Assembly (NCBI GenBank): GCA_035528375.1 | Contig: DATKYS010000132.1 | Coordinates: 731 to 64,730, forward strand | Source: a bacterium | Lineage (GTDB): Bacteria > RBG-13-66-14 | Direction: 5' to 3' | DNA: 64,000 bases | Shown here: piece after piece, positions 1 to 64,000 of the stretch | Layout of the letters: the number at the start of each line of letters is the position of its first letter | How positions within the stretch are numbered: position 1 is the first letter of the stretch | Notes under the pieces: model-generated | The model's input: only the letters and a program-made list of their open reading frames with translations | The model's database searches: none | What the model was told of the DNA's origin: nothing | Translations under genes and position numbers: made by a program

Positions 1-1
1 G

Positions 2-1498
2 CTGGGCGAGATAGAGTCCACCAACCCCTGCGGTGAGCAGCCGCTTCTGCCCTACGAGTCGTGCAACCTGGGCAGTCTCAACCTGGGGCGGATGATGAAG
101 CGCTCAGGCGATTCCCACGAGATTGACTGGGACAAGCTGGCCCGCACCGTCCACGACTCCGTGCATTTTCTGGACAACGTCATAGACCTGAACAGCTATC
201 CCCTGGAGGAGATTTCACAACAGACGCGGGCCAACCGCAAGATCGGCCTGGGAGTGATGGGCTTCACCGACATGCTGGTCCGGCTGTGGGTCCCCTACGA
301 CTCGGCGGAGGCGGTGAAAATCGCCGGGGACGTAATGTCGTTCATCCAGGCCGAGGCTTGCAAGGCGAGCGAGAAGCTGGCCGAGACGCGCGGGCTTTTC
401 CCGAACTACCCCCACTCGTCCTTCGCCCGCGAGAAGGGCCCCAAGCTGCGCAACGCCGCGCTGACCACCATCGCCCCCACCGGCTCCATTTCCATCATCG
501 CAGGCTGCTCGTCGGGAATCGAGCCCTACTTCGCCCTGGCCTTCTACCGCCGGGTGCTCGACGACGACAAGCTCCCGGAGATCAATCCCCTCTTCCGGGA
601 GGTGGCCGAGAAGCGGGGTTTCGCCTCGGATGACCTGTTCAAGAAGGTGGCGGAGCACGGCTCCGTGGCCGGCCTCAAGGACGTGCCCGAGGACGTCCGG
701 CGCATCTTCGTCACCGCCCACGAGATAGAGCCCGCAGACCACATCCGCATCCAGGCCGCCTTCCAGAATCACGTGGATGCGGCCGTGTCGAAAACCATCA
801 ATTTCCCCACGAGCGCCACCGAGGCCCAGATAAAAGAGGCGTACCGGGTGGCCTACGACCTGGGGTGCAAGGGGATCACCGTTTACCGCGACGGCTCGCG
901 CGACGCGCAGGTCCTCAACATCGGCCGGGAGGAGAAGAAGGTCGAGGAGAAGCTGCGTGAGCCGCGCCCGCGCCCCATGGTCACCCATGGCCAGACCATC
1001 AAGATGACCACCGGTTGCGGAACCCTCTACGTGACCATCAACGAGGACGCCGAGGGCCTGTGCGAGGTTTTCGCCCAGATGGGCAAGGCCGGCGGGTGCG
1101 AGGCCAGCCAGAGCGAGGCGGTGAGCCGCCTCATCTCCACCTCCATCCGCGCCGGCGTGGACGTGAACAAAATCGTGGACCAGCTCCGCGGCATCCGCTG
1201 CCCCACCCCCATCTGGCACGGCGGCGAGCAGATTCTCTCCTGCCCCGACGCCATCGCCCGGGCCATCCAGTACTACCTCGACCCCGAGAAGCACGGCTTC
1301 GGCGGACGCGCCGCCAAGCAGATGACCTTCGAGGCGATAGAGGGCAAGGTGCCGGAAGAACAAGGCGACGGGAACAACGGCGGCAAGCAGAAGGTGATGC
1401 TCCCGGTGAAGTCCGCCTGTCCCGACTGCCACGGCCAGCTCTACTTCGCCGAAGGGTGCCTGATTTGCCCGGCCTGCGGCTACTCGAAGTGCAGTTAA
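2..1498 (+). CDS. nrdJ: Adenosylcobalamin-dependent (class II) ribonucleotide reductase, C-terminal portion; 5' end lies outside the window
   Basis: In-frame translation from nt 2 reads LGEIESTNPCGEQPLLPYESCNLGSLNLG (class II RNR NPCGEQ active-site motif), continuing into TTIAPTGSISIIAGCSSGIEPYF. C-terminal CPDCHG...CPACG zinc ribbon. The ORF track Met at 92 is internal. Confidence 0.85.
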   Translation: MGEIESTNPCGEQPLLPYESCNLGSLNLGRMMKRSGDSHEIDWDKLARTVHDSVHFLDNVIDLNSYPLEEISQQTRANRKIGLGVMGFTDMLVRLWVPYDSAEAVKIAGDVMSFIQAEACKASEKLAETRGLFPNYPHSSFAREKGPKLRNAALTTIAPTGSISIIAGCSSGIEPYFALAFYRRVLDDDKLPEINPLFREVAEKRGFASDDLFKKVAEHGSVAGLKDVPEDVRRIFVTAHEIEPADHIRIQAAFQNHVDAAVSKTINFPTSATEAQIKEAYRVAYDLGCKGITVYRDGSRDAQVLNIGREEKKVEEKLREPRPRPMVTHGQTIKMTTGCGTLYVTINEDAEGLCEVFAQMGKAGGCEASQSEAVSRLISTSIRAGVDVNKIVDQLRGIRCPTPIWHGGEQILSCPDAIARAIQYYLDPEKHGFGGRAAKQMTFEAIEGKVPEEQGDGNNGGKQKVMLPVKSACPDCHGQLYFAEGCLICPACGYSKCS

Positions 1499-1594
1499 CC
1501 CCCGTTCGGTGAGGTTTTCTCCGTATCGAGGCCGGCGGGCGCTGACCGCGGATACGATGCGTCGAGCTGTTTTGCTCTATTCCAAGGGGTAACG

Positions 1595-1945
1595 ATGCAC
1601 GAATATGGGGCTTACTGCGGGCTGGACTGCGACGCCTGCGAGGCGCGGCTGGCCCACGTGGACAACGACTTGGCCAAATTGGAAGAGCTGGCCCGCAAGG
1701 CCCGCGAGGAGTGGGGCATGGCCGACGCCACCGCCGAGGACACCCGCTGCGTCGGCTGTTACGGCGACCCGCCCGACCCGCTCATCGGGTACTGCCTCGA
1801 GTGCGGCATCCGGGCCTGCGCCCGGGGGAGGGGTGTTTCCACCTGCGCCGAGTGCCCCGACTACGCCTGCGAGCAACTCCGGGGTTTCATCGAAAAGTCC
1901 CCCGAGGCCAAGGGGAACCTGGAGGCCCGCCGAGCTGAGATGTAA
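1595..1945 (+). CDS. DUF3795-like cysteine-rich (zinc-binding) small protein
   Basis: 116 aa with multiple CxxC/CxC pairs (CGLDCDAC, CVGC, CLEC, CAEC), the typical DUF3795 pattern. Terminator hairpin follows. Confidence 0.55.
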   Translation: MHEYGAYCGLDCDACEARLAHVDNDLAKLEELARKAREEWGMADATAEDTRCVGCYGDPPDPLIGYCLECGIRACARGRGVSTCAECPDYACEQLRGFIEKSPEAKGNLEARRAEM

Positions 1946-2004
1946 ACCGCCGCCCCGTTTCCCGTCTCTGTACCGAGTTGTAACCGTGAAGTCCGAAACA
2001 AGAA

Positions 2005-2027
2005 AGGCGGCCCGTGCCGCCTTTTTA
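2005..2027 (+). terminator. Rho-independent terminator (GGCGGCccgtGCCGCC + T5)
   Basis: Perfect GC hairpin followed by TTTTT directly after the DUF3795 stop. Confidence 0.6.
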
Positions 2028-2040
2028 ATATCGCTTTAAT

Positions 2041-2301
2041 TCAAACTTCATTGACTTCTTGGATGGGGGTACCTGTACCTGAAGGGATTGTAACCACATT
2101 GAATTCCCCACAGTTAGGGCAAGTGAAAGGACTTGTGTTAAAAGTGTTAACTGGGAATATAATTTTACACGCCGGACACCAAGCAGCTGCGTTATTTCCC
2201 AACGCCCAAATAGGAAATGACCTTCTATTTAACAGATTTTCCGGTATTTGCCTGTATGATTCTTGACCTACTGCGCCGTATTTGTATCTCATTCCCATCA
2301 C
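2041..2301 (-). CDS. Small zinc-ribbon protein (CPAC...CPNC), part of a low-GC islet
   Basis: 86-aa ORF with two CxxC pairs 22 aa apart. Lies in a 30-40 % GC segment against a 65 % GC background. Co-directional with and 85 nt downstream of the 237-aa orphan. Confidence 0.5.
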   Translation of the reverse strand: MMGMRYKYGAVGQESYRQIPENLLNRRSFPIWALGNNAAAWCPACKIIFPVNTFNTSPFTCPNCGEFNVVTIPSGTGTPIQEVNEV

Positions 2302-2386
2302 CTCACCTTTCCTTTAGAGTTGAAAAAATCATTTTGTCCTGATAGAGTGCTAGGTAATTTAATGTATGTTTCTGTACAGCTATATT

Positions 2387-3100
2387 TTAGTATCTGTTTA
2401 TGAAATCTAAGAATTTCAAACCAGATGTGTCAATTATATTTGTGTGGTATTTGTTTGTATCATATTTATACTTATCATCTTGAATGTTTTGTTGTTTTGT
2501 ATAACCACCATATAAGAAGAAAATGTGTGTAGAGGTGATTATTGATTGAGCAATGTCGGATGGTAAGTCTGGTAATGCTTCTTTAATTAGTAAATATTGT
2601 GGACTATTAGGTGGATTGTGTTGTAAAAACCTATCATAAATGTCTTTCTGCACTGATATTTCTAAGAGAGTTAGATGTAAACTTGTTAGGCTATTAAGGC
2701 AATGTAAATAATAGTCAGCTAAATCTAATTCTATACGTTCTTTTTTTGATATATTTAAAATAGCATTTTTATAATTATTAATTTTGCTTGTATTCTTGGC
2801 GGTTGTGGCACTTATTAAAACGTCTTCGAAAAAACAGGTGTATTCATCGGTTCGAAGAAAATTATCATCTAATATATGCTTATTCGATAATTCATTCAAA
2901 CCCGCTGCTATTTCGAATAGTAATCTTTTTAATACATCAAATCTCCTTTTAGTAATTCGATAGCTAATAATATTATCTATTGATGAACCAACTATTGGAA
3001 ATGCCGTTATAAGTGGCTTAATAATAGATTCATATAGTTCTTCATGTGGTTTTGATAAATCTCTAAGGTAATCGTATAATTTATTATTTGCTTCTACCAC
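2387..3100 (-). CDS. Orphan hypothetical protein (237 aa), low-GC islet; no recognisable family
   Basis: Long uninterrupted ORF in an AT-rich segment (many Lys/Asn/Ile/Tyr codons), starting 5 nt after the pilQ stop. I can see no conserved catalytic motif. Confidence 0.55.
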   Translation of the reverse strand: MVEANNKLYDYLRDLSKPHEELYESIIKPLITAFPIVGSSIDNIISYRITKRRFDVLKRLLFEIAAGLNELSNKHILDDNFLRTDEYTCFFEDVLISATTAKNTSKINNYKNAILNISKKERIELDLADYYLHCLNSLTSLHLTLLEISVQKDIYDRFLQHNPPNSPQYLLIKEALPDLPSDIAQSIITSTHIFFLYGGYTKQQNIQDDKYKYDTNKYHTNIIDTSGLKFLDFINRY

Positions 3101-3105
3101 AGAGT

Positions 3106-5223
3106 TTACTCCGGGCGGACCAGGTGCGGGGTGACGAATATCAACAGCTCGCGCACCTCGTCGGAATCCGACGTGCTCTTGAACAACAGGCCCAGTACCG
3201 GGATGCTGGATAACAGCGGCACCCCCTGCTCAATCGATTCGGTCTTGCGCCGCAGGAGGCCGCCGATGACGCCGGTCTCGCCGTTCTGCAGCAACAGTGT
3301 GGTGCTGGCCTCGGTGGTGTCCACCTGGAACTCGAGCCCCGGCGCCGGGGTGCGGGACATCTCCGAAATCTCCGGCCGGATGTCCAGGGTTATCTCGTTG
3401 ACCGAGTTCACGTGGGGGGTGACCGAGAGCTTGATGCCCACGTCGTAGAGCTCGACGTAGGTGTTGCCGTTCTCGTCGAGTAGGTTGACGGGGATGCGGC
3501 TGCCGACGAGGATGCGGGCCTCCTGGTTGTCCAGGGTGGTGATGCGGGGGGCAGAGAGGATGTTGGTGTCGGTGTCGGCGGCGTTGGCCTGGAGGGTCGC
3601 CTGGAGTGTGGCGGCGTCGAGGGCCGTGCGGCCGGTGGCGGTGAGGGTGCCGGCGTTGGACGGGGTGTCTATGACCACCGAGTTGCCCCGGAGACCGAAC
3701 TCCCAGTCTATGCCCAGCTCGGTGAGGGTGGTGATGCGCACGTCGAAAATTTTCGCCTCGATCATCACCTGGGCGGTGCGGGCGTCGAGCTGCTCGACCA
3801 GTCGGCGGATGCGGTCGCGGCGCTCCAGGGTGTCGGTGACGATGAGGGAGTTGGTCCGCGGCTCGACCTGAATCTGGCCCCGGTCCGAAATCATGGACTC
3901 GAAGCTGGCCTTGAGGCTGGCCGCCGTGGCGTAGCGCAGGGTGATTATCTCGGTGCCCACGGGCGAGGCGGCCTCGGCCTCGGCCATCTTCACCAGCTCC
4001 TCGGGGGTGTTGACCCGGATGATGGAGCCCTCGACGCGGTAGGAGAGGCCGTGGGCGGCCAGAATCACGCGCAGCGCCTCGTCCCAGGGCACGTCGCGCA
4101 GGGCGACGGTGACCTTGCCGGTGACGTTGGGCCCGGCCACGATGTTCATCCCCGTCTCGAAGGCCAGCATCCGCAGGACGTTGCCGATGTCGGCGTCCTT
4201 CAGGTCCATGGATATGCGCTTGCCCGAGGGGATGGTGCCTCCCCCGCTCGAGCCGCCGTAGCCCGTCTCGGCGGTGTAGGTCTCGGTGGTGTGGTAGGAG
4301 GTGGAGCCGACGCCCGACTCGGCGACCTCGGCGGTGACGTAGGTCTCCACGCGCTCCAGGTCCACGCTGGAGGTGTAGCCGTAGCTCAGGCCGGCGAAGG
4401 GATCGGTCTCCTCGGTGATGACGTCCAGGTAGAGGGCGTTGCCCCGGCGGGTGATGAGGTAGGGGTAGTCGCCGGTGGTCTGGGTGACGACGCGGACGAT
4501 GCGCTGGGGGGTGGTGGAGTACTGTGTGGCGCTGACCTTGACCAATCCGCCCCGGTCCAGGTAGAGGGTCGGCTGGTCGAGGTCCACCCGGGCGCCGATC
4601 AGGTCCAGCACGAAGGTCCGCGGCGATACGGTCTTAGAGAAATCGAACTTCAGCGGCGCGTCGGCGGTAATCTCTATCCGGGTCTTGCCGATGAGCTCGC
4701 GCACCTCGATGTCGCCGACCGCGGCTATCTCCGCCGTAATCCGCTCCTCGGGCCGTCCCCCGGGCGGGGCGGGGAAGCGGACCTCGATGGTGTTGCCCTC
4801 CTTCGTCAGGTAGTAGGGTTCGAACCGGGTCAGATCAATGACCACGCGGACTATCTTGGAGGGTATCTCCGAGTACTGGCTGGAGCGGATGCGCTGTATG
4901 TTATGGCCGGTCTCGACCTTGACCAGGGGGTCGCACTGGTGGACCGAGTTCTTGATGTCCACGATGACCCGGGGCGGGTCCTCCAGGGAGAAGACGTCGT
5001 AAACCAGGGAGGCGTCGCCGGTGATGGTGACTATCTCGTCGCCGCCGGCGTCGGTGGAGAACTCGACGGAGGATACGCGGGGCGCCTGGGCGAGGGCGAT
5101 CGTCGCCGACAGGAAAACGATGAGCAATAACGGGGGTCTGACTCTCACGGCCACTTCCCGTTCGGGGCGGGTATTCTTCCCCTGAAGTATAGCAGAAATC
5201 GAGGGTGATGCAAGGGTGTGCAA
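3106..5223 (-). CDS. pilQ: Type IV pilus / type II secretion secretin (PilQ/GspD family)
   Basis: Signal peptide, N-terminal AMIN-like repeats, C-terminal secretin motifs (GETGVIGGL...VPLLSSIPVLGLLF...ELLIFVTPHLV). Confidence 0.8.
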   Translation of the reverse strand: MHTLASPSISAILQGKNTRPEREVAVRVRPPLLLIVFLSATIALAQAPRVSSVEFSTDAGGDEIVTITGDASLVYDVFSLEDPPRVIVDIKNSVHQCDPLVKVETGHNIQRIRSSQYSEIPSKIVRVVIDLTRFEPYYLTKEGNTIEVRFPAPPGGRPEERITAEIAAVGDIEVRELIGKTRIEITADAPLKFDFSKTVSPRTFVLDLIGARVDLDQPTLYLDRGGLVKVSATQYSTTPQRIVRVVTQTTGDYPYLITRRGNALYLDVITEETDPFAGLSYGYTSSVDLERVETYVTAEVAESGVGSTSYHTTETYTAETGYGGSSGGGTIPSGKRISMDLKDADIGNVLRMLAFETGMNIVAGPNVTGKVTVALRDVPWDEALRVILAAHGLSYRVEGSIIRVNTPEELVKMAEAEAASPVGTEIITLRYATAASLKASFESMISDRGQIQVEPRTNSLIVTDTLERRDRIRRLVEQLDARTAQVMIEAKIFDVRITTLTELGIDWEFGLRGNSVVIDTPSNAGTLTATGRTALDAATLQATLQANAADTDTNILSAPRITTLDNQEARILVGSRIPVNLLDENGNTYVELYDVGIKLSVTPHVNSVNEITLDIRPEISEMSRTPAPGLEFQVDTTEASTTLLLQNGETGVIGGLLRRKTESIEQGVPLLSSIPVLGLLFKSTSDSDEVRELLIFVTPHLVRPE

Positions 5224-5290
5224 CCCCTTCTGACTGACCGCCCCCCGCCGGACGGCGCTTCGATCATACGGACGGGGCGCGTTTTACCGG

Positions 5291-5788
5291 TCACCAGCCC
5301 TCGACGATGCGGTCCACGACACGCTGGGCCAGGAGGTTGACCGACTCGGTGTAGGCCTCCGCCTCGGTCCCGCTCCCCGCGCCGGTCTCGACGTCGTAGT
5401 ACGTCACGCGCTCGGAGAGGGAGGTGTCCCGCCAGAGGTCGCGTTTGGCGTCCAGGTCCCGGAAGACCACCTCGAGCTCCACGGTGAGCTCGCGTTTTTT
5501 CACCGCCTCCTCCACGTCGTAGGCCACGGCGCGGGTGACGTAGCTGGTGATGGTGACCAGGAGGAGGGAGTCGGCGCGCGCCTCGGGGGCCACGGTCAGG
5601 GGCGAGTTGACCAGGAGTTCCTCGATGATGGCGGCGGTGAGCTCCTGCTCGATGCCGTACTCGAATGTGGCGTTGGCGACGGTGGGCACCGCCACCGACT
5701 CGATTCCCGGCGGCAGGTTGGGGCTGAAGGTGTAGCGGCAGCCCGCGGTAAGGACCAGCGCCACGAGTGGAGCGACGATTCTCCTCAC
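5291..5788 (-). CDS. Lipoprotein, LptE-like (LPS-assembly lipoprotein) candidate
   Basis: Lipobox LTAGC, then a Y/F pattern. Length and overall layout resemble LptE. Weak call. Confidence 0.4.
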   Translation of the reverse strand: MRRIVAPLVALVLTAGCRYTFSPNLPPGIESVAVPTVANATFEYGIEQELTAAIIEELLVNSPLTVAPEARADSLLLVTITSYVTRAVAYDVEEAVKKRELTVELEVVFRDLDAKRDLWRDTSLSERVTYYDVETGAGSGTEAEAYTESVNLLAQRVVDRIVEGW

Positions 5789-6450
5789 GGCCGTTCCTCT
5801 TTCAGGAAGTCCACGAGCCGCTTCAGCGCTCGGCCGCGGTGGCTGACGGCGTGCTTGGCCTCCGGGGAATGTTGGGCGAAGGTAAGCTCCGACCCCTCGG
5901 GGATGAAGAGGGGGTCGTAACCGAATCCCCCGTCGCCTACCGGCCGGTCCCCGATCCGCCCCTCCACCTTCCCCACGGCGGCCAGGAGAACCTCCCCCGC
6001 CGGAGTGACCAGGGCGACGGCGCAGGTGTAGCGGGCGATGCGGTCGGAGAATCCCTCGAGCTCGGCGAGGAGCCGCACGTTGTTGAGCGAATCCGCGGGG
6101 ACGTCCGTCGCCGTCAGCGGACGGCCTCCGGGGTATTCTGGATAAATGCCGCGAAGCATTTCGGCGTCGAGGGCGTGGTACCGGGCGGAGAAGATACCCG
6201 GCGCGCCGCCCAGGGTGTCCACGGACAGCCCCGAGTCCTCGCCCAGCCCCAGGTCGCCGAACCTCTCGGCTACGGCGGTGGCCTTGAGGACGGCGTTTTC
6301 GGTGAAGCTCCGGCCGGTCTCGGCAATCTCGAGGGTGCCCGCGGGGTCGAGCTCCAGGAGGGAGACCGGGTGGTACCCCTCGGTTCCGAGGATGTCCCGG
6401 AGCTCGCGGAGCTTGTCGGGGTTTCGGCTGGCGATCAGGATGCGGCTCAT
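5785..6450 (-). CDS. rdgB: Non-canonical purine NTP pyrophosphatase (dITP/XTP pyrophosphatase, Ham1/RdgB)
   Basis: MSRILIASRNPDKLRELRDIL...TFAQHSPEAKHAVSHRGRALKRLVDFL, the full-length Ham1 family pattern. Confidence 0.85.
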   Translation of the reverse strand: MSRILIASRNPDKLRELRDILGTEGYHPVSLLELDPAGTLEIAETGRSFTENAVLKATAVAERFGDLGLGEDSGLSVDTLGGAPGIFSARYHALDAEMLRGIYPEYPGGRPLTATDVPADSLNNVRLLAELEGFSDRIARYTCAVALVTPAGEVLLAAVGKVEGRIGDRPVGDGGFGYDPLFIPEGSELTFAQHSPEAKHAVSHRGRALKRLVDFLKEERP

Positions 6451-6495
6451 GGTTTAAAATAATTCATGCGTTTATTAATTAAATTAATTTTGCAC

Positions 6496-6524
6496 TTGAC
6501 ATTATAAATGTTTCTCGCTACACT
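6496..6524 (+). promoter_or_regulatory. Sigma70-type promoter, TTGACA-17-TACACT
   Basis: Consensus -35 hexamer, 17-nt spacer, good -10, about 100 nt upstream of the DUF2089 start. Implies the real start is the Met at 6628, not the track start at 6508. Confidence 0.55.
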
Positions 6525-6627
6525 TTCTCTCGGACCGGGTGAACGCGCAAAGAAGAAGTCGCCAACCTGGACATTTTACCAGACGCACGGGATCCGTACT
6601 GAGCCAAAATCGTCCGAGGAGCCGAAA

Positions 6628-7029
6628 ATGCCCTATCCCATACCCGGCCACTGCCCCGTCTGCGGCAAGGAGTTCAACGTCACCGAGCTCCTCTGCAAGA
6701 GCTGCCGCGCCACTCTGCGCGGTGACTTCACCCTCTGCGATTTCTGCCGCCTGAGCTCTGAACAGCGCGCCTTCCTGAAGCACTTCGTCGCCGTCGGCGG
6801 GAGCATCAAGGACATGGAGGGCATCCTGGGCATCAGCTACCCCACGGTGAAAAAGCGGCTGGCCGAGCTGGCCGACATCCTGGGCGTGGGGCACCGATTC
6901 CCCCGACCGGACCCCAAACGGGCGGCCGCCGAGAGGCTCAGGTTGCTGGAGATGCTGGCGGCCGGCGAGATGACGGCCGACGAGGTTTCCAAACGGTTCG
7001 AGGAGATGAACGAAGAGGAGGAACGATGA
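6628..7029 (+). CDS. DUF2089-like protein: N-terminal zinc ribbon + sigma-70 region-4-like HTH + C-terminal SHOCT-like helix
   Basis: MPYPIPGHCPVCG...CKSCR...CDFC zinc ribbon. SEQRAFLKHFVAVGGSIKDMEGILGISYPTVKKRL is an HTH. C-terminal ERLRLLEMLAAGEMTADEVSKRF is SHOCT-like. RBS GGAG 8 nt upstream. Confidence 0.65.
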   Translation: MPYPIPGHCPVCGKEFNVTELLCKSCRATLRGDFTLCDFCRLSSEQRAFLKHFVAVGGSIKDMEGILGISYPTVKKRLAELADILGVGHRFPRPDPKRAAAERLRLLEMLAAGEMTADEVSKRFEEMNEEEER

Positions 7030-7406
7030 CCGCCGAGGAGAGAAAGAAAATACTGGAGATGGTGGCCGACGGGACCGTCACCACCGACGAGGCCGAACGG
7101 CTGTTCACCGCCGCCGGACCCGACGACGACACACCGAGGATCGTCCGGGCCGACAACAAGTTCCTGATCATCAAGGTTCATCAGGGCGACAAGACCAACG
7201 TAAACGTGCGCGTACCGCTCGCCCTGGCCCGGCTGGCCAAGATGTTCATCCCCAAGGACATCGAGGTCAACGGCAAGCCGCTCAACGTTGACATGGACCA
7301 GATCATCAACCTCGTGGAGTCCGAGGTCGAGGGCAACATCGTCGAGGTGCACCAGGAGGACGACGACTCCGGCGAGATTACCGACGTGGAAATTTATCTC
7401 GAATAA
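7026..7406 (+). CDS. SHOCT-like N-terminal helix + conserved C-terminal domain protein, paralog 1
   Basis: 126 aa. Start overlaps the DUF2089 stop (ATGA). About 60 % identical to the next gene over the FLIIKVHQGDKTNV...NIVEVHQ...TDVxIYLE region. Confidence 0.65.
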   Translation: MTAEERKKILEMVADGTVTTDEAERLFTAAGPDDDTPRIVRADNKFLIIKVHQGDKTNVNVRVPLALARLAKMFIPKDIEVNGKPLNVDMDQIINLVESEVEGNIVEVHQEDDDSGEITDVEIYLE

Positions 7407-7426
7407 CGGCACTACGGGAGGCAGAG

Positions 7427-7789
7427 ATGAAGTCCGAGGAGAGGCGCGAGGTGCTGGATCGGGTGGTAGGTGGCGAGCTCTCCGCCGAGGAGGCGGACCG
7501 GCTCCTCGTCGGGGACGTCCCCGCCGTGGCCGGGCGGAACAGGTTCCTCATGATCAAGGTCCGCCAGGGGGACAAAACCAACGTGGACGTCCGCCTGCCC
7601 ATCGGTCTGGCGAAAATTGCGAAGTTGTTCGTGCCCAAGCGGATAGACGTGAACGGCGAATCGGTGGACTTCGATTTCGACGAAATCATCCGGGTCGTCG
7701 AGAGCGAGGTGACGGGGAACATCGTCGAGGTGCACCAGGTGGACGACGAGACCGGCGAGGTCACCGACGTGAGCATCTATCTCGAATAG
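7427..7789 (+). CDS. SHOCT-like N-terminal helix + conserved C-terminal domain protein, paralog 2 (tandem duplicate)
   Basis: 120 aa. FLMIKVRQGDKTNVDVRLP...GNIVEVHQVDDETGEVTDVSIYLE. Same architecture as 7026..7406. Confidence 0.65.
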   Translation: MKSEERREVLDRVVGGELSAEEADRLLVGDVPAVAGRNRFLMIKVRQGDKTNVDVRLPIGLAKIAKLFVPKRIDVNGESVDFDFDEIIRVVESEVTGNIVEVHQVDDETGEVTDVSIYLE

Positions 7790-7825
7790 AGCCTTGTGTC
7801 CATGTGTCCGCGACGACGAAATTAG

Positions 7826-7849
7826 GCAAGGGGCTTAAGCCCCTTGTCT
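7826..7849. repeat. Palindromic repeat GGCAAGGGGCTTAAGCCCCTTG (also a plausible bidirectional terminator)
   Basis: Near-identical copy at 56372..56397 and a degenerate copy at 21055..21080. Perfect 8-bp stem around a TTAA loop. Confidence 0.6.
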
Positions 7850-7913
7850 TGTTGGGTTCCGACCCGCCTTTTTCCGCCCCCGCCTCGGGAGCCGCTCGAT
7901 GGACGGCGCCCGG

Positions 7914-8717
7914 CTAATGGGCGCCGTTGATGAGTAGCGCACGCTCCACCGGCTGGTTCGTGTCCACGTTGAACTGGTTGAAGATGTCCTTCGAGCCGAA
8001 CTCCTCGGGGCCGATTCCCAGCTTGAGCGTGTAGGTTCCCGTCTCCTGCCTGAGCTTGATCACCGTGGCGAAGAAGCCGTCGGGGTCGGGGGTTATCGGG
8101 GCGAATTCCTGGGCGGAACCGCGGACGAAACAGCCGGGCCAGCCGTCGGCCAGGAGCCAGCCGGTCAGCTTCACGTTGTAGAAGGCGCCGTCGGAGACGA
8201 TGGATATCGGGTTCAGCTCGATGCGCTTCGAGGTGAACACCTCCGTGACGTGGATTCCCTCCAGGTCCCCCCGGGAGCTGTGCACGATTCCGATGCCCAC
8301 CCGGTTGAAATCTGGGTCGAGGATGTTCGCCCGGTGGGGCGGCGAATCCATCAGGCCCTCGAAGGTGGACCGGGTGAGGGTCGCCCAGTCGTAGGGCCCG
8401 CTGCGGTAATCGGCCCCGATGTTCTCCCCGACCCAGACCTCCGTCAGCCCCGCGTTGGCCACGCGTTGGGGAACCGTCTCGCTCCCCGAAACCGGCGACT
8501 CGTGGCTGAAGTAGCCCAGGGTAACCATCTCCCAGGAGTGCTGTCGGGCGACCTGGGTGAAGGCGGGGTCCATGGCGAGGGGGGCCACGCCATCCTCGGC
8601 GCGGGCGGCGTTGACGAGCTCCAGCATGAGCTCCTCCGCCTCCGCCTCGCCGGTGAAGGCGGCGGCACCGACCGCCGGGAGCAGGCAGAATATGATTGCG
8701 AAGAGCCCTTTGGGCAC
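7914..8717 (-). CDS. Secreted CAP/SCP/PR-1 domain protein
   Basis: Signal peptide, then LVNAARAEDGVAPLAMDP...HSWEM...GENIG...HRANILDPDFNRVGIG, the CAP-domain signature. Confidence 0.75.
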   Translation of the reverse strand: MPKGLFAIIFCLLPAVGAAAFTGEAEAEELMLELVNAARAEDGVAPLAMDPAFTQVARQHSWEMVTLGYFSHESPVSGSETVPQRVANAGLTEVWVGENIGADYRSGPYDWATLTRSTFEGLMDSPPHRANILDPDFNRVGIGIVHSSRGDLEGIHVTEVFTSKRIELNPISIVSDGAFYNVKLTGWLLADGWPGCFVRGSAQEFAPITPDPDGFFATVIKLRQETGTYTLKLGIGPEEFGSKDIFNQFNVDTNQPVERALLINGAH

Positions 8718-8840
8718 GGTTCAGCCGCCTTTCCGCCACCAATTATAGCGGCAAGAGCCCGCAGTTATCCAGGTTTTGCCGCTTGGCCGGCGGGTTCCCC
8801 CTGTGTTACCGTAGCCCCGTTCGAACCACCGGGAGGGTTT

Positions 8841-9302
8841 ATGAGAAGGGTTCCTCTAGTTTTGATTACCCTCGTTTTCCTGGCCTCCTGCGGCGGCAAG
8901 CCGCCCCGGGAGGAGTACGTTCAGGACCCGCGGTCCACCGCTGCCGAGACCCCCGACGTCACCGAGCCCCTGGGGTTCCCCGCCGGCGATCCGACCGCGG
9001 CGGTGGAAGCCTTTCTCCTGGCCGCCAAGCTCGGTCAGGACGAGAAGCTCGGGGAGATGCTCTACCCGCCCGGGGTGGGTGAGGAGGGCGCCGGGCTGGG
9101 TGAGAAGCTTAAAAACCTCGATGGCGCGGGAATCACCAATTGGGGCGAGGTCACCGTGGGCGCGGAGCGCCCGGGCGAGGGGGAGGTGCTGGAGAGCCGG
9201 GAGGTTACGGCGCGGGTACACCGGGGTGAGTCGTCGCGGGTCTGGCGCTTCACCGTGGTGCGCACGAACGCGGGCTGGTACATCCGGGATTTTGAGGACT
9301 GA
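8841..9302 (+). CDS. Hypothetical lipoprotein
   Basis: MRRVPLVLITLVFLASCGG lipobox, 153 aa, in frame within the longer track ORF 8250..9302. Confidence 0.5.
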   Translation: MRRVPLVLITLVFLASCGGKPPREEYVQDPRSTAAETPDVTEPLGFPAGDPTAAVEAFLLAAKLGQDEKLGEMLYPPGVGEEGAGLGEKLKNLDGAGITNWGEVTVGAERPGEGEVLESREVTARVHRGESSRVWRFTVVRTNAGWYIRDFED

Positions 9303-9305
9303 GCC

Positions 9306-10313
9306 TCACGCCCCGGTGAGCTCCTCCAGGAATGCGGGCCAGCCGCCCCGCCCCTTCGCGGCCAGGGCGTGGACGAGCTCGAGGAAGGCGGTCTCGATGG
9401 CCGGCAGTCCGCGTTTCACCGCCGCATCGAAGCCCAGCAGCGCCGACTGCGCCTCCCACAGCTCGCGGGGCGTGTGCCGTCCGGCCGCCCGCCGGTAACC
9501 GTCGAGGAAGTAGGGAGTCACCCCCGCCAGACGCGCCAGCTCGCCTTTTTCGAGGTCGCGCCGCGAGTGGAAACGGATGAGCTGTAAAATCCGGTAGTGA
9601 CGCGCCAGGAGGCCGACGAGGCGGGGCATCTCGGCCGGGTCGGCCAGGGATCGGGCGGCCATGAGGCAGGCCTCGGCCTCCCGACCCGCGGTGACCAGGT
9701 CGCACAGACGGAAGGGATCGAAACCCGGCGCCGTGCCGACCGCCTGGGCCACCTGCTCCGCGGTGAGCGTGCCCCCCTTCTCCACGAGGAGGGACAGGCT
9801 CTCGCAGGCGTTCTCCAGGGTGTCCAGGTTCCCGGCGACGGCCAGGATAAGCTCCAGCGCCGGGGGGGCGGCCTTGACACCGCGCTCGTCGAGGAAGTGG
9901 AGGGCGGCCTTGCGCAGGTCGGCCTCTTTCAACGGCTCGCACTCGACGGTGGAGTCCTGCAATTCCTTCGACAGGCGGGTGCGCCGGTCCAGCCGTTCCA
10001 GCACCACCGCCAGGTGGTTGGGCGGTCTGACATTAGGGAGAAGTTTGAGTACCGTCTCCACCAGCTCCGCCGGGAGGGTGTCCCCCTCGATGACGGCGAG
10101 GCGTGCGGCGCCGAAAAGGGGCAGCGTCTGAACGGCGTCGGCGAGCTCGCCGGGCGCCACGTCGGTGCCGTACCGCTCCAGGTCGGCTCCCGCCCCCAGG
10201 GTGTCGCGCAGCGCTGCCAGGGCCCTCCTCCGCAGCCCCGCCTCCGGACCGGCGATGAGGGCCACGGCGGGCGGCTCTTTTCCCAAAACACTGCGCCAAC
10301 GTGTAAGGTTCAC
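9306..10313 (-). CDS. holA: DNA polymerase III delta subunit
   Basis: 335 aa with HolA-like N-terminal (LIAGPEAGLRRRAL...), middle and C-terminal helical domains. Confidence 0.7.
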   Translation of the reverse strand: MNLTRWRSVLGKEPPAVALIAGPEAGLRRRALAALRDTLGAGADLERYGTDVAPGELADAVQTLPLFGAARLAVIEGDTLPAELVETVLKLLPNVRPPNHLAVVLERLDRRTRLSKELQDSTVECEPLKEADLRKAALHFLDERGVKAAPPALELILAVAGNLDTLENACESLSLLVEKGGTLTAEQVAQAVGTAPGFDPFRLCDLVTAGREAEACLMAARSLADPAEMPRLVGLLARHYRILQLIRFHSRRDLEKGELARLAGVTPYFLDGYRRAAGRHTPRELWEAQSALLGFDAAVKRGLPAIETAFLELVHALAAKGRGGWPAFLEELTGA

Positions 10314-10402
10314 GCCCCAAGGATACCCGGCTCCGCCCTTTGTATCAAGGGCCGAATTGGCGTCTATTGTCTTAGGCCGCCCCAGGCCGTATAATCACCA
10401 CC

Positions 10403-11470
10403 GTGAGATTATTCGCGACCCTCCTGGTGCTTCTGGCGCTCCTCGCCGTCTCCTCCGGTGCGACGGAGGCCTACTACCGCACCCTTTCAAATTTAAACTG
10501 CCGTCCCCTGGCGATGGGCGGCGCCTTTCTGGCCGTACCCTGCGAGTTCGAGGCGGCGCTCTACAACCCGGCCGGCTTCGTCCACGGGGAGGGGTTCGGC
10601 GGGGTGCTGAACCTGGGCCTCACCATGTACTGGCTCTGCCGCGGATTCGGGGAGGAGGCCCGAATGCAGGACGTGGAGCTCGGCGGCTCTCCGGGCTCCG
10701 ATTTCGCCACCCTCGCCCTCTCCACCCTGGTGGGCGCCAAAGCGCTCAGCTACTCCGTCGGTGGATTCTACGCCTTCTGCAACCTCTGGGAGGAGAGCCT
10801 CGCCGATCCGGCGACCTTCGATGACCCCCATTTCTTCCACGTCAAGGGGCTCTGGGCCGATCGCACCAACACCCTCGGGGCGGGATACCGCTTCCCCGAG
10901 GGGGTCACGCTGGCCGTGAGCGGGAGCTACTACTCCCGCGAGTACCCGGTGGTGCGTGAGGGTGGGGCTCTCGATGAAGTCGTTGACTGGGAGCGCAGGA
11001 GCGGCTACGGCTTTACCGTGGGCGCCACCTGGGAGTTCATCCCCCGCGCCTACGTGGCCGCCACCTATGTGGACCTCCCCGATAATCTCCCCGGCTGTCG
11101 GGCCAACCTGGAGGGCCTGGGCGACGAGACCATCAACGTCGGCGCCGCGTGGTTCCCCTTTCCCGACGTCGTCTTCTCCCTGGACGTACGCAACCTGGTC
11201 AACAGCCGGGCCGAGGCCTTCCGCGAGGTAAGGGTCGGGCTGGATCAGCGTCTGCTGCCCCACCTGACCTTCCGGGCCGGTTACGCCTACACGGGTGAGG
11301 AGGAGCACCTGTGGAGCCTCGGGTTGGGGGTGGGTGACGGCAGCCTGGGCGCCGCGGGCGGCATCCAGACGAACCTGGCCCAGAGCAACTACATCCTCAA
11401 CTACACGTTTCTGAAGAACCAGACCGCCGACCAGATTTACCACCTCCTGAGCTTCGTCGTGACGTTCTAG
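10403..11470 (+). CDS. Outer-membrane beta-barrel protein (possibly PorV/FadL-like)
   Basis: Signal peptide, alternating amphipathic strands, C-terminal ...LLSFVVTF aromatic terminus typical of OMPs. Family call uncertain. Confidence 0.5.
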   Translation: MRLFATLLVLLALLAVSSGATEAYYRTLSNLNCRPLAMGGAFLAVPCEFEAALYNPAGFVHGEGFGGVLNLGLTMYWLCRGFGEEARMQDVELGGSPGSDFATLALSTLVGAKALSYSVGGFYAFCNLWEESLADPATFDDPHFFHVKGLWADRTNTLGAGYRFPEGVTLAVSGSYYSREYPVVREGGALDEVVDWERRSGYGFTVGATWEFIPRAYVAATYVDLPDNLPGCRANLEGLGDETINVGAAWFPFPDVVFSLDVRNLVNSRAEAFREVRVGLDQRLLPHLTFRAGYAYTGEEEHLWSLGLGVGDGSLGAAGGIQTNLAQSNYILNYTFLKNQTADQIYHLLSFVVTF

Positions 11471-11517
11471 CCCGCGGGCTCCCTTGACACAACGGTTTAA
11501 CGGGAATACCATCCACG

Positions 11518-12099
11518 GTGGAAATGGGTGCCGCCGCAAAAGCCCTGATTCCGCTTCCCGCGCTCCTCCTGCTCGGCTCCCTGGGCTGCGTTCAGGCCCA
11601 GTTCAACGTCGAGCTGGTGGACGCCAAGACGATGTTGGAAAACCAGGTTCTGGGCAGCTACGCCGAGCTGGGGGAAGACGTGTGGATGGTTTCCAACGTC
11701 CGTGCGACCGGGGAGCTCATCTACGGCTACGAGCCCCTGATATTCGAGGGTGAGCTGGACCCGGAGAAGGCCGCCGCCCTGACCGCGCTCCTGGACACGC
11801 TCTACACCGCCGATGAGGTCACCCGCCTGAAGGCGACCGGGCTCATCGGGGAGACCGCCGGGGGCTACCTGGCGGTGACCCCCGCCGGCGAGGGGGGCGT
11901 CTACGCCGAGGAGATCGTCGGACGCGAGAACAACAACCGGGGCCTCGTATACGACCGGCTGGCGGTCACCACGCCGGAGCTGGCCCGTTTCCCCGACCCC
12001 CGGGCCGAGGTGGAGAAAGTCTTCGCCCGCTACTACCGGGAGAAACTCGCCCCGGGGATGTACTACCTCGACGAAGCGGGCAACTGGTTGCAGCTCTGA
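11518..12099 (+). CDS. DUF1318 (YdbL-like) periplasmic protein
   Basis: Signal peptide. GRENNNRGLVYDRLA...ELARFPD matches the DUF1318 core. Confidence 0.55.
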   Translation: MEMGAAAKALIPLPALLLLGSLGCVQAQFNVELVDAKTMLENQVLGSYAELGEDVWMVSNVRATGELIYGYEPLIFEGELDPEKAAALTALLDTLYTADEVTRLKATGLIGETAGGYLAVTPAGEGGVYAEEIVGRENNNRGLVYDRLAVTTPELARFPDPRAEVEKVFARYYREKLAPGMYYLDEAGNWLQL

Positions 12100-12165
12100 A
12101 CGTCGCGGCGGGGATGGGGAACGGCGCGTCCAGCCGCTTCTTTTTTTATCCGAGGTGGATCGCCC

Positions 12166-13338
12166 TTGAGTAAGCGGGATAAAGTCAAACGGCCGGCTTT
12201 CCGCACGCAGCGGGAAGGGGTGGCCTTCCGCCGCCACGATTTCGCCAGGCTGCGCTCCAACGCGCAGAAGGCGCTGAAGGCCCTGCAGAAACGGGACCCC
12301 GACGGCGAGAAGAGGCTGCTCGACGACCGGGACGGCTTCGGCGCAGCCGTGGCCGCACTCGTCAAGGTCCCCGAGTGGTCCAACGTCCGCCTCGACCCGC
12401 GGGTCATCGCCGACTACATCGCCTCGAAGAAGCCGCCCGAGGGGGGCAAAGAGGAGGCGATGGCCGAATACATCGGGACCTGCCTGGACGAAATCGTGGA
12501 CGACCAGGCGCGGATGGGACTCACCGTCATCGCCCTGAGCGCGCAGGTGAACCTGGTCGGCCGGAACGAGGACCGCCTGGCCTGGATGAACCTCGTCATG
12601 CTCAACCTTTTCACCAATCCCGAGGCCAAGCCCCGGGGCATCCCGATACTGCACCACCTGTTCTGGCTCAACTACGGCGATTACGTGTTTCAGCGCAACG
12701 TAATGGGCTTCGTGGGGCAGGTGCTCGATCCGGACCTTCTCCAGGGCGATGTGTTCCGCGAGGTGCTGGCCCAGGATTGGGAGGCGGAGGCGATTGACCT
12801 CGGGGGTCTGGCGGAGAGCCTCGGGGTCAAGCCCGAGGATGTTCCGGTCAAGGTCTGCGAGACGACCCGGCTGACGACCCTCGCCGCCGAGCGGTTCGAG
12901 GGGTTCGTTCCCGACGATGACCTGGTGGAGCGGACCCTGGACGTCATCTCAGACCAGGCGGTGGAGCTGATGCGGGCCGCTCTGGACAACCGGGCCAAGC
13001 GGGAGGAGCTCGAGGCGGCCGCCGCCGGCCTGGTCCGCCAGGTGGCGACGGAGGCCGCCCGCGCCTTCCAGGCCAAGGGGTATCTGGAGAATCTGGAGCG
13101 GACCCTGGCCGAGCTGGAGGCCTCCGACGCGGGATCCCTCCCCCGGGAGCTGGCGCGCCGGGCGAAGATCGTCCTCGGCAGCCTGCCCACCCGGTTCAAC
13201 CCCCTCTTCGACGCCCTCTTGATCCTCGGTGTGCGCCGGAGGGCCGCGCGGGACTACCACGAGAGCGCCGAGAAGCGGGCGGAGCCCACGGAGGTTCCCG
13301 GTGGGAAGGGGAAACCCGAGCCGCCCCCCGACGTATAA
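12166..13338 (+). CDS. Hypothetical protein (390 aa)
   Basis: Long ORF with GC3-biased codon use. No family recognised. Confidence 0.5.
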   Translation: MSKRDKVKRPAFRTQREGVAFRRHDFARLRSNAQKALKALQKRDPDGEKRLLDDRDGFGAAVAALVKVPEWSNVRLDPRVIADYIASKKPPEGGKEEAMAEYIGTCLDEIVDDQARMGLTVIALSAQVNLVGRNEDRLAWMNLVMLNLFTNPEAKPRGIPILHHLFWLNYGDYVFQRNVMGFVGQVLDPDLLQGDVFREVLAQDWEAEAIDLGGLAESLGVKPEDVPVKVCETTRLTTLAAERFEGFVPDDDLVERTLDVISDQAVELMRAALDNRAKREELEAAAAGLVRQVATEAARAFQAKGYLENLERTLAELEASDAGSLPRELARRAKIVLGSLPTRFNPLFDALLILGVRRRAARDYHESAEKRAEPTEVPGGKGKPEPPPDV

Positions 13339-13354
13339 AGACCAGGAGGTTTCG

Positions 13355-13741
13355 ATGCAGCGCCACACCGTATCCACCGACGAGGCTCCGCAAGCGGTAG
13401 GCCCTTACAGCCAGGCGGTCGTGTCTGGAGGCTTCGTCTTCACGGCGGGCCAGATTCCGCTCAATCTCTCCACGGGCGAGCTCGAGCAGAACGACATCGA
13501 GACGGCCACCCGGCGCGTCTTGGCGAACCTGGACGCGGTTCTGCGAGCCGCCGGAAGCTCCCTGGATCGGGCGGTCAAGCTCACCGTTTTCATGACCGAC
13601 CTGGGGCTTTTCTCCAGGATGAACGAGGTTTACGCCGGGTTTTTTAAAGGGGACCCGCCCGCGCGCTCGGCGGTCCAGGTCGGAGCCCTCCCCAGGGGGG
13701 CCGTCATCGAAATCGAGGCCGTGGCCGTCCTCGAGGGCTGA
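13355..13741 (+). CDS. ridA: RidA/YjgF family reactive-intermediate (enamine/imine) deaminase
   Basis: APQAVGPYSQAVVSGGFVFTAGQIP...KLTVFMTDLGLFSRMNEVYAGFF...PARSAVQVGALPRGAVIEIEAVA. RBS AGGAGG 8 nt upstream. Confidence 0.85.
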   Translation: MQRHTVSTDEAPQAVGPYSQAVVSGGFVFTAGQIPLNLSTGELEQNDIETATRRVLANLDAVLRAAGSSLDRAVKLTVFMTDLGLFSRMNEVYAGFFKGDPPARSAVQVGALPRGAVIEIEAVAVLEG

Positions 13742-13797
13742 TCCGTCCCGGCGGCGATGAGAAAACGTATCCGCGGCAGGTCCGATAAACCGCGGGC

Positions 13798-13827
13798 TTG
13801 ACAGCCCCTCGTTCTTAACCGTAAAAT
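13798..13827 (+). promoter_or_regulatory. Sigma70-type promoter TTGACA-17/18-(G)TAAAAT
   Basis: Consensus -35 with appropriate spacing, about 40 nt upstream of the 13862 gene. Confidence 0.5.
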
Positions 13828-13861
13828 CCAGCGGACTGACCAGAAAAAGGGAGATCAGTTC

Positions 13862-14656
13862 ATGAATCGCTCCCTCATTTACGCCGTCCCGTTCGTTTTT
13901 CTCCTGGCCCTCGCCTGCACGGACCTCCCCCTCAACGTCCACGGTGACACGCCCACCGACGGCCAGTTGAAGATCATGGCCCTGACCGACGTCGTGGAAA
14001 TCCTGGCCCGCAGGCCGGAGATGATGCCCGGCCTCATCCAGGGGATCAGCGACGTTTCCAAGGGGGACAAGACCGCCCTGCACGATAGGTTGGAAGAGGA
14101 GCTCATCAGCATCTTAACCCGACGGGGCTACTTCGTCGGGGCCGTGGCCGCGCCCGAGGAGGAGAGCGAGACGGAAGAGGCGCTGCGGGAAGCGCATGAA
14201 GAGAAGGAGATGGTGGTGTCCGGAGCGGGTGCTGACGGTAACACCGCCGGGGCCCAGGATCCCGTGGAATCCACCCCCTCGTCCTCTCCGTCCTCCCCGT
14301 CCCGGACCGAAGACTCTACCCATACCGTGGCCAAACCGGGCACCCTGGAGTACCGTCTGGTCGAGTGCCGGGTCATCTACACCCGGGCTGGATCGGGCGT
14401 GAAACGTCAGGCCGTGGCGGTGGTTCATTTCCGTATCCCCAGCTCCTCGGGCGAGGGGTACGCCTGGGCCGGCGACATCACCGGCTCCGCCGAGGACGTC
14501 GTGTCCACCACGGCCGCCGAGGAGTTGATAGACACCCGCTACGCCGACATCGGCCCCACGTCGCCCGAGGAGGAGGAGACGCCGATTCTGGAGCCGATTA
14601 TCGTGACCGCCGTAACCGTGGGTCTGATCGTCCTCTTCAGTTTCACCAGCCAGTAG
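13862..14656 (+). CDS. Hypothetical lipoprotein with C-terminal transmembrane anchor
   Basis: LLALACTD lipobox, acidic/Ser-rich linker, C-terminal hydrophobic helix. Confidence 0.5.
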   Translation: MNRSLIYAVPFVFLLALACTDLPLNVHGDTPTDGQLKIMALTDVVEILARRPEMMPGLIQGISDVSKGDKTALHDRLEEELISILTRRGYFVGAVAAPEEESETEEALREAHEEKEMVVSGAGADGNTAGAQDPVESTPSSSPSSPSRTEDSTHTVAKPGTLEYRLVECRVIYTRAGSGVKRQAVAVVHFRIPSSSGEGYAWAGDITGSAEDVVSTTAAEELIDTRYADIGPTSPEEEETPILEPIIVTAVTVGLIVLFSFTSQ

Positions 14657-14774
14657 GGTCGGCTGGAGGCGGGTCTGCGCCCCGGAATACCGCGATACGT
14701 CGAGCTGAGAAAAAGACTCCCGCGCATATTAGTGTTTCTGTTGACGGTGGCGGAATACAGCTCAATAACGATTA

Positions 14775-14802
14775 AAAAAACGCCCCCTCGGGCGTTTTTC
14801 TC
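14775..14802. terminator. Rho-independent terminator, copy 1 of a tandem pair (AACGCCCCCtcGGGCGTT + T-run)
   Basis: Hairpin flanked by an A-run 5' and a T-run 3', so it is bidirectional. Lies between convergent genes. Confidence 0.6.
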
Positions 14803-14851
14803 GCCGGCTCGCGGGCGTCCCCCGCCCGGGCCGCCACGAAGCTGAAATAAA

Positions 14852-14878
14852 AAACGCCCCCCCTGGCGTTTTTCTTCG
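14852..14878. terminator. Rho-independent terminator, copy 2 (near-duplicate of 14775..14802)
   Basis: AAAAAACGCCCCCCCTGGCGTTTTTCTTCG. Same architecture about 75 nt downstream. Confidence 0.55.
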
Positions 14879-14909
14879 TCGTTTTGCGGGCTTTTTCCCT
14901 TCGGCGATC

Positions 14910-15266
14910 CTAGCGGTAAAGGCTGAGGATTACACCCCAACTGGTCATCGCCACACCGCTGGGCTCCACGATGACGGTCCCGGTGGCGTAGGGGTACTGT
15001 GGGTCGTTGTAATCGAAGGAGCCCGAGGTGTTGAAGGTGCGGGTGTACGTTTCGCCGGGATCCAAAAATCCCGAGTCCCACAGCCCGTCCACGGATTTGG
15101 TACGGTGCGTGTGCGCGCCGTCGTTGGTCCAACGGACGCGGTCTCCGGGTGAGACGGTGACTATCGCGGGACTGAACAAGTTGTCGCCGATGCTGACCTC
15201 GTGGACCTCCGCCAGGGCCGCCAGCGCCAGGGTGAGGATGCCGAATACGAGCAATCCTCTTCTCAT
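14910..15266 (-). CDS. Secreted cupredoxin-like (plastocyanin/azurin-fold) protein lacking an obvious Cys-His-Met copper site
   Basis: Signal peptide. DNLFSPAIVTVSPGDRVRWTNDGAHTHRT resembles a cupredoxin beta-sandwich, but no C-terminal CxxHxxM motif. Confidence 0.45.
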   Translation of the reverse strand: MRRGLLVFGILTLALAALAEVHEVSIGDNLFSPAIVTVSPGDRVRWTNDGAHTHRTKSVDGLWDSGFLDPGETYTRTFNTSGSFDYNDPQYPYATGTVIVEPSGVAMTSWGVILSLYR

Positions 15267-15479
15267 CGCGCAGCCTCCGATTTCGGGGGGATTTGGCAGA
15301 TCCTCCACTGTAAGAATAGCCTGAAATAAGGAAATGTCAAGAGCCGGCGTGTATTTTTTATATTTCGGACGACCGGGCTGTTCCGGGTGAACCGTTGTCG
15401 TTCCGGTTTTTTATGTACGTCTAGCCACCCACGCCAAAGCCCCCGCCGCGGTGCGGCAGGGGCTCGTCGTCGTAAAATC

Positions 15480-15683
15480 CTACGGCTCGACGGCGTTAAG
15501 CTCACGTAAAAGGTCGTCCGGATCGAGCCCGTGGAGGATGGCGTAGAGCTCCAGGGTTTCGTCCCCGGCTGCGGGACAACCGGCGCAGTCTGAGCCGGTT
15601 ATCCGCTTTACCGCCTCGGCCAGCCGCGGGGAGCGGCCGATGAGCTCGGCCATCGTCGTGTCCCGGGTGATTTTATCCGCCAT
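15480..15683 (-). CDS. DUF1858 (hybrid-cluster-protein-associated redox disulfide) small protein, paralog B
   Basis: MADKITRDTTMAELIGRSP...CAGCP, 67 aa. Immediately downstream of paralog A. Confidence 0.55.
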   Translation of the reverse strand: MADKITRDTTMAELIGRSPRLAEAVKRITGSDCAGCPAAGDETLELYAILHGLDPDDLLRELNAVEP

Positions 15684-15685
15684 GC

Positions 15686-15904
15686 TCAGTTGCCGCCCGT
15701 GTCCGCGGCGGTTTCGTTCAGGTCCTTCAACAGGTTCGCGACGTCGTCCAAGCCGTGGCCCAGGGCGCCCTGCTCGATGGTCTCGTAGTTGGCGATGTGG
15801 CAGCCGATGCAGTGCAGGCCGTGGGCCATGAAGACGGGGATGGTCTTCGGGTACTTCCGGACGACGTCCTCGATGATCATGTCCTTGGTGATTTTCTCGG
15901 CCAA
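15686..15904 (-). CDS. DUF1858 small redox protein, paralog A
   Basis: MAEKITKDMIIEDVVRKYPKTIPVFMAHGLHCIGCHIA, the DUF1858 pattern with a CxxC. Confidence 0.6.
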   Translation of the reverse strand: MAEKITKDMIIEDVVRKYPKTIPVFMAHGLHCIGCHIANYETIEQGALGHGLDDVANLLKDLNETAADTGGN

Positions 15905-15988
15905 TGGTCCTCCATTTTGCGTCCCGTCGGGGGCGGTTTTTTTTAGTTTCGCAGTGCTCGAACGTCATTCTAGCCGAAAATGCGCTCG

Positions 15989-16017
15989 TTGACAACCAGG
16001 AAGACGGTGCCTATACT
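15989..16017 (+). promoter_or_regulatory. Sigma70 consensus promoter TTGACA-17-TATACT
   Basis: Perfect -35 and near-perfect -10, directly upstream of the phosphohexomutase gene. Confidence 0.6.
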
Positions 16018-16031
16018 CTTTTTAATACCCT

Positions 16032-17408
16032 TTGAGACTCACTGGAGGCCGATTGTTCTTCCGGTTTTCCGTTTCCGGGGCGCGGGGAATAGTGGGCGAC
16101 GGCCTGGACCCCAAGCTGGCTCTCGAGCTCTCCGCAGCTTTCTCGGGGATTTTACCGACGGGTCCGGTGATCCTCGGCCGCGACAGCCGGACTTCGGGGC
16201 CGGCGCTCCGACGGGCCGTCATCGCCGCCTTGACGGGCTGCGGGCGGGATGTGGTGGATCTGGGCATCTGCCCCACCCCCACCGTGCAACTCGCCGTGGA
16301 GTGGCTACGGGCGGCCGGAGGGATGATCATCACCGCCAGCCACAACCCCGCCGCCTGGAACGGCCTGAAATTCGTCGGCGCGAGGGGGACCTTCATCCCG
16401 CCCGAGGAGCTCTCCCGGCTGAAGAAAATCCACTCCAACGGCGAGTACGGCTGGGTGTCCCACGACCGAATCGGATCCGTCTCCGAGAGAAAAGACCTCG
16501 TCGCCCGCCACGTGGACGAGGTGGTCGGGCTCGTGGACCCGAGGCAGATAAAAAACGCCGGCCTGAACGTGGTGGCCGACTGCTGCCGCGGGGCCGGCGG
16601 CGCGGTCATACCGAGCCTCCTGGAGAAGCTGGGGGTGAAGTTCCGCTGTCTCGGCGCCGAGACCGACGGGCGCTTCCCCCGCGACCCCGAGCCGGTGCCC
16701 GAGAACCTCGCCGAGCTGTCCCAGGCCGTGGTCGAATCGCGGGCCGACCTGGGGCTGGCCTACGACGCCGACGTGGATCGCCTGGCTCTGGTCGGGACCG
16801 ATTGGAAGCCCATCGGAGAGGAGCGGACGCTGCAGTTGGCCTGCTGGGCCCTTTTGGACCGGGGCGAGCGGGGTGACCTGGCGACCAACGTCTCGACCAG
16901 CCGGGGCCTGGACGACGTGGCCGCCCGCTTCGGGGTGAAGGTCCACCGAACCCCCGTGGGCGAGGTGAACGTGGTCGAGACCATCGTCGAAAAAAACTGC
17001 CTCGCGGGGGGCGAGGGGAACGGCGGCGTCATCTACCCCCGCCTGCACCTTGGACGCGACGCCCTGGTCGCCACGGCGCTCATCGTCGAGTTCCTGGCCC
17101 GGTCGGGCAAGGGGATTCTGGGTCTCGTCGAGGAACTCCCCGTGTACGTGATGCTGAAGCGGAAGGCCCCTATGCCCGAGGAGAGAGTCCTGCGCCGGGT
17201 TTACGACCGCCTCCGGGACGTCCATCCCGACGCGGCTTTCTCGGAGCTGGACGGTCTCCGGCTGGACTGGGGGGACCGCTGGCTCCACCTGCGGCCCTCG
17301 GGGACCGAGCCCATCGTGCGCATCTTCGCCGAGGCGCCCGACGAGGACACGGCCCGCGGTCTGGTGGACGGGGCCCGGGCGGTTCTGGAGGCCGGCGATG
17401 GAGGATAG
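16032..17408 (+). CDS. glmM: Phosphoglucosamine mutase / phosphomannomutase family (alpha-D-phosphohexomutase)
   Basis: GARGIVG...ITASHNPAAWNGLKF (active-site Ser motif), four-domain length. The true start may be a few codons downstream because the promoter sits so close. Confidence 0.7.
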   Translation: MRLTGGRLFFRFSVSGARGIVGDGLDPKLALELSAAFSGILPTGPVILGRDSRTSGPALRRAVIAALTGCGRDVVDLGICPTPTVQLAVEWLRAAGGMIITASHNPAAWNGLKFVGARGTFIPPEELSRLKKIHSNGEYGWVSHDRIGSVSERKDLVARHVDEVVGLVDPRQIKNAGLNVVADCCRGAGGAVIPSLLEKLGVKFRCLGAETDGRFPRDPEPVPENLAELSQAVVESRADLGLAYDADVDRLALVGTDWKPIGEERTLQLACWALLDRGERGDLATNVSTSRGLDDVAARFGVKVHRTPVGEVNVVETIVEKNCLAGGEGNGGVIYPRLHLGRDALVATALIVEFLARSGKGILGLVEELPVYVMLKRKAPMPEERVLRRVYDRLRDVHPDAAFSELDGLRLDWGDRWLHLRPSGTEPIVRIFAEAPDEDTARGLVDGARAVLEAGDGG

Positions 17409-17862
17409 CCCTTCCGTCGTCGTACGGCCCTGCGGCGTGGCCCACACCCCGTACACCCCCGAAGCGCAGGGGCCGATTCAGGGCGTCTTCCGCGAGGACG
17501 TCGAGTCGCGCCTGGAGATTTTCCCGCCCTACGACGCCTGTCTGGACGGCCTGGAGGGCTATTCCCACCTCATCGTCCTGTTCCACTTCCACCTCGTCTC
17601 CGAGCGGGAGCGCACCCTCGTGACCAAGCCCTACCTCTACGACCACGAGGTGGGCGCCTTCGCCTGCTGCTCGCCGAGGCGGCCGTCGGGGCTGGGGCTG
17701 GACATCGTCCGGCTGCTCCGCCGCGAGGGGAACGTGCTGGTCGTCGCCGGTGGGGACATGACCGACGGCAGCCCCATCCTGGACATCCGCCCCTACATCC
17801 CGGAATTTCACTCCTTCCCCGACGCCGAGCTGGGGTGGATTCGGGGCCGCATCCCCGAATAG
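17398..17862 (+). CDS. tsaA: tRNA (adenine37-N6)-methyltransferase TrmO/TsaA (YaeB family)
   Basis: VRPCGVAHTPY...FPPYDACLDGLEGYSHLIVLFHFH...DGSPILDIRPY, the TsaA signature. Confidence 0.75.
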   Translation: MEDSPSVVVRPCGVAHTPYTPEAQGPIQGVFREDVESRLEIFPPYDACLDGLEGYSHLIVLFHFHLVSERERTLVTKPYLYDHEVGAFACCSPRRPSGLGLDIVRLLRREGNVLVVAGGDMTDGSPILDIRPYIPEFHSFPDAELGWIRGRIPE

Positions 17863-17975
17863 CGGCGCGCCGGTGGGAATCGTTAAAAAGGGACCACCGG
17901 TCCCTTTTTCCTACAGGAACCTGGAGCGGAACGGGGACGTAGAATACTAATCGTCCCTTCTCCCGAGGAGTCGTC

Positions 17976-19052
17976 ATGCGGATACGGCATTTTCTCATCG
18001 TTCTCGTCGTCTTCGTCGCCCTGGGCTTCCTGGGGTCGCTCTCGGCCCAGGAAAACGAGTCCCCGTCGCAGAACGCCGGCGAGCCGCAACTGGAACAGGT
18101 GTCCAACCTCTGCGCGGAGCCCGAGGCGACCCTGGAACCACTCGACACCGACACCCTCGCGGCCCTGGCCGGCGGGCTCAGGCTCGGCTCCCCGGAGCGG
18201 GTGGGAGGGGCTTGGGTCTTCCCACTGTACCTGGATAAACCCGGGACGCGGGAGTACCTCACCCTGGCCGAGGCCGGGGAGGAGGGCCTCCTGGGAGTCA
18301 ACGAGCTGGAGTCGGCGGAGGTGAACGCGGTGGAGCTCGTCTGGGAGACGAAGAGGCCGCTCTTCATCATGGCCGGCCAGATGATCCGCGGGGCGAAGCA
18401 GGACCGGGTCTTCGCCCGGGACGTGCTCGTGATCGGTCAGGGGCGCGGTCCCCTGCCCGTTTACTGCGTGGAGTCCGGCCGCTGGACCAGCGGACCGACG
18501 GCGTTCACCGCGGCCAAGATGGTGGTCGGCAACGAGGTTCGCGGCGCGGTGAACCTCCAGGCCGACCAGGGGACGGTCTGGTCCAAGGTCTCCGAGGTGC
18601 AGGAGAGCGTGGGCCGGTACTCCGAAACGTCGGCCTACCGGGTTGTGCTCGAGGACTCGGTGGTGAGCGGCATCGCCGGGGATTTGGGGGATATTTTCAA
18701 CGGGTTCGCCGAGGACGGCGCCTGCGGCGTGCTGCTCTTCGGCGGGGGGTACGTGCTGGGGCTGGACGTGTTCGATAACGCGGCGCTCTTCGGCGATCTG
18801 TCCGGGGAGCTGGGCGTGGCCTACGCGACCCAGGTGGCGGTCCTGGATGAGGAGCCCGGCCATCCCGAACCGGGGAAGCTGGTGAAGGAGTTTTTGGGGG
18901 ATTTGGGCGGTCTGGCGACCTTCACCTACCCCGGCGAGACCGTGGGCGAGGGCGAGTTCGTCGTCGTCAACGACGGCCACCTCTCCGGGGGTTTCCTGAA
19001 TACGGACGGCGGGATCGTCCACCTGATGCTGACGCAGTCGGCGCCCGAATGA
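17976..19052 (+). CDS. Secreted hypothetical protein (358 aa)
   Basis: Signal peptide. No confidently recognised domain. Confidence 0.45.
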   Translation: MRIRHFLIVLVVFVALGFLGSLSAQENESPSQNAGEPQLEQVSNLCAEPEATLEPLDTDTLAALAGGLRLGSPERVGGAWVFPLYLDKPGTREYLTLAEAGEEGLLGVNELESAEVNAVELVWETKRPLFIMAGQMIRGAKQDRVFARDVLVIGQGRGPLPVYCVESGRWTSGPTAFTAAKMVVGNEVRGAVNLQADQGTVWSKVSEVQESVGRYSETSAYRVVLEDSVVSGIAGDLGDIFNGFAEDGACGVLLFGGGYVLGLDVFDNAALFGDLSGELGVAYATQVAVLDEEPGHPEPGKLVKEFLGDLGGLATFTYPGETVGEGEFVVVNDGHLSGGFLNTDGGIVHLMLTQSAPE

Positions 19053-19113
19053 TCCCGGTTTTCTTTTTGATCTGCGGGGAGCCGGTCGGCTCTCCTTTTT
19101 CACGCGTGTCTGT

Positions 19114-20184
19114 CTACCGCGTGTACTTCAACAGGAAGCGCCACAGCCAGCGCAGGCCGAAGTACAGCCCGGCGGCCACGGCGATCAAGAGGGGGAAGAA
19201 TGCGGTTAAAAGGTGGGTGGAGAGGTACTCCCACAGGGTCTCGTACCACGTGCTTACCGAGCCCTCTCGCAGGCTCTCCACCACCCGGTCGAAGAGTGCC
19301 TCGAAGGAGCGGTGGTTCGCCTCGGCGGTTTCACCGTGGATGGCGTAGGTCCCGCGGTTGCCGTATAAAACGACGCAGCGCCAGCGAAAGGGGACGCCGT
19401 CCACCCGGTAGATGCCGTTCAGTCTCTGGGCCGCCAGACCGGCGGCCTCGCCGGGTGTCGAGTCGAGCAGCCGGAATCCGGGGCGGTGGCTCTCGGCGTC
19501 CAGGAGCAGGCTTTCCAGGAACAGGGCGCGGTTCTCGTTGTCGGCGGCCGCTCCCGAAACGATGACCCCGATCTCGGCCACCGGCGCCCTCTCGTCGGTG
19601 AGCTCGGCCAGATAATCGTAGGCCCCGGCGGGGATTATCCGCCACTCCTGCGGCAGGGCGAGTCGGAAACCCGGTCCGACGCGGATGACGAGCTCCCCGC
19701 CGAAGTCGCGGCTCTCCTGGGCGACCGCCAGGGGCAGGCGGCAATCCAGGTCCCGGAGGGCCACCGTCCCCAGGGCCGCCAGCCGGTCCCGCTCCCGCCA
19801 CGGCCCCTCCAGCTTCCAGAGCCAGAGTCGGCGCGCGGCGTAGATGCCGGCGAAGAGCCCGAACCGGTTCCCCCGCCGGTACTCCACGGTGCGGGCGTAG
19901 GTCCCGTCAAGCTCCCGGGAGATGAAGGGGCCCAACAATTCCGCGCCCCCAAGCCCTCCCAACGACACGAGCCCCCCGTCGGTGGGGGGGGCTTCCAGTT
20001 TCGGCAGCAGGGTCAGGCTGAATCCGGCGGCGCCGTCGGCCCGTTCGGCGAGGAGTGAGCGATCCCGGTAGGACACCTCCCAGCCCTTCGGCACCTCGGC
20101 GACCATCGTCCCGGCGGGACCGATGACGGGGCGGAGGGGCCAGGAGGCGATGACGCCTAAAATCCAGAAGATTAGGTGGCTCAC
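19114..20184 (-). CDS. Hypothetical membrane-anchored protein (N- and C-terminal hydrophobic segments)
   Basis: N-terminal MSHLIFWILGVIASW and C-terminal LLTAFFPLLIAVAAGLYFGL helices. Confidence 0.45.
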   Translation of the reverse strand: MSHLIFWILGVIASWPLRPVIGPAGTMVAEVPKGWEVSYRDRSLLAERADGAAGFSLTLLPKLEAPPTDGGLVSLGGLGGAELLGPFISRELDGTYARTVEYRRGNRFGLFAGIYAARRLWLWKLEGPWRERDRLAALGTVALRDLDCRLPLAVAQESRDFGGELVIRVGPGFRLALPQEWRIIPAGAYDYLAELTDERAPVAEIGVIVSGAAADNENRALFLESLLLDAESHRPGFRLLDSTPGEAAGLAAQRLNGIYRVDGVPFRWRCVVLYGNRGTYAIHGETAEANHRSFEALFDRVVESLREGSVSTWYETLWEYLSTHLLTAFFPLLIAVAAGLYFGLRWLWRFLLKYTR

Positions 20185-20975
20185 GCGGTTACGATGATAG
20201 GTCCGGTCGCGTCGCGGATGGCGCGCTGGGTCCTAGGCTCCAGGATGAGGTGATCCGCGCTCCCGGTGGCCCCGATGACGACCAGCTCGCCGGGGTCCAG
20301 ATCGGCGATGCGCTCCTCGAGGGGCAGGGTCAGCTCCTCGTATTCGGCCGGTCGGTCGTAGCTCGCCAGGAGCTTCTCGGCGTCGGCGCGGGTCCCGCCC
20401 TCGTGGATGACCAGAATCCGGTGCCCGCCGGAGAGGTCGGCGGCGAACCGCAGGGTCTCCTCGGCGGAGGGCTTGTCGTCGGCGAAAACCACGACGCGGG
20501 ACGGCTTCTCGAAATCGGCCGGGGCCAGCATGACCGCGGTGTTCACCCGCTTGAGCACCCCCTCGGCGACGTTGCCGAGCATGTCGTTCTCGTACTCGGC
20601 GTGGTCGCCCTGGCGCCCGATGACGACGAGATCGGCCCTCTGCGCCCTCTCGACCAGGGTGGTGGCGACGGGGCCGCTGGTGATGATTTCCTCGTAGGAA
20701 ACCCCCGCCTTGCGGGCCAGCTCGGAGATGAAGCCCAGGGCCGTCTCGCCCAGGCCGCGCAGGACAGGTTCGGCCGCGGCGCGGAAGTCGGTCGCCGGGG
20801 CGAAGCCCAGCATCGCCGCCAGACGGGCGAAAAAGGGCCCATCCAGCAGGCGGATGTCCAGGACGTAGCAGCCGATCAGCTTGGTGCCAGCGGCCTGCGC
20901 CGCCCAGACGCCGTAACGGGCGGCTCCCTCGGCGTAGCGCGAGCCGTCGGTGCCGACCAGGACGTTGCGGATCAT
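20181..20975 (-). CDS. Tandem-domain universal stress protein (UspA family)
   Basis: MIRNVLVGTDGS...ADLVVIGRQG... and a second VIHEGG...LVVIGATG half. Two USP domains. Confidence 0.75.
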   Translation of the reverse strand: MIRNVLVGTDGSRYAEGAARYGVWAAQAAGTKLIGCYVLDIRLLDGPFFARLAAMLGFAPATDFRAAAEPVLRGLGETALGFISELARKAGVSYEEIITSGPVATTLVERAQRADLVVIGRQGDHAEYENDMLGNVAEGVLKRVNTAVMLAPADFEKPSRVVVFADDKPSAEETLRFAADLSGGHRILVIHEGGTRADAEKLLASYDRPAEYEELTLPLEERIADLDPGELVVIGATGSADHLILEPRTQRAIRDATGPIIVTA

Positions 20976-21054
20976 CTGTCTCTCCCCGGGTGCGGTTCCG
21001 GCCAAGTGTACCAAAAAAGGAAGCCGTGTCCCCGGCAAAACGAAGTTATTCCGG

Positions 21055-21080
21055 ACGAGGGGTTAGCCCCTTGCCTTACA
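21055..21080. repeat. Degenerate copy of the GGCAAGGGGCTTAAGCCCCTTG palindromic repeat
   Basis: GACGAGGGGTTAGCCCCTTGCCTTA. Sits between the trmFO stop and the usp start. Confidence 0.4.
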
Positions 21081-21091
21081 CATGAACGGAG

Positions 21092-22441
21092 CTACGCCCC
21101 CGGCGACTCGATCCGCCACCGGAAGGCGCGCATCGCGGCCAGGGCCCGGAGCGCCAGCGCCGTCCGCCGGTCCCTTTTTCCCCGCACCCGGGTCGAAAGC
21201 GGCGGCAGGAGTCCGTAGTGGGCGTTTACCGGGCACGGGGGATCGTCCTCGTCGTTACGGTCCGCGCCGGACAGGGTTCTCACCAGACCGCCCAGCACCG
21301 TCTCCCTTGGCGGAACGATCGGCTCCGACCCCGACAACCGGCGGGCGAGGTTCTTTCCCGCCAGAAGGCCCGTGGCGACTGCCTCGACGTACCCCTCCGC
21401 CCCCGAGAGCTGCCCCGCGACGAAGACGCCGGGCCGTCCCCGAAGCTCCAGGCTCGCCTCCAGCAGCGCCGGGGCGTCCAGGTAGCCGTTGCGGTGCATC
21501 CGGCCGTAGCGGACGAACTCGGCCCGCTCCAGGCCGGGCAGGGAGCGCAGGAGTGTTCGCTGGGCCGACGGGGTCAGGCGGGTCTGGCAGCCGACGAGGC
21601 TGTACCGCGTCCTTTCCCGATTCTCGGCCCGGAGCTGGATGACGGCGTGGTAAGACTGCCCGGTGTCCGGCCGGCGGAGACCAACGGGTCGCAACGGACC
21701 GAAGCGCAGGGCGTCCCGGCCCCGCTCGGCGAGGACCTCCAACGGCAGGCAACCCTCGAAGACCGCGAACGCGTCCCCGACCAACTCCCGGTCCACCGCG
21801 TGAACCGGCGCCCGGGGCAGCGTGAGCAGATTTTGCCAAAAATTCTCGTACACCTCGGCACAGAGGCCCACGTTCATGTAGTCGTCCCCGAGGCCGTGGC
21901 GCCCGGCGGGGAAGACCTTCTCCGGGTCGAGGCTCTCCGCCGTCACCACGGGCGAGGTAGCGTCGTGGAAAAAAAGCCGCCCGCGACCCAGCTCCTCATC
22001 CAGCCTTCCCATGAGCGTCGGTCCGGTGAGCGGGCCGGTGGCCAGGACGGCCGGAGCCTCCGGGGGCTCGGTCACCTCCTCCCGGACGACCTCGACGAGC
22101 GGATTGGCCGTCAGTCTACGCTCCACCTCCGCCGAGAAGAGCTCCCGGTCCACGGCCAGCGCCGAACCGGCCGGCACCCGGTAAATCTTCGCCGCTTCGA
22201 TTAAAAGGGACCCCAGGAGCTCCAGCTCGGCCTTCAGGCAGCCGTGGGCGTTGTGGAGCTCGACGCTCTTGAGCGAATTGGAGCAGACGAGCTCGGCCAG
22301 CCCGCCGCCGGTGTGTGCGCCGGTCCCCTTGCCGGGGCGCATCTCGAACAGCCGCACCGGATGCCCGGCCCGGGCGAGCTGCCACGCCGCCTCGCAGCCC
22401 GCCAGCCCCCCTCCGACCACGGTCACGTGTCCGGGAGTCAT
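21092..22441 (-). CDS. trmFO: Methylenetetrahydrofolate--tRNA-(uracil54-C5)-methyltransferase TrmFO
   Basis: VTVVGGGLAGCEAAWQLA...VCSNSLKS...FFAGQLSGAEGYVEA, the TrmFO/Gid pattern. Confidence 0.85.
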   Translation of the reverse strand: MTPGHVTVVGGGLAGCEAAWQLARAGHPVRLFEMRPGKGTGAHTGGGLAELVCSNSLKSVELHNAHGCLKAELELLGSLLIEAAKIYRVPAGSALAVDRELFSAEVERRLTANPLVEVVREEVTEPPEAPAVLATGPLTGPTLMGRLDEELGRGRLFFHDATSPVVTAESLDPEKVFPAGRHGLGDDYMNVGLCAEVYENFWQNLLTLPRAPVHAVDRELVGDAFAVFEGCLPLEVLAERGRDALRFGPLRPVGLRRPDTGQSYHAVIQLRAENRERTRYSLVGCQTRLTPSAQRTLLRSLPGLERAEFVRYGRMHRNGYLDAPALLEASLELRGRPGVFVAGQLSGAEGYVEAVATGLLAGKNLARRLSGSEPIVPPRETVLGGLVRTLSGADRNDEDDPPCPVNAHYGLLPPLSTRVRGKRDRRTALALRALAAMRAFRWRIESPGA

Positions 22442-22494
22442 CCCGAGTCCAAAGGCCCCCGCGGGGGCCTCTCGCCTGAGTCCGTGCGAACCAT

Positions 22495-24174
22495 TTACCC
22501 CCCCTCGGATATGTATCGGTCCACCGTCAGGCTGACCTCTTCGGCCAGGTCCACGTCCAGGGGTTCCTCGACTTCCGGCTCGAGCGCCTTCAGCGCGACC
22601 AGGGTCATGTCGTCGAACTGCCTCTTCTCCCCGGCGAATGCGCGCGCCGTTTCCGCCAGCCTTTTCACCAACTCCGGCGGCGCGAGCTCGGCGGAGGCGG
22701 CGAAAGCATCCTGAAGCCTTCTGTCACCGAAGATTTCCATTTCTTCGTTCATGGCTTCGGAGACGCCGTCGGTGTAGAGGAGAACGGTGTCCCCCGGTTC
22801 CAGGCGAAGCGTCGTGGATTCCAGGGTCCGGCAGAACTCGTCGGGCTCGATAAGACCCAGGGGGCGTCCCCGGGTCTTGACGACCTCCACCAGCTTCTCG
22901 CTCGCGCGGAATACGAGCATCGAGTTGTGCCCGGCGTTGACCACGTCCAGGCTTCCGTTGCGGGAGTCGTAAACGTAGTAGAGGCAGGTGACGAAGTTGC
23001 CGGAGCGCATGTCGGGGCTGAGAAGGGTGTTGGTTTCGCAGAGGGTGGGCAGGGCGTCGAAATGCCGCGGGGCGGTGCTCTTGAGTATCGTGCGCAGTAT
23101 GAGCATGACCATGAGCCCCTGGAGACTTTTCCCCGACACGTCGGCCACGACCACGCCCAGCCTCCGTTCATCTATGGGGATGAAATCGTAGTAATCGCCG
23201 CCCACCTCGAAGGCCGGTTCGCAGAGGCCGGCAACGGCCATGCCCGGGTAGTCTGGCGGTTCGTCGGGCAGGTAGGAGAGCTGGAGCTGGCGGGCGATTT
23301 CCAGGTCCCGCAGGAGACGCCCCCTGTCGCCGGAGGCGTCGCGCGGGTTCTCCAGTCTCTCGGCCAGGTCGTTGACGGCCGCGGCCAACCGACCGAGCTC
23401 GTTCCTGGCGGAAGCCTTCAGGCGGTAGGTGATGTTGCCCGCCCCGAGCTTTCTCACCCCACGCTGGAGCTCCTTCAGGGGTCCCAGGATCCGCAGGATG
23501 AAGAGAACGCCCAGGCCCGTGGTGATGAGGAACGCCGCCGCGCCGATGAGGACGCCGTTGACCGTGGCCCGCTCCAGGGCCAGGCGCACCGGCTCCGCCG
23601 ACATCACCAGGCGCAGCTTCCCGAGGGTGGTGAAATCACCCGGCGGGCGCGCGGGGTGGTACACCGGCAGGGTGAGGCAGAAGGACCCGCCGTCGGAGAC
23701 GAGCTCCTCCCTCGCCCGGAGAGATCCCAGCTCCGCCGGCTCCCCCCCGACGTTCAGGGGGACTATCTCCTCGTCGGCCGAGTAGATGCCGCCCCGGTCG
23801 TCGAAGTAGTAGGCGCCGGTGAGGTGCGGGTTGTCCTCCAAAACCTCGGCCAGCGTCCGCACGATCCCCTCCCCCGCGTCGGGATCCCGGGCGATCGGGG
23901 AGAGCGTTCGGGCGACGGTCCGACCCTGGCGCACCAGCGAGGTCTGGAGTCCCTGGTAGAGGTTCGCCCGCTCGGAGGCGACCAGAAACCAGGTAAGCCC
24001 CGTCGCGGTGACGAGGACCAGCAGCCCGACGAGGATGGCGAACTGCCAGTGCAGGTTGAGGCGTCTCTTTTCCTTATCCGTCAAATCGGCTTCCCGGGTC
24101 GTCGTTCGCCGTGAGGTGGCCCGTGCTCCGAGCGAAGTGCTCTCCAATCTGTAGCTTACACCCATACGCGGCAT
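22495..24174 (-). CDS. Membrane HAMP-domain PP2C-type (SpoIIE/RsbU-like) serine phosphatase
   Basis: TM helix, HAMP region (LGPLKELQRGVRKL...), C-terminal PP2C motifs (AFEVGGDYYDF...VVADVSGKS...LYTDGVSE). Confidence 0.75.
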   Translation of the reverse strand: MPRMGVSYRLESTSLGARATSRRTTTREADLTDKEKRRLNLHWQFAILVGLLVLVTATGLTWFLVASERANLYQGLQTSLVRQGRTVARTLSPIARDPDAGEGIVRTLAEVLEDNPHLTGAYYFDDRGGIYSADEEIVPLNVGGEPAELGSLRAREELVSDGGSFCLTLPVYHPARPPGDFTTLGKLRLVMSAEPVRLALERATVNGVLIGAAAFLITTGLGVLFILRILGPLKELQRGVRKLGAGNITYRLKASARNELGRLAAAVNDLAERLENPRDASGDRGRLLRDLEIARQLQLSYLPDEPPDYPGMAVAGLCEPAFEVGGDYYDFIPIDERRLGVVVADVSGKSLQGLMVMLILRTILKSTAPRHFDALPTLCETNTLLSPDMRSGNFVTCLYYVYDSRNGSLDVVNAGHNSMLVFRASEKLVEVVKTRGRPLGLIEPDEFCRTLESTTLRLEPGDTVLLYTDGVSEAMNEEMEIFGDRRLQDAFAASAELAPPELVKRLAETARAFAGEKRQFDDMTLVALKALEPEVEEPLDVDLAEEVSLTVDRYISEGG

Positions 24175-24260
24175 CGGGGCAAGCGGATGCCTCCGGCGTC
24201 GTTGTGGTATGATGATCGGGTGTGGGACAGCCCATTTCCCTGGAGTTCAAAGGAGACACC

Positions 24261-25280
24261 ATGGTCCGGAAAGCCGTCACGGCCCTGCTGCTTCTCGCGG
24301 TCGGGGCGCTCCTCGCCGAGGCCACCTACCCCATGCCCGAGGGTTCTTTGAGTTACTGGGAGTTCTTCGGCGACACCCCCTTCACCCCCGGTCGGGGTTT
24401 CGTGGGGAAGCTGGAGCTGGGCGATCTGGTCTCCGACATGTACAATCGCGTCGGCGGCGGGATGGAGGAAATGGACTACCCCTTCTGGTACTTCTTCGAG
24501 GACGGACCCTACGCTTTCACCGTCATCGGCCAGTACGACATGGATTCCATGACCTTCCCCATCGTCGGGCTGGCCCTGGGCGGTATGGCGGATTTACCGC
24601 CACCCGCCATCATCACCCCCGAGGGGATAGGGGTCGGGGCGACGTGGCCCGAAGTGGTCGCCCTTTACGGTCGTCCCCCCCTGGGTGTGCGCGCGGCCGG
24701 GGCGTCGTACCCAGAGTTGGGGCTGGTCGTGTACCTCGACAACTACTTCAACGTCTCCACGCTCTTCGTCCAGGTGCCCGGTCCTCCCGAGGAGCCTTCC
24801 GGGATGCGCTACGAGAACGACGGTGTGGAGCTGCCCCAGGTCGTGACGCCGGCCAAGGGCATCCTGGCCGTGCCCCTGCCCGCGGGGTGGTCGCTGAGCG
24901 ACTCGGCCGACGTGACCGCCTTCTACGCCGATCCTTCGGACGGTTGGAACGTCCAGGTGTCCACCTGCGTGGACTGCAGCGACGACGTCACCCAGTGGGC
25001 GGACATGCAGGAGGGGTTGCTGTACGGTTCGAATCTCCTCCCCGTCGGCGAGTGGTACCTTCATCCCGAAGCGCTCGCGGCCTACGGCGCGGACGAGAGT
25101 TATTGCGCCGAGTATTCGAGCGATTTCATGGGGCACGGCTGGAGTCTCTTCCTGCGCCGGAACACCGAGACGGTGAACGTCACCGTCAACTGCCTGGATC
25201 CCGTGATGTACGGGGATGATCCCGAGGGGGCGGACCGTCTGGCCAGCGCGATTCTGGCCGGGCTGGAATTCGTGGAATAG
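24261..25280 (+). CDS. Secreted hypothetical protein
   Basis: Signal peptide MVRKAVTALLLLAVGALLA. No domain recognised. Confidence 0.45.
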   Translation: MVRKAVTALLLLAVGALLAEATYPMPEGSLSYWEFFGDTPFTPGRGFVGKLELGDLVSDMYNRVGGGMEEMDYPFWYFFEDGPYAFTVIGQYDMDSMTFPIVGLALGGMADLPPPAIITPEGIGVGATWPEVVALYGRPPLGVRAAGASYPELGLVVYLDNYFNVSTLFVQVPGPPEEPSGMRYENDGVELPQVVTPAKGILAVPLPAGWSLSDSADVTAFYADPSDGWNVQVSTCVDCSDDVTQWADMQEGLLYGSNLLPVGEWYLHPEALAAYGADESYCAEYSSDFMGHGWSLFLRRNTETVNVTVNCLDPVMYGDDPEGADRLASAILAGLEFVE

Positions 25281-25343
25281 GCCGAACCCTTGACATGTCC
25301 GACCCGTTCTTGCTACGCTCGCCCTGCTGTAAAAAGGCCGCGG

Positions 25344-25419
<76 letters not shown>

Positions 25420-25587
25420 TCGGTCCGGTGGGCCGGTGTCGGTGATAAAAGGTGGGGCGAACGGGTAAATGATATCGCCTTAGCCCTTCGGGGAGTCCGC
25501 CCCGGTCGGACGCGGGCGGTTGTGTGGCGCGGCGGAGCCGTAAGTCAAAAAGCCGGGTGCTGGTTGACTTTACCCCGGGAGGTCGAA

Positions 25588-26760
25588 TTGGGCGCGAAGC
25601 GCTATCTCAACGTTCTGGTCACCTTCGTCCTCTTCATCATCTGCCTCGGCGTCGTCTACCTACTGTCCCTGGATCGAACCGAGGGGCATCGCGGCGCCGG
25701 TGACCAGTTATACGGGAAATACGAGTACGAGGCCGCGCTGGAGGAGTACAGGCAGGCCTGCCTCGTGGAGTACAGTGACATTTTCGAGAGCATCGCCGAC
25801 CCCGGTTCGCTGCCGCTCGACGACATACTCGATATTCTGACGGACCACGGCGTCGGCAACGAACGCGTCCTGAACAGCATCAACGACTGCTGGTTCCAGA
25901 TGGGGTCCATCGAATTCGACAACTTCGACAAGAAAGGCCTCGATGTGGCCCTCCTCCCGGCCGAGACATACCTGACCAAGGTGGAGCGCGGCGAGCATAT
26001 GGAGGAAACCCAGGAGATGCTGGCCAAGGTGCAGACGGCCTTGAAGGAGGAGGTGGATATAGAAACCGGCACCCGCGTGGTTTGCGCATACACGGTGTAC
26101 ATGGGCTGGCCCGAACCCCCCGAGGACCTGGTATACGAGGGCCCCGTTCCGCCTAAGGGCTATCTCTACATCATGAACGACACCATCCACACCGAGAAGC
26201 TCACCAAGCGGGCCTATCTCAAGTACTCCGATGAGCTGAAGACCGTCATCATTGACGACTACGCCTCCCAGTATTACGCCAAGGATTTCATGGGCATCCC
26301 GAGCCACATCGCCGACGACAGCCCCGTAGACCTCTCGGTTAAAAGCGACACCCGGGAGACATCCATCGAGCTTTCCGGCGGCGACAGGCTCAACGCCGAG
26401 CCGTACAGGTACATGGTCTTCGTTCTCATCGAGATCACGAACCGGAGCAACGATCCGGAGTACATGGGCGGCCCCGAGCCCTACGAGTTCGAGCTGGCGA
26501 ACTGCCGCCTGTACAAGTCCTTGGAGACCAACTTCGACGAGCCGATGGCGTCCGACCAGAAGGATTCCCGCGATCCGCGCAAAACCTATCTGCCCGACAC
26601 CGCGACCATCCTGCCCGGCGAGACGCTCTCCGGCTGGATCATGTTCTACACCTGGGATTCGGCCGAGTACTACTTCAAGATTATCCGCAAGAAGGTCAAC
26701 CCCGATACCGGGATGGAGTTCTCCGAGCCGCTGGTCGGCAAGACCCTGCCGGCGTTCTAG
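25588..26760 (+). CDS. Membrane-anchored hypothetical protein (N-terminal TM helix + extracytoplasmic domain)
   Basis: TTG start with GGGAGG RBS. LNVLVTFVLFIICLGVVYLL helix. The track ORF start at 25387 overlaps tRNA-Phe and is rejected. Confidence 0.45.
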   Translation: MGAKRYLNVLVTFVLFIICLGVVYLLSLDRTEGHRGAGDQLYGKYEYEAALEEYRQACLVEYSDIFESIADPGSLPLDDILDILTDHGVGNERVLNSINDCWFQMGSIEFDNFDKKGLDVALLPAETYLTKVERGEHMEETQEMLAKVQTALKEEVDIETGTRVVCAYTVYMGWPEPPEDLVYEGPVPPKGYLYIMNDTIHTEKLTKRAYLKYSDELKTVIIDDYASQYYAKDFMGIPSHIADDSPVDLSVKSDTRETSIELSGGDRLNAEPYRYMVFVLIEITNRSNDPEYMGGPEPYEFELANCRLYKSLETNFDEPMASDQKDSRDPRKTYLPDTATILPGETLSGWIMFYTWDSAEYYFKIIRKKVNPDTGMEFSEPLVGKTLPAF

Positions 26761-26780
26761 TAGCCCTCGGTGTTTCAAAC

Positions 26781-26809
26781 GGCGGGGGATTGGTCCCCCG
26801 CCTTTTTTT
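26781..26809. terminator. Rho-independent terminator, copy 1 of a tandem pair (GGCGGGGGAttggTCCCCCGCC + T7)
   Basis: Between convergent genes 25588..26760 (+) and 26970..32651 (-). Confidence 0.65.
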
Positions 26810-26854
26810 CAGGTTCGTACATCTTGCTCTGGCGAAGTCGGTGTTTTAAAAACG

Positions 26855-26881
26855 GGCGGGGTTCGGTCCCCGCCTTTTTTC
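26855..26881. terminator. Rho-independent terminator, copy 2 (GGCGGGGttcgGTCCCCGCC + T6), near-duplicate
   Basis: Same flanking GTGTTTyAAA(AA)CGG motif as copy 1. Confidence 0.6.
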
Positions 26882-26969
26882 GACCCCCAACCCCGGCCCG
26901 CGCCTCGCGGATTGCGATGACGTGGGGGCGCGTGTCCGCACCCGTACCCCTTTTCGTCACCGTCCCGCG

Positions 26970-29900
26970 TCAGAACTTCAGCTCCAGAGCCAATTTCACG
27001 TCGAAGCTCGAGTAGTCGTAACCCACCGAGGTCTTGTTGGTAAAGTCCTCGTAGGTCAGCGTCAGATTGGCGTGGATGTTGGTGGTGAGGTAGTACCCGC
27101 CGGTGAGCGAGGCGGTGTGGCGATTGGTGTCGTCGGGCGGCGTCTGGCTGCCTCCGGAGACGCTGTTCTCGACGATGGTCAGGCTGTAGCTCGCGGTGAG
27201 TTGCAGCTCGTTGCGCAGCGGCACGTTCTCGCCGAGGAAGGGGATGCGGAAGGAGCCCGGCAGCTCCATCACGTAGGTGAGGCTCGCCCCGGGGTTGTAC
27301 GTGTTGGTGACCCGGTGGGTGTCGCCGATGCCGTACGCCGACCCGCTCTCGTCGGTTATGGTCGAGGCCTCGGTGTAGGAGAGCATGGTGGAGAGGTCGT
27401 CAGACCAGGCGGCGCGCCAGGAGATGCTCGGTGTGTACGTCCGCGACAGGCTGACCCCGATCCACTTCGTCGTCTGTTTCTGGTAGGAGAGCTTGACCGT
27501 GGACTGCTGCAACAGGGACGCGAAGATGGGAAAATACTTGTGCCCGGTGATGGTGAGCTCGGCGGCGGGCCAGACCTCGGTCCAGGTCCGGCTGCTGCTG
27601 CCGTAGGCCTCGGAGAGGTCCGTGGAGAAAGAGTACTTGATTTCCCCGAGAAGGACGTCGTAGCTCGCCAGCTCGGGGTCGTCGAATCCGCGGAAGAACT
27701 CCAGCGGGCGGAAGCGGTTCGAGACGAGATAGGAGTAGCCCCGCCCCGAATAGGTGGGCTCGCCGGCCTCGTGCCAGATGTGGTCCCAGCCCCAGACGTA
27801 CTCGGGGGGCGGCTTTTGGGTGACCTCGTCGTAAGTCGAGCTCCTCCGGAGGGTGTAGTTCAGGTTGGTCGTCCAGGAGCCGAACCACTTCTCGATGAGG
27901 GTTCCCAGTGAGAGGGGCAGGCTGGCCGAGAAGTTGTTGCTGACGCTCACGTCGTAGGTCTCGGAAGCGTAATCCGAGGGGGGGTTGAAGAGCTCCGAGT
28001 AGGTGGTGCCGAAATCCAGCGACGGCTGAGCCAGGCGGAATCGGCTGAAGGAGAGCATCAGCCCGGAGTTCTGCGTGTGACTCACCGGTTCGGAGTGCAG
28101 CAGGTCGCGGGTATCCGAGATGGAGAAGCTGGGGGAGAAGGACAGCCCGCGGATGAACTGCCAGGTTACCGAGGTGGTGACCTCTTCCTTTCCGGTAATG
28201 GTGTCCACCCGCCCCGTTTCCTCGTCGTAATCGGTGGAGTCCTTCTTGTAGAGGTACCGGGCGTTTATCTTTGTCGGGACGAAGAAGAGCTCGGAGATTA
28301 ACGAGTAATCGAAGCTGGCGCTCGCCGACTCATCGTGGTCGTTGCGGCGGGCCGTCTCGTTCAACCCTCGGTAGTCGGTGTAGGAGAAGCCGAGCGTGGG
28401 CCAGCCCGTCTTCGAGAAGGCCAGGTTGGCCTTGGCGGTGTCCGAGACCGTCTTGCCCAGGTCTTCGACGGAACCCTCGTAATCGGCGATGTTTTCCACG
28501 TAGACGGTGGAGTGGGTCATGGAGCCGGTCAGCGGTATGTTGACGCGCCAATCGTCGGGCATGAAAGCGCCCAGCGCCAGGGTGGCCGCCCCGTCCAGGT
28601 CCTCGGCCGTGACCCCGGTGCGCCGGAGCCCGATGGACTGGAAGTCCCCGTCCACCTTCTGGTAGCTGCCCTCCACGGTGAGCACGTCGCCGAACTTCAG
28701 CGAGAGCCTCCCCCGCTGAGCCAGCCCCTCGCGCACGACCGGGTTTTCCAGGTCTATATTGTTTACCCAGACCCGACCCAGTCCCCCTCCCGGCTGGAAG
28801 GCGCCGCTCATGGGGCTGGTGGTCCCGACGCCGCAGGTGACCTCGTACGTGCGTACCAACTGCGGAGACCCGGCCACGGTGAGGTTGTTCCTCGTGTATG
28901 TCTCCGGACGCACCTCGGGGTCGAGGGCCTCGTACTCCTGCCTGAGGGCGATGAGCTCGGTGAAGTCCACTTCCAGCTTGTTCCAGCCCGGCGCCGCCAG
29001 GGGCATCGCCGCCTCGTAGTAGTTGTTCTCGTCGGTGCCGAAGCGGATGAAGAAGAGGTCTTCGCCTGATCTGTCCAGGTTTCGGTTGTTGATGGATACG
29101 GTCAGACGGTCGTGGGTGGTGAAGTCGCGGCTCTCCAGGAACTCCTGCACCGTGTAGCCTCGGATGACGTCCTCGGTGTCCAGCACACCGTTGCCGGCCC
29201 CGGTGGCCTCCGGGTCGTAGCCGGACCACCCGACGTCCTCGCCGGGGTCGAGGATGCCGTTGTGGTTCGTATCCTCGGTGTTCAGGATGCCGTCCCCCTC
29301 GCCGTTGTCCGGCTCGCCGGTGTCGCGGAACCGGGGATTCGGTTGGAAGGAGCCCCGCCCGAAACGTCCGTCGTAGCCCCAGTCGTTCCAGCGGACGAGG
29401 TTGTAGGCAAGGTCGAGGGCCTGCTCGCGGATTAAAAACCCCTGCGTGTCCTCGCGCTGCTCCAGCGGCTCGTAGTCCTGGTTGTCCTCGGAGTTCACCG
29501 TGCCCACGGCGAAGTGATTCCTCGGGTTTTCGGGCTCGGTGACCGGCGCCTCCCACCGGACGCCGGTGAGCCGGAGGTTGTACACGAGGACGGCCGTGTC
29601 CTCGCCTCCGACGAAATCCCCGGTGTTCTCGGACTCGATCCAGATGCGCATGGCCTTGATCAGTTTGGACAGAGGCGGCATGTAGTCCCCCGGCCGCGTC
29701 TCGTCGGTTTCCAGGGGGATGCGGATGGCCAGCCAGCCGTTGCCCAGGTCGCGCCCCAGGTACTCCTCGGGGATGTCCGCCAGGGGGAGGGCGTAGCCGA
29801 AGTGCTGCTCCGTGGTGTCCAGGGTGAGGTTGAAGTCCAGGTCCTCTGTGTTGAGGAGGGAGTTGTTCCGACCGATGACGACCTCGTCGTAGATGCCGCC

Positions 29901-32651
29901 GTCGCCCGTGTTGTTGAAGGTCCAGCCGCGCTCGTCCTCCGAGTAGTTCAACCGCCCGTCCAGTTCGCCGGGATCGGAGAGGTCGTCGGAGATACCCTCG
30001 TGCAGCCCCTCGTCCTCGGTGTCGTAGCCCTCGTAGCCGAAACCCGTGTAATCGCCGTCCGAGTCCTCGTTGATGAACCCGATGTCGAAGTGCAGCACGC
30101 CGCCGTTGATCTCGCCGCGGCGGTAGAGGTAGAACTCCAGGTACTTGAGGTTTTTCTCCTCGAGGTCCAGGCCGTTGGGGGAGATTATCCGGCAAACGGA
30201 GTCCCACTGCCCCGCCTCCTGGGGCAACGGCCGCGATTCGTCGGCGCCGAAAACCATGACGCGCACGACGTCCTCGTTCCACTCGTCGTTTATCTGGCTG
30301 CGGATCCACTCCTCATCCCCCACCTTCATGAGCCTCCGGTAGGCCTGGTCGTAGGCGCCGTCCTGGGTTACCGGCGGTGAGCTCGGGCCCCACTCGTCGC
30401 CGTCGGCGGGGAAGGAGATGGACTGGTGCGCGCTCTCCATGTCGTCCACGTGAGCCCGACCCGCCCGGTTCGGGTCGTAGAAGCTGTAGGCCCATTCGCC
30501 CTCGAGGGTGATGTTCGATTCCTCCTTCGATTCGACGAAGGGCAGGAGGTTGATGAAGTCGGTCATGAATTGGTTCCGCACGTTCAGGCTGGCGTCGGCG
30601 TCCATCACCTGATGGGAGCTGGGGATGGCCCGCAGCTCGGGAATCTCCAGCTTGTCCACCGGTAAGTCGGTCCACTCGCCGATGTAGGTCCCCCCCAGCG
30701 ACAGCACGTCGCCGAGGTTGAACTCCAGCCGGCCGCCGGCCAGCGTCTTGCCGGCCTCGCCGAAGAGCGGCTTGTACTCATATTTTATATTCAGGTCGGC
30801 GTCCGAGGAGTCGGCGCCGGGGACCAGGAATTCGATGTACCCGGAGTCGTAATCTATGATGTAGTCCACGTCGCGGACCAGGCGCCGGCCGTTCAGCGTC
30901 ACCTCCTCGGAGCCGGGGATGATGTTGGGCTTGAGGAAGCGGACGGCCGAGGCGCTGTGGTACTCCACGTGGATGTCGTAACGGTGGTTGCGCCGGGAGT
31001 AGCTCTCGTCGTAGGCGTCCTCGTCGGTGCCCTCCTCACCCTCCTTCTGGAAGGGGTAGCGTTTGGGGAAGATCAAGAGGCCGTTGGCAAAGTCTATGTA
31101 GTTGATGTTGACCCGGTCGTCGGAGCCGTCGGCGGCGCGGGTGAGCCCGAAGACGCGTAACAGCGGTTCCGAGGTGTTGCCGTCCCCGTCGAAGTCGTCG
31201 GCGTCGTTGGCCCGGTCCTGGAGGTCGAAAATCTCCAGGATGAAGTCGGAGTCGTTCTGCAGCCCGGAAGCCCCCAGGTAGTAGATGTTGTGGTACATGT
31301 ACCCGGTCAAAAGCGGGTTGATGATCCCGCTCTTGACGAGCTTGGGGTTCGCCGTCGCACCTCCACCGTAGCCCACCGAGTAGATGACGCCGGTGGGGCT
31401 GGAGGGGCTGGCCACCTTGTACTTGATCGCCACGTAATCGGTGGTGCTGATGCTGGTGGAGAAGGTGACCCTGCCGGTCGCCTTGTTGACGTAGAAATCC
31501 TGCACGTTCTCCAACCGGCGCCAGAAGTTGGAACTGATGGGATCATCGCCTGTCGGGATGGGCGGGTCGGTGGGGTTGCCCCCCTCGCCGTCCGAGTAAA
31601 TTTGGGCGTCGAGCGAGTAGTAGGTGTAGGTGGGGTCGCGCTGCTGGCCGTAGGAATAAACGTAGATCTCGATGAGGGCGCTGCCGTCAATGGGGGATTC
31701 GGCTATCTGCAACTGCGGTCCGAAGTGGGCCGGGTTGGTGTCCACCCGGTAGTAGATCCGCTCCGAGTAGCTCGTGTCCCGGATGTCCTCCCGCTGAAGC
31801 TGGCCGGTGCCGGTGAACTCCTCCTCCTCGGTGATGCCTTTCTCCCGGGAGCCGATCAGGGTGAAGGTGAACCACTCGCCCAGCCCGCCGATGACCTTGG
31901 CCCCGAAGAGGCTCTTCGCCGAGTAGCTGACGAACCGCGTCCCGGGGATGGAGAGGTTGACATCGCCCAGCTCGGCCCGGCGTATGAGCTCGTCCTCCCG
32001 GCCGGTGTAGATGAGGGACAGCTTGTTCCGCGAGTCGTTCTCCCGGGTGTCGTCGTAGTCCACGTTGACGGTAACCCGCTCGGCGATGGTCCCCTCGACC
32101 CGGATCTGGGTCTCCTGGTCCATGTTGAAATCACCCTGGGTACCCACCAGGAGTGGGTCGGGGGGATTTACGTAGGTTTTGGACGTGTAGCCGAGGACGA
32201 AGAGCTTGCGGCCGGTGATTTTCAGGGTGGTGGCGAGCCAGTCTATGGAGATGTCGCCGATGAGCCCCTCGTCGGCCTCGCGGGCGTAGGTCCGCTCGCG
32301 GAACCGGAGATTCGCCACCCGCTCGGACCACTCGTCGAGGTTGAAGGGGTAGGGGTAGGGATCACCGAAGGCGTCGTAGGTGCGGTTGTAGCTCCAGAGC
32401 CGTTCCCCGAGCTCCTCGGCGGTGGGAGGTGCGTAGGCGAAGGGCTCGAGGACGAGCTCCTCGTAGAAGCCGGGGGTTCTCGGGTTCTCGAGCTCGGGGG
32501 TGAAGAACGCCTCGTAGGGGTGGCGTTTGGGCGGGTTGATCCGGTAGTAGAACCTCTCGATCCGGTAGCCGTCGTCGGGTCTCGCCCGGAGTGTGCCGAC
32601 GACGAGGAGGACGGCGAGGAAGGCCAGGATTACCGGGACGACAGGGCGCAA
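26970..32651 (-). CDS. Giant (1893 aa) secreted/outer-membrane beta-rich protein; SprA/Sov-like T9SS translocon candidate
   Basis: Signal peptide. 5.7-kb uninterrupted ORF rich in D/E/Y/T/G/N. C-terminal ...YDYSSFDVKLALELKF OMP-type aromatic terminus. The SprA assignment rests on size and architecture only. Confidence 0.6.
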   Translation of the reverse strand: MRPVVPVILAFLAVLLVVGTLRARPDDGYRIERFYYRINPPKRHPYEAFFTPELENPRTPGFYEELVLEPFAYAPPTAEELGERLWSYNRTYDAFGDPYPYPFNLDEWSERVANLRFRERTYAREADEGLIGDISIDWLATTLKITGRKLFVLGYTSKTYVNPPDPLLVGTQGDFNMDQETQIRVEGTIAERVTVNVDYDDTRENDSRNKLSLIYTGREDELIRRAELGDVNLSIPGTRFVSYSAKSLFGAKVIGGLGEWFTFTLIGSREKGITEEEEFTGTGQLQREDIRDTSYSERIYYRVDTNPAHFGPQLQIAESPIDGSALIEIYVYSYGQQRDPTYTYYSLDAQIYSDGEGGNPTDPPIPTGDDPISSNFWRRLENVQDFYVNKATGRVTFSTSISTTDYVAIKYKVASPSSPTGVIYSVGYGGGATANPKLVKSGIINPLLTGYMYHNIYYLGASGLQNDSDFILEIFDLQDRANDADDFDGDGNTSEPLLRVFGLTRAADGSDDRVNINYIDFANGLLIFPKRYPFQKEGEEGTDEDAYDESYSRRNHRYDIHVEYHSASAVRFLKPNIIPGSEEVTLNGRRLVRDVDYIIDYDSGYIEFLVPGADSSDADLNIKYEYKPLFGEAGKTLAGGRLEFNLGDVLSLGGTYIGEWTDLPVDKLEIPELRAIPSSHQVMDADASLNVRNQFMTDFINLLPFVESKEESNITLEGEWAYSFYDPNRAGRAHVDDMESAHQSISFPADGDEWGPSSPPVTQDGAYDQAYRRLMKVGDEEWIRSQINDEWNEDVVRVMVFGADESRPLPQEAGQWDSVCRIISPNGLDLEEKNLKYLEFYLYRRGEINGGVLHFDIGFINEDSDGDYTGFGYEGYDTEDEGLHEGISDDLSDPGELDGRLNYSEDERGWTFNNTGDGGIYDEVVIGRNNSLLNTEDLDFNLTLDTTEQHFGYALPLADIPEEYLGRDLGNGWLAIRIPLETDETRPGDYMPPLSKLIKAMRIWIESENTGDFVGGEDTAVLVYNLRLTGVRWEAPVTEPENPRNHFAVGTVNSEDNQDYEPLEQREDTQGFLIREQALDLAYNLVRWNDWGYDGRFGRGSFQPNPRFRDTGEPDNGEGDGILNTEDTNHNGILDPGEDVGWSGYDPEATGAGNGVLDTEDVIRGYTVQEFLESRDFTTHDRLTVSINNRNLDRSGEDLFFIRFGTDENNYYEAAMPLAAPGWNKLEVDFTELIALRQEYEALDPEVRPETYTRNNLTVAGSPQLVRTYEVTCGVGTTSPMSGAFQPGGGLGRVWVNNIDLENPVVREGLAQRGRLSLKFGDVLTVEGSYQKVDGDFQSIGLRRTGVTAEDLDGAATLALGAFMPDDWRVNIPLTGSMTHSTVYVENIADYEGSVEDLGKTVSDTAKANLAFSKTGWPTLGFSYTDYRGLNETARRNDHDESASASFDYSLISELFFVPTKINARYLYKKDSTDYDEETGRVDTITGKEEVTTSVTWQFIRGLSFSPSFSISDTRDLLHSEPVSHTQNSGLMLSFSRFRLAQPSLDFGTTYSELFNPPSDYASETYDVSVSNNFSASLPLSLGTLIEKWFGSWTTNLNYTLRRSSTYDEVTQKPPPEYVWGWDHIWHEAGEPTYSGRGYSYLVSNRFRPLEFFRGFDDPELASYDVLLGEIKYSFSTDLSEAYGSSSRTWTEVWPAAELTITGHKYFPIFASLLQQSTVKLSYQKQTTKWIGVSLSRTYTPSISWRAAWSDDLSTMLSYTEASTITDESGSAYGIGDTHRVTNTYNPGASLTYVMELPGSFRIPFLGENVPLRNELQLTASYSLTIVENSVSGGSQTPPDDTNRHTASLTGGYYLTTNIHANLTLTYEDFTNKTSVGYDYSSFDVKLALELKF

Positions 32652-32802
32652 CGGATAACTCCCGGGCGGGGCTTCGGGGATTGAAAACGGCGGAATACGT
32701 TAATCTCAAACAGGATACGACGTTCTTTGATTCCCGGTTCCCCTCTCGGGACGGTATAAAGAGACCCTCCGCGGCGCGGGTCGCACACTCCGGAGGGGTC
32801 GC

Positions 32803-34983
32803 CTACTCGGCCTGGATTAAAGAGAGGTCGCCCACACGGCCGAAAACGCCCACCAGCTCGTTCAATAGTGCCAGGCGGTTGTCGCGGAGCTCCTCGGAGT
32901 CGGTGAAAACCGTCACCTCGTCGAAGAAGCGGTCTATTGCCTCGCGGAAGCCGGCGATTTTCCCCAGAGCGGCGTCGAAGTCTCCCCGCCGGACTGCGGC
33001 GGCCACCCCCTCCCCGTCGCGGGCGAGCAGCTTCGCCAGCCTGCGTTCCTCGTCCTGCTCCAGCCTGGCCGCATCGAAGGGCTTAAACTCGGTGAGGTCG
33101 AATTCCCTGGCTGCCTGGCGGAGGATGTTGCAGGCCCGTTTGTAGCCGGTCGCCACGTCGGCGAACTCGGTACTCCCCTTGGCCCGGGCGAGGGAGTGGG
33201 CCGAGCGCCAGGCGGACCAGGGGCGGGTCGGGTAGGCCCCCAGCGCCGCCCGAACGGCATCGGTCGGCAGACCCAGCTCTCCGAGCAGGCGGAGGGCGCG
33301 TTCGGCGAGGAAGGCCACCAGCTTCCCGTACACCTCGCCCTCGTCGAAAGCCCTCTTGGTCGTTCCGCTGAAATTCGAGACCGCAATCCGCAGGAGCGGT
33401 TCCAGGTCGAGCCGCGCGTGGTCGAATCCCGTGGGCTCGTGTCCCTCCACCCCGGCGGCGATGCCGATGATCCCCCGCGCGGCGCGGCGCAGCCCGTAGG
33501 GGTCCCTCGATCCGGTGGGGGAAAGACCGATGGCGAAGCACCCCGCCAGGGTGTCCAACCGGTCCAACAGCGCCAGGAGGCATCCCGCCGCCGTTTGCGG
33601 CAGCTCCTCCGCCCGGCCCGAAAATCTTTTCGGGAGGTACTGCTCACAGACGGCTCGCCAGACCGGCTCGGGCTCCTTCTGCGTCCGCGCCAGCTCGCCG
33701 CCGATCAGCCCCTGCAGGCCGGTGAACTCGACGACGAGACGGGTGAGCAAGTCCTGCTTGGCCAGGGAGGCCGCCCGCTCGAGGTGTCCCGCCACGGCCG
33801 GGTCGGCGCCGCAAAACCCCTCCGCGTTGACCGACTGCACGAGGGTGAGGAGGCGGTTCCTCTTGTCGGAATAACTTCCCAGACCGCGGATGAACTGGAG
33901 GTCGGCGAGCTCCTCGGTCAACGAAACCAGGGACCGCTTGCGGTCCTGATCCCAGAAGAAGGCGGCGTCGGTGAGCCGCGCCCGCAGGACGCGCTCGTGA
34001 CCGGCGACGACGCCCCCGACGTTCCTGTCCCCACCGTCCCGCACGACGATGAAACGCGGCAGGAGCGCACCTGTTGCGTCGCGCACCTCGAAGTACTTCT
34101 GATACTCCTTCAGGACGCTGGAGACCACCACCTCGGGCAATTCCAGGAACCGCTCCTCGAACCCGCCCTCCAGACAGGTCGGATGCTCCACCCCATTGGT
34201 GACGTCGAGGAGCAGCTCTTCGTCAAAAATTACGTTGCCGTGCGCGGAGAGCAGTTCTTCCAGACGCTTTTTGAGATACGAATACCGTTCTCCCGGCGAC
34301 TGGACGCCCCCCTCGTCGTCCACGGTGGTGCCGTCGGGGATGAGGTCGTGTTCCCGGCAGGCGCGGACGTAGGTGTCCAGGGAGGCGTCGGGCAGCTCGA
34401 ACTCGACGTCCGCCAGGAAACGGTGCCCCCTAGAGTGGCGCCCGGCCTTGATCTCGCCTATTTCCAGCGGCACCACCGCGTCGTCGGCCAGGGCCACGAG
34501 CCAGCGGATGGGCCGCAGGAACCTCACCTCGCCGGCGCCCCAACGCATGGCCTTGGGCAGCGGCAGCTCGGTGACGAGGGCCTCCGAGATGCCGGGGAGC
34601 AGGTCCACCGTGGATGCTCCGCCCGTTTTTATCTCCACCTGCACCCGTTCCCCCTTGGGCGTCTGGGCTATCCCAAGGTCGGCCTCGGTGAGGCCGAATT
34701 TCGCGGCGAAGCTGATGGCGGCCGCGGTGGGATTGCCCTCGCCGTCGTAAGCCACGTGGATGGGAGGGCCGAGCTTGAGGTCGGTCCTCTCCGGCTGCCG
34801 GTCCGCGAGCCCGGAGGCGTGGACCGCCAGCCGCCGCGGGGTGCCGAGGGCCGTTATCGAGACGAAGCCCAGGTCATTCTGGGTCAACTTTTCGCGCAGA
34901 AGGGCCGCGAGGTCGCCCAGGGCCGGGGTGAGGAAGCGGCTCGGCAGGTCCTCGACGCCGATTTCCAGAAGGAAGTCCATCAC
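32803..34983 (-). CDS. glyS: Glycine--tRNA ligase beta subunit
   Basis: MMDFLLEIGVEDLPSRF... N-terminus and full-length GlyS-like layout. Overlaps the glyQ stop by 4 nt. Confidence 0.85.
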   Translation of the reverse strand: MMDFLLEIGVEDLPSRFLTPALGDLAALLREKLTQNDLGFVSITALGTPRRLAVHASGLADRQPERTDLKLGPPIHVAYDGEGNPTAAAISFAAKFGLTEADLGIAQTPKGERVQVEIKTGGASTVDLLPGISEALVTELPLPKAMRWGAGEVRFLRPIRWLVALADDAVVPLEIGEIKAGRHSRGHRFLADVEFELPDASLDTYVRACREHDLIPDGTTVDDEGGVQSPGERYSYLKKRLEELLSAHGNVIFDEELLLDVTNGVEHPTCLEGGFEERFLELPEVVVSSVLKEYQKYFEVRDATGALLPRFIVVRDGGDRNVGGVVAGHERVLRARLTDAAFFWDQDRKRSLVSLTEELADLQFIRGLGSYSDKRNRLLTLVQSVNAEGFCGADPAVAGHLERAASLAKQDLLTRLVVEFTGLQGLIGGELARTQKEPEPVWRAVCEQYLPKRFSGRAEELPQTAAGCLLALLDRLDTLAGCFAIGLSPTGSRDPYGLRRAARGIIGIAAGVEGHEPTGFDHARLDLEPLLRIAVSNFSGTTKRAFDEGEVYGKLVAFLAERALRLLGELGLPTDAVRAALGAYPTRPWSAWRSAHSLARAKGSTEFADVATGYKRACNILRQAAREFDLTEFKPFDAARLEQDEERRLAKLLARDGEGVAAAVRRGDFDAALGKIAGFREAIDRFFDEVTVFTDSEELRDNRLALLNELVGVFGRVGDLSLIQAE

Positions 34984-35879
34984 GCAACCACCGCCCCGGA
35001 ACCGAGAATCCAGTCCGGCCTCTTTTCGATTCGTTCGAGGTAGAGGGCGGCGAGAGCGGAGGTAATCTTGCGCAGCCGGCCCAGGTAACGCGCCCTCTCG
35101 GCCACGCCCACCGCCCCCCGGGCGTCCAGGACGTTGAACAGGTGGGCGGCGTAGCTGACGAGATCGTAGGCGGGATAGATGAGCGGCTCTTCCGCCTGGA
35201 GAAGTTTCTCTATCTCCGCCTCGAGCTCGTCGAACTGCCTCGTGTAAAGCTCCACGTCGGCCGTTTCGTAGGAGTAGCGGCTGTTCTCGTACTCGGACAT
35301 CTGCTGGACCCGCCGGTAGCTCACGTCGGGCGACCAGAGGAGCTCGAAGCCGTCATCCACGCCGGCGATGTGCATCAACAGACGTTCAAGGCCGTAGGTC
35401 AACTCGACGGTGACCGGTTTGAGCAGGGCGCCGCCCATCTGCTGGAAGTAGGTGAACTGGGTTATCTCCATCCCGTCCAGGAGCACCTGCCAGCCGGTGC
35501 CCCAGGCGCCCAGGGAGGGGGATTCCCAGTTGTCCTCGTCGAACTTCACGTCATGGTCCAGCGGCTCGATGCCCACCGCCCGGAGCGAGTCCAGGTAGAC
35601 GTTCTGGATGTCGGCCGGCGAGGGCTTGAGGATGACCTGGAGCTGGAAGTGCTTGTAGAAGCGGTGTGGGTTCTCGCCGTAGCGGCCGTCGTCGGGCCGG
35701 CGCGAGGGCTCCACGTAGGCGGTACGCCACGGCTGCGGCCCCAGGACGCCGAAGAAGGTCAGCGGGTTGGCGGTCCCCGCCCCCGTGGGCATGTCGTAGC
35801 CGTGGCCTATAAGGCAGCCTTGGTCCGCCCAGAAGCGGTAGAAACGGAGGGTGAGCTCTTGAAGTGTCAGAATATTCAT
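34980..35879 (-). CDS. glyQ: Glycine--tRNA ligase alpha subunit
   Basis: MNILTLQELTLRFYRFWADQGCLIGHGYDMPTGAGTANPLTFFGVLGPQPW, which is highly conserved GlyQ. Confidence 0.9.
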   Translation of the reverse strand: MNILTLQELTLRFYRFWADQGCLIGHGYDMPTGAGTANPLTFFGVLGPQPWRTAYVEPSRRPDDGRYGENPHRFYKHFQLQVILKPSPADIQNVYLDSLRAVGIEPLDHDVKFDEDNWESPSLGAWGTGWQVLLDGMEITQFTYFQQMGGALLKPVTVELTYGLERLLMHIAGVDDGFELLWSPDVSYRRVQQMSEYENSRYSYETADVELYTRQFDELEAEIEKLLQAEEPLIYPAYDLVSYAAHLFNVLDARGAVGVAERARYLGRLRKITSALAALYLERIEKRPDWILGSGAVVA

Positions 35880-36124
35880 GTTCTATATAGTGTCATCAAA
35901 AATAAGGACTCGACTCCGGTTCGCAACCCGGTGAAAACCCGCGCAAAGCGAGATTTTAGGCCTTCCCGGCTGTCGTGTCAACCTGCGGCGCCGGTTCGGG
36001 GGTGCGGTTTGCGTCCGTGCACACCGCCGTTTTTACGGCTTCGCCACCGCACTTGCCCCTTGACCATACCGGGGATTCCCCGTATACTGTGCCCTCGAAG
36101 GAACCGACCCAAAGGGGAGCCCGC

Positions 36125-37174
36125 TTGGAAGAGATCCTCAAAAAGCTCACCGGAACCATCGGGCTCACCGGGATGGAGGAATCGGCCGCCCAGGTCGTCC
36201 GCGATCTCTGGGAGCCGTACACCGACGAGCTGCGCACGGACCGGATGGGGAGCGTCATCGGGTTCAAGCGGGGAGACGGACCCAAGGCTGAAAGGCTCCG
36301 CCTGGCCGTTCTGGCCCACCTAGACCAGATAGGCCTCGTGGTGCACAAGATCGAGCCGGGCGGCTACCTGCGCCTGCACCGGGTCGGCGGGGTGGACCGG
36401 CGCATCCTGCCGGGTCAGCTCCTCACCGTGTGCGGCTCCGAGCCGGTGAAGGGCGTCGTCGGCTCGGTCCCCCCCCACCTGCAGCAGGCCGGCGAGAAGA
36501 ATAAGGTCACCTCCTGGAACGACCTCTACCTGGATACCGGGCTCCCGGAGCGCGAGGTGCGGAAACGAGTCCGGGTGGGCGACCCCGTGGGTTACCCCAC
36601 GTCCTTCGTCGAGCTGCAGAACGACCGTCGGGTGATGGCCGGGGCCGACGACCGCTGTTCCGTGGCCGCCCTCACCTGGGCGCTCCGGCTCGCCCGGCGC
36701 CAGCGGCACAAGCACGACATCTACGCCGTCGCCGAGGTGCAGGAGGAGTGTACCGGAGTCGGCGCCTACGCGGCGGTTTACGGGATCGAGCCGCACTGTG
36801 CGATCGTCGTAGACGTGGACCAGGGGCGCCACGAGGGCGTTCCGGAAAAGGACTCCGTCGAGCTCGGCAAGGGGCCGTCGGTCAGCTTCGGTCTCAACAA
36901 CTACCCCGACCTGGTCGAGACGACCCTTAAGGTCGCCGCGGCCCAGAACATCCCCCACCAGAAGTTCTTCTGGCCCAGCCCCTACGGCACCGACGGGTCC
37001 ACCGTCGAAACCCTGCACTCCGGCATCCCGACCATCAACCTGGGCATCCCTCTGAGCTACATGCACTCCACGGTGGAGATGCTGGACATGGGCGACGTGA
37101 AGAACGCCGGCCGGCTGATCCTCGCCATCGCCGACGCCGATGGGCTGCCGGTCATCCCGCCGGTGGACTGGTAA
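36125..37174 (+). CDS. M42 family (FrvX/CelM-like) aminopeptidase, paralog 1 (TTG start)
   Basis: LEEILKKLTGTIGLTGMEE...AHLDQIGLVV...MAGADDRCSVAAL. M42 metal ligands present. Confidence 0.7.
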   Translation: MEEILKKLTGTIGLTGMEESAAQVVRDLWEPYTDELRTDRMGSVIGFKRGDGPKAERLRLAVLAHLDQIGLVVHKIEPGGYLRLHRVGGVDRRILPGQLLTVCGSEPVKGVVGSVPPHLQQAGEKNKVTSWNDLYLDTGLPEREVRKRVRVGDPVGYPTSFVELQNDRRVMAGADDRCSVAALTWALRLARRQRHKHDIYAVAEVQEECTGVGAYAAVYGIEPHCAIVVDVDQGRHEGVPEKDSVELGKGPSVSFGLNNYPDLVETTLKVAAAQNIPHQKFFWPSPYGTDGSTVETLHSGIPTINLGIPLSYMHSTVEMLDMGDVKNAGRLILAIADADGLPVIPPVDW

Positions 37175-37185
37175 AGGATTCATCC

Positions 37186-38235
37186 ATGCTCGACAAGCTC
37201 TCCAACGCCTTCGGTACGTCGGGATACGAGAAAGAGGTCCGCGAGCTAATCCTCGGCGAGATCTCCAAGAAGGTGGACCTGCACCAGGTGGACACCCTGG
37301 GCAACCTGATCGTGCGGGTGTCCGGCCGCGCCCGCTATAAGGGGCCGCGCCTCCTGCTTTCGGCCCACATGGACGAGGTCGGCTTCGTCGCGAGCGAAAT
37401 CACCGGCTCCGGCGACCTGAAGTTCCAAAAGATGGGAAGCACCGATGACCGCGTGCTTCTGAGCAAGCGGGTCGTCGTCCGCCACGAGGATTCCGGGGTA
37501 CCGGGCGTCATCGGCATGAAGAGCCCGCATCTGCACAAGAAGCGCGAGGAGTTCGAGCAAGTCCTGGACTACGACAAGCTGTACGTGGACATCGGCTGCT
37601 CGAAGAAGGAGGAGGCGGAGAAGCTCGTCGCCGTGGGGGACGGGATTTACTACGACACCCGATACTTCGAACAGGGTGGCCGGGTCTTCGGGAAGTGCTT
37701 CGATGATCGGGCCGGCTGTTCCGTCATCGCGGAAGTCGTCAAGGGATCGCCGAAACTGACCGGCGGAACGCCCTTCTACGCCGCCTTCACCACCCAGGAG
37801 GAGATAGGCGTCCGGGGGGCGCGGGTGATAGGGAACGCGGTGAAGCCCGACGTTTACATCGCCGTCGAGGGTACCGCCGCCGGTGAGGGACCGCCGTCTT
37901 GGATCGGCCGCGACGCCTCGCCCTCCACCGAACTGGGACGGGGACCGGCGCTCTCCATCCTCGACCGCTCCCATATCGCCGACCCCGCCTGGCTCGAGTT
38001 CGTCCAAAACATCGCCCGCGAGGAGAACATCCCGTACCAGTTCAAGAGGTTCGTGACGGGGGGCACCGAGTCCAGCGTCGTGCAGCGGAGCATGGCCGGC
38101 GTGCGCGTCGTGACCATCTCGGTCCCGGTCCGCTACATCCATTCCCCGGTGGGCATCCTCGACAAGGGCGATTATCGGAACACGAAGCGGCTGGTAGCCG
38201 CCGTCATCCGGCGCCTCGAGGAATTCAAGCCCTAG
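37186..38235 (+). CDS. M42 family aminopeptidase, paralog 2
   Basis: MLDKLSNAFGTSGYEKEVRELI...SAHMDEVGFV...FDDRAGCSVI. Confidence 0.8.
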   Translation: MLDKLSNAFGTSGYEKEVRELILGEISKKVDLHQVDTLGNLIVRVSGRARYKGPRLLLSAHMDEVGFVASEITGSGDLKFQKMGSTDDRVLLSKRVVVRHEDSGVPGVIGMKSPHLHKKREEFEQVLDYDKLYVDIGCSKKEEAEKLVAVGDGIYYDTRYFEQGGRVFGKCFDDRAGCSVIAEVVKGSPKLTGGTPFYAAFTTQEEIGVRGARVIGNAVKPDVYIAVEGTAAGEGPPSWIGRDASPSTELGRGPALSILDRSHIADPAWLEFVQNIAREENIPYQFKRFVTGGTESSVVQRSMAGVRVVTISVPVRYIHSPVGILDKGDYRNTKRLVAAVIRRLEEFKP

Positions 38236-38258
38236 CCGAAGAGTCCGGAGGACTACCG

Positions 38259-39266
38259 ATGGAGGAAACCATCCGCGCCCTGTGCCAGCTCTACGGCCCC
38301 TCGGGTCACGAGGAACGGGTTGTGGAGAGGATCGAGAAGATGGTGAAGCCGCACGTGGACGAGCTTCGCCGCGACGTGATGGGCAACCTGCTGACCCGGA
38401 TCGGTTCGGGCGGCAGTAAGCTGATGTTCGCCGCCCACACCGACGAGATCGGCGTGGTGGTGCACTACATAGACGAAAAAGGGTTCGCCCGCATCTCCCC
38501 CGTGGGCGGGGTGCAACCGCTGTGGCTCTACGGGCGGCGGGTTCAGTTCGCCAACGGTACCGTCGGCGTCATCGGCCGGGAGCAACTCGGCACCGAGCCG
38601 AAGGACACGGACTGGAACAACCTGTTCCTCGACGTGGGGGTCACGTCGAAGAAGGACGCGGAGAAGCTCATCGCCGTGGGAGACTTCGGGGTTTTCGTGC
38701 GCTCAACAGTAGCCCAGGGCAGGGTCTTCATCTCCAAGGCGCTGGACGACCGCATCGGCTGCGCCGTCCTCGTCGAGGCGCTGAAGAAGCTGAAGAAAAA
38801 GGCGAAGAACGAGGTCCACTTCGTCTTCACCGTCCAGGAGGAGGTGGGCGTCCGCGGGGCGCGGACCAGCGCCTGGAGCGTCACCCCCGACGTGGGCTAC
38901 GCCATTGACATCACCGGCTGGGGGGACACGCCCCTCGTCGAGCCGATGAACGTCGAGCTGGGGAAGGGTGTGGCGATCAAGGCCATGGACCAGGGTACCA
39001 TCGTCTCGCCTAAGGTCCGCAAGCTGATGGTTGATACGGCCGTGGCGAAGGGCATCCCGTACCAGATGGAGGTGCTGCGCGGCGGCGCCACCGACGCCTT
39101 CGCCATCCAGTTCACGAAGACCGGCGTGCCCTGCGGCGTCATCTCCATCCCGACCCGTTACGTCCACCAACCCAGCGAAATGGCGCACATGGACGATTTC
39201 GCCGGCGCCGTCAAGCTGGTCTGCGCCCTGGCCAACGCCGACCATTCGGCGGTCCTGGCCACTTGA
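38259..39266 (+). CDS. M42 family aminopeptidase, paralog 3
   Basis: MEETIRALCQLYGPSGHEERVVE...AAHTDEIGVVV...LDDRIGCAVL. Start moved to an in-frame ATG inside the track ORF 37899..39266. Confidence 0.8.
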   Translation: MEETIRALCQLYGPSGHEERVVERIEKMVKPHVDELRRDVMGNLLTRIGSGGSKLMFAAHTDEIGVVVHYIDEKGFARISPVGGVQPLWLYGRRVQFANGTVGVIGREQLGTEPKDTDWNNLFLDVGVTSKKDAEKLIAVGDFGVFVRSTVAQGRVFISKALDDRIGCAVLVEALKKLKKKAKNEVHFVFTVQEEVGVRGARTSAWSVTPDVGYAIDITGWGDTPLVEPMNVELGKGVAIKAMDQGTIVSPKVRKLMVDTAVAKGIPYQMEVLRGGATDAFAIQFTKTGVPCGVISIPTRYVHQPSEMAHMDDFAGAVKLVCALANADHSAVLAT

Positions 39267-39339
39267 TTCCGAGCCCTTGTGTAGTCAAACGGGCCGGCCA
39301 TTTGGTCGGCCTTTTTTTCGGGGCGACCGATGGGCGAGG

Positions 39340-39665
39340 GCTGCCGCGTGTCCCCTCCCCCCGTTGGGGGGAGGGCTAGGGTGAGGGGTGGAAAGCGGCG
39401 GGGATAGGAATCCCCGCCCTACATTTAAGGAAAGCTCGTAGGAGCCGACGGGCCAGGGTGAGGGTCGGGGTAGGGAATGTGGAAACGGCGGCCCGCGACC
39501 TCCCTCTCCCTCCGGGAGAGGGATTGAGGGTGAGGGCCACTATTGATAAAAGACGGCGTGGACTAAAGTCCCCGCCCTACATTAAGGAAGCGCAACGCCC
39601 TCGTAGGGGCCGACCTTTAGGTCGGCCCGCGGGCGGGTGTGGACACCCGCCCCTACTGCGGAGGT
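39340..39665. repeat. Cluster of short dispersed/palindromic repeat modules (GGGTGAGGG..., (T)CCCCGCCCTACATT(T)AAGGAA x2, GTAGGGGCCGACCTTTAGGTCGGCCC, GGGCGGGTGTGGACACCCGCCC)
   Basis: Internal duplication within the region. The last two modules recur together at 48483..48600, downstream of groEL. Confidence 0.6.
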
Positions 39666-39715
39666 GTGAGCGTGATACTCGAAAGGGCCCGCCCAAAGGC
39701 AGGCCCGTTTGCGAC

Positions 39716-39791
39716 TGGTGGAGATGAGCGGGCTCGAACCGCCGGCCTCAGCCTTGCGAAGGCTGCGCTCTCCCAGCTGAGCTACATCCCC
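39716..39791 (-). tRNA. tRNA-Ala (anticodon CGC)
   Basis: Reverse complement GGGGATGTAGCTCAGCTGGGAGAGCGCAGCCTTCGCAAGGCTG...CATCTCCACCA. G3:U70 Ala identity pair. Anticodon loop TTCGCAA. Confidence 0.9.
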
Positions 39792-39944
39792 TCAAACCCC
39801 CCATCCCCCCCATCTTGGGGGGGCACAGTCGCGGGGGGAATTTTTCTCGATTCGACAATCACCGCCGCGTGCGGAGCCCGGTTTCCGTTTGAAGCCCCTC
39901 AACCCCCCCATCTTGGGGGGGGCACAGTCGCGGGGGGAATTTTT
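39792..39944. repeat. Two ~50-nt direct repeats (CCCCTCAAaCCCCCC..CCCCCCATCTTGGGGGGGCACAGTCGCGGGGGGAATTTTT) abutting the tRNA-Ala 5' end
   Basis: Copies at 39792..39845 and 39893..39944. Each contains a C7-ATCT-G7 hairpin followed by a T-run. Confidence 0.6.
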
Positions 39945-40066
39945 AAAATTAGCTACAATTGCGTTGCGTACGGAAGGTAAATTTCCCGTTCTCGGCGGCC
40001 CGCAGAGGACTCGTCCTACGGGGCCGCCCTACATTAACAGAAACGGCGGAATTGTAAACATGCGTC

Positions 40067-40230
40067 GCTCGCGGCGTTGACTTTCGAATGGATTAACCGT
40101 TCGTCGCGGAACCGGGGTCCAGCGCCCCGCGCTTCAAGAAAAAATAAGGAACTGAAAAAGGGCTCCACTCGCGGCGTTGACTTTCGAATGGATTAACCGT
40201 TCGTCGCGGCTACGCTGGCGGCTCAGCCGC
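40067..40230 (-). repeat. Tandem pair of the tRNA-3'-flank element (copies B 40067..40133 and A 40161..40230) downstream of tRNA-Ser(GGA)
   Basis: Both end (tRNA sense) in CAACGCCGCGAGTGGAGCC and carry GACGAACGGTTAATCCATTCGAAAGTCAA. Homologous to the elements at 40390..40549 and 59593..59760. Confidence 0.65.
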
Positions 40231-40324
40231 TGGCGGAGAGGGAGGGATTCGAACCCTCGAGGGGAGGATAAGTCCCCTACGCGATTTCCAGTCGCGCCCC
40301 TTCGACCAACTCGGACACCTCTCC
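40231..40324 (-). tRNA. tRNA-Ser (anticodon GGA), type II with long variable arm
   Basis: Reverse complement GGAGAGGTGTCCGAGTTGGTCGAAGGGGCGCGACTGGAAATCGCG...GAGGGTTCGAATCCCTCCCTCTCCGCCA. Confidence 0.9.
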
Positions 40325-40389
40325 GCGTGCCTGGAGTTCGAAGCTGTCAGTGGGGCGTTAGGCTGCATCTTTAATACTTGAATTAATAC

Positions 40390-40640
<251 letters not shown>

Positions 40641-40754
40641 AGCGCGCTCGCGAGTATAACCGAGGGTGTAGAGGCTGTCAAGAAGCGGCTCGGAGGCGCC
40701 TTGCGCTCGACCGAAGCATCGGTTATTCTCGGGTTGCGACCGAGGGGGCCGTGA

Positions 40755-42191
40755 ATGTCGTTGCCGAAAAACATCGTCCGGTTGGGTGAGTTCGAGTGGC
40801 GCATCGAGCCGTGGTATTTTCGCGGGATGCTCCGTCCTGCGCGGATCTTCGTCGGCGAGGAGGAGCTGGAGCGCGCGCACGCCGACGGCGCCCTGCGGCA
40901 GATAGCCGAGGTGGCGTGCCTGCCGGGCGGGGTGGGCGAGGCGCTTGCGATGCCGGACATCCACCACGGGTACGGCTTCCCGATCGGCGGCGTGGCGGCC
41001 TTCGATGCCGTGGAGGGAATAGTCAGCCCCGGCGGCGTGGGGTACGACATCAACTGCGGGGTGCGGGCCCTGACGACACCCCTGACCGCGGATGAGGTCC
41101 GGAAATGGGTGGACCGGCTGGCCGACGCCCTCTTCAGTGGAGTTCCCTGCGGCGTGGGTTCGCACACCCGGGAGTCCTTCTCCGACGATGAGCTGGACCG
41201 CGTCATGCGAGACGGCGCCGGGTGGGCCGTGGCCCTGGGGCGGGGCTTCGGGGAGGACCTATCCGCCTGCGAGTCGGAGGGCGCGGTGGAGGGGGCCGAT
41301 CCCCGGGCCGTTTCCGCCACGGCCAAGGAGCGTGGGCGGAACCAGTTGGGCACCCTGGGGTCGGGGAACCACTTCCTCGAGGTGCAGCGCGTGGCCGAGG
41401 TGTACGATCCCGACGTGGCCGCCGAGTGGGGCGTCGAGACCGTGGACCGGGTCACGGTGATGATCCACTGCGGCAGCCGCGGCCTGGGGCACCAGGTCTG
41501 CGACGATTACCTGAAGCTGCTCCGGGCGGGCGGGGGGGACTGGCCGAACCGGGAGCTGGTTTACGCCCGGATCGGTTCCCCCGAGGGCGGGCGCTACCTG
41601 GCGGCGATGGCCGCGGCGGCCAACTACGCCTGGGCGAACCGCCAGCTCATCGCCCATAAGGTGCGCGGCGTCTTCGAGAAGATTTTCGGCGTCCGGCCGG
41701 ATGGACTCCGCCAGATCTACGACGTGGCCCACAACGTGGCGAAATTCGAGGAGCACGTCGTGGACGGTCGGAAGCGGAAACTACTCGTCCACCGCAAGGG
41801 GGCGACCCGGGCCTTTCCCGCCGGCCATCCCGACCTGCCTGAGCGTTTCCGCCCCCTGGGCCAGCCGGTGATTCTACCCGGCGACATGGGCACGGCCAGC
41901 TACCTGCTCCTCGGCATACCCGGCGTTTTGGAGAAGAGTTTCGGCTCGACGGGTCACGGGGCCGGTCGGCGGATGAGCCGCAAGGAGGCGGTGCGGACAC
42001 TCCGGGGTCGGAAAATTGTCGAGGAACTGGGCGAGCGGGGCGTCACCGTCCGCTGGGAGGGGCGGGACACGCTTTACGAGGAGCACCCCCTGGCGTACAA
42101 GGACGTTCACGAGGTGGCCGCGGTCTGCGAGGGCGCGGGGCTGGCGCGCAGGGTCGTCCGCCTGGAACCGCTGGCGGTGATTAAGGGATGA
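40755..42191 (+). CDS. rtcB: RNA-splicing ligase RtcB (3'-phosphate/5'-hydroxyl RNA ligase)
   Basis: DIHHGYGFPIGGVAA...GYDINCGVR...GSGNHFLEVQ...HCGSRGLGHQV...HNVA, the conserved RtcB metal-site motifs. Confidence 0.9.
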   Translation: MSLPKNIVRLGEFEWRIEPWYFRGMLRPARIFVGEEELERAHADGALRQIAEVACLPGGVGEALAMPDIHHGYGFPIGGVAAFDAVEGIVSPGGVGYDINCGVRALTTPLTADEVRKWVDRLADALFSGVPCGVGSHTRESFSDDELDRVMRDGAGWAVALGRGFGEDLSACESEGAVEGADPRAVSATAKERGRNQLGTLGSGNHFLEVQRVAEVYDPDVAAEWGVETVDRVTVMIHCGSRGLGHQVCDDYLKLLRAGGGDWPNRELVYARIGSPEGGRYLAAMAAAANYAWANRQLIAHKVRGVFEKIFGVRPDGLRQIYDVAHNVAKFEEHVVDGRKRKLLVHRKGATRAFPAGHPDLPERFRPLGQPVILPGDMGTASYLLLGIPGVLEKSFGSTGHGAGRRMSRKEAVRTLRGRKIVEELGERGVTVRWEGRDTLYEEHPLAYKDVHEVAAVCEGAGLARRVVRLEPLAVIKG

Positions 42192-43411
42192 CCTACGACG
42201 TGGTCGTTGTCGGTGGTGGCGCGGCGGGTCTGACGGCGGGATTGTCCGCGGCCCGGAGCGGCGCGCGGGTTTTAATCCTGGAGCGCGGTCCCCGGCCGGG
42301 ACGAAAGATTCTCGTCACCGGGAACGGCCGCTGCAACCTGACGAACGCCCTGGCCGACGGGATCGAGCATTACCGCGGCGCCGAGCCGCGATTCTGCTAC
42401 GGCGCCCTGCGCCGGTTCCCCGTCGCCGACACCCTGGCCTTTTTTTCGAAATTGGGGGTTCCCTGTGTGGACGAGGGGGACGGCCACTACTACCCCCGGT
42501 CCTTCTCGGCGGCCGACGTCGCCGATTCCCTGGAACTCTCCTACCGCGAGGCCGGCGGCGAGGTGGTCGCCAACGCGCGGGTCGTCGGGCTGGCCCCCGG
42601 CCCGCCCTGGGTAGTCGCGGGGGCGGGTGGTCGGAGCTGGTCCACCCGGGCGGTGGTCCTGGCGACGGGCGGTCGCTCGGCGCCCAAGACCGGCTCGGAC
42701 GGCGACGGTTTCACTCTGGCCGGGAAGCTCGGGCACTGGATTACGCCGGTGGCCCCGGCCATCGTCCCGCTCACCGTCGCGGGGAATTTGGGCCACTTCC
42801 TCCAGGGCGTGAAAGTGACGGCGGCGTTGCGGGCTCCCCGGTTGGGGTTGGAGGCGGGTCCCGCGGAGCTGATGTTCGCCCACTACGGTGTTTCAGGTCC
42901 GCTGGCCCTGGGGCTCTCCGTGGAAATCGGTCTGGCTGTCGAGAGCGGTCCGATGGACCTGGAACTGGACCTGTTGCCCGAGATGGGGCCGGAAGAACTG
43001 TCCACGTTCCTGCAATCACGCGCCGAAGCGCACCCCAAACGCGAGCTGGGAAACCTTCTCCTGGGCGTCCTGCCGCGGAAGGTTTTTCCCGCGGTGCTCC
43101 GCCGGCAGGGGATGGATCCCGGCGGGGCTCTCGGGGAGATGCGGGGGGAGCTGCGGGAGCGACTGGTCGGCCTCCTGAATGCGTACCCCTTGGTCTGCAC
43201 CGGCACCCTGGGGTGGGACGAGGCGGCGGCGACGCTCGGCGGCGTGGACACACGGGAGGTGGGGCCGAAGACCCTTGAGAGCCGGATACACCCCGGCCTC
43301 TTCTTCGCGGGTGAGGTCCTCGACGTGTGCGGGGAGTGCGGGGGCTTCAACCTCCAGTGGGCCTGGTCCTCGGGGTACGTCGCCGGCTCGAGCGCGGCCG
43401 GCGCGGATTGA
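42188..43411 (+). CDS. FAD-dependent flavoprotein, HI0933/YhiN (BaiN-like) family
   Basis: YDVVVVGGGAAGLTAG Rossmann N-terminus, ...ATGGRSAPKTGSDGDGF..., C-terminal FFAGEVLDVCGECGGFNLQWAWSSG. Confidence 0.75.
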   Translation: MTYDVVVVGGGAAGLTAGLSAARSGARVLILERGPRPGRKILVTGNGRCNLTNALADGIEHYRGAEPRFCYGALRRFPVADTLAFFSKLGVPCVDEGDGHYYPRSFSAADVADSLELSYREAGGEVVANARVVGLAPGPPWVVAGAGGRSWSTRAVVLATGGRSAPKTGSDGDGFTLAGKLGHWITPVAPAIVPLTVAGNLGHFLQGVKVTAALRAPRLGLEAGPAELMFAHYGVSGPLALGLSVEIGLAVESGPMDLELDLLPEMGPEELSTFLQSRAEAHPKRELGNLLLGVLPRKVFPAVLRRQGMDPGGALGEMRGELRERLVGLLNAYPLVCTGTLGWDEAAATLGGVDTREVGPKTLESRIHPGLFFAGEVLDVCGECGGFNLQWAWSSGYVAGSSAAGAD

Positions 43412-43464
43412 ACATCTTCGATTAAAAAAGGCCGGCGGTCCCGGCCTTTTCAATGCACGGATAC

Positions 43465-43683
43465 CTAGCCGACCACCTTGATCTTCCATCCGATTTCCGC
43501 CCCGGTCCAGGTGTCCTCGGCGAGGTCCTGTTTCTCGGCCGGGATGCGGACCGCCATGCTGCAGTCGGGGTCGCCCGGCGGGTTGGGGACGAGCTTCGCC
43601 TCGATCCCCTCCCTGACGATCGAGCGGTAGGCCATCATGGTCCGTGTGTTCGAGCCGAAGGTGTAGTAGGCGAAACCCGTCAA
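43465..43683 (-). CDS. DUF3343-like small protein (putative S/Se carrier-like), partner of the downstream cysteine-desulfurase-family gene
   Basis: 72 aa. YYTFGSNTRTMMAYRSIVREGIEAKLVPNPPGDPDCSMAVRI fits the DUF3343 pattern (F.S...A...L...GI...L.P.P.....C..A.R). Start overlaps the upstream stop. Confidence 0.5.
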   Translation of the reverse strand: MTGFAYYTFGSNTRTMMAYRSIVREGIEAKLVPNPPGDPDCSMAVRIPAEKQDLAEDTWTGAEIGWKIKVVG

Positions 43684-44858
43684 GCGAGTATCCCCCCCAG
43701 CGTCCGGTCCAGCACGTCCAGGTCGTCTTCGGTGTTGAAGGCCCCGAGGCTTACCCGCACGGCCCCGGTCTCATGGGTGCCCGCCAGCTCGTGTGCTCCC
43801 GGGGCGCAGTGCAGGCCCGTCCGGACCTGAATCCCCCCGCGCTCCTCGAGGTCGGCGGCCAGTCGGTTGGCGTCCCGGCCCGGGATGGTGAACGTGGCGA
43901 GGGGGACCCTGCCTTCGACGTCGGGCGGTCCGATCAGCCGGGCCCCGTTTTTTTTCAGAATGTCCAGGAGCTTTTTCAGCAGGCGGGTCTTTTGTCGGTG
44001 CAACTCCTCCACGCCCCGGTCCAGAACCCACTCGATGCCGGCGGTGAGCCCCACCAGGCCGACGACGTTGTAGGTGCCGCACTCGAGCCTCTCGGGCAAC
44101 TCCTCGGGCATGTCCTCGGTGATGGGCGTCCCGCCGCCGCCGCGCAGGAGGGGAATCGGCTCGACACCCTCGGCCGCGTACAGGCCGCCGGTGCCCTGTG
44201 GTCCGAGCATCCCCTTGTGGCCGGTGAAGGCGGCCGCGTCCACGCCCCATTTCTCCAATTCGAGGGGGACGACGCCGGAGGCCTGGGCGATGTCGGCCAG
44301 GACCAGGACGCCGTGCGCGTGGGCGACCGCCGTAAGCTCGGCGAGCGGCTGGACCGTTCCCAGGACGTTGGACACGTGGTTCAGGCAGAGCATCCTCGGC
44401 TGCTTCTCACCGAGCAGACGGTCCACGGCAGCGGGATCGTGGGGCCGGGTGTGATCGGCCGGGGCGAACCAGTCCAGCCCGATGACCCCCCGGCGGGCCA
44501 GGTCCAGGAGCGGTCGGCGCACGGCGTTGTGGTTGGTGACGCAGGCGAGGACTCGGTCACCCGGTTTCAGGAGGCCGTAGAGGGCCTGGTTCAGGGCCCA
44601 GGTGGCGCCGGGGCCCAGGCAGATGCGCTGCGGCTGTGTCACGCCCAGGAGCCGGGCTACCGCCTCCCGCGCCGCGAAGACAGACCCCGCGGCGTGGATG
44701 GCCCGGGTGTGTGAGCCGCGCCCCGCCGAACCGCCCTCCTCGGTGAGAAAGCGGGTCATCGCACGGGCGACGGCGGGCGGTTTGGGCCAGCTCGTGGCCG
44801 AGTTGTCCAGGTAGATGTAGCGGAACTCGCTCAACGGGATTCCGAGATTGGAAGACAC
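43680..44858 (-). CDS. Class V aminotransferase-fold PLP enzyme, cysteine desulfurase / selenocysteine lyase family
   Basis: PLP-lysine motif FTGHKGMLGPQG, active-site RTGLHCAPGAHE. 392 aa. Confidence 0.75.
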   Translation of the reverse strand: MSSNLGIPLSEFRYIYLDNSATSWPKPPAVARAMTRFLTEEGGSAGRGSHTRAIHAAGSVFAAREAVARLLGVTQPQRICLGPGATWALNQALYGLLKPGDRVLACVTNHNAVRRPLLDLARRGVIGLDWFAPADHTRPHDPAAVDRLLGEKQPRMLCLNHVSNVLGTVQPLAELTAVAHAHGVLVLADIAQASGVVPLELEKWGVDAAAFTGHKGMLGPQGTGGLYAAEGVEPIPLLRGGGGTPITEDMPEELPERLECGTYNVVGLVGLTAGIEWVLDRGVEELHRQKTRLLKKLLDILKKNGARLIGPPDVEGRVPLATFTIPGRDANRLAADLEERGGIQVRTGLHCAPGAHELAGTHETGAVRVSLGAFNTEDDLDVLDRTLGGILA

Positions 44859-45247
44859 CGTTTGAAGGCGTCGGTGAGCCAGGGTGGCGGACGACGGGGC
44901 GTACCGTCCCGGTTCGTCACCGCGTGCCGGGTGAAGCCGGTGACCAGGAGCTCGCCGTCGCGGTGAATCTCGTAGTCAATGCGCAGGCTGACCGGCCTGA
45001 GCTCGCCGACCACGGCGGTGACCTCGACCAGGTCGTCGTACCTCGCGCTATTCACGAACCTGGCGCCCGTTTCCACCGCGGGGAGGTAGTAGCCCCGCCG
45101 CTCCATCTCGATGTAGGGGAGGCCGGCCTCGCGGAGGAGTTCGGTGCGCGCCGCCTCGAACCACACGAGGTAGTTGACGTTGTACACGATGCCCATCTGG
45201 TCCGTCTCGGCGTAGAGAACCCGGTGGGTGATGGTGTGGGGCGGCAT
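44831..45247 (-). CDS. Acyl-CoA thioesterase, YbgC/4HBT (hotdog) family
   Basis: VLYAETDQMGIVYNVNYLVWFEAARTELLREAGL...VTAVVGEL, the hotdog thioesterase signature. Confidence 0.8.
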   Translation of the reverse strand: MPPHTITHRVLYAETDQMGIVYNVNYLVWFEAARTELLREAGLPYIEMERRGYYLPAVETGARFVNSARYDDLVEVTAVVGELRPVSLRIDYEIHRDGELLVTGFTRHAVTNRDGTPRRPPPWLTDAFKRCLPISESR

Positions 45248-45384
45248 GCAAACCTCTTCGGGCGTGTTTCAGGCCATTATAAAGGTTTAGCCGGGGACGG
45301 GCAAGCGGGCGGAGGTAACCGTGCCGCTTCACAAGCCGGGGGCCGTCTGGTAAGATAACCGCTCCCAACGCGCGCGAGGTTTCC

Positions 45385-46248
45385 GTGTACCCCGTTTTTC
45401 TCCGCGACATCCCGAACCCGCTCACCGGTGAGACCTTCGATATCCGGTGGTACGGCGTCTGGTTCATGGTGGCGCTTCTCGTCGGCCTGTTCGTCTTCGC
45501 CCGGCGCGGCAGGCGCATGTTGGGATTGCCCTTCGACGATGTCCTCATCCTGTCGGTGATCGTCATCGCCGCCGGTCTTTTCGGGGCCAAGCTGCTCACG
45601 GTCTTCCTCCGGTTGGACTACTTCTGGGCCGATCCCCTGGGTTTCCTCTTCGGTCGGAGCAACATCAGCATCACCGGCGGGCTGTTGGGGGGCGGTCTGG
45701 CGCTCTGGCTATGCACCCGTCGGAAGGAGGGGATCGGTTTCCTCGGAGTTGCCGACGCCCTGGCCGGGGCCTTGCCGCTGGCCCAGGCCCTGGGGCGCCA
45801 GGGCTGCTTCTCCGCCGGTTGCTGTTACGGCAAGCCCACCCACGCCTGGTGGGGCGTCACCTTCACCCACCCCGATTCGGTCTGCGGGCTGAAGGATGTC
45901 CCGCTCATCCCGACCCAACTCCTGGAGTCGGGGCTGAACCTCCTCCTCTTCATCGGGATAATACTCTTCGAGAAATTTTGCAAAAAAAGGCGTCAGGGGG
46001 CGACCTTCCTCGTGTACGGCTTCGGCTACGGGACTATCCGCTTCGTGATGGACTTTCTCCGGGCCGACAAGCAGGCCTTCTGGCTGGGGCTGACGACGAA
46101 CCAGTGGGCGGTCGTCGTCGGCTTCGTGCTGTTGGGGCTTGCCTGGTGGCGGCTCCTGCCGAAGTCCGCCCTGGCCGTCGAGGCTTATGCCGACCCTCCG
46201 GCGCGGAGGATTTTCAAGACGAGGATAAAGAAGAGGGACCGCGGCTAG
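45385..46248 (+). CDS. lgt: Prolipoprotein diacylglyceryl transferase
   Basis: Polytopic membrane protein with the Lgt signature GRQGCFSAGCCYGKPT. Confidence 0.85.
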   Translation: MYPVFLRDIPNPLTGETFDIRWYGVWFMVALLVGLFVFARRGRRMLGLPFDDVLILSVIVIAAGLFGAKLLTVFLRLDYFWADPLGFLFGRSNISITGGLLGGGLALWLCTRRKEGIGFLGVADALAGALPLAQALGRQGCFSAGCCYGKPTHAWWGVTFTHPDSVCGLKDVPLIPTQLLESGLNLLLFIGIILFEKFCKKRRQGATFLVYGFGYGTIRFVMDFLRADKQAFWLGLTTNQWAVVVGFVLLGLAWWRLLPKSALAVEAYADPPARRIFKTRIKKRDRG

Positions 46249-46343
46249 GCCAAAAAGGCACTCTCCCCTGCGGCGGTGTCAAGGTGGCGCTTTAAAATCG
46301 GGGACGGTGCGTCGTAAAACGGCCCGTGGCGGCCGATTTCCTT

Positions 46344-46359
46344 TGGCACGCTGCTTGCT
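46344..46359 (+). promoter_or_regulatory. Sigma54 (RpoN)-type promoter TGGCACG-N4-TTGCT upstream of groES
   Basis: Exact match to the -24/-12 consensus TGGCACG-N4-TTGCW, about 75 nt upstream of the groES ATG. No CIRCE inverted repeat (TTAGCACTC-N9-GAGTGCTAA) in this interval. Confidence 0.55.
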
Positions 46360-46435
46360 TTACCACCCAATGGACTATCCTGTTCCAGTGTTTCGGTTCA
46401 TTTTTTAAACAACCTCAGCCTTTCCCGGAGGAGAC

Positions 46436-46726
46436 ATGAAGTTCAAGCCTCTCGGAGACCGGATTCTGGTCAAGCGTCTCGTGGATGAGACCGAGAAAAC
46501 CTCGGGCGGCATCATCATCCCCGACACGGCCAAGGAAAAACCCCAGCGCGGGAAGGTCGTTTCGCTGGGCGAGGGCAAGCGCACCGAGGAGGGCAACCTC
46601 CTCCCCATGCGCCTGAAGAAGGGCCAGGAGATTCTCTTCGGCAAGTACTCCGGCAACGAGGTCAAGATTGACGGCGAGGAGTACATCATCATGCGCGAGG
46701 ACGACGTCCTGGGCGTCATCGAGTAG
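46436..46726 (+). CDS. groES: Co-chaperonin GroES
   Basis: [47 protein letters not shown]... Confidence 0.95.
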
Positions 46727-46730
46727 CTAA

Positions 46731-48413
<1,683 letters not shown>

Positions 48414-48482
48414 GTGTTCTGGCCGTATAAAAAAAAGAGGGCGGGATATTTCCCGCCCTTTTTCGTGTTGTCGTGATTCTGT

Positions 48483-48600
48483 AGGGGCCGACCTTTAGGT
48501 CGGCCCGCTCCCCTATCCACGTGGGAGGTCTGCGAGGCACAGGGTCGGGGGTGAGGGCTGCCTCGTTAAAACGGGCGGGTGTGGACACCCGCCCCTACGT
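48483..48600. repeat. Second copy of the repeat modules GTAGGGGCCGACCTTTAGGTCGGCCC, GGGTCGGGGGTGAGGGC and GGGCGGGTGTGGACACCCGCCCCTAC
   Basis: Matches 39455..39660 module by module. Located in the groEL 3' intergenic region. Confidence 0.6.
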
Positions 48601-48731
48601 CAGCGCAACCGGGTTGAGGGCTTACGAATATTCTCCTCTACCGGTAAGTACCGTCGAATCTTTTTTTATTTTCCGAGGGAAATAAAGCCGCACCTATACA
48701 ACCTAGGTCGTCTTCGATTCCCGGTTCCTGT

Positions 48732-49250
48732 TCAGGGGTATACGATCAGCCCCAGCCAGCCGGTCAGGCCCACGCCGGTCTCGATCGGCCCATTGCCAAA
48801 AAGGTTCCATTCACGGCCGGCGCCCACCGAGAGCTTCACGTCGGCCAACAGTGCCAGACCGTGGGCGATCTCCCACCGCCAGCCGCCGTCCAGGTTCATC
48901 TCCCACCAGGCGCGATCCAAACGCAGGTCCCAGTTGAACCACTGCCAGGTGAAGGGGTAGCTCATCCCGGCGCCGAAGCCGAAGCGCAACGCCTGCCGCC
49001 GGGCTATCTCGTAGTACCGGATGATGCCCAGGGTCATCCGGTTCACCGTGTTGAACTCGAAGTTTACGCCGTAGGTGAACTCGAGGGCGGCGCCGTCAGT
49101 GTCGAGGAAGATTTCCAGCCCGAAAGCCGTCCGCCAGCCACCGCCGGAAGGCCAGGTGTAGCCCTCCACGCCGCCGCGGATACCGGCGAAGGGCACCGCC
49201 GCCGCCCCGCAAGAAAGAAGGGAAAGGATGACGAAAATGCGCCGGGGCAT
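48732..49250 (-). CDS. Small outer-membrane beta-barrel protein (OmpA_membrane/OmpW-like)
   Basis: Signal peptide, alternating aromatic beta-strands, C-terminal ...GWLGLIVYP. Confidence 0.55.
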   Translation of the reverse strand: MPRRIFVILSLLSCGAAAVPFAGIRGGVEGYTWPSGGGWRTAFGLEIFLDTDGAALEFTYGVNFEFNTVNRMTLGIIRYYEIARRQALRFGFGAGMSYPFTWQWFNWDLRLDRAWWEMNLDGGWRWEIAHGLALLADVKLSVGAGREWNLFGNGPIETGVGLTGWLGLIVYP

Positions 49251-49261
49251 CGCCCTCCGCC

Positions 49262-49885
49262 CTAGAAGTAGTAGTTAACGCCCAGGCCGATGGCCCAGTG
49301 GACGCTGCCCGCGAAGTCGAAGAAGGTCGTCGGCCGCAGGGCGAGGAAGTCCATGACGAAGACCTCTATCCCCCCGTTGATGTTGAAGCCCACGTTGGTC
49401 TTGTCGCCGTCGTGGTAGACCGGGTCGGCGTTGTCCTCGGGGTCGTCATCGCCGCGGTCCGCGTAATCGAAGGCCTTCCAGGAGCCCATGTCCAGGGCGA
49501 TGCCCGCCCCCAGAAAGGCGGTGAACATCTCGCTCAGCGGAATGTTGTACTGGGCCCCCAGGTCCACGTGGATCATGTTGGTGTACTCGCCGAGGCCGAA
49601 ATCCAGGCCCAGCTTCGCCGCCAGGTTTTCCGCGAAGTAGTACGCCCCGGAAACCCCGACCAGAAAGCCGCCGCCGTCGTGGCCGTAGCCGTTCACGGGC
49701 CAGGTCATGTAACCCAGCATCAGCCCGGCGGAAATGGCCCCGGGTTTGTGGAAGTTGCCCTCGGCGTCGGGGGTCGTGGGTGTGGTCGTCTCCTCTCCGT
49801 CGCCGGGGTCGTAGGTGACCTCCTCCCGGGCCGCGCTCGGGGCGAGCAAGGCCGTCAGCAGGCAGAAGAGCAGCATGTACCTCAT
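49262..49885 (-). CDS. Small outer-membrane beta-barrel protein, adjacent to the previous one
   Basis: Signal peptide MRYMLLFCLLTALLAPSAA, C-terminal ...AIGLGVNYYF OMP terminus. Confidence 0.55.
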   Translation of the reverse strand: MRYMLLFCLLTALLAPSAAREEVTYDPGDGEETTTPTTPDAEGNFHKPGAISAGLMLGYMTWPVNGYGHDGGGFLVGVSGAYYFAENLAAKLGLDFGLGEYTNMIHVDLGAQYNIPLSEMFTAFLGAGIALDMGSWKAFDYADRGDDDPEDNADPVYHDGDKTNVGFNINGGIEVFVMDFLALRPTTFFDFAGSVHWAIGLGVNYYF

Positions 49886-49994
49886 ATCGGCGTCCTCGGT
49901 TTGGGTTGAGAGGCTTTTAGGGCAGTATAGCACGGTGGGGCAACGTCTTACAATTCTTACCCTTGACTAAAAAACGTCAGCGGGCTAAACTTCA

Positions 49995-51191
49995 GTGGGG
50001 TTCGGTGAAAAACGCTCCAGGGAGATGTTCGCCCAAATGGCTAAACGTTTCCAGCTCGGACCGGAGATCGAGCGCTACACACAGCTCCTGGCGCGCGATC
50101 CCGATTCCCTAGCCTTCGTGCCCCTGGCGGACGCCTACCGCAAGAGCGGCCTCTTCGAGGAGTCCTTCGCGGTGCTCAAGCGGGGGATGGGCCGGCGTCC
50201 CGATTACATCCCCGCCAAGATAGTTTTAGGCAAGTGCTACCTGGACCTGGGCAACTACCCCAAGGCTGAGACCACCTTTGAGGACATCCTGCGGTTGGAC
50301 CGGGACAACCTCGTGGCGCTCTCCTCCATGGCCAACGTCAGGTTGCACCAGCGGCGCTACGGCGAGGCGGCCACCATCTACCGCCGCATCCTCGAACTCG
50401 ACCCGTCCAACGACGCCGCGGCCCAGCAGTTGGCGAAACTGGAGGGCAAGGCCCTCTCGCAGAACCAGGGTGAGGTCATCGAGATAGACATTGAATCCAC
50501 CGCGACGAAGATCCCGGCCACCGAGCCTCTCTCCGGCGAGATCGAGGAGGTCGAGGAGAGGCCTCCGGACACCCTCGACTTCGAGAACGTGATGCGGGCT
50601 GGATCCCTCCCCTCATCCCGGGAATCCGGCGAGGCTCTGCCGGTGACGGAGCCGCCCGTGGATGGACCGGAGGTCTCGGTGGGGGAATCCCGGGGAAGCG
50701 GCGATGGTGCTGATTCACCGCCGATCACCGGGAAGGCTGCGACCGGTGTGGAACCGGCTGACTCCGGCTCGAACGGCGAACCCACGGAGATAGATTTGGA
50801 CCTCATCCCCCCGGTGGTGCCCCTCGACATCGTGGATGATGAGCCCCGGGAAACTGTCGCTGAAAAGGACGTGGTTCCCCCGGACCCGTCGAAAGCCGGA
50901 GGGGAGAAGCCGGTGAGGCACGCCGGCGACGAGCCCGAAATCAATGTTGATGTGCCCGTGCCTCCGCCGCCCGACACCGAGGAACTGGCCCTCGTGGAAC
51001 CGGAGCACGTCGAGGTGATGCCCGAAGACGAGGTGCCCCCGGAGATACCCCCGGTGAAGGACACGGCTCCGATTATTCCCACCGAAGAATCCGATAAACC
51101 CGCTTTCAAGACCTTCTCGAGCTGGCTCTCCGGCATGGCCGGACGGAAAGACGAAGAGGTAGAGGAAGAGGACAAAGGAGTCGAGCAGTGA
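49995..51191 (+). CDS. TPR-repeat protein with acidic/Pro-rich C-terminal tail
   Basis: Three or four TPR-like helices (AKIVLGKCYLDLGNYPKAETTFEDILRLD...) followed by a low-complexity PE/PV-rich tail. Stop overlaps the next gene's start. Confidence 0.6.
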   Translation: MGFGEKRSREMFAQMAKRFQLGPEIERYTQLLARDPDSLAFVPLADAYRKSGLFEESFAVLKRGMGRRPDYIPAKIVLGKCYLDLGNYPKAETTFEDILRLDRDNLVALSSMANVRLHQRRYGEAATIYRRILELDPSNDAAAQQLAKLEGKALSQNQGEVIEIDIESTATKIPATEPLSGEIEEVEERPPDTLDFENVMRAGSLPSSRESGEALPVTEPPVDGPEVSVGESRGSGDGADSPPITGKAATGVEPADSGSNGEPTEIDLDLIPPVVPLDIVDDEPRETVAEKDVVPPDPSKAGGEKPVRHAGDEPEINVDVPVPPPPDTEELALVEPEHVEVMPEDEVPPEIPPVKDTAPIIPTEESDKPAFKTFSSWLSGMAGRKDEEVEEEDKGVEQ

Positions 51192-51544
51192 ATGAGGTCG
51201 TGGAAATCCTGAAACGCCTGCTCGTGGTCAAAGAGGTCAAGGTCGCCGTGGTGGTCGGGGAGGACGGGCTCGTGCTCGATTCCGCCGGCTCCGAGGAGGC
51301 CGACGTCGAGGCCATCGGGGCGATTTGCGCCAGCGGCTACCTCTCCTTCAAGCAGATCGGCGAGGAGCTCAACTACGGGGCCGTAGTCCAATCCGTCACC
51401 CGATTCCAGTCCGGCGTCATCGTCCTCTCCCGGCTGCCCAACCAGCTGACCCTGGCCGTGGTGGCGACGGAAAAGGCCAACCTGGCCAAGGTCTGGGACG
51501 CCACCGGCGGAATAATCACCGACATGGCGCGGCTGCTGCGTTAA
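51188..51544 (+). CDS. Roadblock/LC7 (MglB-like) domain protein
   Basis: 118 aa. VVGEDGLVLDSAGS...AICASGYLSF...VLSRL, typical of Roadblock/LC7. Confidence 0.65.
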   Translation: MNEVVEILKRLLVVKEVKVAVVVGEDGLVLDSAGSEEADVEAIGAICASGYLSFKQIGEELNYGAVVQSVTRFQSGVIVLSRLPNQLTLAVVATEKANLAKVWDATGGIITDMARLLR

Positions 51545-51559
51545 GGACTCGCCGCGGAA

Positions 51560-52159
51560 TTGGATTATCAAACCCGACTCATCGAGGCCGCTCTGGCTGC
51601 CCTGGACGAGCGCCGGGGCGGCCATGTGCTGAGGACCGCCCAGGTCGCCGCCGGGCTTTCCCCGGGGATGGAGGGAAGGTTCCGCGAGCTCTCCCTGCCG
51701 GACGAGGAACCGGTCGCCGGTGTGCCGCTGTCCTCGCGGGCCTATCTGGCCGGCATCCTGCACGATTCACACCGCGACGGCTCCGGCCCCACACCCGATT
51801 TCCCCCTGGACGAGATTGAGGCGCGCTACCCCTGGAAGCTCGCCCACGCCGCCCTGGCGGCCCAGTTCGCCTACGATGGGGGACTGCGCGACGCGGGCGT
51901 GCTCTTCGCCGTCCGGTACCACACCATCGGCCACCCCTCGCCGACGCCGCTTCTGTGCTCCCTGATGCTGGCCGACGCAATCGAGCCGGGCCGCGCGCAC
52001 GAGGGCGTGGAGGAGATTCGAGAAACCGCCGGGCGCGACCCCGTCGCCGCCCTGGTTAAGCGTCTGAAGAGCACCACCGGTTTCGTCGCCGCTCAGGGGC
52101 TCGAGGTCCACCCGAACGCCCTGGCCCAGATAGCGACCCTGGAACGGGCTTTAAAATGA
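51560..52159 (+). CDS. yqeK: HD-domain bis(5'-nucleosyl)-tetraphosphatase YqeK-like
   Basis: HD motif (GILHDSHR), about 200 aa, positioned directly upstream of rsfS as in the conserved nadD-yqeK-rsfS arrangement. Confidence 0.55.
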   Translation: MDYQTRLIEAALAALDERRGGHVLRTAQVAAGLSPGMEGRFRELSLPDEEPVAGVPLSSRAYLAGILHDSHRDGSGPTPDFPLDEIEARYPWKLAHAALAAQFAYDGGLRDAGVLFAVRYHTIGHPSPTPLLCSLMLADAIEPGRAHEGVEEIRETAGRDPVAALVKRLKSTTGFVAAQGLEVHPNALAQIATLERALK

Positions 52160-52524
52160 GCACCACCCGGAAATCACCGCCCGAGGGAGAGGAGCTGGTC
52201 CGCCTCATCGCGCTCTGCCTCGACGAGGGCAAAGCGGAGGAGGTCGTCGCCCTCGACCTTAGGGGTATCGGGGCGATGAGCGACTATTTCGTCATCGCTT
52301 CGGGTGTCACCGACAACCACGTCCGGGCGCTGTGCGAGCGAATCGAGCGCGACCTCGTCCCGAAGGGCGCCAAGCCGCTCCATCGCGAGGGGCTCGAGAC
52401 CTGTAACTGGGTTCTCTTGGACTACTTCGAGGTGGTCGTGCACGTCTTCCGTCGCCCGGTGCGGCGGTATTACGACCTGGAGCGGCTCTGGGGCGACGCG
52501 CCGGCGCTGGAGCTGGGACTTTAA
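52156..52524 (+). CDS. rsfS: Ribosomal silencing factor RsfS (Iojap)
   Basis: KAEEVVALDLRGIGAMSDYFVIASGVTDNHVRAL...VLLDYFEVVVHVF, which is RsfS. Confidence 0.85.
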   Translation: MSTTRKSPPEGEELVRLIALCLDEGKAEEVVALDLRGIGAMSDYFVIASGVTDNHVRALCERIERDLVPKGAKPLHREGLETCNWVLLDYFEVVVHVFRRPVRRYYDLERLWGDAPALELGL

Positions 52525-52992
52525 GTGTTCACCGTCCGGCTGCTCACCGTCTCCCCGACGCGGCGCGATTTCGTCCGCGACGGGCTCGCATTCTACATCG
52601 AGCGCCTGAACCGCTTCTGCAATTTTCATCTGGTGGAGGTGCGTGAAGTTCCCCTGAAGGAGGGGGAGAAGGGGGGGGCGGAATGGGCCCGCCGGCGGGC
52701 CGCGGTCGCCCTGGCCGCCAAGCGCGCGGGGGGATTCGCCTCCGTTCAGGTGGATCCGCGGGGGCGGCAGCTCTCCAGCGAGGAGTTCGCGAAATGGCTC
52801 GACGGGGCAAGGCGGACTAAGCCGGGCCTGGACGTCATTCTCGGCGGAGCCGCGGGGCTGGAGCCGATGAAGGTGGACCTCATGCTTTCCCTCGGACCGT
52901 GGACGCTGCCCCACGAGCTGGCGCGCCTGGTGGTCATCGAAGGGCTCTACCGCACTTTCACCATCCTCACCGGACACCCGTACCACAAATGA
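52525..52992 (+). CDS. rlmH: 23S rRNA (pseudouridine1915-N3)-methyltransferase RlmH
   Basis: SPOUT-fold, 155 aa. ...ILGGAAGLEP...LPHELARLVVIEGLYRTFTILTGHPYHK. Probably a GTG start. Confidence 0.75.
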   Translation: MFTVRLLTVSPTRRDFVRDGLAFYIERLNRFCNFHLVEVREVPLKEGEKGGAEWARRRAAVALAAKRAGGFASVQVDPRGRQLSSEEFAKWLDGARRTKPGLDVILGGAAGLEPMKVDLMLSLGPWTLPHELARLVVIEGLYRTFTILTGHPYHK

Positions 52993-52996
52993 TTTT

Positions 52997-54826
52997 ATGC
53001 CTCTGGAAGATTTAAAGAAAAGCCTGTCGGCGATAATCGGCAAAACGGCCGAGGGGCTCTTCGACCTCCCGGACGGCCCGCCCGCCTTCGACCTCTCGCC
53101 CTCGGCGGAGCCGAAATTCGGGCACTTCGCCTGCAACCTGGCGTTGCAGCTCGCCGGTCCGCTGAAGCGCAGCCCGCGGCAGATTGGCGAGGCATTGGCC
53201 GGAGAGTTGGAGAAGGTTTTTGGGGATTTGGTGGAGCGGATCGAGGTCGCCGGGCCGGGTTTTTTGAACTTCCACCTCGCCGCCGGGGCGCAGGCCGAGC
53301 CGGTGAAGTCCATTCTCGCGGAAGAGAAGCCCTTCCTCTGGCCCGCCGAGAAGCCGCTAAAGATCAACTTGGAGTACGTGAGCGCCAACCCGACGGGTCC
53401 GCTGCTGGTGGTGAACGGCCGCGCCGCGGCCCTGGGCAGCGCGTTGGCGAAAATCCTCGTATCGGTGGGCCACCAGGTCACGGAAGAGTATTTCGTCAAC
53501 GATGCTGGTAGCCAAGTGGTCGAGTTCGGCAAGAGCGTGTTCCGGGAGAATAGGGACAAGTATCGTAAGGCTGGATATGAGATACCAAATAATGTTTATG
53601 ATTTGGGTAACGAGGGAGGCTATGCAGGTGATACTACTTCTGATGTAGCTGACACTGTTTATAAGAGCTTTATAGAAGAATACATGGCGACTACGCGAAA
53701 AATGATCTTTGACGAAAAAGCATATATAGATGAAGTAAATAACAGTGTAGTTGCTCAGCTGGAAAAGCAACAAATTACATTAAAACGATTTGGTTGTTTG
53801 TTCCAACAGTTTTATAAAGAGCACTATCTCTACTTCCCATCGGTTCGTCCATCCTATAGGAGCGTACTTGAAAATTATATTTTAAACGATGAATTATACA
53901 TTGAGCGACTTCCAGGCCCAATTCGGGATGCCCTTTACCTACTTAAAGAGCTACGGATCGCCTACGAGTCCGAGGGCGCGGTCTGGCTCAGGACCACCGA
54001 CTACGGCGACGAGAAGGACCGCGTCATCGTCCGCTCCAACGGCAAGCCGACCTATCTCCTCACCGACATCGCCTACCACCTGGACAAGTGGGAACGGCTC
54101 GGCGGGGACGAGTCGGGACGCCTGATGATTGACATCTGGGGACCGGACCACCACGGCCACATCCTCCCCACCAAGGCCGGCCTCCAGGCCGCCGGCATCC
54201 CGCCGGACAGGCTGGAGGTTTTAATCTCCGGTTGGGTGACGCTCAAACGCGGCGGCGAAATCGTCTCCATGAGCAAGCGCAAGGGGAACATCGTCACCCT
54301 GGACGAGCTTCTGGACGAGGTCGGGGTGGACGTGGCGCGGTACATGTTCCTCGAGCGCTCGCCCGAGGCGCACCTGGACTTCGACCTGGACCTGGCCGTC
54401 CAGCAGTCCTCGGAGAACCCGGCGTACTACATCCAGTACGCCCACGCGCGCATCGAGAGCATCTTCTCCGTGGCCCGGGAGGAAGGTTTTAGCGAGGATG
54501 AGCTTGGCGATGCCTCACTGGCGGAAGCCGACCTGACGCCCCTCTTTACCGACGACGACGCGGGCGAGCGTCAGCGGGAACTCCTGCGGCAGATAATCTT
54601 CTACCCCGGCGTGGTCGCGGGCGCCGCGGCGGGCTACGCCCCCCAGCGCGTGACCGCCTATCTGCACAACCTGGCCGGCGTCTTCCACCCGTACTACAAG
54701 AAGGTCAAGGTGCTGGTGGAGGAACGGGGGACGGCGCTGGCGCGGCTCGCTTTATGCCGGTCGTTGCAGAAAATCCTGGCCCACGGGCTCGGCCTGTTGG
54801 GCATATCGGCCCCCGAGTCCATGTAG
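52997..54826 (+). CDS. argS: Arginine--tRNA ligase (mosaic: in-frame low-GC segment at 53520..53900; degenerate HIGH motif)
   Basis: ArgS N-terminal Add-1 domain, ...EYVSANPTGPL[LVVN]GR... where HVGH is expected, ...WLRTTDYGDEKDRVIVRSNGKPTYLLTDIAYH..., SMSKRKGN, C-terminal DALR anticodon-binding domain. Confidence 0.85.
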   Translation: MPLEDLKKSLSAIIGKTAEGLFDLPDGPPAFDLSPSAEPKFGHFACNLALQLAGPLKRSPRQIGEALAGELEKVFGDLVERIEVAGPGFLNFHLAAGAQAEPVKSILAEEKPFLWPAEKPLKINLEYVSANPTGPLLVVNGRAAALGSALAKILVSVGHQVTEEYFVNDAGSQVVEFGKSVFRENRDKYRKAGYEIPNNVYDLGNEGGYAGDTTSDVADTVYKSFIEEYMATTRKMIFDEKAYIDEVNNSVVAQLEKQQITLKRFGCLFQQFYKEHYLYFPSVRPSYRSVLENYILNDELYIERLPGPIRDALYLLKELRIAYESEGAVWLRTTDYGDEKDRVIVRSNGKPTYLLTDIAYHLDKWERLGGDESGRLMIDIWGPDHHGHILPTKAGLQAAGIPPDRLEVLISGWVTLKRGGEIVSMSKRKGNIVTLDELLDEVGVDVARYMFLERSPEAHLDFDLDLAVQQSSENPAYYIQYAHARIESIFSVAREEGFSEDELGDASLAEADLTPLFTDDDAGERQRELLRQIIFYPGVVAGAAAGYAPQRVTAYLHNLAGVFHPYYKKVKVLVEERGTALARLALCRSLQKILAHGLGLLGISAPESM

Positions 54827-54868
54827 CGGCGGTCCGCGGACTGGTTTATACTGGTTCCGAGGGAACCC

Positions 54869-55765
54869 ATGCGGAAACTTTACGGCTTGATCCGGCTGAT
54901 GCGGCCCAGGCAGTGGCTGAAGAACGTCGTCGTCTTCGCCGGCGTCGTGTTCGCGCAGCTTTACACCTCCCCGGCGGCGCTTCTGCGGTCCCTGGAGGCC
55001 TTCGGCATCTTCTGCCTCCTTTCGGGGGCGGTTTACGCCCTCAACGACGCCGTGGACGCCGAGCGCGACCGCTCGCACCCACACAAGAAAAACCGCCCGG
55101 TCGCCTCGGGCTTGGTGCCCCGGTCGCTGGCCTACTCCTGGTCCATCGTTCTGGCCGCCGGGGGGCTCCTGGCGGCCTGGACGGTCACGGAGGGCTTCCT
55201 CATCGTCGGCGCCGTTTACCTCGGCCTGAACCTGATTTATAGCTTCTGGGCCAAGAAGGTGGTCATCCTCGACGTCCTCCTCGTCGCCTTCGGCTTCGTA
55301 CTGCGGGCCATCGGCGGCGTGGAGGCGCTGGTGGACTTTTCGCCGGGCCTGAAGTCCTCCCCCTGGTTCCTGGCGGTGACGCTCTTTTTGGCGCTCTTCC
55401 TGGCCCTGGAGAAGCGCCGGGCCGAGCTCACGTCCCTGGCCGAAGGCGCGGAGAGCCACCGCAAGACCCTGAGCGAGTACTCCACGCGCCTGTTGGACCA
55501 GATGTCCGCCGTGGTCACGACCGCCACCGTGGTGGCCTACAGCCTCTACACCCTCTGGCCCTCGACCGTGGAGCGGTTCGGGACCGAGGGGCTCGTCTAC
55601 ACGGTCCCCCTCGTTCTCTACGGCGTCTTCCGCTACCTCTACGACGTGGAGCAGCGGCGGCTGGGCGGCAACCCCTCGGCCATCCTCTCCAAGGACGTTT
55701 CGCTTTTGGTGGACGTTTTACTATGGGCCGCGGCGGTGGTGCTCATCATCCACTTCAAGCCGTAG
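54869..55765 (+). CDS. UbiA-family prenyltransferase, decaprenyl-phosphate phosphoribosyltransferase-like
   Basis: Polytopic membrane protein. NDAVDAERDRSHPHKKNRPVASG (Asp-rich motif), second motif region ~LALEKRRAEL. Confidence 0.7.
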   Translation: MRKLYGLIRLMRPRQWLKNVVVFAGVVFAQLYTSPAALLRSLEAFGIFCLLSGAVYALNDAVDAERDRSHPHKKNRPVASGLVPRSLAYSWSIVLAAGGLLAAWTVTEGFLIVGAVYLGLNLIYSFWAKKVVILDVLLVAFGFVLRAIGGVEALVDFSPGLKSSPWFLAVTLFLALFLALEKRRAELTSLAEGAESHRKTLSEYSTRLLDQMSAVVTTATVVAYSLYTLWPSTVERFGTEGLVYTVPLVLYGVFRYLYDVEQRRLGGNPSAILSKDVSLLVDVLLWAAAVVLIIHFKP

Positions 55766-55814
55766 TTTTAACGAAAGGCGGGCCCGGCCCGCCTTTTTAA
55801 AAACCCGCGAACGG

Positions 55815-56324
55815 TCAGTCCTCCATCGTCCACTGGTTGATGCCGAACCAGTGGCCGGTGTTGTTGATGTAATCGAGCTGTGACCTGAGCAGCTCGAAGT
55901 GACCCTCCTCCATCTGGGCGAGGTTTTTAAAGGTCTCGCGGACGGTGGCATCGTCGGCCTTGCGCGACCACTCGGTGTAATAGTCTATGGCTTCCCGCTC
56001 CAGGTTAATGGCCGTCTTGATGGCGTGGAGCTCGTTGGCGCCCTCGGCCCCGGCGGTCCTCTTCGCCACCGAATCGAGTTTCGGGACGAGCTCCGCAATC
56101 TCCGTCTGCGAGATTTCTATCGGCTCGATGGGCTTCCCGGCGAAGGCGTCGTTGAACTGCCGCCGCAGAATCTCGTAGTGGTCCACCTCCTCCCGGGCCA
56201 GGGTGATGAACATGTTCTTGCCGGTCTCGTCCCTGGTCTGCCGGGCGAACTCCAGATAGGTGGTGAAACCGGTTATCTCGGCCTCTATGGCCTGGGCGAG
56301 CACCTGTGCCACGGTTTTGCTCAA
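55815..56324 (-). CDS. Rubrerythrin-like ferritin-fold (diiron) protein, no rubredoxin tail
   Basis: EAEITGFTTYLEFA...LAREEVDHYEIL...ERE...MEEGHFELL, the ExxH diiron ligand pairs. Confidence 0.7.
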   Translation of the reverse strand: MSKTVAQVLAQAIEAEITGFTTYLEFARQTRDETGKNMFITLAREEVDHYEILRRQFNDAFAGKPIEPIEISQTEIAELVPKLDSVAKRTAGAEGANELHAIKTAINLEREAIDYYTEWSRKADDATVRETFKNLAQMEEGHFELLRSQLDYINNTGHWFGINQWTMED

Positions 56325-56371
56325 GGGTGCCTCCTGCGCTGGGTCGTTGATTATCGTCGTCTATCTCGTGC

Positions 56372-56397
56372 CGGCAAGGGGCTTAAACCCCTTGTCT
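56372..56397. repeat. Palindromic repeat GGCAAGGGGCTTAAACCCCTTG (copy of 7826..7849)
   Basis: 22 of 24 nt identical to the 7826 copy. Lies between the ychF stop and the rubrerythrin start. Confidence 0.6.
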
Positions 56398-56400
56398 CCT

Positions 56401-57465
56401 TTATACGGAAAAACGGAAGAGGATGACGTCGCCGTCCTGGACCGGGTAGTCTTTGCCCTCGATGCGGTAGAGGCCTCTCTTTTTGAGCTCGGCGATAGAG
56501 CCGTGCTCGCGCAGGTCTTCGAAGTGGGCCACCTCGGCGCGGATGAAGCCGTGGGCGATGTCGGAGTGTATGCAGGCCGCCGCCTCGAGGGCGGATGCGC
56601 CGCGCGGGAGAGTCCAGGCCCGGGTCTCTTTCTCGCCGGAGGTGAAGAAGCTCGACAGGCCCAAGGTGTCGTAACAGGCCCTGATCACTCGCTGGACGCC
56701 GTCTTCGGGCAGGTCGAACTCCCTCCTCATCAGTCCGGCTTCTTCAGGCTCCAGGCCGGCCAGCTCGCCCTCCAGCTTCCCGTGGATGACGAGCGGCTCG
56801 GCGGTCATTTGATCGAAATCTTTCGACAGGTCGCGCCCGTCGGCGTCCGCATTCAGGAGCGTGATGGTCGGCTTCAGCGTCAACAGGCCCAGGCCGCGGA
56901 CCAGCTCCTCCTCGGCGGGGGTGAGGTCCACGGCGGATGCGGGACCGCCCCCCTCGAGCGTCCGCGCCAGCCGCCCGAGAGCCTCCCGCTCGACGCTCGC
57001 CAACTCCAACGCCCGCTTGTCGCTCCGGTTCACCCCCCTGTCCACGTTCTCCATCCGGGTTTGAACCGCGCCGAGGTCGGCCACGCCCAGTTCCAGCACG
57101 AAGACCTCGAAATCCCGGGCCGGGTTCACGGAGCCCTCGGGGTGGGGAACGTTGGGGTCATCGAAGGCGCGCAGAACGACGAGAAGGGCGTCGGCACGGC
57201 GAAGCTCGCTGATGAAACGCGCCGCCACCGATCCCCCGCCCTGACCCCGGGCCAGACCGGCCACATCGAGGTAGGTCACCTGCGCCCGGGTAAGCTTCCC
57301 CTTCCCCTCCAGGGACCAGAGCCATTCCAAACGCTCGTCAGCCACCGGCGTCACCTCCACGTTGACCTCCACTTTCCCGGGGTGCGAGTCGTGGTGCGAT
57401 CCGGTCAGGAGGTTGAAGAGGGTGGTCTTGCCCGACTGGGGCAGCCCGCAGAGGCCGACGTTCAT
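56401..57465 (-). CDS. ychF: Ribosome-binding ATPase YchF (Obg-like ATPase)
   Basis: GLCGLPQSGKTTLFNLLT P-loop, ...TGS domain C-terminus (YPVQDGDVILFRFSV). Start set at MNVGLCGL inside the longer track ORF. Confidence 0.8.
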   Translation of the reverse strand: MNVGLCGLPQSGKTTLFNLLTGSHHDSHPGKVEVNVEVTPVADERLEWLWSLEGKGKLTRAQVTYLDVAGLARGQGGGSVAARFISELRRADALLVVLRAFDDPNVPHPEGSVNPARDFEVFVLELGVADLGAVQTRMENVDRGVNRSDKRALELASVEREALGRLARTLEGGGPASAVDLTPAEEELVRGLGLLTLKPTITLLNADADGRDLSKDFDQMTAEPLVIHGKLEGELAGLEPEEAGLMRREFDLPEDGVQRVIRACYDTLGLSSFFTSGEKETRAWTLPRGASALEAAACIHSDIAHGFIRAEVAHFEDLREHGSIAELKKRGLYRIEGKDYPVQDGDVILFRFSV

Positions 57466-57548
57466 CGTACCCGGTCCGTTTCGATGGCGGAAAAAGTATA
57501 GCAGCCGGTGCCGCGGCTGTCGAGACGACGGCGCCTGAACCTTCCCTC

Positions 57549-57577
57549 TTGACATCCGCCCGGCGTCCGGTTAAACT
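57549..57577 (+). promoter_or_regulatory. Sigma70-type promoter TTGACA-17-TAAACT upstream of rpmA
   Basis: Consensus -35, 17-nt spacer, acceptable -10, 41 nt before the rpmA ATG. Confidence 0.55.
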
Positions 57578-57618
57578 ACGCCGCGAAAAATGCCGCTGTA
57601 CCCGACGGGGGGAAAAGA

Positions 57619-57870
57619 ATGGCTCACAAGAAAGCGGGCGGCTCTTCCAGAAACGGACGCGATTCCGAGTCCAAGCGCCTCGGATGCAAGCGCTTCGCGG
57701 GGCAGTTCGTCACCGGCGGGTCCATCCTCGTCCGACAGCGGGGGACGGAGTTCTTCCCCGGCCCCGGCGCCGGTCTGGGGAGGGACAACACCGTGTTCGC
57801 CCTCTTCGACGGCGTGGTGGATTACTACCGCCGCCGCGACCGCCGCTACATCTCCGTGACGGTTAGGTGA
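57619..57870 (+). CDS. rpmA: 50S ribosomal protein L27
   Basis: [43 protein letters not shown]..., the canonical L27. Confidence 0.95.
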
Positions 57871-57961
57871 CCTCGTCTCTGTGCCGGTGTGCGGTGGCGA
57901 CGGGATGCAAATTTGAGAAGAACGAGACGCTCCCTTAAAACCCCGGACGGGGTTTTTTAAC

Positions 57962-59008
57962 ATGTTCACAGACCGGGCTAAAATTTACGTCTGCAGTGGT
58001 TCCGGCGGCGACGGCGTCGTCAGCTTCCGCCGGGAGAAGTACGTCCCCCGGGGCGGCCCCGACGGCGGGGACGGTGGACGCGGCGGGTCGGTCTACATCG
58101 CGGGCACCTACGGGCTCAACACCCTCGTCTGCTTCCGCTACCGTCCGAGGTACCTCGCCCCCGACGGCAAGCCCGGCGCCAAACAGCGGAAGACGGGCGC
58201 CTCGGGGGAGAATCTCGTTGTCTTATGCCCCGTGGGAACCCAGGCTTACCGTTTGCCGGAGAACGTCCTCGCGGCCGATCTCGACGAGGACGGCAAGCGG
58301 GTCCTCATCGCCCGGGGCGGACGCGGCGGCAAGGGCAACGTCCACTTCGCCACGGCGACAAGACAGGCCCCGCGCATTGCCACTCCCGGCGGGGCGGGGG
58401 AAGGCTTCGAGCTGCAACTGGAGCTGAAGCTCATCGCCGACGTGGGGCTGGCCGGGATGCCCAACGCCGGCAAGTCCTCCATCCTCGCGCGGCTCACCAA
58501 CGCCCGGCCCGAGATCGCCGCCTACCCCTTCACCACCCTGGAGCCCCACCTCGGCGTGGTCGAGCTGGACCGGGAGAGGGCCTTCGTCTTGGCCGACATC
58601 CCGGGCCTCATTGCCGGCGCCAGCAGGGGGGTCGGCCTGGGGCACGATTTCCTCCGCCACATCGAGCGGACACGCCTGGTGGCCGTGGTGGTGGACGCCG
58701 CGGGCACAGAAGGACGAGACCCCGTCGAGGATTTCGCCGTCGTGCTCGGCGAGTTGAACGCGCACAGCCCGGAGCTGGCGGCCAAGGTCGCCCTGGTCAT
58801 CGGCAATAAAATTGACCTGCCCGGTGCGACCGTCCACGTGCATCGGATGCGGGAGGCGACGGGGTTGCCGGTCCTCCCCCTGTCGGCCGTCAGCGGCGTC
58901 GGCTGCGACGACCTGATCTCCCTTCTCGCACGGGAGCTGGTCGCACGGGGGCTGTGGACCGTCGGGCTTCCCGCCTCCGACGAGGAGCCCTTCGATCCCC
59001 TCGCCTGA
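57962..59008 (+). CDS. obg: GTPase Obg/CgtA
   Basis: Obg fold with Gly-rich N-terminus (GSGGDGVVSFRREKYVPRGGPDGGDGGRGG), G-domain GMPNAGKSS...DIPGLI...NKID. Confidence 0.9.
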   Translation: MFTDRAKIYVCSGSGGDGVVSFRREKYVPRGGPDGGDGGRGGSVYIAGTYGLNTLVCFRYRPRYLAPDGKPGAKQRKTGASGENLVVLCPVGTQAYRLPENVLAADLDEDGKRVLIARGGRGGKGNVHFATATRQAPRIATPGGAGEGFELQLELKLIADVGLAGMPNAGKSSILARLTNARPEIAAYPFTTLEPHLGVVELDRERAFVLADIPGLIAGASRGVGLGHDFLRHIERTRLVAVVVDAAGTEGRDPVEDFAVVLGELNAHSPELAAKVALVIGNKIDLPGATVHVHRMREATGLPVLPLSAVSGVGCDDLISLLARELVARGLWTVGLPASDEEPFDPLA

Positions 59009-59063
59009 ACCCGACCCCATTTTCCTAGTCTAATAAAGCCGTATCGGGTATAATCGAGATGGG

Positions 59064-59426
59064 ATGGTGATTAACATGGAGGGCCCCTTGCTCCTGCCGG
59101 GCCACAACGACAACGTCGAGATTGACGACGAGGTGTATCACGTCCAGTCGGAGACCCGCGGCGAAGTTGATTCCCCCTACATCGTCACTCTGGTCTTCGT
59201 GGCCGGAGGCATCGTCTATCGCCGTAAAACCGAGTGGCTCGGTGCCGTGGATTCCGACGAGGCCCTGACCCAGTTCAAAGAGCTCCTGACGAACCAGCAC
59301 CGGTCGGTCATCGCCGATATCAAGAGCAACTCCCTCAAGAGGGTCAGCGTCGAGGAGCAGAAGCAGATCGAGATGGACGAGCGCGAGCTCATCGCACGCT
59401 TCCTCGACGAGTGGGCCAGCGAGTGA
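59064..59426 (+). CDS. Hypothetical protein (120 aa)
   Basis: ORF followed by a GC hairpin (CGGCGGGGGatcataCCCCCGCCG). No family recognised. Confidence 0.4.
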   Translation: MVINMEGPLLLPGHNDNVEIDDEVYHVQSETRGEVDSPYIVTLVFVAGGIVYRRKTEWLGAVDSDEALTQFKELLTNQHRSVIADIKSNSLKRVSVEEQKQIEMDERELIARFLDEWASE

Positions 59427-59507
59427 GCCGTTCCTCCGAAGCGGCGGGGCGCGGGTTTGTAAATGCGCGTTAACCCGGCGGGGGATCATACCCCCGCCGT
59501 CCGGTGA

Positions 59508-59592
59508 GCGAGAGTGGCGGAACTGGCATACGCGCTGGATTTAGGTTCCAGTGGCTCCGGCCGTGCGGGTTCAAGTCCCGCCTCTCGCACCA
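59508..59592 (+). tRNA. tRNA-Leu (anticodon TAG), type II
   Basis: GCGAGAGTGGCGGAACTGGCATACGCGCTGGATTTAGGTTCCAG + long variable arm + GCGGGTTCAAGTCCCGCCTCTCGCACCA. Confidence 0.9.
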
Positions 59593-59760
59593 GCATGATG
59601 CTGGACCCTGTTCCGCGGGGAACGGTTTGAGTCATTCGTGAGCAATCGCCGCGAGCGGGGCCTTTTTCTAATCGCCAAGTTTATTTAAACGCATGATGCT
59701 GGACCCTGTTCCGCGGGGAGAGGTTCAGTTTATTCCCACACAATCGCCGCGAGCGGGGCC
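59593..59760 (+). repeat. Tandem pair of the tRNA-3'-flank element (70-nt copies at 59593..59662 and 59691..59760) immediately after tRNA-Leu
   Basis: GCATGATGCTGGACCCTGTTCCGCGGGGA(AC/GA)GGTT...CAATCGCCGCGAGCGGGGCC twice. Homologous in sense orientation to the elements downstream of both tRNA-Ser genes. Confidence 0.7.
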
Positions 59761-59827
59761 AAGTCCAATTTTAATAGCACCAACCTCGCCGTATGCAGAC
59801 CGACATTGACCACCTCACCCCCCTCCG

Positions 59828-60793
59828 ATGCCAAAACACATAAACTCCTCCCTCTACACCCGCTTCGCCGGCCTACGCGACTTCCTGTCGCTGAAGCTGA
59901 CCGGCGCGTACCCCCGCCCCATCAACGTCCACGTCGAGATAAACAACACCTGCAATCTCGACTGCGTGATGTGCCCCCGGGACCGGCTTACCCGCCGGTT
60001 GACCCTGATGGACGACGACCTTTTTCGGAGCGTAGTGCGCCAGCTTGCGGGAATGGGGGTTCCATCCGTCAGCCTGTTCCTCTTCGGCGATCCGCTTTGC
60101 CACCCGCGTCTGGACGAGATGGTGGCTTACGCCGCGGAGCACGGCGTGGCCCCCGTCCTCAACACGAACGCGATGGCTCTGACCGAGGAGCGCGGTCGGA
60201 AGCTCCTCGACGCGGGGCTGAAAACCGTCATCTTCTCCGTGGACGGCGTCACGCCGGAAGTCTTTGCGGAAGTCCGCCGGGGGGGCGATTTGGAGCGGGT
60301 GCGGGCCAACATCCTCCGTTTCCTCGAGCTGGCGGCGGAGCGCCGACCGCGGCCGGCCACGGTGGTGCAGTTTGCCGTCTCCAATATCAACGAGCACGAG
60401 GTGGACGCCTTCCGGGCCTTCTGGGAGGGGAAGGTGGATCGGCTCAAATTCACCCGCGTCACCGAGTACGCGGGCATCGAGGGGCTCAAGACCTACGAAT
60501 ACAAAACGCTGGAGCGGCGTCCCTGCCCGGACACCTGGAGCAAGATGGTGATTCTGGCCGACGGCACGGTGACCACCTGCTGCCTGGACCTGAACGGTGA
60601 GCTGGGGATGGGGGACGCCGCCGCGACACCGCTCCGGGACCTCTGGCGCTCCCCCCGCTGGAGAACTCTCCGCCGGGCCCACCGGCGCCTGAATTTCGCC
60701 GAATACCCCGTCTGCGACGCCTGCCCCATGCCGCTTTTATACGCGGCCAACCTGGCGGACCGTTCCGCCGACGAGCTCCCGGAAAGGTCGTAA
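59828..60793 (+). CDS. Radical SAM enzyme with C-terminal SPASM/twitch-type cysteine-rich domain
   Basis: CNLDCVMC (CxxxCxxC) 4Fe-4S/SAM motif. C-terminal CPDTW...TCCLDLNG...CDACP auxiliary-cluster cysteines. Confidence 0.75.
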   Translation: MPKHINSSLYTRFAGLRDFLSLKLTGAYPRPINVHVEINNTCNLDCVMCPRDRLTRRLTLMDDDLFRSVVRQLAGMGVPSVSLFLFGDPLCHPRLDEMVAYAAEHGVAPVLNTNAMALTEERGRKLLDAGLKTVIFSVDGVTPEVFAEVRRGGDLERVRANILRFLELAAERRPRPATVVQFAVSNINEHEVDAFRAFWEGKVDRLKFTRVTEYAGIEGLKTYEYKTLERRPCPDTWSKMVILADGTVTTCCLDLNGELGMGDAAATPLRDLWRSPRWRTLRRAHRRLNFAEYPVCDACPMPLLYAANLADRSADELPERS

Positions 60794-60855
60794 GTTCCAA
60801 TCCACTAAAAAAGGGGAGAGCGTCGGCTCTCCCTTGCCAATTCGCGCGCGTTCGG

Positions 60856-61932
60856 TCAGCCTCTCTCGGCGGCGACCTCCCGGACCAGCCGTTCCAATCT
60901 CTCCGCCAGCTTCTTAGCGGGAACGGCCCGCTCCACTATTTCACCCCGGACGAAGATGTCGCCCGAGTCCGCGCCCCCGGCGACGCCGACGTCGGCGTGA
61001 GCGGCCTCCCCGGGACCGTTGACCACGCAGCCCATCACCGCCACCCTCAGGGGGGTGACGATGTCGGAGAGCCGTTTTTCCACCTCCCGCAGGAGCCCCT
61101 CCAGGTCGTAGTTGCAGCGGCCGCAGGTGGGGCAGGCGATGATTTCCACCCCCCGCTCGCGCAGACCGCAGGCGCGGAGTATCTCCCAGGCGACCCGCAC
61201 CTCGGCCGTCGGGTCTCCGGTCAGACTCACCCGCAGCGTGTCGCCGATGCCCTCCAGTAAAAGTGTGCCTATGCCCAGGGCGCTCTTGACTACACCGGCG
61301 TCGTGCCAGCCGGCCTCGGTCACCCCCAGGTGGAGCGGCCAGCTCGTCTTCTCCGCCAGGAGGCGGTAGGCGGCGAGGGTGTCCGTGACCGACGACGCCT
61401 TGGCGCTGATTTTAATGGATTCCAGACCGGCGTCCTCCAGCAACCGCACTTCATTCAGGGCGCTTTCGACCAGGGCTTCGGGCGCAGGGCCGCCGAATTT
61501 CGCCAGCAGGTCGGGATCGAGGGAGCCGGCGTTGACTCCGACCCGGATGGGAATCCCCGCCTCGACCGCCGCCCGAGCCACCCGGCGGACGGCCCCGGGG
61601 TCGCGCAGGTTCCCCGGGTTCAGCCGCAGGCCCGCGACGCCGGCCTCCACCGAGGCCAGGGCGAGCTGCTCCGAGAAGTGGATGTCCGCCACGAGGGGGA
61701 TGGTAGTTTTTTTCACCAGCTCCGGGAGCGTCTTGACCGCCCGGCGGTCCGGGACCGCCACCCGCACTATCTCGCACCCCGCCGCGACCAGCTTTTCGAT
61801 CTGCGCCAGGGTCTTTTCCGCGTCGTGGGTCGGGGTGTTGGTCATGGACTGGACGGCCACCGGCGCGCCGCCGCCGATGGGCACGCCGCCCAGAAAAATC
61901 CGACGCGTCGTCTCTCGGTGCAGAGGGGCCAT
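60856..61932 (-). CDS. ispG: 4-hydroxy-3-methylbut-2-en-1-yl diphosphate synthase (flavodoxin)
   Basis: VAVQSMTNT...IACPTCGRC...MGCVVNGPGE, the IspG/GcpE cysteine motifs and TIM-barrel region. Confidence 0.9.
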   Translation of the reverse strand: MAPLHRETTRRIFLGGVPIGGGAPVAVQSMTNTPTHDAEKTLAQIEKLVAAGCEIVRVAVPDRRAVKTLPELVKKTTIPLVADIHFSEQLALASVEAGVAGLRLNPGNLRDPGAVRRVARAAVEAGIPIRVGVNAGSLDPDLLAKFGGPAPEALVESALNEVRLLEDAGLESIKISAKASSVTDTLAAYRLLAEKTSWPLHLGVTEAGWHDAGVVKSALGIGTLLLEGIGDTLRVSLTGDPTAEVRVAWEILRACGLRERGVEIIACPTCGRCNYDLEGLLREVEKRLSDIVTPLRVAVMGCVVNGPGEAAHADVGVAGGADSGDIFVRGEIVERAVPAKKLAERLERLVREVAAERG

Positions 61933-61956
61933 GAATTTTATCGCTTAGGTTGGATG

Positions 61957-62535
61957 CTACCCGTCGAGATAATACCTTACGACGGGCCGCATGGGGGAGC
62001 GCCGGGACACCTCTCTGAATCCCATCTTCATATAAGTCGAGAAAAGGCCCATGTATGCGGAAATTTCCGGGTTCTTGCTCTTCTCGGGGATGAGCGGGTA
62101 GGCCTCGACGACCCCGCCGCCCCGCTCCTCGACGTAATCCACGGCTGCGCCGACGAGGGCCTCCGACATCCCGCTCCTGCGGTGCCGCTCCGGGATGAAG
62201 AAGCAGGTGATGGACCACACCGGCTCGTCGTCCACCCTCTTCAGGACCGGCGACCGGTCCTGGACGGGAAAAGTCTCCCGGGGCGCCACCGAGTACCAGC
62301 CCGCCGGCTCACCACCGGAGTAGGCCAGGATGCCGGGTACATCCCCGGATTCGATGATGCGGCGGAAATTTTTGCGGTTTTCCTCCCCGTAATTTTTCTC
62401 GAAGTCTTTGCGCCTGTTGCGCCGGTACATGCACCAGCAGCCCGGGAACGGGTGGCCGTCCCGGAACAGCCGCTCCAGGTCGTCCCAACGGTCGGCGGTC
62501 GCCGGCGCGAACACGAGCCCCTCGGTCCTTGTCAC
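61957..62535 (-). CDS. GNAT-family N-acetyltransferase
   Basis: 192 aa. ...RHRRSGMSEALVGAAVDYVEERGGGVVEAYP... acetyl-CoA binding segment. Confidence 0.65.
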   Translation of the reverse strand: MTRTEGLVFAPATADRWDDLERLFRDGHPFPGCWCMYRRNRRKDFEKNYGEENRKNFRRIIESGDVPGILAYSGGEPAGWYSVAPRETFPVQDRSPVLKRVDDEPVWSITCFFIPERHRRSGMSEALVGAAVDYVEERGGGVVEAYPLIPEKSKNPEISAYMGLFSTYMKMGFREVSRRSPMRPVVRYYLDG

Positions 62536-63683
62536 TGCTTTTTCCCCGCCTCGTCGTCCATGTCCCGGAGCGCCGCCGCGGCGTCCACCCCGGAGCCCTC
62601 TTTCAGCCGACCCCGTTGCAGTTGCCCCAGGCTCAGGCCCTCCCGGACGAGGAAAATCAGCCCCACGACGATGTACGGGAGCACCTGGGTCACGTGCAGG
62701 AGGATGGCGAAGGCCCCGGCCATGCCCTTACCCGCCTCGCCGTACACCCCGACGATGGCCGGCGCGCAGGTGGTGAGCCCCAGGTAGCCGAACTGCTCGA
62801 AGATGCCCAGGAATCCCGGCGCCGAGGGGAAGACCACCCCCAGGCACACGTAGGCCAGCGTGAACGGCGCGGCGAACCACGGCGTCAGCCCGGCGAAGGG
62901 CATCGCCTGAATGATGGGCACGTAAGAAAGCACCGCCGTGCCCCAGATGGCGAAGGACAGCCCCACGGCCGCCCACAGCCGTCCCTTGTGGTTGAAGATG
63001 TGCAGCCCGTCGCCGAAATTCACGAAGAACTCCCGGACCTTCTCCCGCGTCTTTTTCCCGAAGAGACGGGCCGGGAGCGACAGAATCTTCGCCACCGGGT
63101 CGCGCCGGTAGTACAGAAACACCAGCGCCAGGCATCCCGTCACGTACACCGCACCCACCGCGATGGCCAGCCCCATCTTCACCATCCCGCCGAAGGGGAA
63201 GAGGAAGAGCATCCAGATGAAAATCGCCATGATGACGAGGCCGTCGAGTATGCGGACGAAGATGACCGTGGCCAGCGCGCTGGAGTACTTGTACCCCGAA
63301 TTGCGGGTGACCACGTAGGGCCGGATGAGCTCCCCCGCCCGCAGGGGCAAGACGCCGTTGGCCATGAAGCCTATCATCGTCCCGCTCGCAGCGTTCAGGA
63401 ATTTCACCGGATGGATGGAGTCCAGGAAGAGCTTCCAGCGCCAGATGCGCAGCATGTAGCTCACCGCCAGCGGGACGACCCACCAGACTAAAATCAGGTA
63501 GTTGGCCTGGGCGAAGCCCCGGCCCAGCCCCTCCAGGTCCACGTCGTGGAAGAACCACCAGAGGAGCCCCCCGGAGATGACCACGCCCAGCCAGAAGCGC
63601 CAGTTCTTCAGCAAATCCCGGTCCCTCGGTCGCGAGGATGTGTCGCGTGCAAGTATAACGGAAATGCGCGCCCAAACCAACAA
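62532..63683 (-). CDS. Lysylphosphatidylglycerol-synthase-TM-like / flippase-like (UPF0104) membrane protein
   Basis: Eight predicted TM helices. ...ASGTMIGFMANGVLPLRAGELIRPY..., typical of the LPG_synthase_TM family. Confidence 0.65.
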   Translation of the reverse strand: MLVWARISVILARDTSSRPRDRDLLKNWRFWLGVVISGGLLWWFFHDVDLEGLGRGFAQANYLILVWWVVPLAVSYMLRIWRWKLFLDSIHPVKFLNAASGTMIGFMANGVLPLRAGELIRPYVVTRNSGYKYSSALATVIFVRILDGLVIMAIFIWMLFLFPFGGMVKMGLAIAVGAVYVTGCLALVFLYYRRDPVAKILSLPARLFGKKTREKVREFFVNFGDGLHIFNHKGRLWAAVGLSFAIWGTAVLSYVPIIQAMPFAGLTPWFAAPFTLAYVCLGVVFPSAPGFLGIFEQFGYLGLTTCAPAIVGVYGEAGKGMAGAFAILLHVTQVLPYIVVGLIFLVREGLSLGQLQRGRLKEGSGVDAAAALRDMDDEAGKKQ

Positions 63684-63705
63684 GATGACCCCCGGCGGGG
63701 GGTCG

Positions 63706-63782
63706 TGGAGCCGCTGCTCGGACTTGAACCGAGGACCTGCTCATTACGAGTGAGCTGCTCTGCCAAACTGAGCTACAGCGGC
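63706..63782 (-). tRNA. tRNA-Thr (anticodon CGT)
   Basis: Reverse complement GCCGCTGTAGCTCAGTTTGGCAGAGCAGCTCACTCGTAATGAGCAGGTCCTCGGTTCAAGTCCGAGCAGCGGCTCCA. Confidence 0.88.
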
Positions 63783-63903
63783 GCGCGGGGCATTGTAGCA
63801 TCCTCCGTTTGCGTGGTCAAGGCGCCCCCGGGGGCACCGGAAACCCCGACCGTGTTTGTGCTAGACTTTAGATGGGATTTTCCTCATCTTGGTGTTGAAG
63901 TTT

Positions 63904-64000
63904 ATGAAGAAGCTCGTCCTTGATTTTTTACTCATCCCCGTCGCGGCCACCTTCGCCGTTTACGAAGGCTGGTCTGAACCTGTACTAGTAGCTGACGGTG
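63904..64000 (+). CDS. Start of an ORF (MKKLVLDFLLIPVAATFAVYEGW...), 3' end outside the window
   Basis: ATG with a hydrophobic N-terminus. Only 32 codons visible. Confidence 0.25.
   Translation, partial: MKKLVLDFLLIPVAATFAVYEGWSEPVLVADG

Follow-up and report, generated by a model that had tools for sequence, protein, structure and literature searches.

Downstream of the gene for a pilQ-type secretin, in the 64-kb stretch of DNA analysed here (referred to as the window), lies a short AT-rich islet with two open reading frames (ORFs). An earlier note, made from the sequence alone, had described it as a recently acquired pair of an orphan protein and a zinc-ribbon partner, possibly an undescribed anti-phage system. 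We therefore asked what the islet encodes, whether its two ORFs belong together, and how a segment of such deviant composition relates to the pilus operon that it follows.

The Islet Is a Sharply Bounded Segment between pilQ and a Convergent Gene

No other part of the 64 kb deviates as much in composition as the region from 2036 to 3105, whose core has 28% GC against 65% (z = -8.4). In 200-nt windows the GC fraction falls from 0.62-0.72 to 0.255-0.33 over ~2300-3100 and is back at 0.62 by 3101-3300. The tetranucleotide distance of the islet to the window is 1.10, compared with at most 0.48 for any other 1065-nt segment, so that both measures single out the AT-rich segment noticed earlier. The GC content first quoted for it, 30-40%, was right in that the low GC is real and the small ORF lies at ~42% (42.5%; z = -5.2 versus the rest of the window), but it missed the main gene, which is at ~28% (28.4%; GC3 0.21; z = -8.4 versus the rest of the window). 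The arrangement is as described: two co-directional ORFs of 237 and 86 aa, both on the minus strand and 85 nt apart, in an islet that begins 5 nt past the pilQ stop and ends at the terminator of the convergent gene (Table 1).

Table 1. Features of the islet and its flanks in the window
Feature	Position	Strand	Remarks
Ribonucleotide reductase (RNR) gene, C-terminal part	92-1498	+	Convergent
DUF3795 gene	1595-1945	+	Pfam E 5.6e-14; convergent right flank, normal GC
Hairpin terminator, GC-rich	2003..2024	-	Closes the pilQ-islet unit; common to the convergent DUF3795 gene
86-aa ORF (83 aa from ATG 2292)	2041-2301	-	CPAC...CPNC motif; 5' sequence AAAGGAAAGGTGAGG
237-aa gene, divergent Abi_alpha-like	2387-3100	-	Begins 5 nt past the pilQ stop
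Sigma-70-like match TTGACA-18-TAGATT	2404..2433	-	Consensus scan; within the 237-aa gene, at its 3' end
Junction pilQ/237-aa gene	3101..3112	-	GGAG, TAA, 5-nt spacer ACTCT, GTG start
pilQ-type secretin gene	3106-5223	-	Pfam AMIN x2, STN/N0, Secretin_N, Secretin
LptE gene	5291-5788	-	Upstream of pilQ, same operon
Ham1 gene	5785-6450	-	Upstream of LptE, same operon

Alignment with relatives that lack the islet places its right-hand boundary at ~2030-2040, directly past the stop codon of the 86-aa ORF, and the terminator at 2024..2003 is homologous to that of the empty sites. The flanking DUF3795 gene has orthologues in two of these relatives (L004 and L005) that are 84% identical. At the islet itself we found no boundary repeats (TIR/TSD), tRNA, recombinase ORF or Rfam match as marks of a mobile element. 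Four further assemblies, made from other samples (JGI, two from ENA, and Logan), carry both islet junctions with 100% identity. The islet is therefore neither a chimeric join nor an assembly artefact, which disposes of the contaminating contig join that the earlier note had named as a possible objection.

The 237-aa Gene Adjoins the End of the pilQ Operon

The upstream gene is identified as a secretin by its Pfam matches (Secretin, E 7.5e-45; AMIN, E 7.7e-15). At its 3' end, the GGAG at 3109-3112 falls within the last pilQ codons (CCG GAG TAA), where it likely serves as a Shine-Dalgarno and translational-coupling site for the 237-aa gene. The sequence between pilQ and the 237-aa gene contains no terminator, and no promoter of the gene's own is recognisable. 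Without its own promoter, and starting 5 nt past the pilQ stop with a GGAG in place, the gene is probably the last cistron of the operon. The same layout, GGAGTAA followed by 7-10 nt and an ATG, is common to three related alleles described below (L001, L012 and L013). Across all four alleles the start lies 5-10 nt past the pilQ TAA with a GGAG 8-13 nt upstream, and a terminator is absent between the two genes.

A sigma-70 consensus scan of the AT-rich DNA returned 10 matches against 4.0 expected. One of them, at 2404..2433, could drive the small ORF independently; as AT-rich DNA yields many promoter-like matches, it is weak evidence.

The 237-aa Protein Belongs to a Probable Distant Branch of Abi-alpha

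In direct scans with the Pfam, PADLOC, NCBIfam and PHROG models the 237-aa protein gave no significant match, and neither a phmmer search of PDB sequences nor a tblastn search of GenBank phages gave a match. A word-indexed search returned only the protein itself and one relative of 75% identity (P0002). The protein is nevertheless not the orphan that it had been called, as an exhaustive HMMER search with a two-sequence profile of the window protein and P0002 recovered ~100 remote homologue clusters (representatives at E<=1e-3 among 1.84 billion). Most of these representatives are 220-245 aa long, with the match covering residues ~20-150 or more.

The Pfam family Abi_alpha (PF14337, formerly DUF4393) is matched by 17 of 94 family members, with a best E of 6.3e-8. 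The register of the match is constant in the members inspected, profile position 2-6 falling on residue ~54-60, and their scores range from 16.4 to 28.9 bits against a gathering threshold of 29. The window protein itself fails the Pfam threshold and gives no match to PF14337 even at E<=1. As a reference we used a bona fide Abi_alpha set from GenBank phages, comprising the proteins of phiNM1, StB20-like, phi4B1, IPP23, Javan149 and Javan36; the phiNM1 DUF4393 protein scores 153.6 bits to PF14337. A family HMM from which known positives had been removed scored 22.9 bits (E 2e-9, single comparison) against the phiNM1 protein. Using hhalign, 88 family sequences, again with known positives removed, aligned to the six phage proteins with a probability of 88.4% (E 2.8e-6) over 147 columns, which correspond to window residues ~41-207. 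The four pilQ-linked alleles alone reached only 0.7% with hhalign and 4.5 bits with hmmsearch against the same set, and the link of the window protein to Abi_alpha is thus transitive. Altogether, the comparisons support homology only at the level of the superfamily and through intermediates, and the Pfam-less family of the 237-aa protein is probably a remote branch of Abi-alpha.

The AlphaFold2 (AF2) model built with a 94-sequence alignment is all-helical (pLDDT 86.9, pTM 0.81). Its N-terminal helical part carries a nearly invariant P35/G38 motif (IPvvG...), within a region of ~50 residues that lies outside the register of the Pfam domain. A weak similarity links the P35/G38 motif to the N-terminal helix of PirB/Txp40-type toxins (E 0.002-0.05); we take it as a lead only. 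The C-terminal part (~125-237) may be winged-helix-like, a prediction of low confidence.

The N-terminal Rx5H, previously regarded as a HEPN-like feature, does not withstand comparison. The site reads RDLSKPH in the window protein, RNLSKPH in P0002, RELEPNS in P0004 and RRITKTI in P0005, so that H19 varies even within the pilQ-linked set; across the wider family the first 20 residues show no conservation, and no HEPN model in Pfam or PADLOC matched the 237-aa protein.

Members of the wider family with a known context have varied neighbours. P0103 closes a defence island that also encodes a PLD-SNF2 helicase and an Eco57I/MmeI-type methyltransferase; P0008 has an IS605-type TnpB nearby, amid hypothetical genes, P0056 lies at the tail of a pyruvate:ferredoxin oxidoreductase operon, and P0007 adjoins dxs. 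No secretin was found beside any of these four, so linkage to pilQ is specific to the lineage of the window. Family members other than the pilQ-linked alleles come from hosts of lower GC (37-57%), and their genes lie 3-6 points below the host value.

The Site behind pilQ Is Polymorphic among Relatives

The window and the pilQ-linked alleles probably come from the lineage Candidatus Coatesbacteria, and PilQ orthologues in the relatives are 75-95% identical. In the window and at L001-3, L012 and L013 the site past pilQ is occupied, in each case by an AT-rich allele in a GC-rich genome. Identity to the window protein is 75% for the L001 allele (P0002), 31% for the L012 allele (P0004) and 22% for the L013 allele (P0005). 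On the 588-kb scaffold of P0002, which belongs to a sister genome, the gene order is Ham1, LptE, secretin, gene, small ORF and convergent RNR, and the gene has ~30% GC against ~59% over the 20-kb locus (flanking genes 60-65%). L001 also carries a PycTM-domain defence-type gene of 30% GC ~3 kb from the islet. The contig of P0004 consists of 90 nt encoding the PilQ C-terminus, 7 nt, the gene and a terminator, and nothing else. The gene for P0005 (38% GC vs 59%) begins 10 nt past a pilQ that is 94% identical to the pilQ of L006, where the site is empty.

The synteny comparison proposed in the earlier note was informative, as the interval between pilQ and the DUF3795 gene is empty in relatives whose PilQ is 93-95% identical to that of the window (L004 and L005). 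The site past pilQ is empty as well in L006, L017 and L014, the last with a PilQ 98% identical over the C-terminal 300 aa. At L004, L005 and L014 the empty site consists of a TAG stop, a pilQ terminator and ~150-220 bp to the DUF3795 terminator; these pilQ terminators are terminator-like hairpins followed by a T-run, read by eye. Compared with such sites, the islet has replaced ~130-150 bp that include the pilQ terminator, rather than duplicating them. L007 and L015 have other small genes of normal GC at the pilQ site, and L008 has only terminator-like sequence of normal GC on a contig that ends ~680 nt past pilQ. A metagenome scan with the PilQ C-terminus found 6 loci only and no new alleles.

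Alleles Are Constrained, Divergent and Apparently Exchanged by Recombination

Between the window and L001 alleles we calculated a dN of 0.144 and a dS of 1.23 (dN/dS ~0.12 over 236 codons), values that point to strong purifying selection on the 237-aa gene. For pilQ the same pair gives a dN of 0.085 and a dS of 0.54, and the alleles of the 237-aa gene are older or faster-evolving than their flanks. Low GC had been read as the footprint of a recent acquisition. That reading is not supported, as divergent alleles (dS ~1.2; 22-31% aa identity) are all AT-rich at this site; the persistence of AT-richness across them indicates that low GC is long-standing in the lineage of the locus and not simply a mark of recent arrival.

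Neighbour-joining (NJ) trees unite the window protein, P0002 and P0004 with bootstrap values of 88-95%. The inclusion of P0005 bootstraps at only 11-16%, and a BLOSUM NJ tree that placed all four alleles in one clade has to be read with this in mind. With such low support, either one ancient, fast-diverging lineage at the pilQ site or two captures from the same family would fit; the L013 allele may be an independent capture or may be too diverged to place.

One further locus, L033, bears on how the islet moves. It has 0 SNPs relative to the window over the islet and the downstream sequence (~1240 bp), and 10 SNPs in the adjacent 90 bp of the pilQ 3' end, which is as divergent as in other lineages, with a recombination breakpoint ~45 bp inside pilQ. 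An identical islet beside a different pilQ haplotype suggests that it moves between backgrounds by homologous recombination. In the window, the pilQ and RNR flanks contain no imported tract when compared with the empty-site relatives, identity being uniform at ~92-97% up to the stop codon.

The 86-aa ORF Is Not a Conserved Partner

The CPAC...CPNC motif reported for the 86-aa ORF is present, with cysteine knuckles at residues 42-45 (CPAC) and 61-64 (CPNC), and a good Shine-Dalgarno sequence precedes the ORF. Zinc-ribbon models of Pfam and NCBIfam all remained below threshold against it (best HypA, 20.2 vs 28.9 bits). Among 5.8 billion proteins the sole match was an identical copy, and viral contigs yielded no relative. 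One of four gene callers called the ORF on identical DNA, and its single-sequence AF2 model is poor (pLDDT 58).

The alleles argue further against a pair. The 75% allele at L001 is followed by a 77-aa ORF that is unrelated to the 86-aa ORF, with no BLASTP alignment between the two and no DNA similarity in the distal segments, and the 31% allele at L012 has its terminator directly after the gene, with no small ORF. With a partner that is unrelated in one allele, absent in another and without homologues, a conserved two-gene system, as the 237-aa and zinc-ribbon proteins had been taken to form, is unsupported. The 86-aa ORF may be a lineage-specific add-on of the window allele, or no gene at all.

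Discussion

Our analysis suggests that the functional core of the islet would be one gene, encoding a cytoplasmic, all-helical protein of 237 aa from a large, uncharacterised family with a probable distant relationship to Abi-alpha. This gene would most likely be co-transcribed and co-translated as the last cistron of the Ham1-LptE-PilQ operon, and a cell producing the type IV pilus secretin would then always produce this protein as well. The position past pilQ is a polymorphic locus, either empty or holding one of several very divergent AT-rich alleles. Homologous recombination in the conserved flanks would move these alleles from strain to strain, and the 86-aa ORF would be an allele-specific add-on, possibly with no role. 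We put at about even chances that a single-gene, Abi-alpha-like abortive-infection or defence gene forms this polymorphic and recombining last cistron of the pilQ operon. For the large gene, the anti-phage or abortive-infection role first suggested for the islet has the best support, through probable distant homology to Abi_alpha; the two-gene module is not supported. Co-expression with pilQ, a defence function and an Abi-type mechanism are what we infer from sequence. What is new is a candidate branch of the Abi-alpha superfamily, divergent and uncurated, in an unusual position that appears precisely coupled to an operon.

The strict linkage to pilQ could instead point to a pilus-related role. 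The 237-aa protein would then be an accessory or a regulator of the pilus or secretin, for example a winged-helix protein, or a factor whose target is DNA or cargo in transit through the secretin, and its divergence would reflect co-evolution with pilus-related surface variation rather than an Abi mechanism. We consider this unlikely. The gene is absent beside a PilQ that is 93-95% identical and is thus not needed for secretin function; allele identity drops to 22-31% while PilQ keeps 76-95%; members of the wider family with known context do not lie beside secretins; the family is probably homologous to Abi_alpha; and the evidence for a winged helix is weak. A toxin-antitoxin or Abi module in which the 237-aa and 86-aa proteins act jointly, for instance as effector and sensor or antitoxin, appears less probable still. 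In its favour, the two ORFs are co-directional, 85 nt apart, and share one AT-rich segment and a single terminator; a good ribosome-binding site precedes the small ORF, whose CxxC...CxxC motif is intact, and the L001 allele also has a small ORF downstream. That ORF is unrelated by BLASTP and DNA comparison, however, the L012 allele runs directly into a terminator, three of four gene calls on identical DNA omit the small ORF, and the zinc-ribbon ORF has no homologue, viral or other, save the identical copy among 5.8 billion proteins. Bona fide Abi-alpha, moreover, works as a single gene (PMC6356687).

The extreme compositional deviation and the lack of any curated family match might also suggest functionless foreign DNA, either a decaying acquired fragment or an assembly chimera. 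Against this stand the dN/dS between alleles (~0.12 over 236 codons), the ORFs of four divergent alleles, all of them intact, junctions identical in five independent assemblies and the confident AF2 model (pLDDT 86.9). With constraint on the one hand and independent assemblies on the other, junk or artefact is effectively excluded.

The closest characterised relative of the gene that we favour as a single-gene defence determinant is Abi-alpha (EF2833), a prophage 6 gene of Enterococcus faecalis V583 that encodes a 272-aa single-gene abortive infection protein causing premature lysis of infected cells (PMC6356687). Its mechanism was still described as unknown in 2025 (bioRxiv 10.1101/2025.10.23.684294). 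Like EF2833 and the DUF4393 proteins of phiNM1/80alpha, the window protein would act as a single protein of comparable size (237 vs 272-285 aa) in which an enzymatic motif is absent, and L012 carries the gene alone. The wider family is probably homologous to Abi-alpha by profile-profile comparison (88% probability over 147 columns), the gene has a lower GC content than its host, and relatives in the family occur in accessory or defence contexts. The differences are equally clear: the window protein fails the Pfam model, the profile of the alleles alone falls short of Abi_alpha, and the ~50-residue IPxxG region lies outside the Pfam register. The host is a GC-rich candidate-phylum bacterium and not a Firmicute. 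Abi-alpha homologues typically reside on prophages and have a promoter of their own, rather than forming the tail of an operon (PMC6356687), whereas the window gene is off any prophage, has no recognisable promoter and is appended to a housekeeping secretin operon.

In its genomic setting, the site resembles the core-gene-flanked hotspots of the E. coli pan-genome (PMC10121019), where the same position holds different cargo, or none, in close relatives; here the conserved flanks are pilQ and DUF3795/RNR, with exchange by homologous recombination in the flanks. It differs in that the cargos are mostly divergent members of one family, with no integrase or mobile element, and in that here a single promoterless cistron sits with nucleotide precision at the upstream stop codon. 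A second parallel is provided by tfpO and tfpW-Z of Pseudomonas aeruginosa, pilin-allele accessory genes downstream of pilA whose products modify or assemble pilin and which co-vary with the pilin allele. They too are hypervariable, compositionally atypical genes located right after a type IV pilus gene; they fall into discrete allele groups and are present in some strains only. At the locus described here, however, the neighbour is a conserved secretin without such co-variation, and the protein has its probable relatives in an Abi family. The lactococcal abi genes, which are typically AT-richer than their host, offer a third comparison. AbiA-Z (PMC13064643) are likewise small stand-alone accessory genes that abort phage infection, but they are borne on plasmids or prophages rather than embedded in an operon, and PADLOC found no Abi match here; the Abi review PMC13064643 contains no statement on the GC content of abi genes.

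It is tempting to speculate that the locus is a defence hard-wired to the secretin, a bolder form of the single-gene reading that we regard as improbable at present. A hypervariable Abi-alpha-like gene, possibly captured at the pilQ stop more than once, would be kept there so that its dose tracks pilus expression, and its alleles would be under balancing or diversifying selection together with recombination. Pilus-dependent and filamentous phages enter or leave through the type IV pilus machinery, and the locus would then be the first example of translational coupling between an abortive-infection gene and a gene for phage-receptor machinery.

If the single-gene reading is right, the locus would exemplify a deployment of defence that island searches miss, as a promoterless cistron on a housekeeping operon, here one that encodes a phage-receptor machine. 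For the family, the finding would add a new Pfam-less branch to the Abi-alpha superfamily, a group of ~230-aa proteins without a curated model (at least 100 clusters at 50% identity), and the confident two-domain model would be a starting point for the mechanism of Abi-alpha. For the organisms, it would mean that an uncultured GC-rich phylum offers a natural case of a site that is either empty or occupied by one of several alleles, with an extreme AT-richness that is maintained across deep allele divergence and would not simply be a sign of recent transfer. Should defence prove to be the wrong reading, the strict coupling to pilQ would instead suggest that type IV pilus secretins have an accessory factor not yet described. 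A specialist in defence would find the family assignment unremarkable; what is unexpected, and testable, is that hyperdivergent AT-rich alleles are repeatedly joined to a secretin gene with nucleotide precision.

Variable gene content at the pilQ-RNR locus

Directly after pilQ, two of the other loci compared, L015 and L007, carry small genes that differ from each other, which makes the site behind pilQ a slot of variable content in general. The DUF3795 gene also varies between pilQ and the ribonucleotide reductase (RNR) gene. L004, an empty-site relative, has two DUF3795 paralogues in tandem in this interval, 84% and 40% identical to the one copy in the window, and L001, the sister-lineage locus with its own allele of the islet, has none. 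The islet on L033, a 1.36-kb contig, is identical to that of the window; the pilQ 3' end beside it differs from the window sequence by 10 SNPs in 90 bp, which marks a recombination breakpoint inside pilQ, approximately 45 bp before its stop codon.

Coordinates of variable, AT-rich and related features
Feature	Locus	Position	Remarks
Small gene after pilQ	L015	~4925-5170	normal GC; membrane protein, ~70-80 aa
Small gene after pilQ	L007	~10400-10920	normal GC; ~170 aa, zinc ribbon and transmembrane segments
DUF3795 paralogue, 84% identical	L004	3664-4011	
DUF3795 paralogue, 40% identical	L004	4083-4421	
Divergent pilQ 3' end	L033	1-117	= window 3151-3267
PycTM-domain gene	L001	13903-14385 (-)	161 aa, 30% GC
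PycTM-domain gene	L002	10828-11313	same gene
609-aa ORF	window	52997-54826 (+)	
Low-GC patch	window	53500-53900	GC 0.36-0.41 vs 0.65
P0056 gene	L034	8001-8726	

AT-rich gene near the sister-lineage islet and a second AT-rich patch in the window

L001 harbours a Pycsar effector-like PycTM-domain gene just past the RNR gene, approximately 3 kb from the islet; it was annotated in L002 and missed in the L001 gene calls, the DNA being identical in both. This suggests that AT-rich defence genes are grouped around this locus in the sister lineage. The window starts inside RNR, and the matching position falls outside it.

A second low-GC patch in the window sits in frame within a longer ORF and encodes approximately 130 K/N/Y/E-rich residues (FRENRDKYRKAGYEIPNNVYDLG...YILNDELYIERL). 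Judged by reading its translation, the ORF looks like a putative arginyl-tRNA synthetase gene, and the patch resembles an AT-rich insertion within this essential gene.

Operon-tail placement in the wider family

The gene for P0056, a wider-family relative of the 237-aa islet protein found by profile search, is the final cistron in an operon of housekeeping genes, those for pyruvate:ferredoxin oxidoreductase subunits, from which it is separated by 40 nt, with a Ham1 gene next in line. This hints that the operon-tail position may be a habit of P0056's wider family, outside pilQ too.

What the first reader, a model, noticed from the sequence alone, without database searches (positions are those of the whole stretch)
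6496..7856. DUF2089 zinc-ribbon/HTH gene followed by two tandem paralogous SHOCT-like small proteins
The three genes run on one strand behind a consensus sigma70 promoter (TTGACA-17-TACACT). The first two share translational coupling (ATGA overlap). The third follows after a 20-nt gap. A palindromic element at 7826..7849 follows the third. Gene 1 combines a Cys4 zinc ribbon, a sigma-70 region-4-like HTH and a C-terminal SHOCT-like helix (ERLRLLEMLAAGEMTADEVSKRF). Genes 2 and 3 are about 60 % identical to each other. Each starts with the same SHOCT-like helix (ERKKILEMVADGTVTTDEAERLF and ERREVLDRVVGGELSAEEADRLL). Each continues into a conserved ~80-aa domain (FLxIKVxQGDKTNVxVRxP...GNIVEVHQ...GExTDVxIYLE) that I cannot assign to a named family. 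SHOCT-type helices on both regulator and effectors suggest helix-mediated hetero-oligomerisation. A tandem-duplicated effector is unusual. The module may be an uncharacterised envelope-stress or regulatory cassette.
Basis: partly seen in the sequence, partly recalled or inferred. Interest (0 to 1): 0.65.

Follow-up and report, generated by a model that had tools for sequence, protein, structure and literature searches.

The report
DUF2089 regulator with two SHOCT-like partners
This is a real three-gene operon for a zinc-ribbon DNA-binding regulator and two duplicated small acidic partners that share its two-helix "SHOCT-like" tag: a local variant of a widespread, untested cassette related to Lia/Psp membrane-stress signalling, whose partner domain belongs to no named family.

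Summary
Three co-directional genes sit behind a conserved sigma-70 promoter and before a hairpin terminator: g1 6628-7029, g2 7026-7406, g3 7427-7789. g1 is a DUF2089 protein (zinc ribbon, HTH, SHOCT-like tail). g2 and g3 are 55% identical paralogues ("X") with a SHOCT-like (YvlB/LiaX N-terminal type) head, a disordered linker and an ~85-aa alpha/beta domain.

That domain matches nothing in Pfam, NCBIfam, PDB sequences or two fold libraries, and is not Toastrack. It defines a large unnamed family (1040 50%-identity clusters) across many phyla. In about 95% of X loci with enough upstream DNA, a DUF2089 gene lies directly upstream.

Related loci add other partners with the same tag: Toastrack, LiaI-LiaF-TM, hexapeptide beta-helix, and an unnamed 2-TM protein ("T"). 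T occurs only where the regulator has lost its zinc-ribbon cysteines. The duplicated partner occurs only in some Coatesbacteria, and both copies are under purifying selection.

[quoted passage not shown] 2024.

Most likely this is a self-contained regulatory cassette in which the partners control the regulator through the shared tag. That mechanism is inferred, not shown. Moderate interest; new variant of a known, uncharacterised kind.

The parts
6496..6524 (+). Sigma-70-type promoter, TTGACA-17-TACACT
   Evidence: It is the only promoter-like hit in 6300-8000. The TTGACA and GCTAnnCT hexamers are conserved at the same position in L001/L096, L093, L003 and L094.
6572..6599 (+). Conserved 5'-UTR motif CATTTTACCAGACGCACGGGATCCGTAC. 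It could be an operator or an RNA element. Its function is unknown.
   Evidence: It is conserved in the two-partner Coatesbacterial loci L001/L096 and L093, and present twice in L095. It has no Rfam match.
6628..7029 (+). g1 ('D'), 133 aa: DUF2089 protein with a Cys4 zinc ribbon (plus a third CxxC), an HTH and a SHOCT-like two-helix tail
   Evidence: Pfam PF22747 E 1e-11, PF09862 E 3e-17, PF22746 E 5e-4. The public record names it 'DUF2089 domain-containing protein' HUT99480.1. dN/dS against orthologues is 0.08-0.17.
7026..7406 (+). g2 ('X1'), 126 aa, pI 4.4: SHOCT-like (YvlB/LiaX N-terminal type) head, disordered linker, and an unnamed ~85-aa alpha/beta domain ending in ...YLE
   Evidence: PF22746 E 4.6e-8. 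The start overlaps the g1 stop as ATGA. It is 100% identical to VM054_10450. The AF2 model has pLDDT 72.7. dN/dS is 0.21-0.28.
7427..7789 (+). g3 ('X2'), 120 aa, pI 4.6: paralogue of g2 with the same architecture
   Evidence: BLASTP against g2 gives 55% identity, E 2e-48. PF22746 E 2.6e-5. Orthologues sit at the same position in L001, L093, L095 and L096. dN/dS is 0.14-0.25.
7820..7875 (.). Terminator region between convergent genes: an 11-bp perfect-stem hairpin (7824-7849), a second hairpin (7854-7865) and a T5 run
   Evidence: Consensus scan. RNA fold gives -29.7 kcal/mol, z -2.2. The CAP-domain gene on the - strand ends at 7914.

Best explanation
This is a self-contained three-gene operon from a Candidatus Coatesbacteria-like genome. 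It encodes a DUF2089 transcription factor (D: zinc ribbon, HTH, SHOCT-like two-helix tail). It also encodes two paralogous, acidic, cytoplasmic partner proteins (X1 and X2: the same two-helix module as a head, a flexible linker, and an unnamed ~85-aa alpha/beta domain).

It is the minimal, all-soluble, duplicated-partner version of a widespread cassette. In that cassette a DUF2089 regulator is encoded with one to three proteins that all carry the same tag. The partners seen are X, YvlB/LiaX-like Toastrack proteins, LiaI-LiaF-type membrane anchors, beta-helix proteins, and an unnamed 2-TM protein T.

**Most likely mechanism.** D binds DNA through its HTH and controls at least its own promoter. 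X1 and X2 assemble with D through the shared two-helix modules and set how much D is free or active, in the manner of sequestration or partner switching. The C-terminal domain of X is the part that receives the signal or docks onto another component. By analogy with the Lia/Psp-linked parts in sister loci, the signal is probably membrane or envelope related.

**Shown:** gene structure, domains, family size, near-obligate D-X linkage, purifying selection, promoter conservation.

**Inferred:** DNA binding, autoregulation, tag-tag association, the direction of control, and the nature of the signal.
For: - **Domains:**
- **X family size:** the X domain defines a family of 1040 clusters at 50% identity (542 at E<=1e-10). 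Nearly all members are 125-160 aa with the domain at the C-terminus.
- **Distribution:** Acidobacteriota/Aminicenantes, Actinomycetota, Chloroflexota, Latescibacterota, Zixibacteria, Ignavibacteria, Planctomycetota, Bacillota and others.
- **X-centred survey of 91 loci plus the window:** the arrangements D-T-X (42 loci), D-X (35) and D-X-X (3) account for 80 of the 92. In seven more (counted as XD, DDTX, TDX, DXT, DDX, TX) the long ORF calls overlap so the letters sort differently, or, in L021 (TX), the contig starts at T. The remaining five are X alone: four have X at a contig edge, and only L085 has ample upstream DNA but no D.
- **D-centred survey:** 54 of 63 loci have a SHOCT-like-tagged ORF downstream, and 37 have X. 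The others have SHOCT-like+Toastrack.
- **The tag is the common denominator:** ZnR-HTH-S, S-X, S-Toastrack and Toastrack-S, S-hexapeptide beta-helix, and LiaI-LiaF-TM-S. The last is already membrane-anchored, so there the tag is not needed for anchoring.
- **Near-identical tag consensus:** EERKxILExLAxGxITVxEAxxLL for D tails and X heads. hhalign of X against the Toastrack partners gives 98.5% probability over the head only.
- **Operon features:** translational coupling and a conserved promoter.
- **Selection:** all three genes are under purifying selection.
- **Literature:** a YvlB protein with the same head interacts with PspA, LiaH and Yvl membrane proteins in two-hybrid assays (PMC9239133). 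[quoted passage not shown] Ravi et al. propose DUF2089/Toastrack contexts as Lia-like signalling (PMC11237479).
Against: - No experiment exists for any DUF2089 protein or any X protein. DNA binding and autoregulation are assumed from the fold class.
- The one published oligomerisation test of a canonical SHOCT domain was negative.
- D tails are no more similar to the X head of their own locus than to heads from other loci (42.8% vs 42.1% identity, permutation p 0.20). There is therefore no sign of a specific pairing code.
- The X-domain model is only moderately confident (pLDDT 72.7, pTM 0.43) and gives no functional clue.
- This window has no membrane partner: no T-like ORF was found. The envelope link therefore rests on other lineages.
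- Flanking genes differ between phyla, so no regulon can be read from context.
Confidence: 0.5

Rival explanations
1. D is simply the dedicated transcription factor, and X1/X2 are the regulated output. In this reading X proteins are small stress-protective or adaptor proteins that act elsewhere, for example on a membrane-proximal Psp/Lia-type complex. The shared two-helix module does not join D to X. It targets every component to the same third party: a conserved protein, or the membrane as Ravi et al. proposed.
For: - There is no locus-specific co-variation between D tails and X heads, and both have nearly the same consensus. That fits a common conserved target.
- Ravi et al. predict that SHOCT-like modules localise disparate domains to the inner leaflet.
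- YvlB binds PspA and LiaH, which are encoded elsewhere.
- The canonical SHOCT domain did not self-associate.
Against: - The modules are net acidic (mean charge -2.5 for D tails, -1.7 for X heads). That argues against direct binding to an anionic membrane (inference).
- The module also occurs on LiaI-LiaF-TM proteins that are already in the membrane.
- A targeting tag on the DNA-binding regulator itself is hard to explain unless localisation controls its activity. That collapses into the best explanation.
Confidence: 0.3
2. X and the 2-TM protein T share a split four-stranded beta-sheet domain. X acts as a soluble mimic or docking partner of T-like membrane proteins. The Coatesbacterial X1/X2 pair replaces the T-X pair by forming a heterodimer through that sheet. 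The regulator is then controlled by the state of the sheet-sheet complex, not by the helices.
For: - hhalign of T against the X domain gives two collinear matches: the C-terminal hairpin (E 7e-6, probability 84%) and the N-terminal hairpin with the invariant Pro (E 9e-4, probability 23%).
- T sits between D and X in 42 loci.
- T occurs only with cysteine-less D: 43 loci against 0.
- Duplicated X occurs only where T is absent.
Against: - The matches are short and of modest probability.
- The X model is of moderate confidence.
- 24 loci have neither T nor an intact zinc ribbon, and most T-less loci carry a single X.
- No multimer modelling was possible.
Confidence: 0.15
3. The cassette is a toxin-antitoxin, anti-phage defence or other mobile-element module, with an HTH antitoxin and small toxins.
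For: The layout resembles one superficially: a small HTH gene followed by small genes, translationally coupled.
Against: - No PADLOC match for any of the three proteins or for T.
- The cassette sits at the same chromosomal position, beside rdgB-lptE, in all Coatesbacterial loci seen.
- No integrase, repeat or tRNA lies at its borders.
- All three genes are under purifying selection. The X-centred loci sampled come from many phyla, and each carries one cassette.
Confidence: 0.03

Closest known systems
DUF2089-centred contexts in Ravi et al. [quoted passage not shown]
   Same: The regulator has the same architecture (ZnR, HTH, SHOCT-like tail) and the same gene order, with a SHOCT-like-headed partner downstream. 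It belongs to the same wider family of operons with Toastrack and LiaI-LiaF-TM partners.
   Different: The paper leaves 'X' undefined and centres on Toastrack, sigma and anti-sigma contexts. Here there is no Toastrack, sigma factor or membrane protein. The partner is a defined, unnamed ~85-aa domain, and it is tandemly duplicated. I could not check whether the B. megaterium 'X' is the same domain.
LiaX / YvlB (SHOCT-like head + Toastrack DUF4097), the daptomycin-sensing modulator of LiaFSR in enterococci
   Same: The N-terminal two-helix module is the same (PF22746). UniProt names some X proteins 'YvlB/LiaX N-terminal domain-containing protein'. LiaX/YvlB-like proteins are alternative or additional partners of DUF2089 in sister loci.
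   Different: The C-terminal domain is unrelated to Toastrack (hhalign probability 1%; no PF13349 hit). The NCBIfam LiaX model scores 14.9 bits against a cut-off of 350. X is about 125 aa, not about 500, and no LiaFSR genes are nearby.
Canonical SHOCT domain (Eberhardt et al. 2013, PMC3581485)
   Same: It is a short amphipathic two-helix module that occurs at protein termini, fused to many unrelated domains.
   Different: The canonical SHOCT Pfam model gives no hit. Only the divergent 'SHOCT-like' PF22746 model matches. The canonical domain has no proven function.
Sequestration-type control of transcription factors (anti-sigma/sigma; PspA-PspF; LiaF-LiaS)
   Same: This is only a functional analogy: a regulator co-encoded with small partner proteins that are expected to hold or release it.
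   Different: There is no sequence or domain relationship. D is not a sigma factor or an enhancer-binding protein, and no kinase is present.

Membership tests
DUF2089 family (Pfam PF22747 zinc ribbon + PF09862 HTH) | Both Pfam models matched above their gathering scores, in N-to-C order | tested here: met
   g1 scores 45.1 bits on PF22747 (cut-off 27.6) over residues 9-40, and 62.3 bits on PF09862 (cut-off 33.4) over residues 42-86.
DUF2089 family | Four zinc-ribbon cysteines (two CxxC) | tested here: met
   CPVC at residues 9-12 and CKSC at 23-26, plus a third CDFC at 37-40.
SHOCT-like_DUF2089-C / YvlB-LiaX N-terminal module (PF22746) | Match to PF22746 at or above its gathering score of 27 bits | tested here: inconclusive
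   g2 scores 32.8 bits (met). g3 scores 24.1 bits and the g1 tail 20.0 bits, both below cut-off. Family-level support is strong: 144 of 150 X members match, D tails and X heads share a consensus, and hhalign against the Toastrack partners gives E 2.8e-15 over the head.
Canonical SHOCT (Eberhardt et al. 2013) | Match to the canonical SHOCT Pfam model | tested here: not met
   No such hit at E<=1 for g1, g2 or g3. Only weak DUF1707 SHOCT-like hits appear in distant family members.
Toastrack / DUF4097 / LiaF-like C-terminal domain | Match of the C-terminal domain to PF13349 or PF09922, or profile similarity to Toastrack proteins | tested here: not met
   No hit in g2 or g3, or in 150 family members. 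hhalign of the X-domain profile against 17 operon-linked Toastrack proteins gives probability 1.1%.
LiaX (NCBIfam NF038025) | Full-length match above the 350-bit cut-off | tested here: not met
   14.9 bits, residues 4-46 only.
DUF2089 -> SHOCT-like+X dyad (Ravi et al. 2024, Table S4) | A DUF2089 gene directly followed on the same strand by a gene for a SHOCT-like head plus an unassigned domain | tested here: met
   Window gene order. The order recurs in related loci. Table entry.
DUF2089 -> SHOCT-like+X dyad (Ravi et al. 2024, Table S4) | The 'X' of the published example is the same domain as here | not testable with these tools
   The Bacillus megaterium neighbour sequence could not be fetched. 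Bacilli and Clostridia loci with this X domain do exist (L080, L088, L090, L091).
Known anti-phage defence / TA systems (PADLOC-DB) | Match to any PADLOC model | tested here: not met
   No hits at E<=0.01.
Transcription factor (functional class) | Sequence-specific DNA binding and control of a promoter | not testable with these tools
   Only the HTH fold class, a conserved promoter and a conserved 5'-UTR motif are available.

The most novel reading that the evidence does not exclude
X and the unnamed 2-TM protein T carry a previously undescribed split beta-hairpin domain. In both, an N-terminal hairpin with an invariant Pro and a C-terminal hairpin flank an insert. The insert is a helical segment in X and a transmembrane hairpin in T. 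Together with DUF2089 they would form a widespread, kinase-free pathway that holds a transcription factor at the membrane and releases it on membrane stress. The regulator's zinc ribbon and T would be alternative solutions to the same step, and the Coatesbacterial X1/X2 pair would be a soluble substitute for T-X.
Probability: 0.15. Interest if true: 0.6.

Novelty: new variant of a known kind. Interest (0 to 1): 0.4.

Why it matters
DUF2089 regulators and their SHOCT-like-tagged partners are spread over many bacterial phyla, yet none has been tested experimentally. The cassettes are tied by gene context to the Lia/Psp membrane-stress network, which underlies daptomycin and bacteriocin resistance in Gram-positive pathogens.

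This work gives the undefined 'X' of the literature a concrete identity:
- It is an ~85-95-aa acidic domain that ends in a near-invariant Glu.
- It forms a family of more than 1000 clusters at 50% identity.
- It is almost always encoded directly after DUF2089.

The work also adds two testable regularities:
- Every partner in these operons carries the same two-helix tag.
- The 2-TM protein T is found only with regulators that lack the zinc-ribbon cysteines.

If the tag proves to be a general assembly module, that would settle what SHOCT-like domains do, a question open since 2013. The three-gene Coatesbacterial version is the smallest all-soluble form, so it is convenient for in vitro reconstitution. 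It does not by itself overturn anything known.

Tried and rejected
**Searches for a match to the X domain**
- Pfam and NCBIfam on g1-g3 and on distant members found nothing for the X domain. Weak GatB_Yqey hits (46 of 150 members, best E 8e-6, below cut-off) fall on helical segments, and I judge them non-specific.
- PDB sequence searches with single sequences and with a profile found nothing. The only weak hit was the two-helix head against archaeal Rpo13 (E 0.033).
- The first AF2 model, from 23 sequences, was poor (pLDDT 60). The second, from 150 sequences, was better (72.7).
- Foldseek against PDB and BFVD gave no match below E 0.01 and no TM-score above 0.33 normalised to the query length.

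**Locus retrieval**
- The search for related loci failed with the broad alignments A3 and A2. It worked with a narrower one.

**Ideas tested and rejected**
- X is a Toastrack fragment: rejected by hhalign, with a positive control on the head.
- TA or defence module: no PADLOC hit.
- RNA element: no Rfam hit.
- A T-like membrane partner hidden elsewhere in the window: none found.
- Locus-specific co-variation of D tail and X head: none.
- A conserved operator palindrome upstream of the promoter: only AT-rich sequence is conserved there.

**Other**
- The long antisense ORFs over the operon (for example 6837-7412 on the - strand, 191 aa) are taken to be by-products of the high G+C content. All the homology is on the + strand.
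Full report
**1. What is in the sequence.** Three co-directional ORFs lie between divergent and convergent neighbours. g1 is best read as 6628-7029 (133 aa). The listed ATG at 6508 lies inside the promoter, all orthologues begin MPYP..., and a GAGGAG sits 6 nt before 6628. g2 is 7026-7406 (126 aa), and its ATG overlaps the g1 TGA as ATGA. g3 is 7427-7789 (120 aa), after a 20-nt gap.

The promoter TTGACA-17-TACACT at 6496-6524 is the only sigma-70-like site in 6300-8000; shuffled sequence gives 0.5. Both hexamers are conserved in position in related loci.

Downstream there is an 11-bp perfect-stem hairpin at 7824-7849, a second small hairpin and a T5 run. This element lies between the operon and a convergent CAP-domain gene, so it can serve as a terminator for both strands.

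All three genes are under purifying selection against orthologues. dN/dS is 0.08-0.17 for g1, 0.21-0.28 for g2 and 0.14-0.25 for g3. The only corrections are 55% rather than about 60% identity between g2 and g3, and that the SHOCT-like matches of the g1 tail and the g3 head fall just below the Pfam cut-off.

**2. The proteins.** g1 matches Zn_ribbon_DUF2089 and DUF2089-HTH above their cut-offs, and has a C-terminal SHOCT-like two-helix segment. g2 and g3 begin with the same module (PF22746). UniProt also calls this module the 'YvlB/LiaX N-terminal domain'.

After the head comes a linker that AF2 leaves disordered. An ~85-aa domain follows, with predicted order beta-hairpin, helix, short strands, helix, beta-hairpin (pLDDT 72.7, pTM 0.43). 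Both proteins are acidic (pI 4.4 and 4.6) and have no signal peptide or TM segment (sequence).

The genome is Coatesbacteria-like. g2 is 100% identical to VM054_10450 and 93% identical to a protein of Candidatus Coatesbacteria RBG_13_66_14.

**3. The C-terminal domain is an unnamed but large family.** It has no match in any of these:
- Pfam, NCBIfam or PDB sequence searches, for g2, g3 or 150 relatives.
- Foldseek against the PDB or BFVD.
- Toastrack. hhalign of the domain profile against 17 operon-linked Toastrack proteins gives 1% probability. The same comparison with the head included gives 98.5%, which shows the test works.

An exhaustive profile search found 1040 clusters at 50% identity (542 at E<=1e-10). 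Almost all are 125-160 aa with the domain at the very C-terminus. The consensus of the broader family is YLRVxV...VNVRVPLxLxRAG...IP...G...DL...LEELI..L..L.VDVD....VRVFCE. P64 and P76 (g2 numbering) are invariant. The last residue is Glu in 171 of 187 sequences. The Coatesbacterial proteins are a shortened variant. Public records call these proteins 'hypothetical' or name them after the head only.

**4. Gene neighbourhoods.** I ran two surveys.

*X-centred survey.* I took 80 loci from species-representative genomes and 11 from assemblies, and scanned them with my own HMMs.
- The arrangements D-T-X (42 loci), D-X (35) and D-X-X (3) account for 80 of the 92 loci, counting the window.
- Seven more (counted as XD, DDTX, TDX, DXT, DDX, TX) are cases where the long ORF calls overlap so the letters sort differently, or, in L021 (TX), where the contig starts at T.
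- The remaining five are X alone. Four have X at a contig edge; only L085 has ample upstream DNA but no D.
- Phyla include Acidobacteriota/Aminicenantes, Actinomycetota (a cultured Nonomuraea), Chloroflexota, Latescibacterota, Zixibacteria, Ignavibacteria, Planctomycetota, Spirochaetota, Desulfobacterota and Bacillota (a cultured Anaerotruncus).

*D-centred survey.* This used 80 metagenome loci and is biased towards zinc-ribbon-type D.
- 63 loci had at least 700 nt downstream of D.
- 54 of these carry a SHOCT-like-tagged ORF downstream.
- 37 carry X.
- Most of the rest carry a 300-420-aa SHOCT-like+Toastrack protein.

So X almost always comes with D, and D almost always comes with some tagged partner.

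**5. Other partners, and two regularities.** Related loci insert further tagged proteins:
- SHOCT-like+Toastrack or Toastrack+SHOCT-like (L057-59, L064, L081-84, L089).
- Two SHOCT-like+hexapeptide beta-helix proteins (L077/78).
- LiaI-LiaF-type 2-TM proteins with a C-terminal SHOCT-like segment (L115, L143, L154).

About half of the X-centred loci also encode T, a 91-93-aa protein with two TM helices and no Pfam match, between D and X.

*First regularity.* T is found only with D proteins that lack the zinc-ribbon cysteines. There are 43 loci with T and no cysteines, and none with T and cysteines. 19 loci have cysteines and no T, and 24 have neither.

*Second regularity.* T and X may share their beta-hairpins. 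hhalign gives two collinear local matches: the C-terminal hairpin (E 7e-6, probability 84%) and the N-terminal hairpin with the conserved Pro (E 9e-4, probability 23%). I regard this as suggestive, not established.

**6. The Coatesbacterial version.** The cassette always sits beside rdgB (Ham1) and lptE.
- Two partners (D-X-X) occur in the window, L001/L002, L093, L095 and L096.
- One partner occurs in L003/L004, L092 and L094. Those loci instead have a 330-nt spacer or a conserved 48-58-aa ORF between D and X.
- In a rough NJ tree the g3-type copies branch outside the g2-type plus single-copy proteins. The duplication is therefore old within the group, or g3 evolves faster.
- No T-like or other tagged ORF is present elsewhere in the window.
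- A 28-nt 5'-UTR motif (6572-6599) is conserved in the two-partner loci and duplicated in L095.

**7. How it most likely works.** Every protein of these operons carries the same acidic two-helix module, including the DNA-binding one and the membrane-anchored ones. The simplest reading is that the module brings them together. On that reading, the partners set the activity or availability of the regulator.

Facts in favour:
- The consensus of D tails and X heads is nearly identical.
- The module occurs on proteins that are already membrane-embedded.
- Its net negative charge makes direct binding to anionic lipid unlikely (inference).
- YvlB is a protein-interaction hub in two-hybrid assays.

Facts against:
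- The negative oligomerisation test for a canonical SHOCT domain.
- The lack of locus-specific co-variation.

Both facts against fit a rival equally well, in which all components bind a common third party. The envelope or membrane-stress link is inferred only from the LiaI-LiaF-TM, Toastrack and T partners in other lineages. In this window the system is entirely soluble. I put 0.5 on 'regulatory cassette in which X1/X2 control D through the shared module', 0.3 on 'D regulates, X acts elsewhere, and the tag targets a common partner', 0.15 on the split-sheet X/T variant, and about 0.03 on a TA or defence module.

**8. Relation to what is known.** Ravi et al. 2024 split DUF2089 into ZnR, HTH and SHOCT-like parts. 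[quoted passage not shown] So the pairing is not new.

What I did not find in the held literature:
- a definition of X as one large family;
- its near-obligate linkage to DUF2089;
- the T family and its exclusivity with the zinc ribbon;
- the hexapeptide and LiaI-LiaF-TM-tagged partners within X operons;
- the lineage-specific duplication.

g1 is a member of DUF2089. g2 and g3 are members of the SHOCT-like-headed class, but not of Toastrack, LiaX or canonical SHOCT.

**9. Verdict.** This is a real, correctly described operon. It is a new variant (minimal, soluble, duplicated partner) of a documented but experimentally untouched cassette. Interest is moderate at 0.4. A specialist would not be surprised that it exists. 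The family is widespread, compact and tractable, and it bears on the unresolved function of SHOCT-like modules.

Noticed in passing
window 6572-6599: The 28-nt 5'-UTR motif CATTTTACCAGACGCACGGGATCCGTAC is conserved in the two-partner Coatesbacterial loci (L001/L096, L093) and present twice in L095. It could be an operator or a small RNA hairpin (ACGG-GAT-CCGT). It has no Rfam match.
   Followed up: partly
L008:2552-2833, L010:3093-3368 and 38 other loci: An unnamed 91-93-aa protein family ('T') with two TM helices flanked by short beta-hairpin-like segments is encoded between DUF2089 and X in about half of the X-centred loci. It has no Pfam match. It shows collinear weak profile similarity to the two hairpins of the X domain.
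   Followed up: partly
D proteins of loci L001-L091 (table): The zinc-ribbon cysteines of DUF2089 and the presence of T are mutually exclusive. There are 0 loci with both, 43 with T only, 19 with cysteines only and 24 with neither.
   Followed up: partly
L092:2650-2826 and L094:1532-1678: Single-partner Coatesbacterial loci carry a conserved 48-58-aa ORF between D and X (VTLTLRLPL... / LTVNININL..., then H[IV]WL..EEP....P[PL]GL). Its first strand resembles the VNVRVPL strand of X, so it may be a remnant or a mini-partner.
   Followed up: no
L003:3665-3829: The 330-nt spacer between D and X contains a second copy of the coding sequence for the end of D (AEEAIGKLN). This suggests a local partial duplication.
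   Followed up: no
L077:2776-3306 and 3358-3948 (also L078): Two tandem proteins with a SHOCT-like head fused to a hexapeptide left-handed beta-helix (Pfam Hexapep E 3e-21) lie between D-T and X in Dehalococcoidia.
   Followed up: partly
L115:2388-2693, L154:1325-1627, L143:4362-4712: About 100-aa proteins with a LiaI-LiaF-like TM region (PF18917) and a C-terminal SHOCT-like segment are encoded inside D-X operons. This ties X cassettes directly to Lia-type membrane parts.
   Followed up: partly
window 6736-6747 (g1 residues 37-40): A third CxxC (CDFC) follows the Cys4 zinc ribbon. It is conserved in Coatesbacteria and in some other loci (L086, L090, L091). Its role is unknown.
   Followed up: no
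X family C-termini, for example window 7395-7403 and 7778-7786: X proteins end in [FY][CLV]E, with Glu as the very last residue in 171 of 187 sequences. The Cys of the common FCE ending is replaced by Leu in Coatesbacteria.
   Followed up: no
profile of alignment A3, positions 6-51: The SHOCT-like head profile gives a weak hit (E 0.033) to the helical C-terminal part of archaeal RNA polymerase subunit Rpo13 (EIWDNLLNGKISVDEAKRLFE). It is probably convergent helical similarity.
   Followed up: no
window 3106-6450 (- strand) and 7914-10313: The flanking genes are an AMIN-domain secretin, LptE and a Ham1/RdgB pyrophosphatase on one side. On the other side are a CAP-domain protein, a small unassigned ORF and a DNA polymerase III delta subunit. 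The rdgB-lptE side is syntenic in all Coatesbacterial loci, and the other side varies.
   Followed up: partly
window 6502-7776 (- strand): Several long antisense ORFs (130, 191 and 132 aa) overlap the operon. All the homology found is on the + strand, and I take them to be by-products of the high G+C content.
   Followed up: no

What the first reader, a model, noticed from the sequence alone, without database searches (positions are those of the whole stretch)
52997..54826. argS is mosaic: in-frame ~380-nt low-GC segment plus a degenerate HIGH motif (HVGH to LVVN)
The ArgS ORF is continuous and ArgS-like end to end. Nt ~53520-53900 (residues ~175-300, ...RENRDKYRKAGYEIPNNVYDLGNEGGYAGDTTSDV...NDELYIERL) falls to about 35-40 % GC inside an otherwise 65 % GC gene. 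That pattern implies an intragenic recombination with a low-GC donor. Just upstream, the class-I signature that normally reads PLHVGHGR reads PLLVVNGR (CCG CTG CTG GTG GTG AAC GGC CGC). That is five nucleotide changes, not a single sequencing error. The SMSKRKGN (KMSKS-like) motif is intact. A HIGH-less ArgS would be expected to be catalytically impaired. Possible explanations are a non-canonical or paralogous ArgS, with the functional copy elsewhere, or a chimeric assembly.
Basis: seen in the sequence. Interest (0 to 1): 0.6.

Follow-up and report, generated by a model that had tools for sequence, protein, structure and literature searches.

The report
Swappable AT-rich cassette inside argS
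The arginine-tRNA ligase gene of this uncultured Coatesbacteria-group bacterium carries an AT-rich block of about 130 codons that has been swapped repeatedly between related lineages by recombination, and its whole lineage also lacks the usual "HIGH" catalytic signature, so both oddities are inherited features and not errors.

Summary
Both observations are real.

**Low-GC segment.** ORF 52997-54826 is a full-length ArgS. Codons 189-319 (nt 53561-53953) have GC3 0.31, against 0.88 for the rest of the gene.

**HIGH site.** It reads L-V-V-N at nt 53405-53416.

**Neither is an artefact:**
- An independent assembly of the same strain has an identical argS.
- Eight other genes of the Coatesbacteria-type ArgS clade have a similarly AT-rich block (GC3 below 0.35) at the same place, with different end points. 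Three more have an intermediate dip.
- LLVVNGR is invariant in all 17 clade genes.
- Related N-[VI]-V-[NS] forms occur in cultured Limnochorda pilosa and Geochorda subterranea.

**The block is a recombinational cassette:**
- Lineages with flank dS of 0.3-0.4 have cassette dN of 0.7-1.0.
- One pair of genes is identical at most flank sites (flank dS 0.023) but only about 40% identical between codons 182 and 311.
- The cassette tree conflicts with the flank tree.
- Genes that share a cassette evolve at near-normal rates under purifying selection, so hypermutation is unlikely.

No donor was found in public data, and what drives the exchange is unknown.

**Verdict.** The impaired-enzyme reading is disfavoured, though a canonical second argS elsewhere in the genome could not be checked. 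The chimeric-assembly reading is rejected. This is a new variant of a known kind: a sub-genic "homeoallele" or mosaic gene.

The parts
52997..54826 (+). argS, arginine-tRNA ligase of the Coatesbacteria-type clade (609 aa)
   Evidence: ORF. TIGR00456 scores 310 bits against a 261.65 cut-off. The AF2 model has pLDDT 92, and its best Foldseek matches are ArgRS structures 3fnr, 2zue, 1iq0 and 1f7u.
53015..53278 (+). N-terminal ArgRS-specific domain (aa 7-94)
   Evidence: Pfam PF03485 Arg_tRNA_synt_N, E = 1.2e-18.
53405..53416 (+). L-V-V-N in place of the class I HIGH tetrapeptide (aa 137-140)
   Evidence: Sequence. Invariant in all 15 clade proteins and 17 clade genes. Related xVV[NSTQ] forms occur in other phyla.
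53540..53929 (+). Cassette core (aa 182-311), the block exchanged between lineages
   Evidence: These are the breakpoints of the near-identical pair L164/L005: 100% nt identity up to codon 181 and from about codon 312, and about 40% between them. Cassette identity among close relatives is 18-50% against 85-90% for flanks. The model shows helices 172-191, 198-206, 211-230 and 240-264, strand 271-274, and helices 287-295 and 308-318.
53561..53953 (+). Low-GC3 tract of this particular gene (aa 189-319)
   Evidence: Change-point analysis gives GC3 0.31 inside and 0.88 outside. CAI-like index is 0.19. Composition profile.
54269..54280 (+). M-S-K-R, the retained KMSKS-type loop (aa 425-428)
   Evidence: S426, K427 and R428 are invariant across 72 ArgS, with or without HIGH; M425 is conserved in at least 90% of them.
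54431..54823 (+). DALR anticodon-binding domain (aa 479-609)
   Evidence: Pfam PF05746, E = 2.6e-27.
52156..52992 (+). Upstream rsfS and rlmH (context); rlmH ends 4 nt before the argS start
   Evidence: Pfam RsfS and SPOUT_MTase. The same order is found in L161 and L163.

Best explanation
This is most likely the organism's working arginine-tRNA ligase. It has two separate lineage traits.

**1. A HIGH-less active site.**
- The class I HIGH signature is replaced by LVVN.
- The replacement is fixed in the whole Coatesbacteria-type ArgS clade and resembles the N-[VI]-V-[NS] forms of a wide set of bacterial ArgRS.
- It is a conserved alternative motif, not decay.
- That the enzyme is active is inferred from conservation. 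It was not assayed.

**2. An exchangeable cassette.**
- About 130 codons between the two halves of the Rossmann fold behave as an allelic cassette. They cover the helical insertion, one core strand and a clade-specific extra loop.
- Very divergent versions circulate among these bacteria. I count 9 clusters at 60% or higher aa identity among 16 genes.
- Recombination anchored in the highly conserved flanks swaps one version for another. This step is shown.
- The AT-rich versions trace to deep, unsampled AT-rich lineages that have the same ArgS architecture. The end points of each import differ, but every import spans the same core. This step is inferred.
- Once in place, a cassette evolves under purifying selection at near-normal rate. 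This step is shown.

**What keeps many versions in circulation is not known.** My best guess is diversifying or frequency-dependent selection on this peripheral domain by something that binds ArgRS. Neutral introgression is the alternative.
For: **Real, not an artefact.**
- L161, an independent assembly, has a base-identical argS.
- AT-rich tracts sit at the same place in L001, L002, L005, L078, L081, L088 and L162 (cassette GC3 0.27-0.34). L003, L084 and L085 show an intermediate dip (GC3 0.48-0.59). Flank GC3 across the 17 genes is 0.69-0.90.

**Replacement, not drift.**
- Window against L081, L001 and L002: flank dS 0.34-0.38 and dN 0.06-0.07, but cassette dN 0.66-1.0 with dS saturated.
- L164 against L005: flank dS 0.023, cassette dN 0.885, with razor-sharp junctions at codons 181/182 and 311/312.

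**No hypermutation.**
- Pairs that share a cassette behave normally. L004-L083 has cassette dS 0.37 against flank 0.58. L163-L165 has 0.24 against 0.23.
- The AT-rich pair L001-L162 has cassette dN 0.16 and dS 0.92 against flank 0.11 and 0.44.

**Incongruent trees.**
- The flank tree has 4 subclades, with L005+L164 at 100% bootstrap.
- The cassette tree groups L005 with L001/L162 (87%) and L088 (80%), so this type spans three flank subclades.

**Independent imports.**
- Tract bounds differ: 189-319, 171-333, 164-325, 152-355, 151-329 and 200-311.
- In L081 the import reaches into conserved residues. There its identity to flank relatives falls from 85-91% to 61-70%, equidistant from all subclades.

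**Cassettes are functional equivalents.**
- G193, Y209, T213, Q254, F265, E275, L278 and Y279 are invariant across the 16 genes compared, which cover every cassette cluster.
- Models of a type-A and a type-B protein have the same order of helices and strands.

**HIGH-less trait.**
Against: - No donor was found. The whole-protein search found only 15 clade proteins, all with GC-rich flanks where DNA was read.
- The exhaustive search with the cassette hit one clade member only. Nothing turned up in viral, phage or plasmid collections.
- Cassette GC3 forms a near-continuum from 0.27 to 0.87, with several genes at a floor of 0.27-0.29. That would also fit slow AT decay of long-isolated alleles.
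- dN/dS used simple NG86 and the trees are NJ.
- The rest of the genome was not available, so a second argS cannot be excluded.
- No read-level data and no enzyme assay.
- The selective driver is a guess.
Confidence: 0.75

Rival explanations
1. The segment is diverging in place. This domain has relaxed constraint or local hypermutation and drifts under AT-biased mutation, perhaps because diverged alleles no longer recombine and so escape GC-biased gene conversion.
For: - Cassette GC3 runs from 0.87 down to a common floor near 0.28.
- The AT-rich cassettes of the window, L081 and L002 are each closer to the GC-rich type than to one another, a star-like pattern.
- FYMINK residues rise from about 0.2 to about 0.35 of the cassette.
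- A link between recombination and GC content in bacteria is described in PMC4450053.
Against: - L164 and L005 differ at dS 0.023 in the flanks yet are unrelated in the cassette, with sharp junctions. That would need a rate elevated more than 100-fold.
- AT-rich cassettes shared by two lineages (L001/L162) evolve only about twice as fast as the flanks, with dN/dS 0.18.
- Type B is shared across three flank subclades.
- This process could still explain why old alleles are AT-rich. It cannot explain their distribution.
Confidence: 0.1
2. This protein is a catalytically impaired ArgS paralogue or pseudo-enzyme, and a canonical HIGH-bearing ArgS elsewhere in the genome does the charging.
For: - Both histidines and the glycine of HIGH are replaced.
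- Pfam's catalytic-domain model matches only residues 296-460.
- The rest of the genome was not available.
Against: - The motif is invariant across the clade despite saturated synonymous divergence.
- Flank dN/dS is about 0.2.
- All other ArgS-invariant columns are kept.
- The NCBIfam equivalog score is above its cut-off.
- The gene lies in conserved housekeeping synteny.
- The ArgS recorded for cultured Limnochorda pilosa and Geochorda subterranea is also HIGH-less.
- There is no second argS in the 64 kb.
Confidence: 0.07
3. The AT-rich tract is kept for a DNA- or RNA-level role, such as an internal promoter, a translational pause through rare codons, a silencer binding site or an embedded RNA.
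For: - The tract is a long run of rare codons (CAI-like 0.19).
- It lies between the two halves of the catalytic fold.
Against: - Promoter-like and terminator-like sites are no more frequent than in shuffled sequence.
- No Rfam match.
- Nucleotide sequence is not conserved between lineages (about 40% identity).
- Several clade members have a GC-normal cassette (L163 and L165 at GC3 0.84-0.87).
Confidence: 0.04
4. The segment is an assembly chimera, or it results from programmed diversification such as a diversity-generating retroelement or gene conversion from silent cassettes.
For: - The contig comes from a metagenome.
- Only 64 kb of the genome could be checked for templates.
Against: - An independent assembly is identical across argS.
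- The feature recurs in 9 or more assemblies from other samples.
- No second copy of the cassette was found at DNA or protein level in the window or in the relatives' loci.
Confidence: 0.03

Closest known systems
Aminoacyl-tRNA synthetase 'homeoalleles' (Andam and Gogarten; PMC3191353)
   Same: - Divergent forms of one synthetase with the same function coexist within a higher taxon.
- Their distribution is patchy and conflicts with the reference tree.
- Replacement happens by homologous recombination in conserved flanks while synteny is kept.
   Different: - There the unit is the whole gene, and usually two forms exist.
- Here it is a 130-codon internal block with at least 9 forms, most of them far more AT-rich than the host genome.
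Mosaic essential genes made by interspecies recombination, such as the penicillin-binding protein genes of Streptococcus and Neisseria (my own knowledge, not checked here)
   Same: Blocks of highly diverged sequence with sharp borders sit inside an otherwise near-identical essential gene, imported independently in different lineages.
   Different: - In those cases the donors and the selective agent (beta-lactams) are known, and base composition is not shifted.
- Here neither the donor nor the agent is known.
Low-GC hypervariable loci exchanged through conserved flanks, such as O-antigen and capsule clusters (my own knowledge)
   Same: Many deeply diverged alleles, lower GC than the genome, and swapping by recombination in the flanks.
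   Different: Those are multi-gene loci for surface structures. This is one domain of a cytoplasmic translation enzyme.
Class I synthetases with altered signature motifs: ArgRS lacking KMSKS but with a HIGH-loop lysine (Sekine et al. 2001), and TrpRS with TIGN in place of HIGH (my own knowledge)
   Same: - A class I signature can be altered in an active enzyme.
- Asn at the fourth HIGH position has a precedent.
   Different: - Here both His and the Gly are replaced (LVVN) while MSK is retained.
- I found no paper on this form.

Membership tests
Arginine-tRNA ligase (ArgRS, class Ia) | Full-length match to the curated ArgS model above its cut-off | tested here: met
   TIGR00456 scores 310.2 bits against a cut-off of 261.65.
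Arginine-tRNA ligase (ArgRS, class Ia) | N-terminal ArgRS-specific domain and C-terminal DALR anticodon-binding domain | tested here: met
   PF03485 at E = 1.2e-18 and PF05746 at E = 2.6e-27.
Arginine-tRNA ligase (ArgRS, class Ia) | ArgRS three-dimensional fold | tested here: met
   The AF2 model has pLDDT 92. The top 20 Foldseek matches are all ArgRS, with E from 2e-31 to 1e-20.
Arginine-tRNA ligase (ArgRS, class Ia) | HIGH signature (H-x-G-H) | tested here: not met
   The site reads L-V-V-N. This is a clade-wide trait, and the same lack is seen in ArgS of cultured bacteria. The feature is therefore not universal in the family as annotated.
Arginine-tRNA ligase (ArgRS, class Ia) | KMSKS-type loop | tested here: met
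   S-M-S-K-R-K-G at aa 424-430. S426, K427 and R428 are invariant in 72 ArgS, and M425 is conserved in at least 90% of them.
Arginine-tRNA ligase (ArgRS, class Ia) | tRNA-dependent arginine activation and charging of tRNA-Arg | not testable with these tools
   Needs an enzyme assay.
aaRS homeoallele / mosaic gene by recombination | Divergent, functionally equivalent forms whose distribution conflicts with the reference phylogeny | tested here: met
   The flank and cassette NJ trees conflict. There are 9 cassette clusters among 16 genes. The same secondary-structure order and the same invariant residues are kept.
aaRS homeoallele / mosaic gene by recombination | Replacement through recombination in conserved flanks with synteny kept | tested here: met
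   L164 and L005 have sharp junctions with 100% identical flanks. rsfS-rlmH-argS synteny is kept.
aaRS homeoallele / mosaic gene by recombination | The exchanged unit is the whole gene | tested here: not met
   Only codons of about 150-355 at most are exchanged. The outer flanks follow one tree.
Diversity-generating retroelement target | A template repeat near the variable region | tested here: not met
   No second copy was found in the window. The rest of the genome was not seen.

The most novel reading that the evidence does not exclude
The insertion domain of ArgRS is an arms-race surface. A phage protein, toxin or natural inhibitor that docks on this domain would drive frequency-dependent selection. 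That selection would keep many ancient cassette alleles circulating across a whole phylum, inside an essential translation enzyme that also works without the class I HIGH histidines.
Probability: 0.2. Interest if true: 0.8.

Novelty: new variant of a known kind. Interest (0 to 1): 0.6.

Why it matters
**Sub-genic allele exchange in a core gene.**
- Essential translation genes are usually treated as stable, vertically inherited markers.
- Here one structural domain of such a gene behaves like a hypervariable, exchangeable allele with foreign base composition.
- Near-identical strains carry unrelated versions.
- This is a clean natural case for asking what selects for domain swapping in a synthetase.
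- It also lets one ask why long-lived divergent alleles in GC-rich bacteria are AT-rich.
- Practically, such blocks will distort argS phylogenies and binning by composition.

**A class I enzyme without HIGH.**
- A widespread ArgRS form lacks the HIGH histidines and includes cultured species.
- It offers a test of how far class I catalysis depends on that motif.

Tried and rejected
**Searches for a donor or a second copy (all negative):**
- Word-index protein search with the 143-aa segment alone returned nothing, not even the source protein. I treat this as a limit of the index for short queries.
- Viral contig scan with the clade alignment found no relatives.
- tblastn of the cassette against the phage and plasmid collections found no match.
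- Exhaustive phmmer of the cassette against 1.84 billion representatives hit one clade member only.
- Search for silent or template copies of any cassette in the window and in the relatives' loci found none.

**Searches for a nucleic-acid function (all negative):**
- Rfam scans of 51000-57000 and of L005, L006 and L163 found nothing.
- tRNA scans found nothing.
- The promoter and terminator scan showed no excess over shuffled sequence.

**Literature:**
- Searches for a HIGH-less ArgRS, for mosaic aaRS genes and for Coatesbacteria turned up nothing on this feature.

**Considered and rejected:**
- An antisense ORF at 53357..53773 (138 aa) as the reason for the composition. The nucleotide sequence is not conserved between lineages.

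**Not possible:**
- Checking complete genomes for a second argS.
Full report
**What is in the window**

ORF 52997..54826 (+) encodes a 609-aa protein without interruptions.
- It scores 310 bits against the curated ArgS model TIGR00456, above the 261.65 cut-off.
- It has the N-terminal ArgRS domain, part of the class I catalytic domain and the DALR anticodon-binding domain.
- An AlphaFold model built on a 72-sequence alignment has mean pLDDT 92. Its 20 best matches among solved structures are all ArgRS.
- The identical protein is on record as a MAG-derived "arginine--tRNA ligase [bacterium]". The nearest relatives include Candidatus Coatesbacteria bacterium RBG_13_66_14.
- rsfS and rlmH lie immediately upstream, and a UbiA-family gene lies downstream.

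**The two observations hold**

*Composition.*
- GC in 150-nt windows falls to 0.33-0.40 between about 53500 and 53950. The window mean is 0.648.
- A change-point fit on third codon positions puts the tract at codons 189-319 (nt 53561-53953). GC3 is 0.31 inside and 0.88 outside.
- The tract is a run of codons that are rare in this genome. Its CAI-like index is 0.19, and the lowest of 539 equal-length windows in the other genes of the window is 0.31.

*Motifs.*
- The HIGH position reads P-L-L-V-V-N-G-R at 53399-53422.
- The KMSKS-type loop S-M-S-K-R-K-G is present.

**Not an assembly artefact**
- An ENA assembly from another record (L161, a 27.6-kb contig) matches the window at 99.95% over 21 kb. 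It has 7 mismatches and 4 gap openings elsewhere, and its argS is identical base for base.
- I fetched argS DNA for 16 further clade members from independent genome and metagenome assemblies.
- Eight of them (L001, L002, L005, L078, L081, L082, L088, L162) have an AT-rich tract at the same place, with cassette GC3 of 0.27-0.34. L082 is a second assembly identical to L001.
- L003, L084 and L085 are intermediate, at 0.48-0.59.
- The others range from 0.64 to 0.87.
- Flank GC3 across all these genes is 0.69-0.90.

**The HIGH replacement is a lineage trait**
- LLVVNGR is invariant in all 15 clade proteins and all 17 clade genes. Flank synonymous divergence between subclades is 0.9-1.7, so the motif is held by selection.
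- The more distant ArgS that score best against this protein carry similar motifs: NVVN, GVVN, IVVQ, VVVN and NVVS.
- A search seeded with a Limnochorda sequence returned mostly N-[VI]-V-[NS] forms. These include the ArgS of cultured Limnochorda pilosa and Geochorda subterranea (PMNVVNAR), each encoded on a multi-megabase contig.
- Across 72 ArgS with and without HIGH, the other family-invariant columns are all kept. Examples are E126, N131-P135, R142, N168, D169, Q173, Y209, E275, Y353, D357, H361, W381, D384, H385 and S426-R428.
- Flank dN/dS is about 0.2.
- I infer an active enzyme with an alternative motif. This is inference, not assay.
- I found no paper that describes this form.
- From my own knowledge, Asn at the fourth HIGH position has a precedent in the TIGN of TrpRS. 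ArgRS is also already known to tolerate loss of KMSKS.

**The low-GC block is an exchanged cassette**

*Divergence far beyond the flanks.*
- The window's gene and its closest relatives (L001, L002, L081) are 88-90% identical in protein flanks but 23-41% identical in the block.
- For those pairs flank dS is 0.34-0.38 and flank dN is 0.06-0.07. Block dN is 0.66-1.0 and block dS is saturated.
- Block divergence therefore greatly exceeds the neutral divergence of the surrounding gene.

*The decisive pair: L164 and L005.*
- Flank dS is 0.023.
- The DNA is 100% identical up to codon 181 and, apart from two scattered substitutions, again from about codon 312.
- Between those points identity is about 40%. 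One gene has GC3 0.71 there and the other 0.28.
- That is a clean replacement with sharp junctions.

*No hypermutation.* Pairs that share a cassette behave normally.

| Pair | Block dS | Flank dS | Block dN | Flank dN |
|---|---|---|---|---|
| L004-L083 | 0.37 | 0.58 | 0.054 | 0.049 |
| L163-L165 | 0.24 | 0.23 | 0.053 | 0.095 |
| L001-L162 (both AT-rich) | 0.92 | 0.44 | 0.16 | 0.11 |

The block in L001-L162 has dN/dS of 0.18, so the cassettes are constrained coding sequence.

**Phylogenetic conflict and independent events**
- NJ trees with 200 bootstraps give four flank subclades, with L005+L164 at 100%.
- In the cassette tree L005 joins L001/L162 (87%) and then L088 (80%). This "type B" therefore occurs in three of the four flank subclades.
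- The GC-rich "type A" cassettes cluster at 93%.
- At 60% or higher aa identity there are 9 cassette clusters among 16 genes.
- The AT-rich tracts have different end points, but all cover the same core.

| Gene | Low-GC3 tract (window aa numbering) |
|---|---|
| window | 189-319 |
| L001 | 171-333 |
| L002 | 164-325 |
| L081 | 152-355 |
| L088 | 151-329 |
| L005 | 200-311 |

- In L081 the tract runs into conserved residues, which are then written in AT-rich codons. In that stretch identity to its flank relatives drops from 85-91% to 61-70%, about the same distance as to every other subclade.
- The donor of that tract was therefore a deep, AT-rich lineage with the same ArgS architecture. No such lineage has been sampled.

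**What the cassette encodes**
- In the model, codons about 172-318 form helices 172-191, 198-206, 211-230 and 240-264, strand 271-274, and helices 275-278, 287-295 and 308-318.
- By position this is the insertion between the two halves of the Rossmann fold, which structural papers on ArgRS call Ins-1. It also takes in the next core strand and a clade-specific extra loop of about 20-35 residues. The naming is from my own knowledge.
- A model of a type-B protein (P0014, pLDDT 91) has the same order of elements.
- Eight residues are invariant across the 16 genes compared, which cover every cassette cluster: G193, Y209, T213, Q254, F265, E275, L278 and Y279. Y209 and E275 are invariant in ArgS at large.
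- AT-rich cassettes shift the protein toward F, Y, M, I, N and K: about 0.35 of residues, against about 0.20 in the flanks.

**Search for a source**
- The whole-protein search of 5.8 billion sequences found 15 clade proteins and then a gap down to 42-45% identity.
- An exhaustive phmmer search of 1.84 billion cluster representatives with the 130-aa cassette found one hit, a clade member at 48% identity.
- Nothing related was found in viral contigs, phage genomes or plasmids.
- There is no second copy of any cassette, no template repeat and no second argS in the 64 kb.
- No RNA family matched, and promoter-like and terminator-like sites show no excess.

**Mechanism and what remains inferred**

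*Shown:*
- The block is replaced by recombination between lineages whose flanks are 90-100% identical at the DNA level.
- Replacement has happened many times.
- Cassettes stay under purifying selection.

*Inferred:*
- The AT-rich versions descend from unsampled AT-rich relatives. After import, recombination with native alleles trims the tract back to the core, where no homology is left. That would explain a common core with variable ends.

*An added possibility:*
- Alleles too diverged to recombine internally may escape GC-biased gene conversion and drift toward AT.
- This fits the shared floor of GC3 near 0.28 and the link between recombination and GC content reported for bacteria (PMC4450053).
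- It cannot by itself explain the L164/L005 pair or the distribution of type B.

*Unknown:*
- Why so many versions persist. I favour diversifying selection on an exposed domain, but I have no direct evidence for it. Neutral introgression is the alternative.

**Comparison with what is known**
- The closest concept is the aaRS "homeoallele". These are divergent, functionally equivalent synthetase genes that replace one another among relatives, sometimes by recombination in conserved flanks (PMC3191353).
- The present case differs in scale (one domain, not a gene), in the number of forms and in the composition shift.
- It also resembles mosaic pbp genes and low-GC hypervariable surface-polysaccharide loci (my own knowledge).
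- I rate it a new variant of a known kind.

**Limits**
- dN/dS used the NG86 method and the trees are NJ on short alignments.
- Several loci are partial.
- All sequences come from metagenomes.
- Neither reads nor the rest of the genome could be examined.

Noticed in passing
window 1951-3200: This is the strongest low-GC island of the window, with a minimum GC of 0.255 in 200 nt. It holds a stand-alone 237-aa ORF at 2387..3100 (-) with no Pfam match. The ORF sits directly downstream of a PilQ-type secretin gene at 3106..5223 (-). It looks like a foreign orphan gene.
   Followed up: partly
window 6401-6650: A weaker GC dip (0.445) lies between the divergent ORFs 5785..6450 (-) and 6508..7029 (+). 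It is probably an intergenic promoter region.
   Followed up: no
L005 2073-2982; L006 about 950-1740: A non-coding insertion of about 790 nt, with reduced GC (two patches with 200-nt minima of 0.41-0.43), lies between rlmH and argS.
- It is 86% identical between L005 and L006.
- It is absent from L163 of the same subclade.
- It has no tRNA and no Rfam match.
- A perfect hairpin, CCGAGTTCTCCC-GCAG-GGGAGAACTCGG, lies about 100 nt upstream of the argS start, in a stretch that L163 also matches in both orientations.
   Followed up: partly
P0122, P0222 and loci L008, L027, L060, L079, L045, L055: The HIGH site of bacterial ArgS is more variable than textbooks suggest.
- N-[VI]-V-[NS] in Limnochordia, including cultured L. 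pilosa and G. subterranea.
- SVVS, NVVS and NVVT in Actinomycetota MAGs.
- HLGG in Actinomyces and Buchananella.
- HVAS, TIAH and HMGN elsewhere.
   Followed up: partly
window 53357-53773 (-): A 138-aa antisense ORF overlaps the left part of the cassette. The underlying DNA is not conserved between lineages, so I treat it as chance.
   Followed up: partly
L001 1376-1875: A run with GC of 0.00 in the fetched RBG_13_66_14 locus. It is presumably masked or unknown bases (N) in the record and not real sequence.
   Followed up: no
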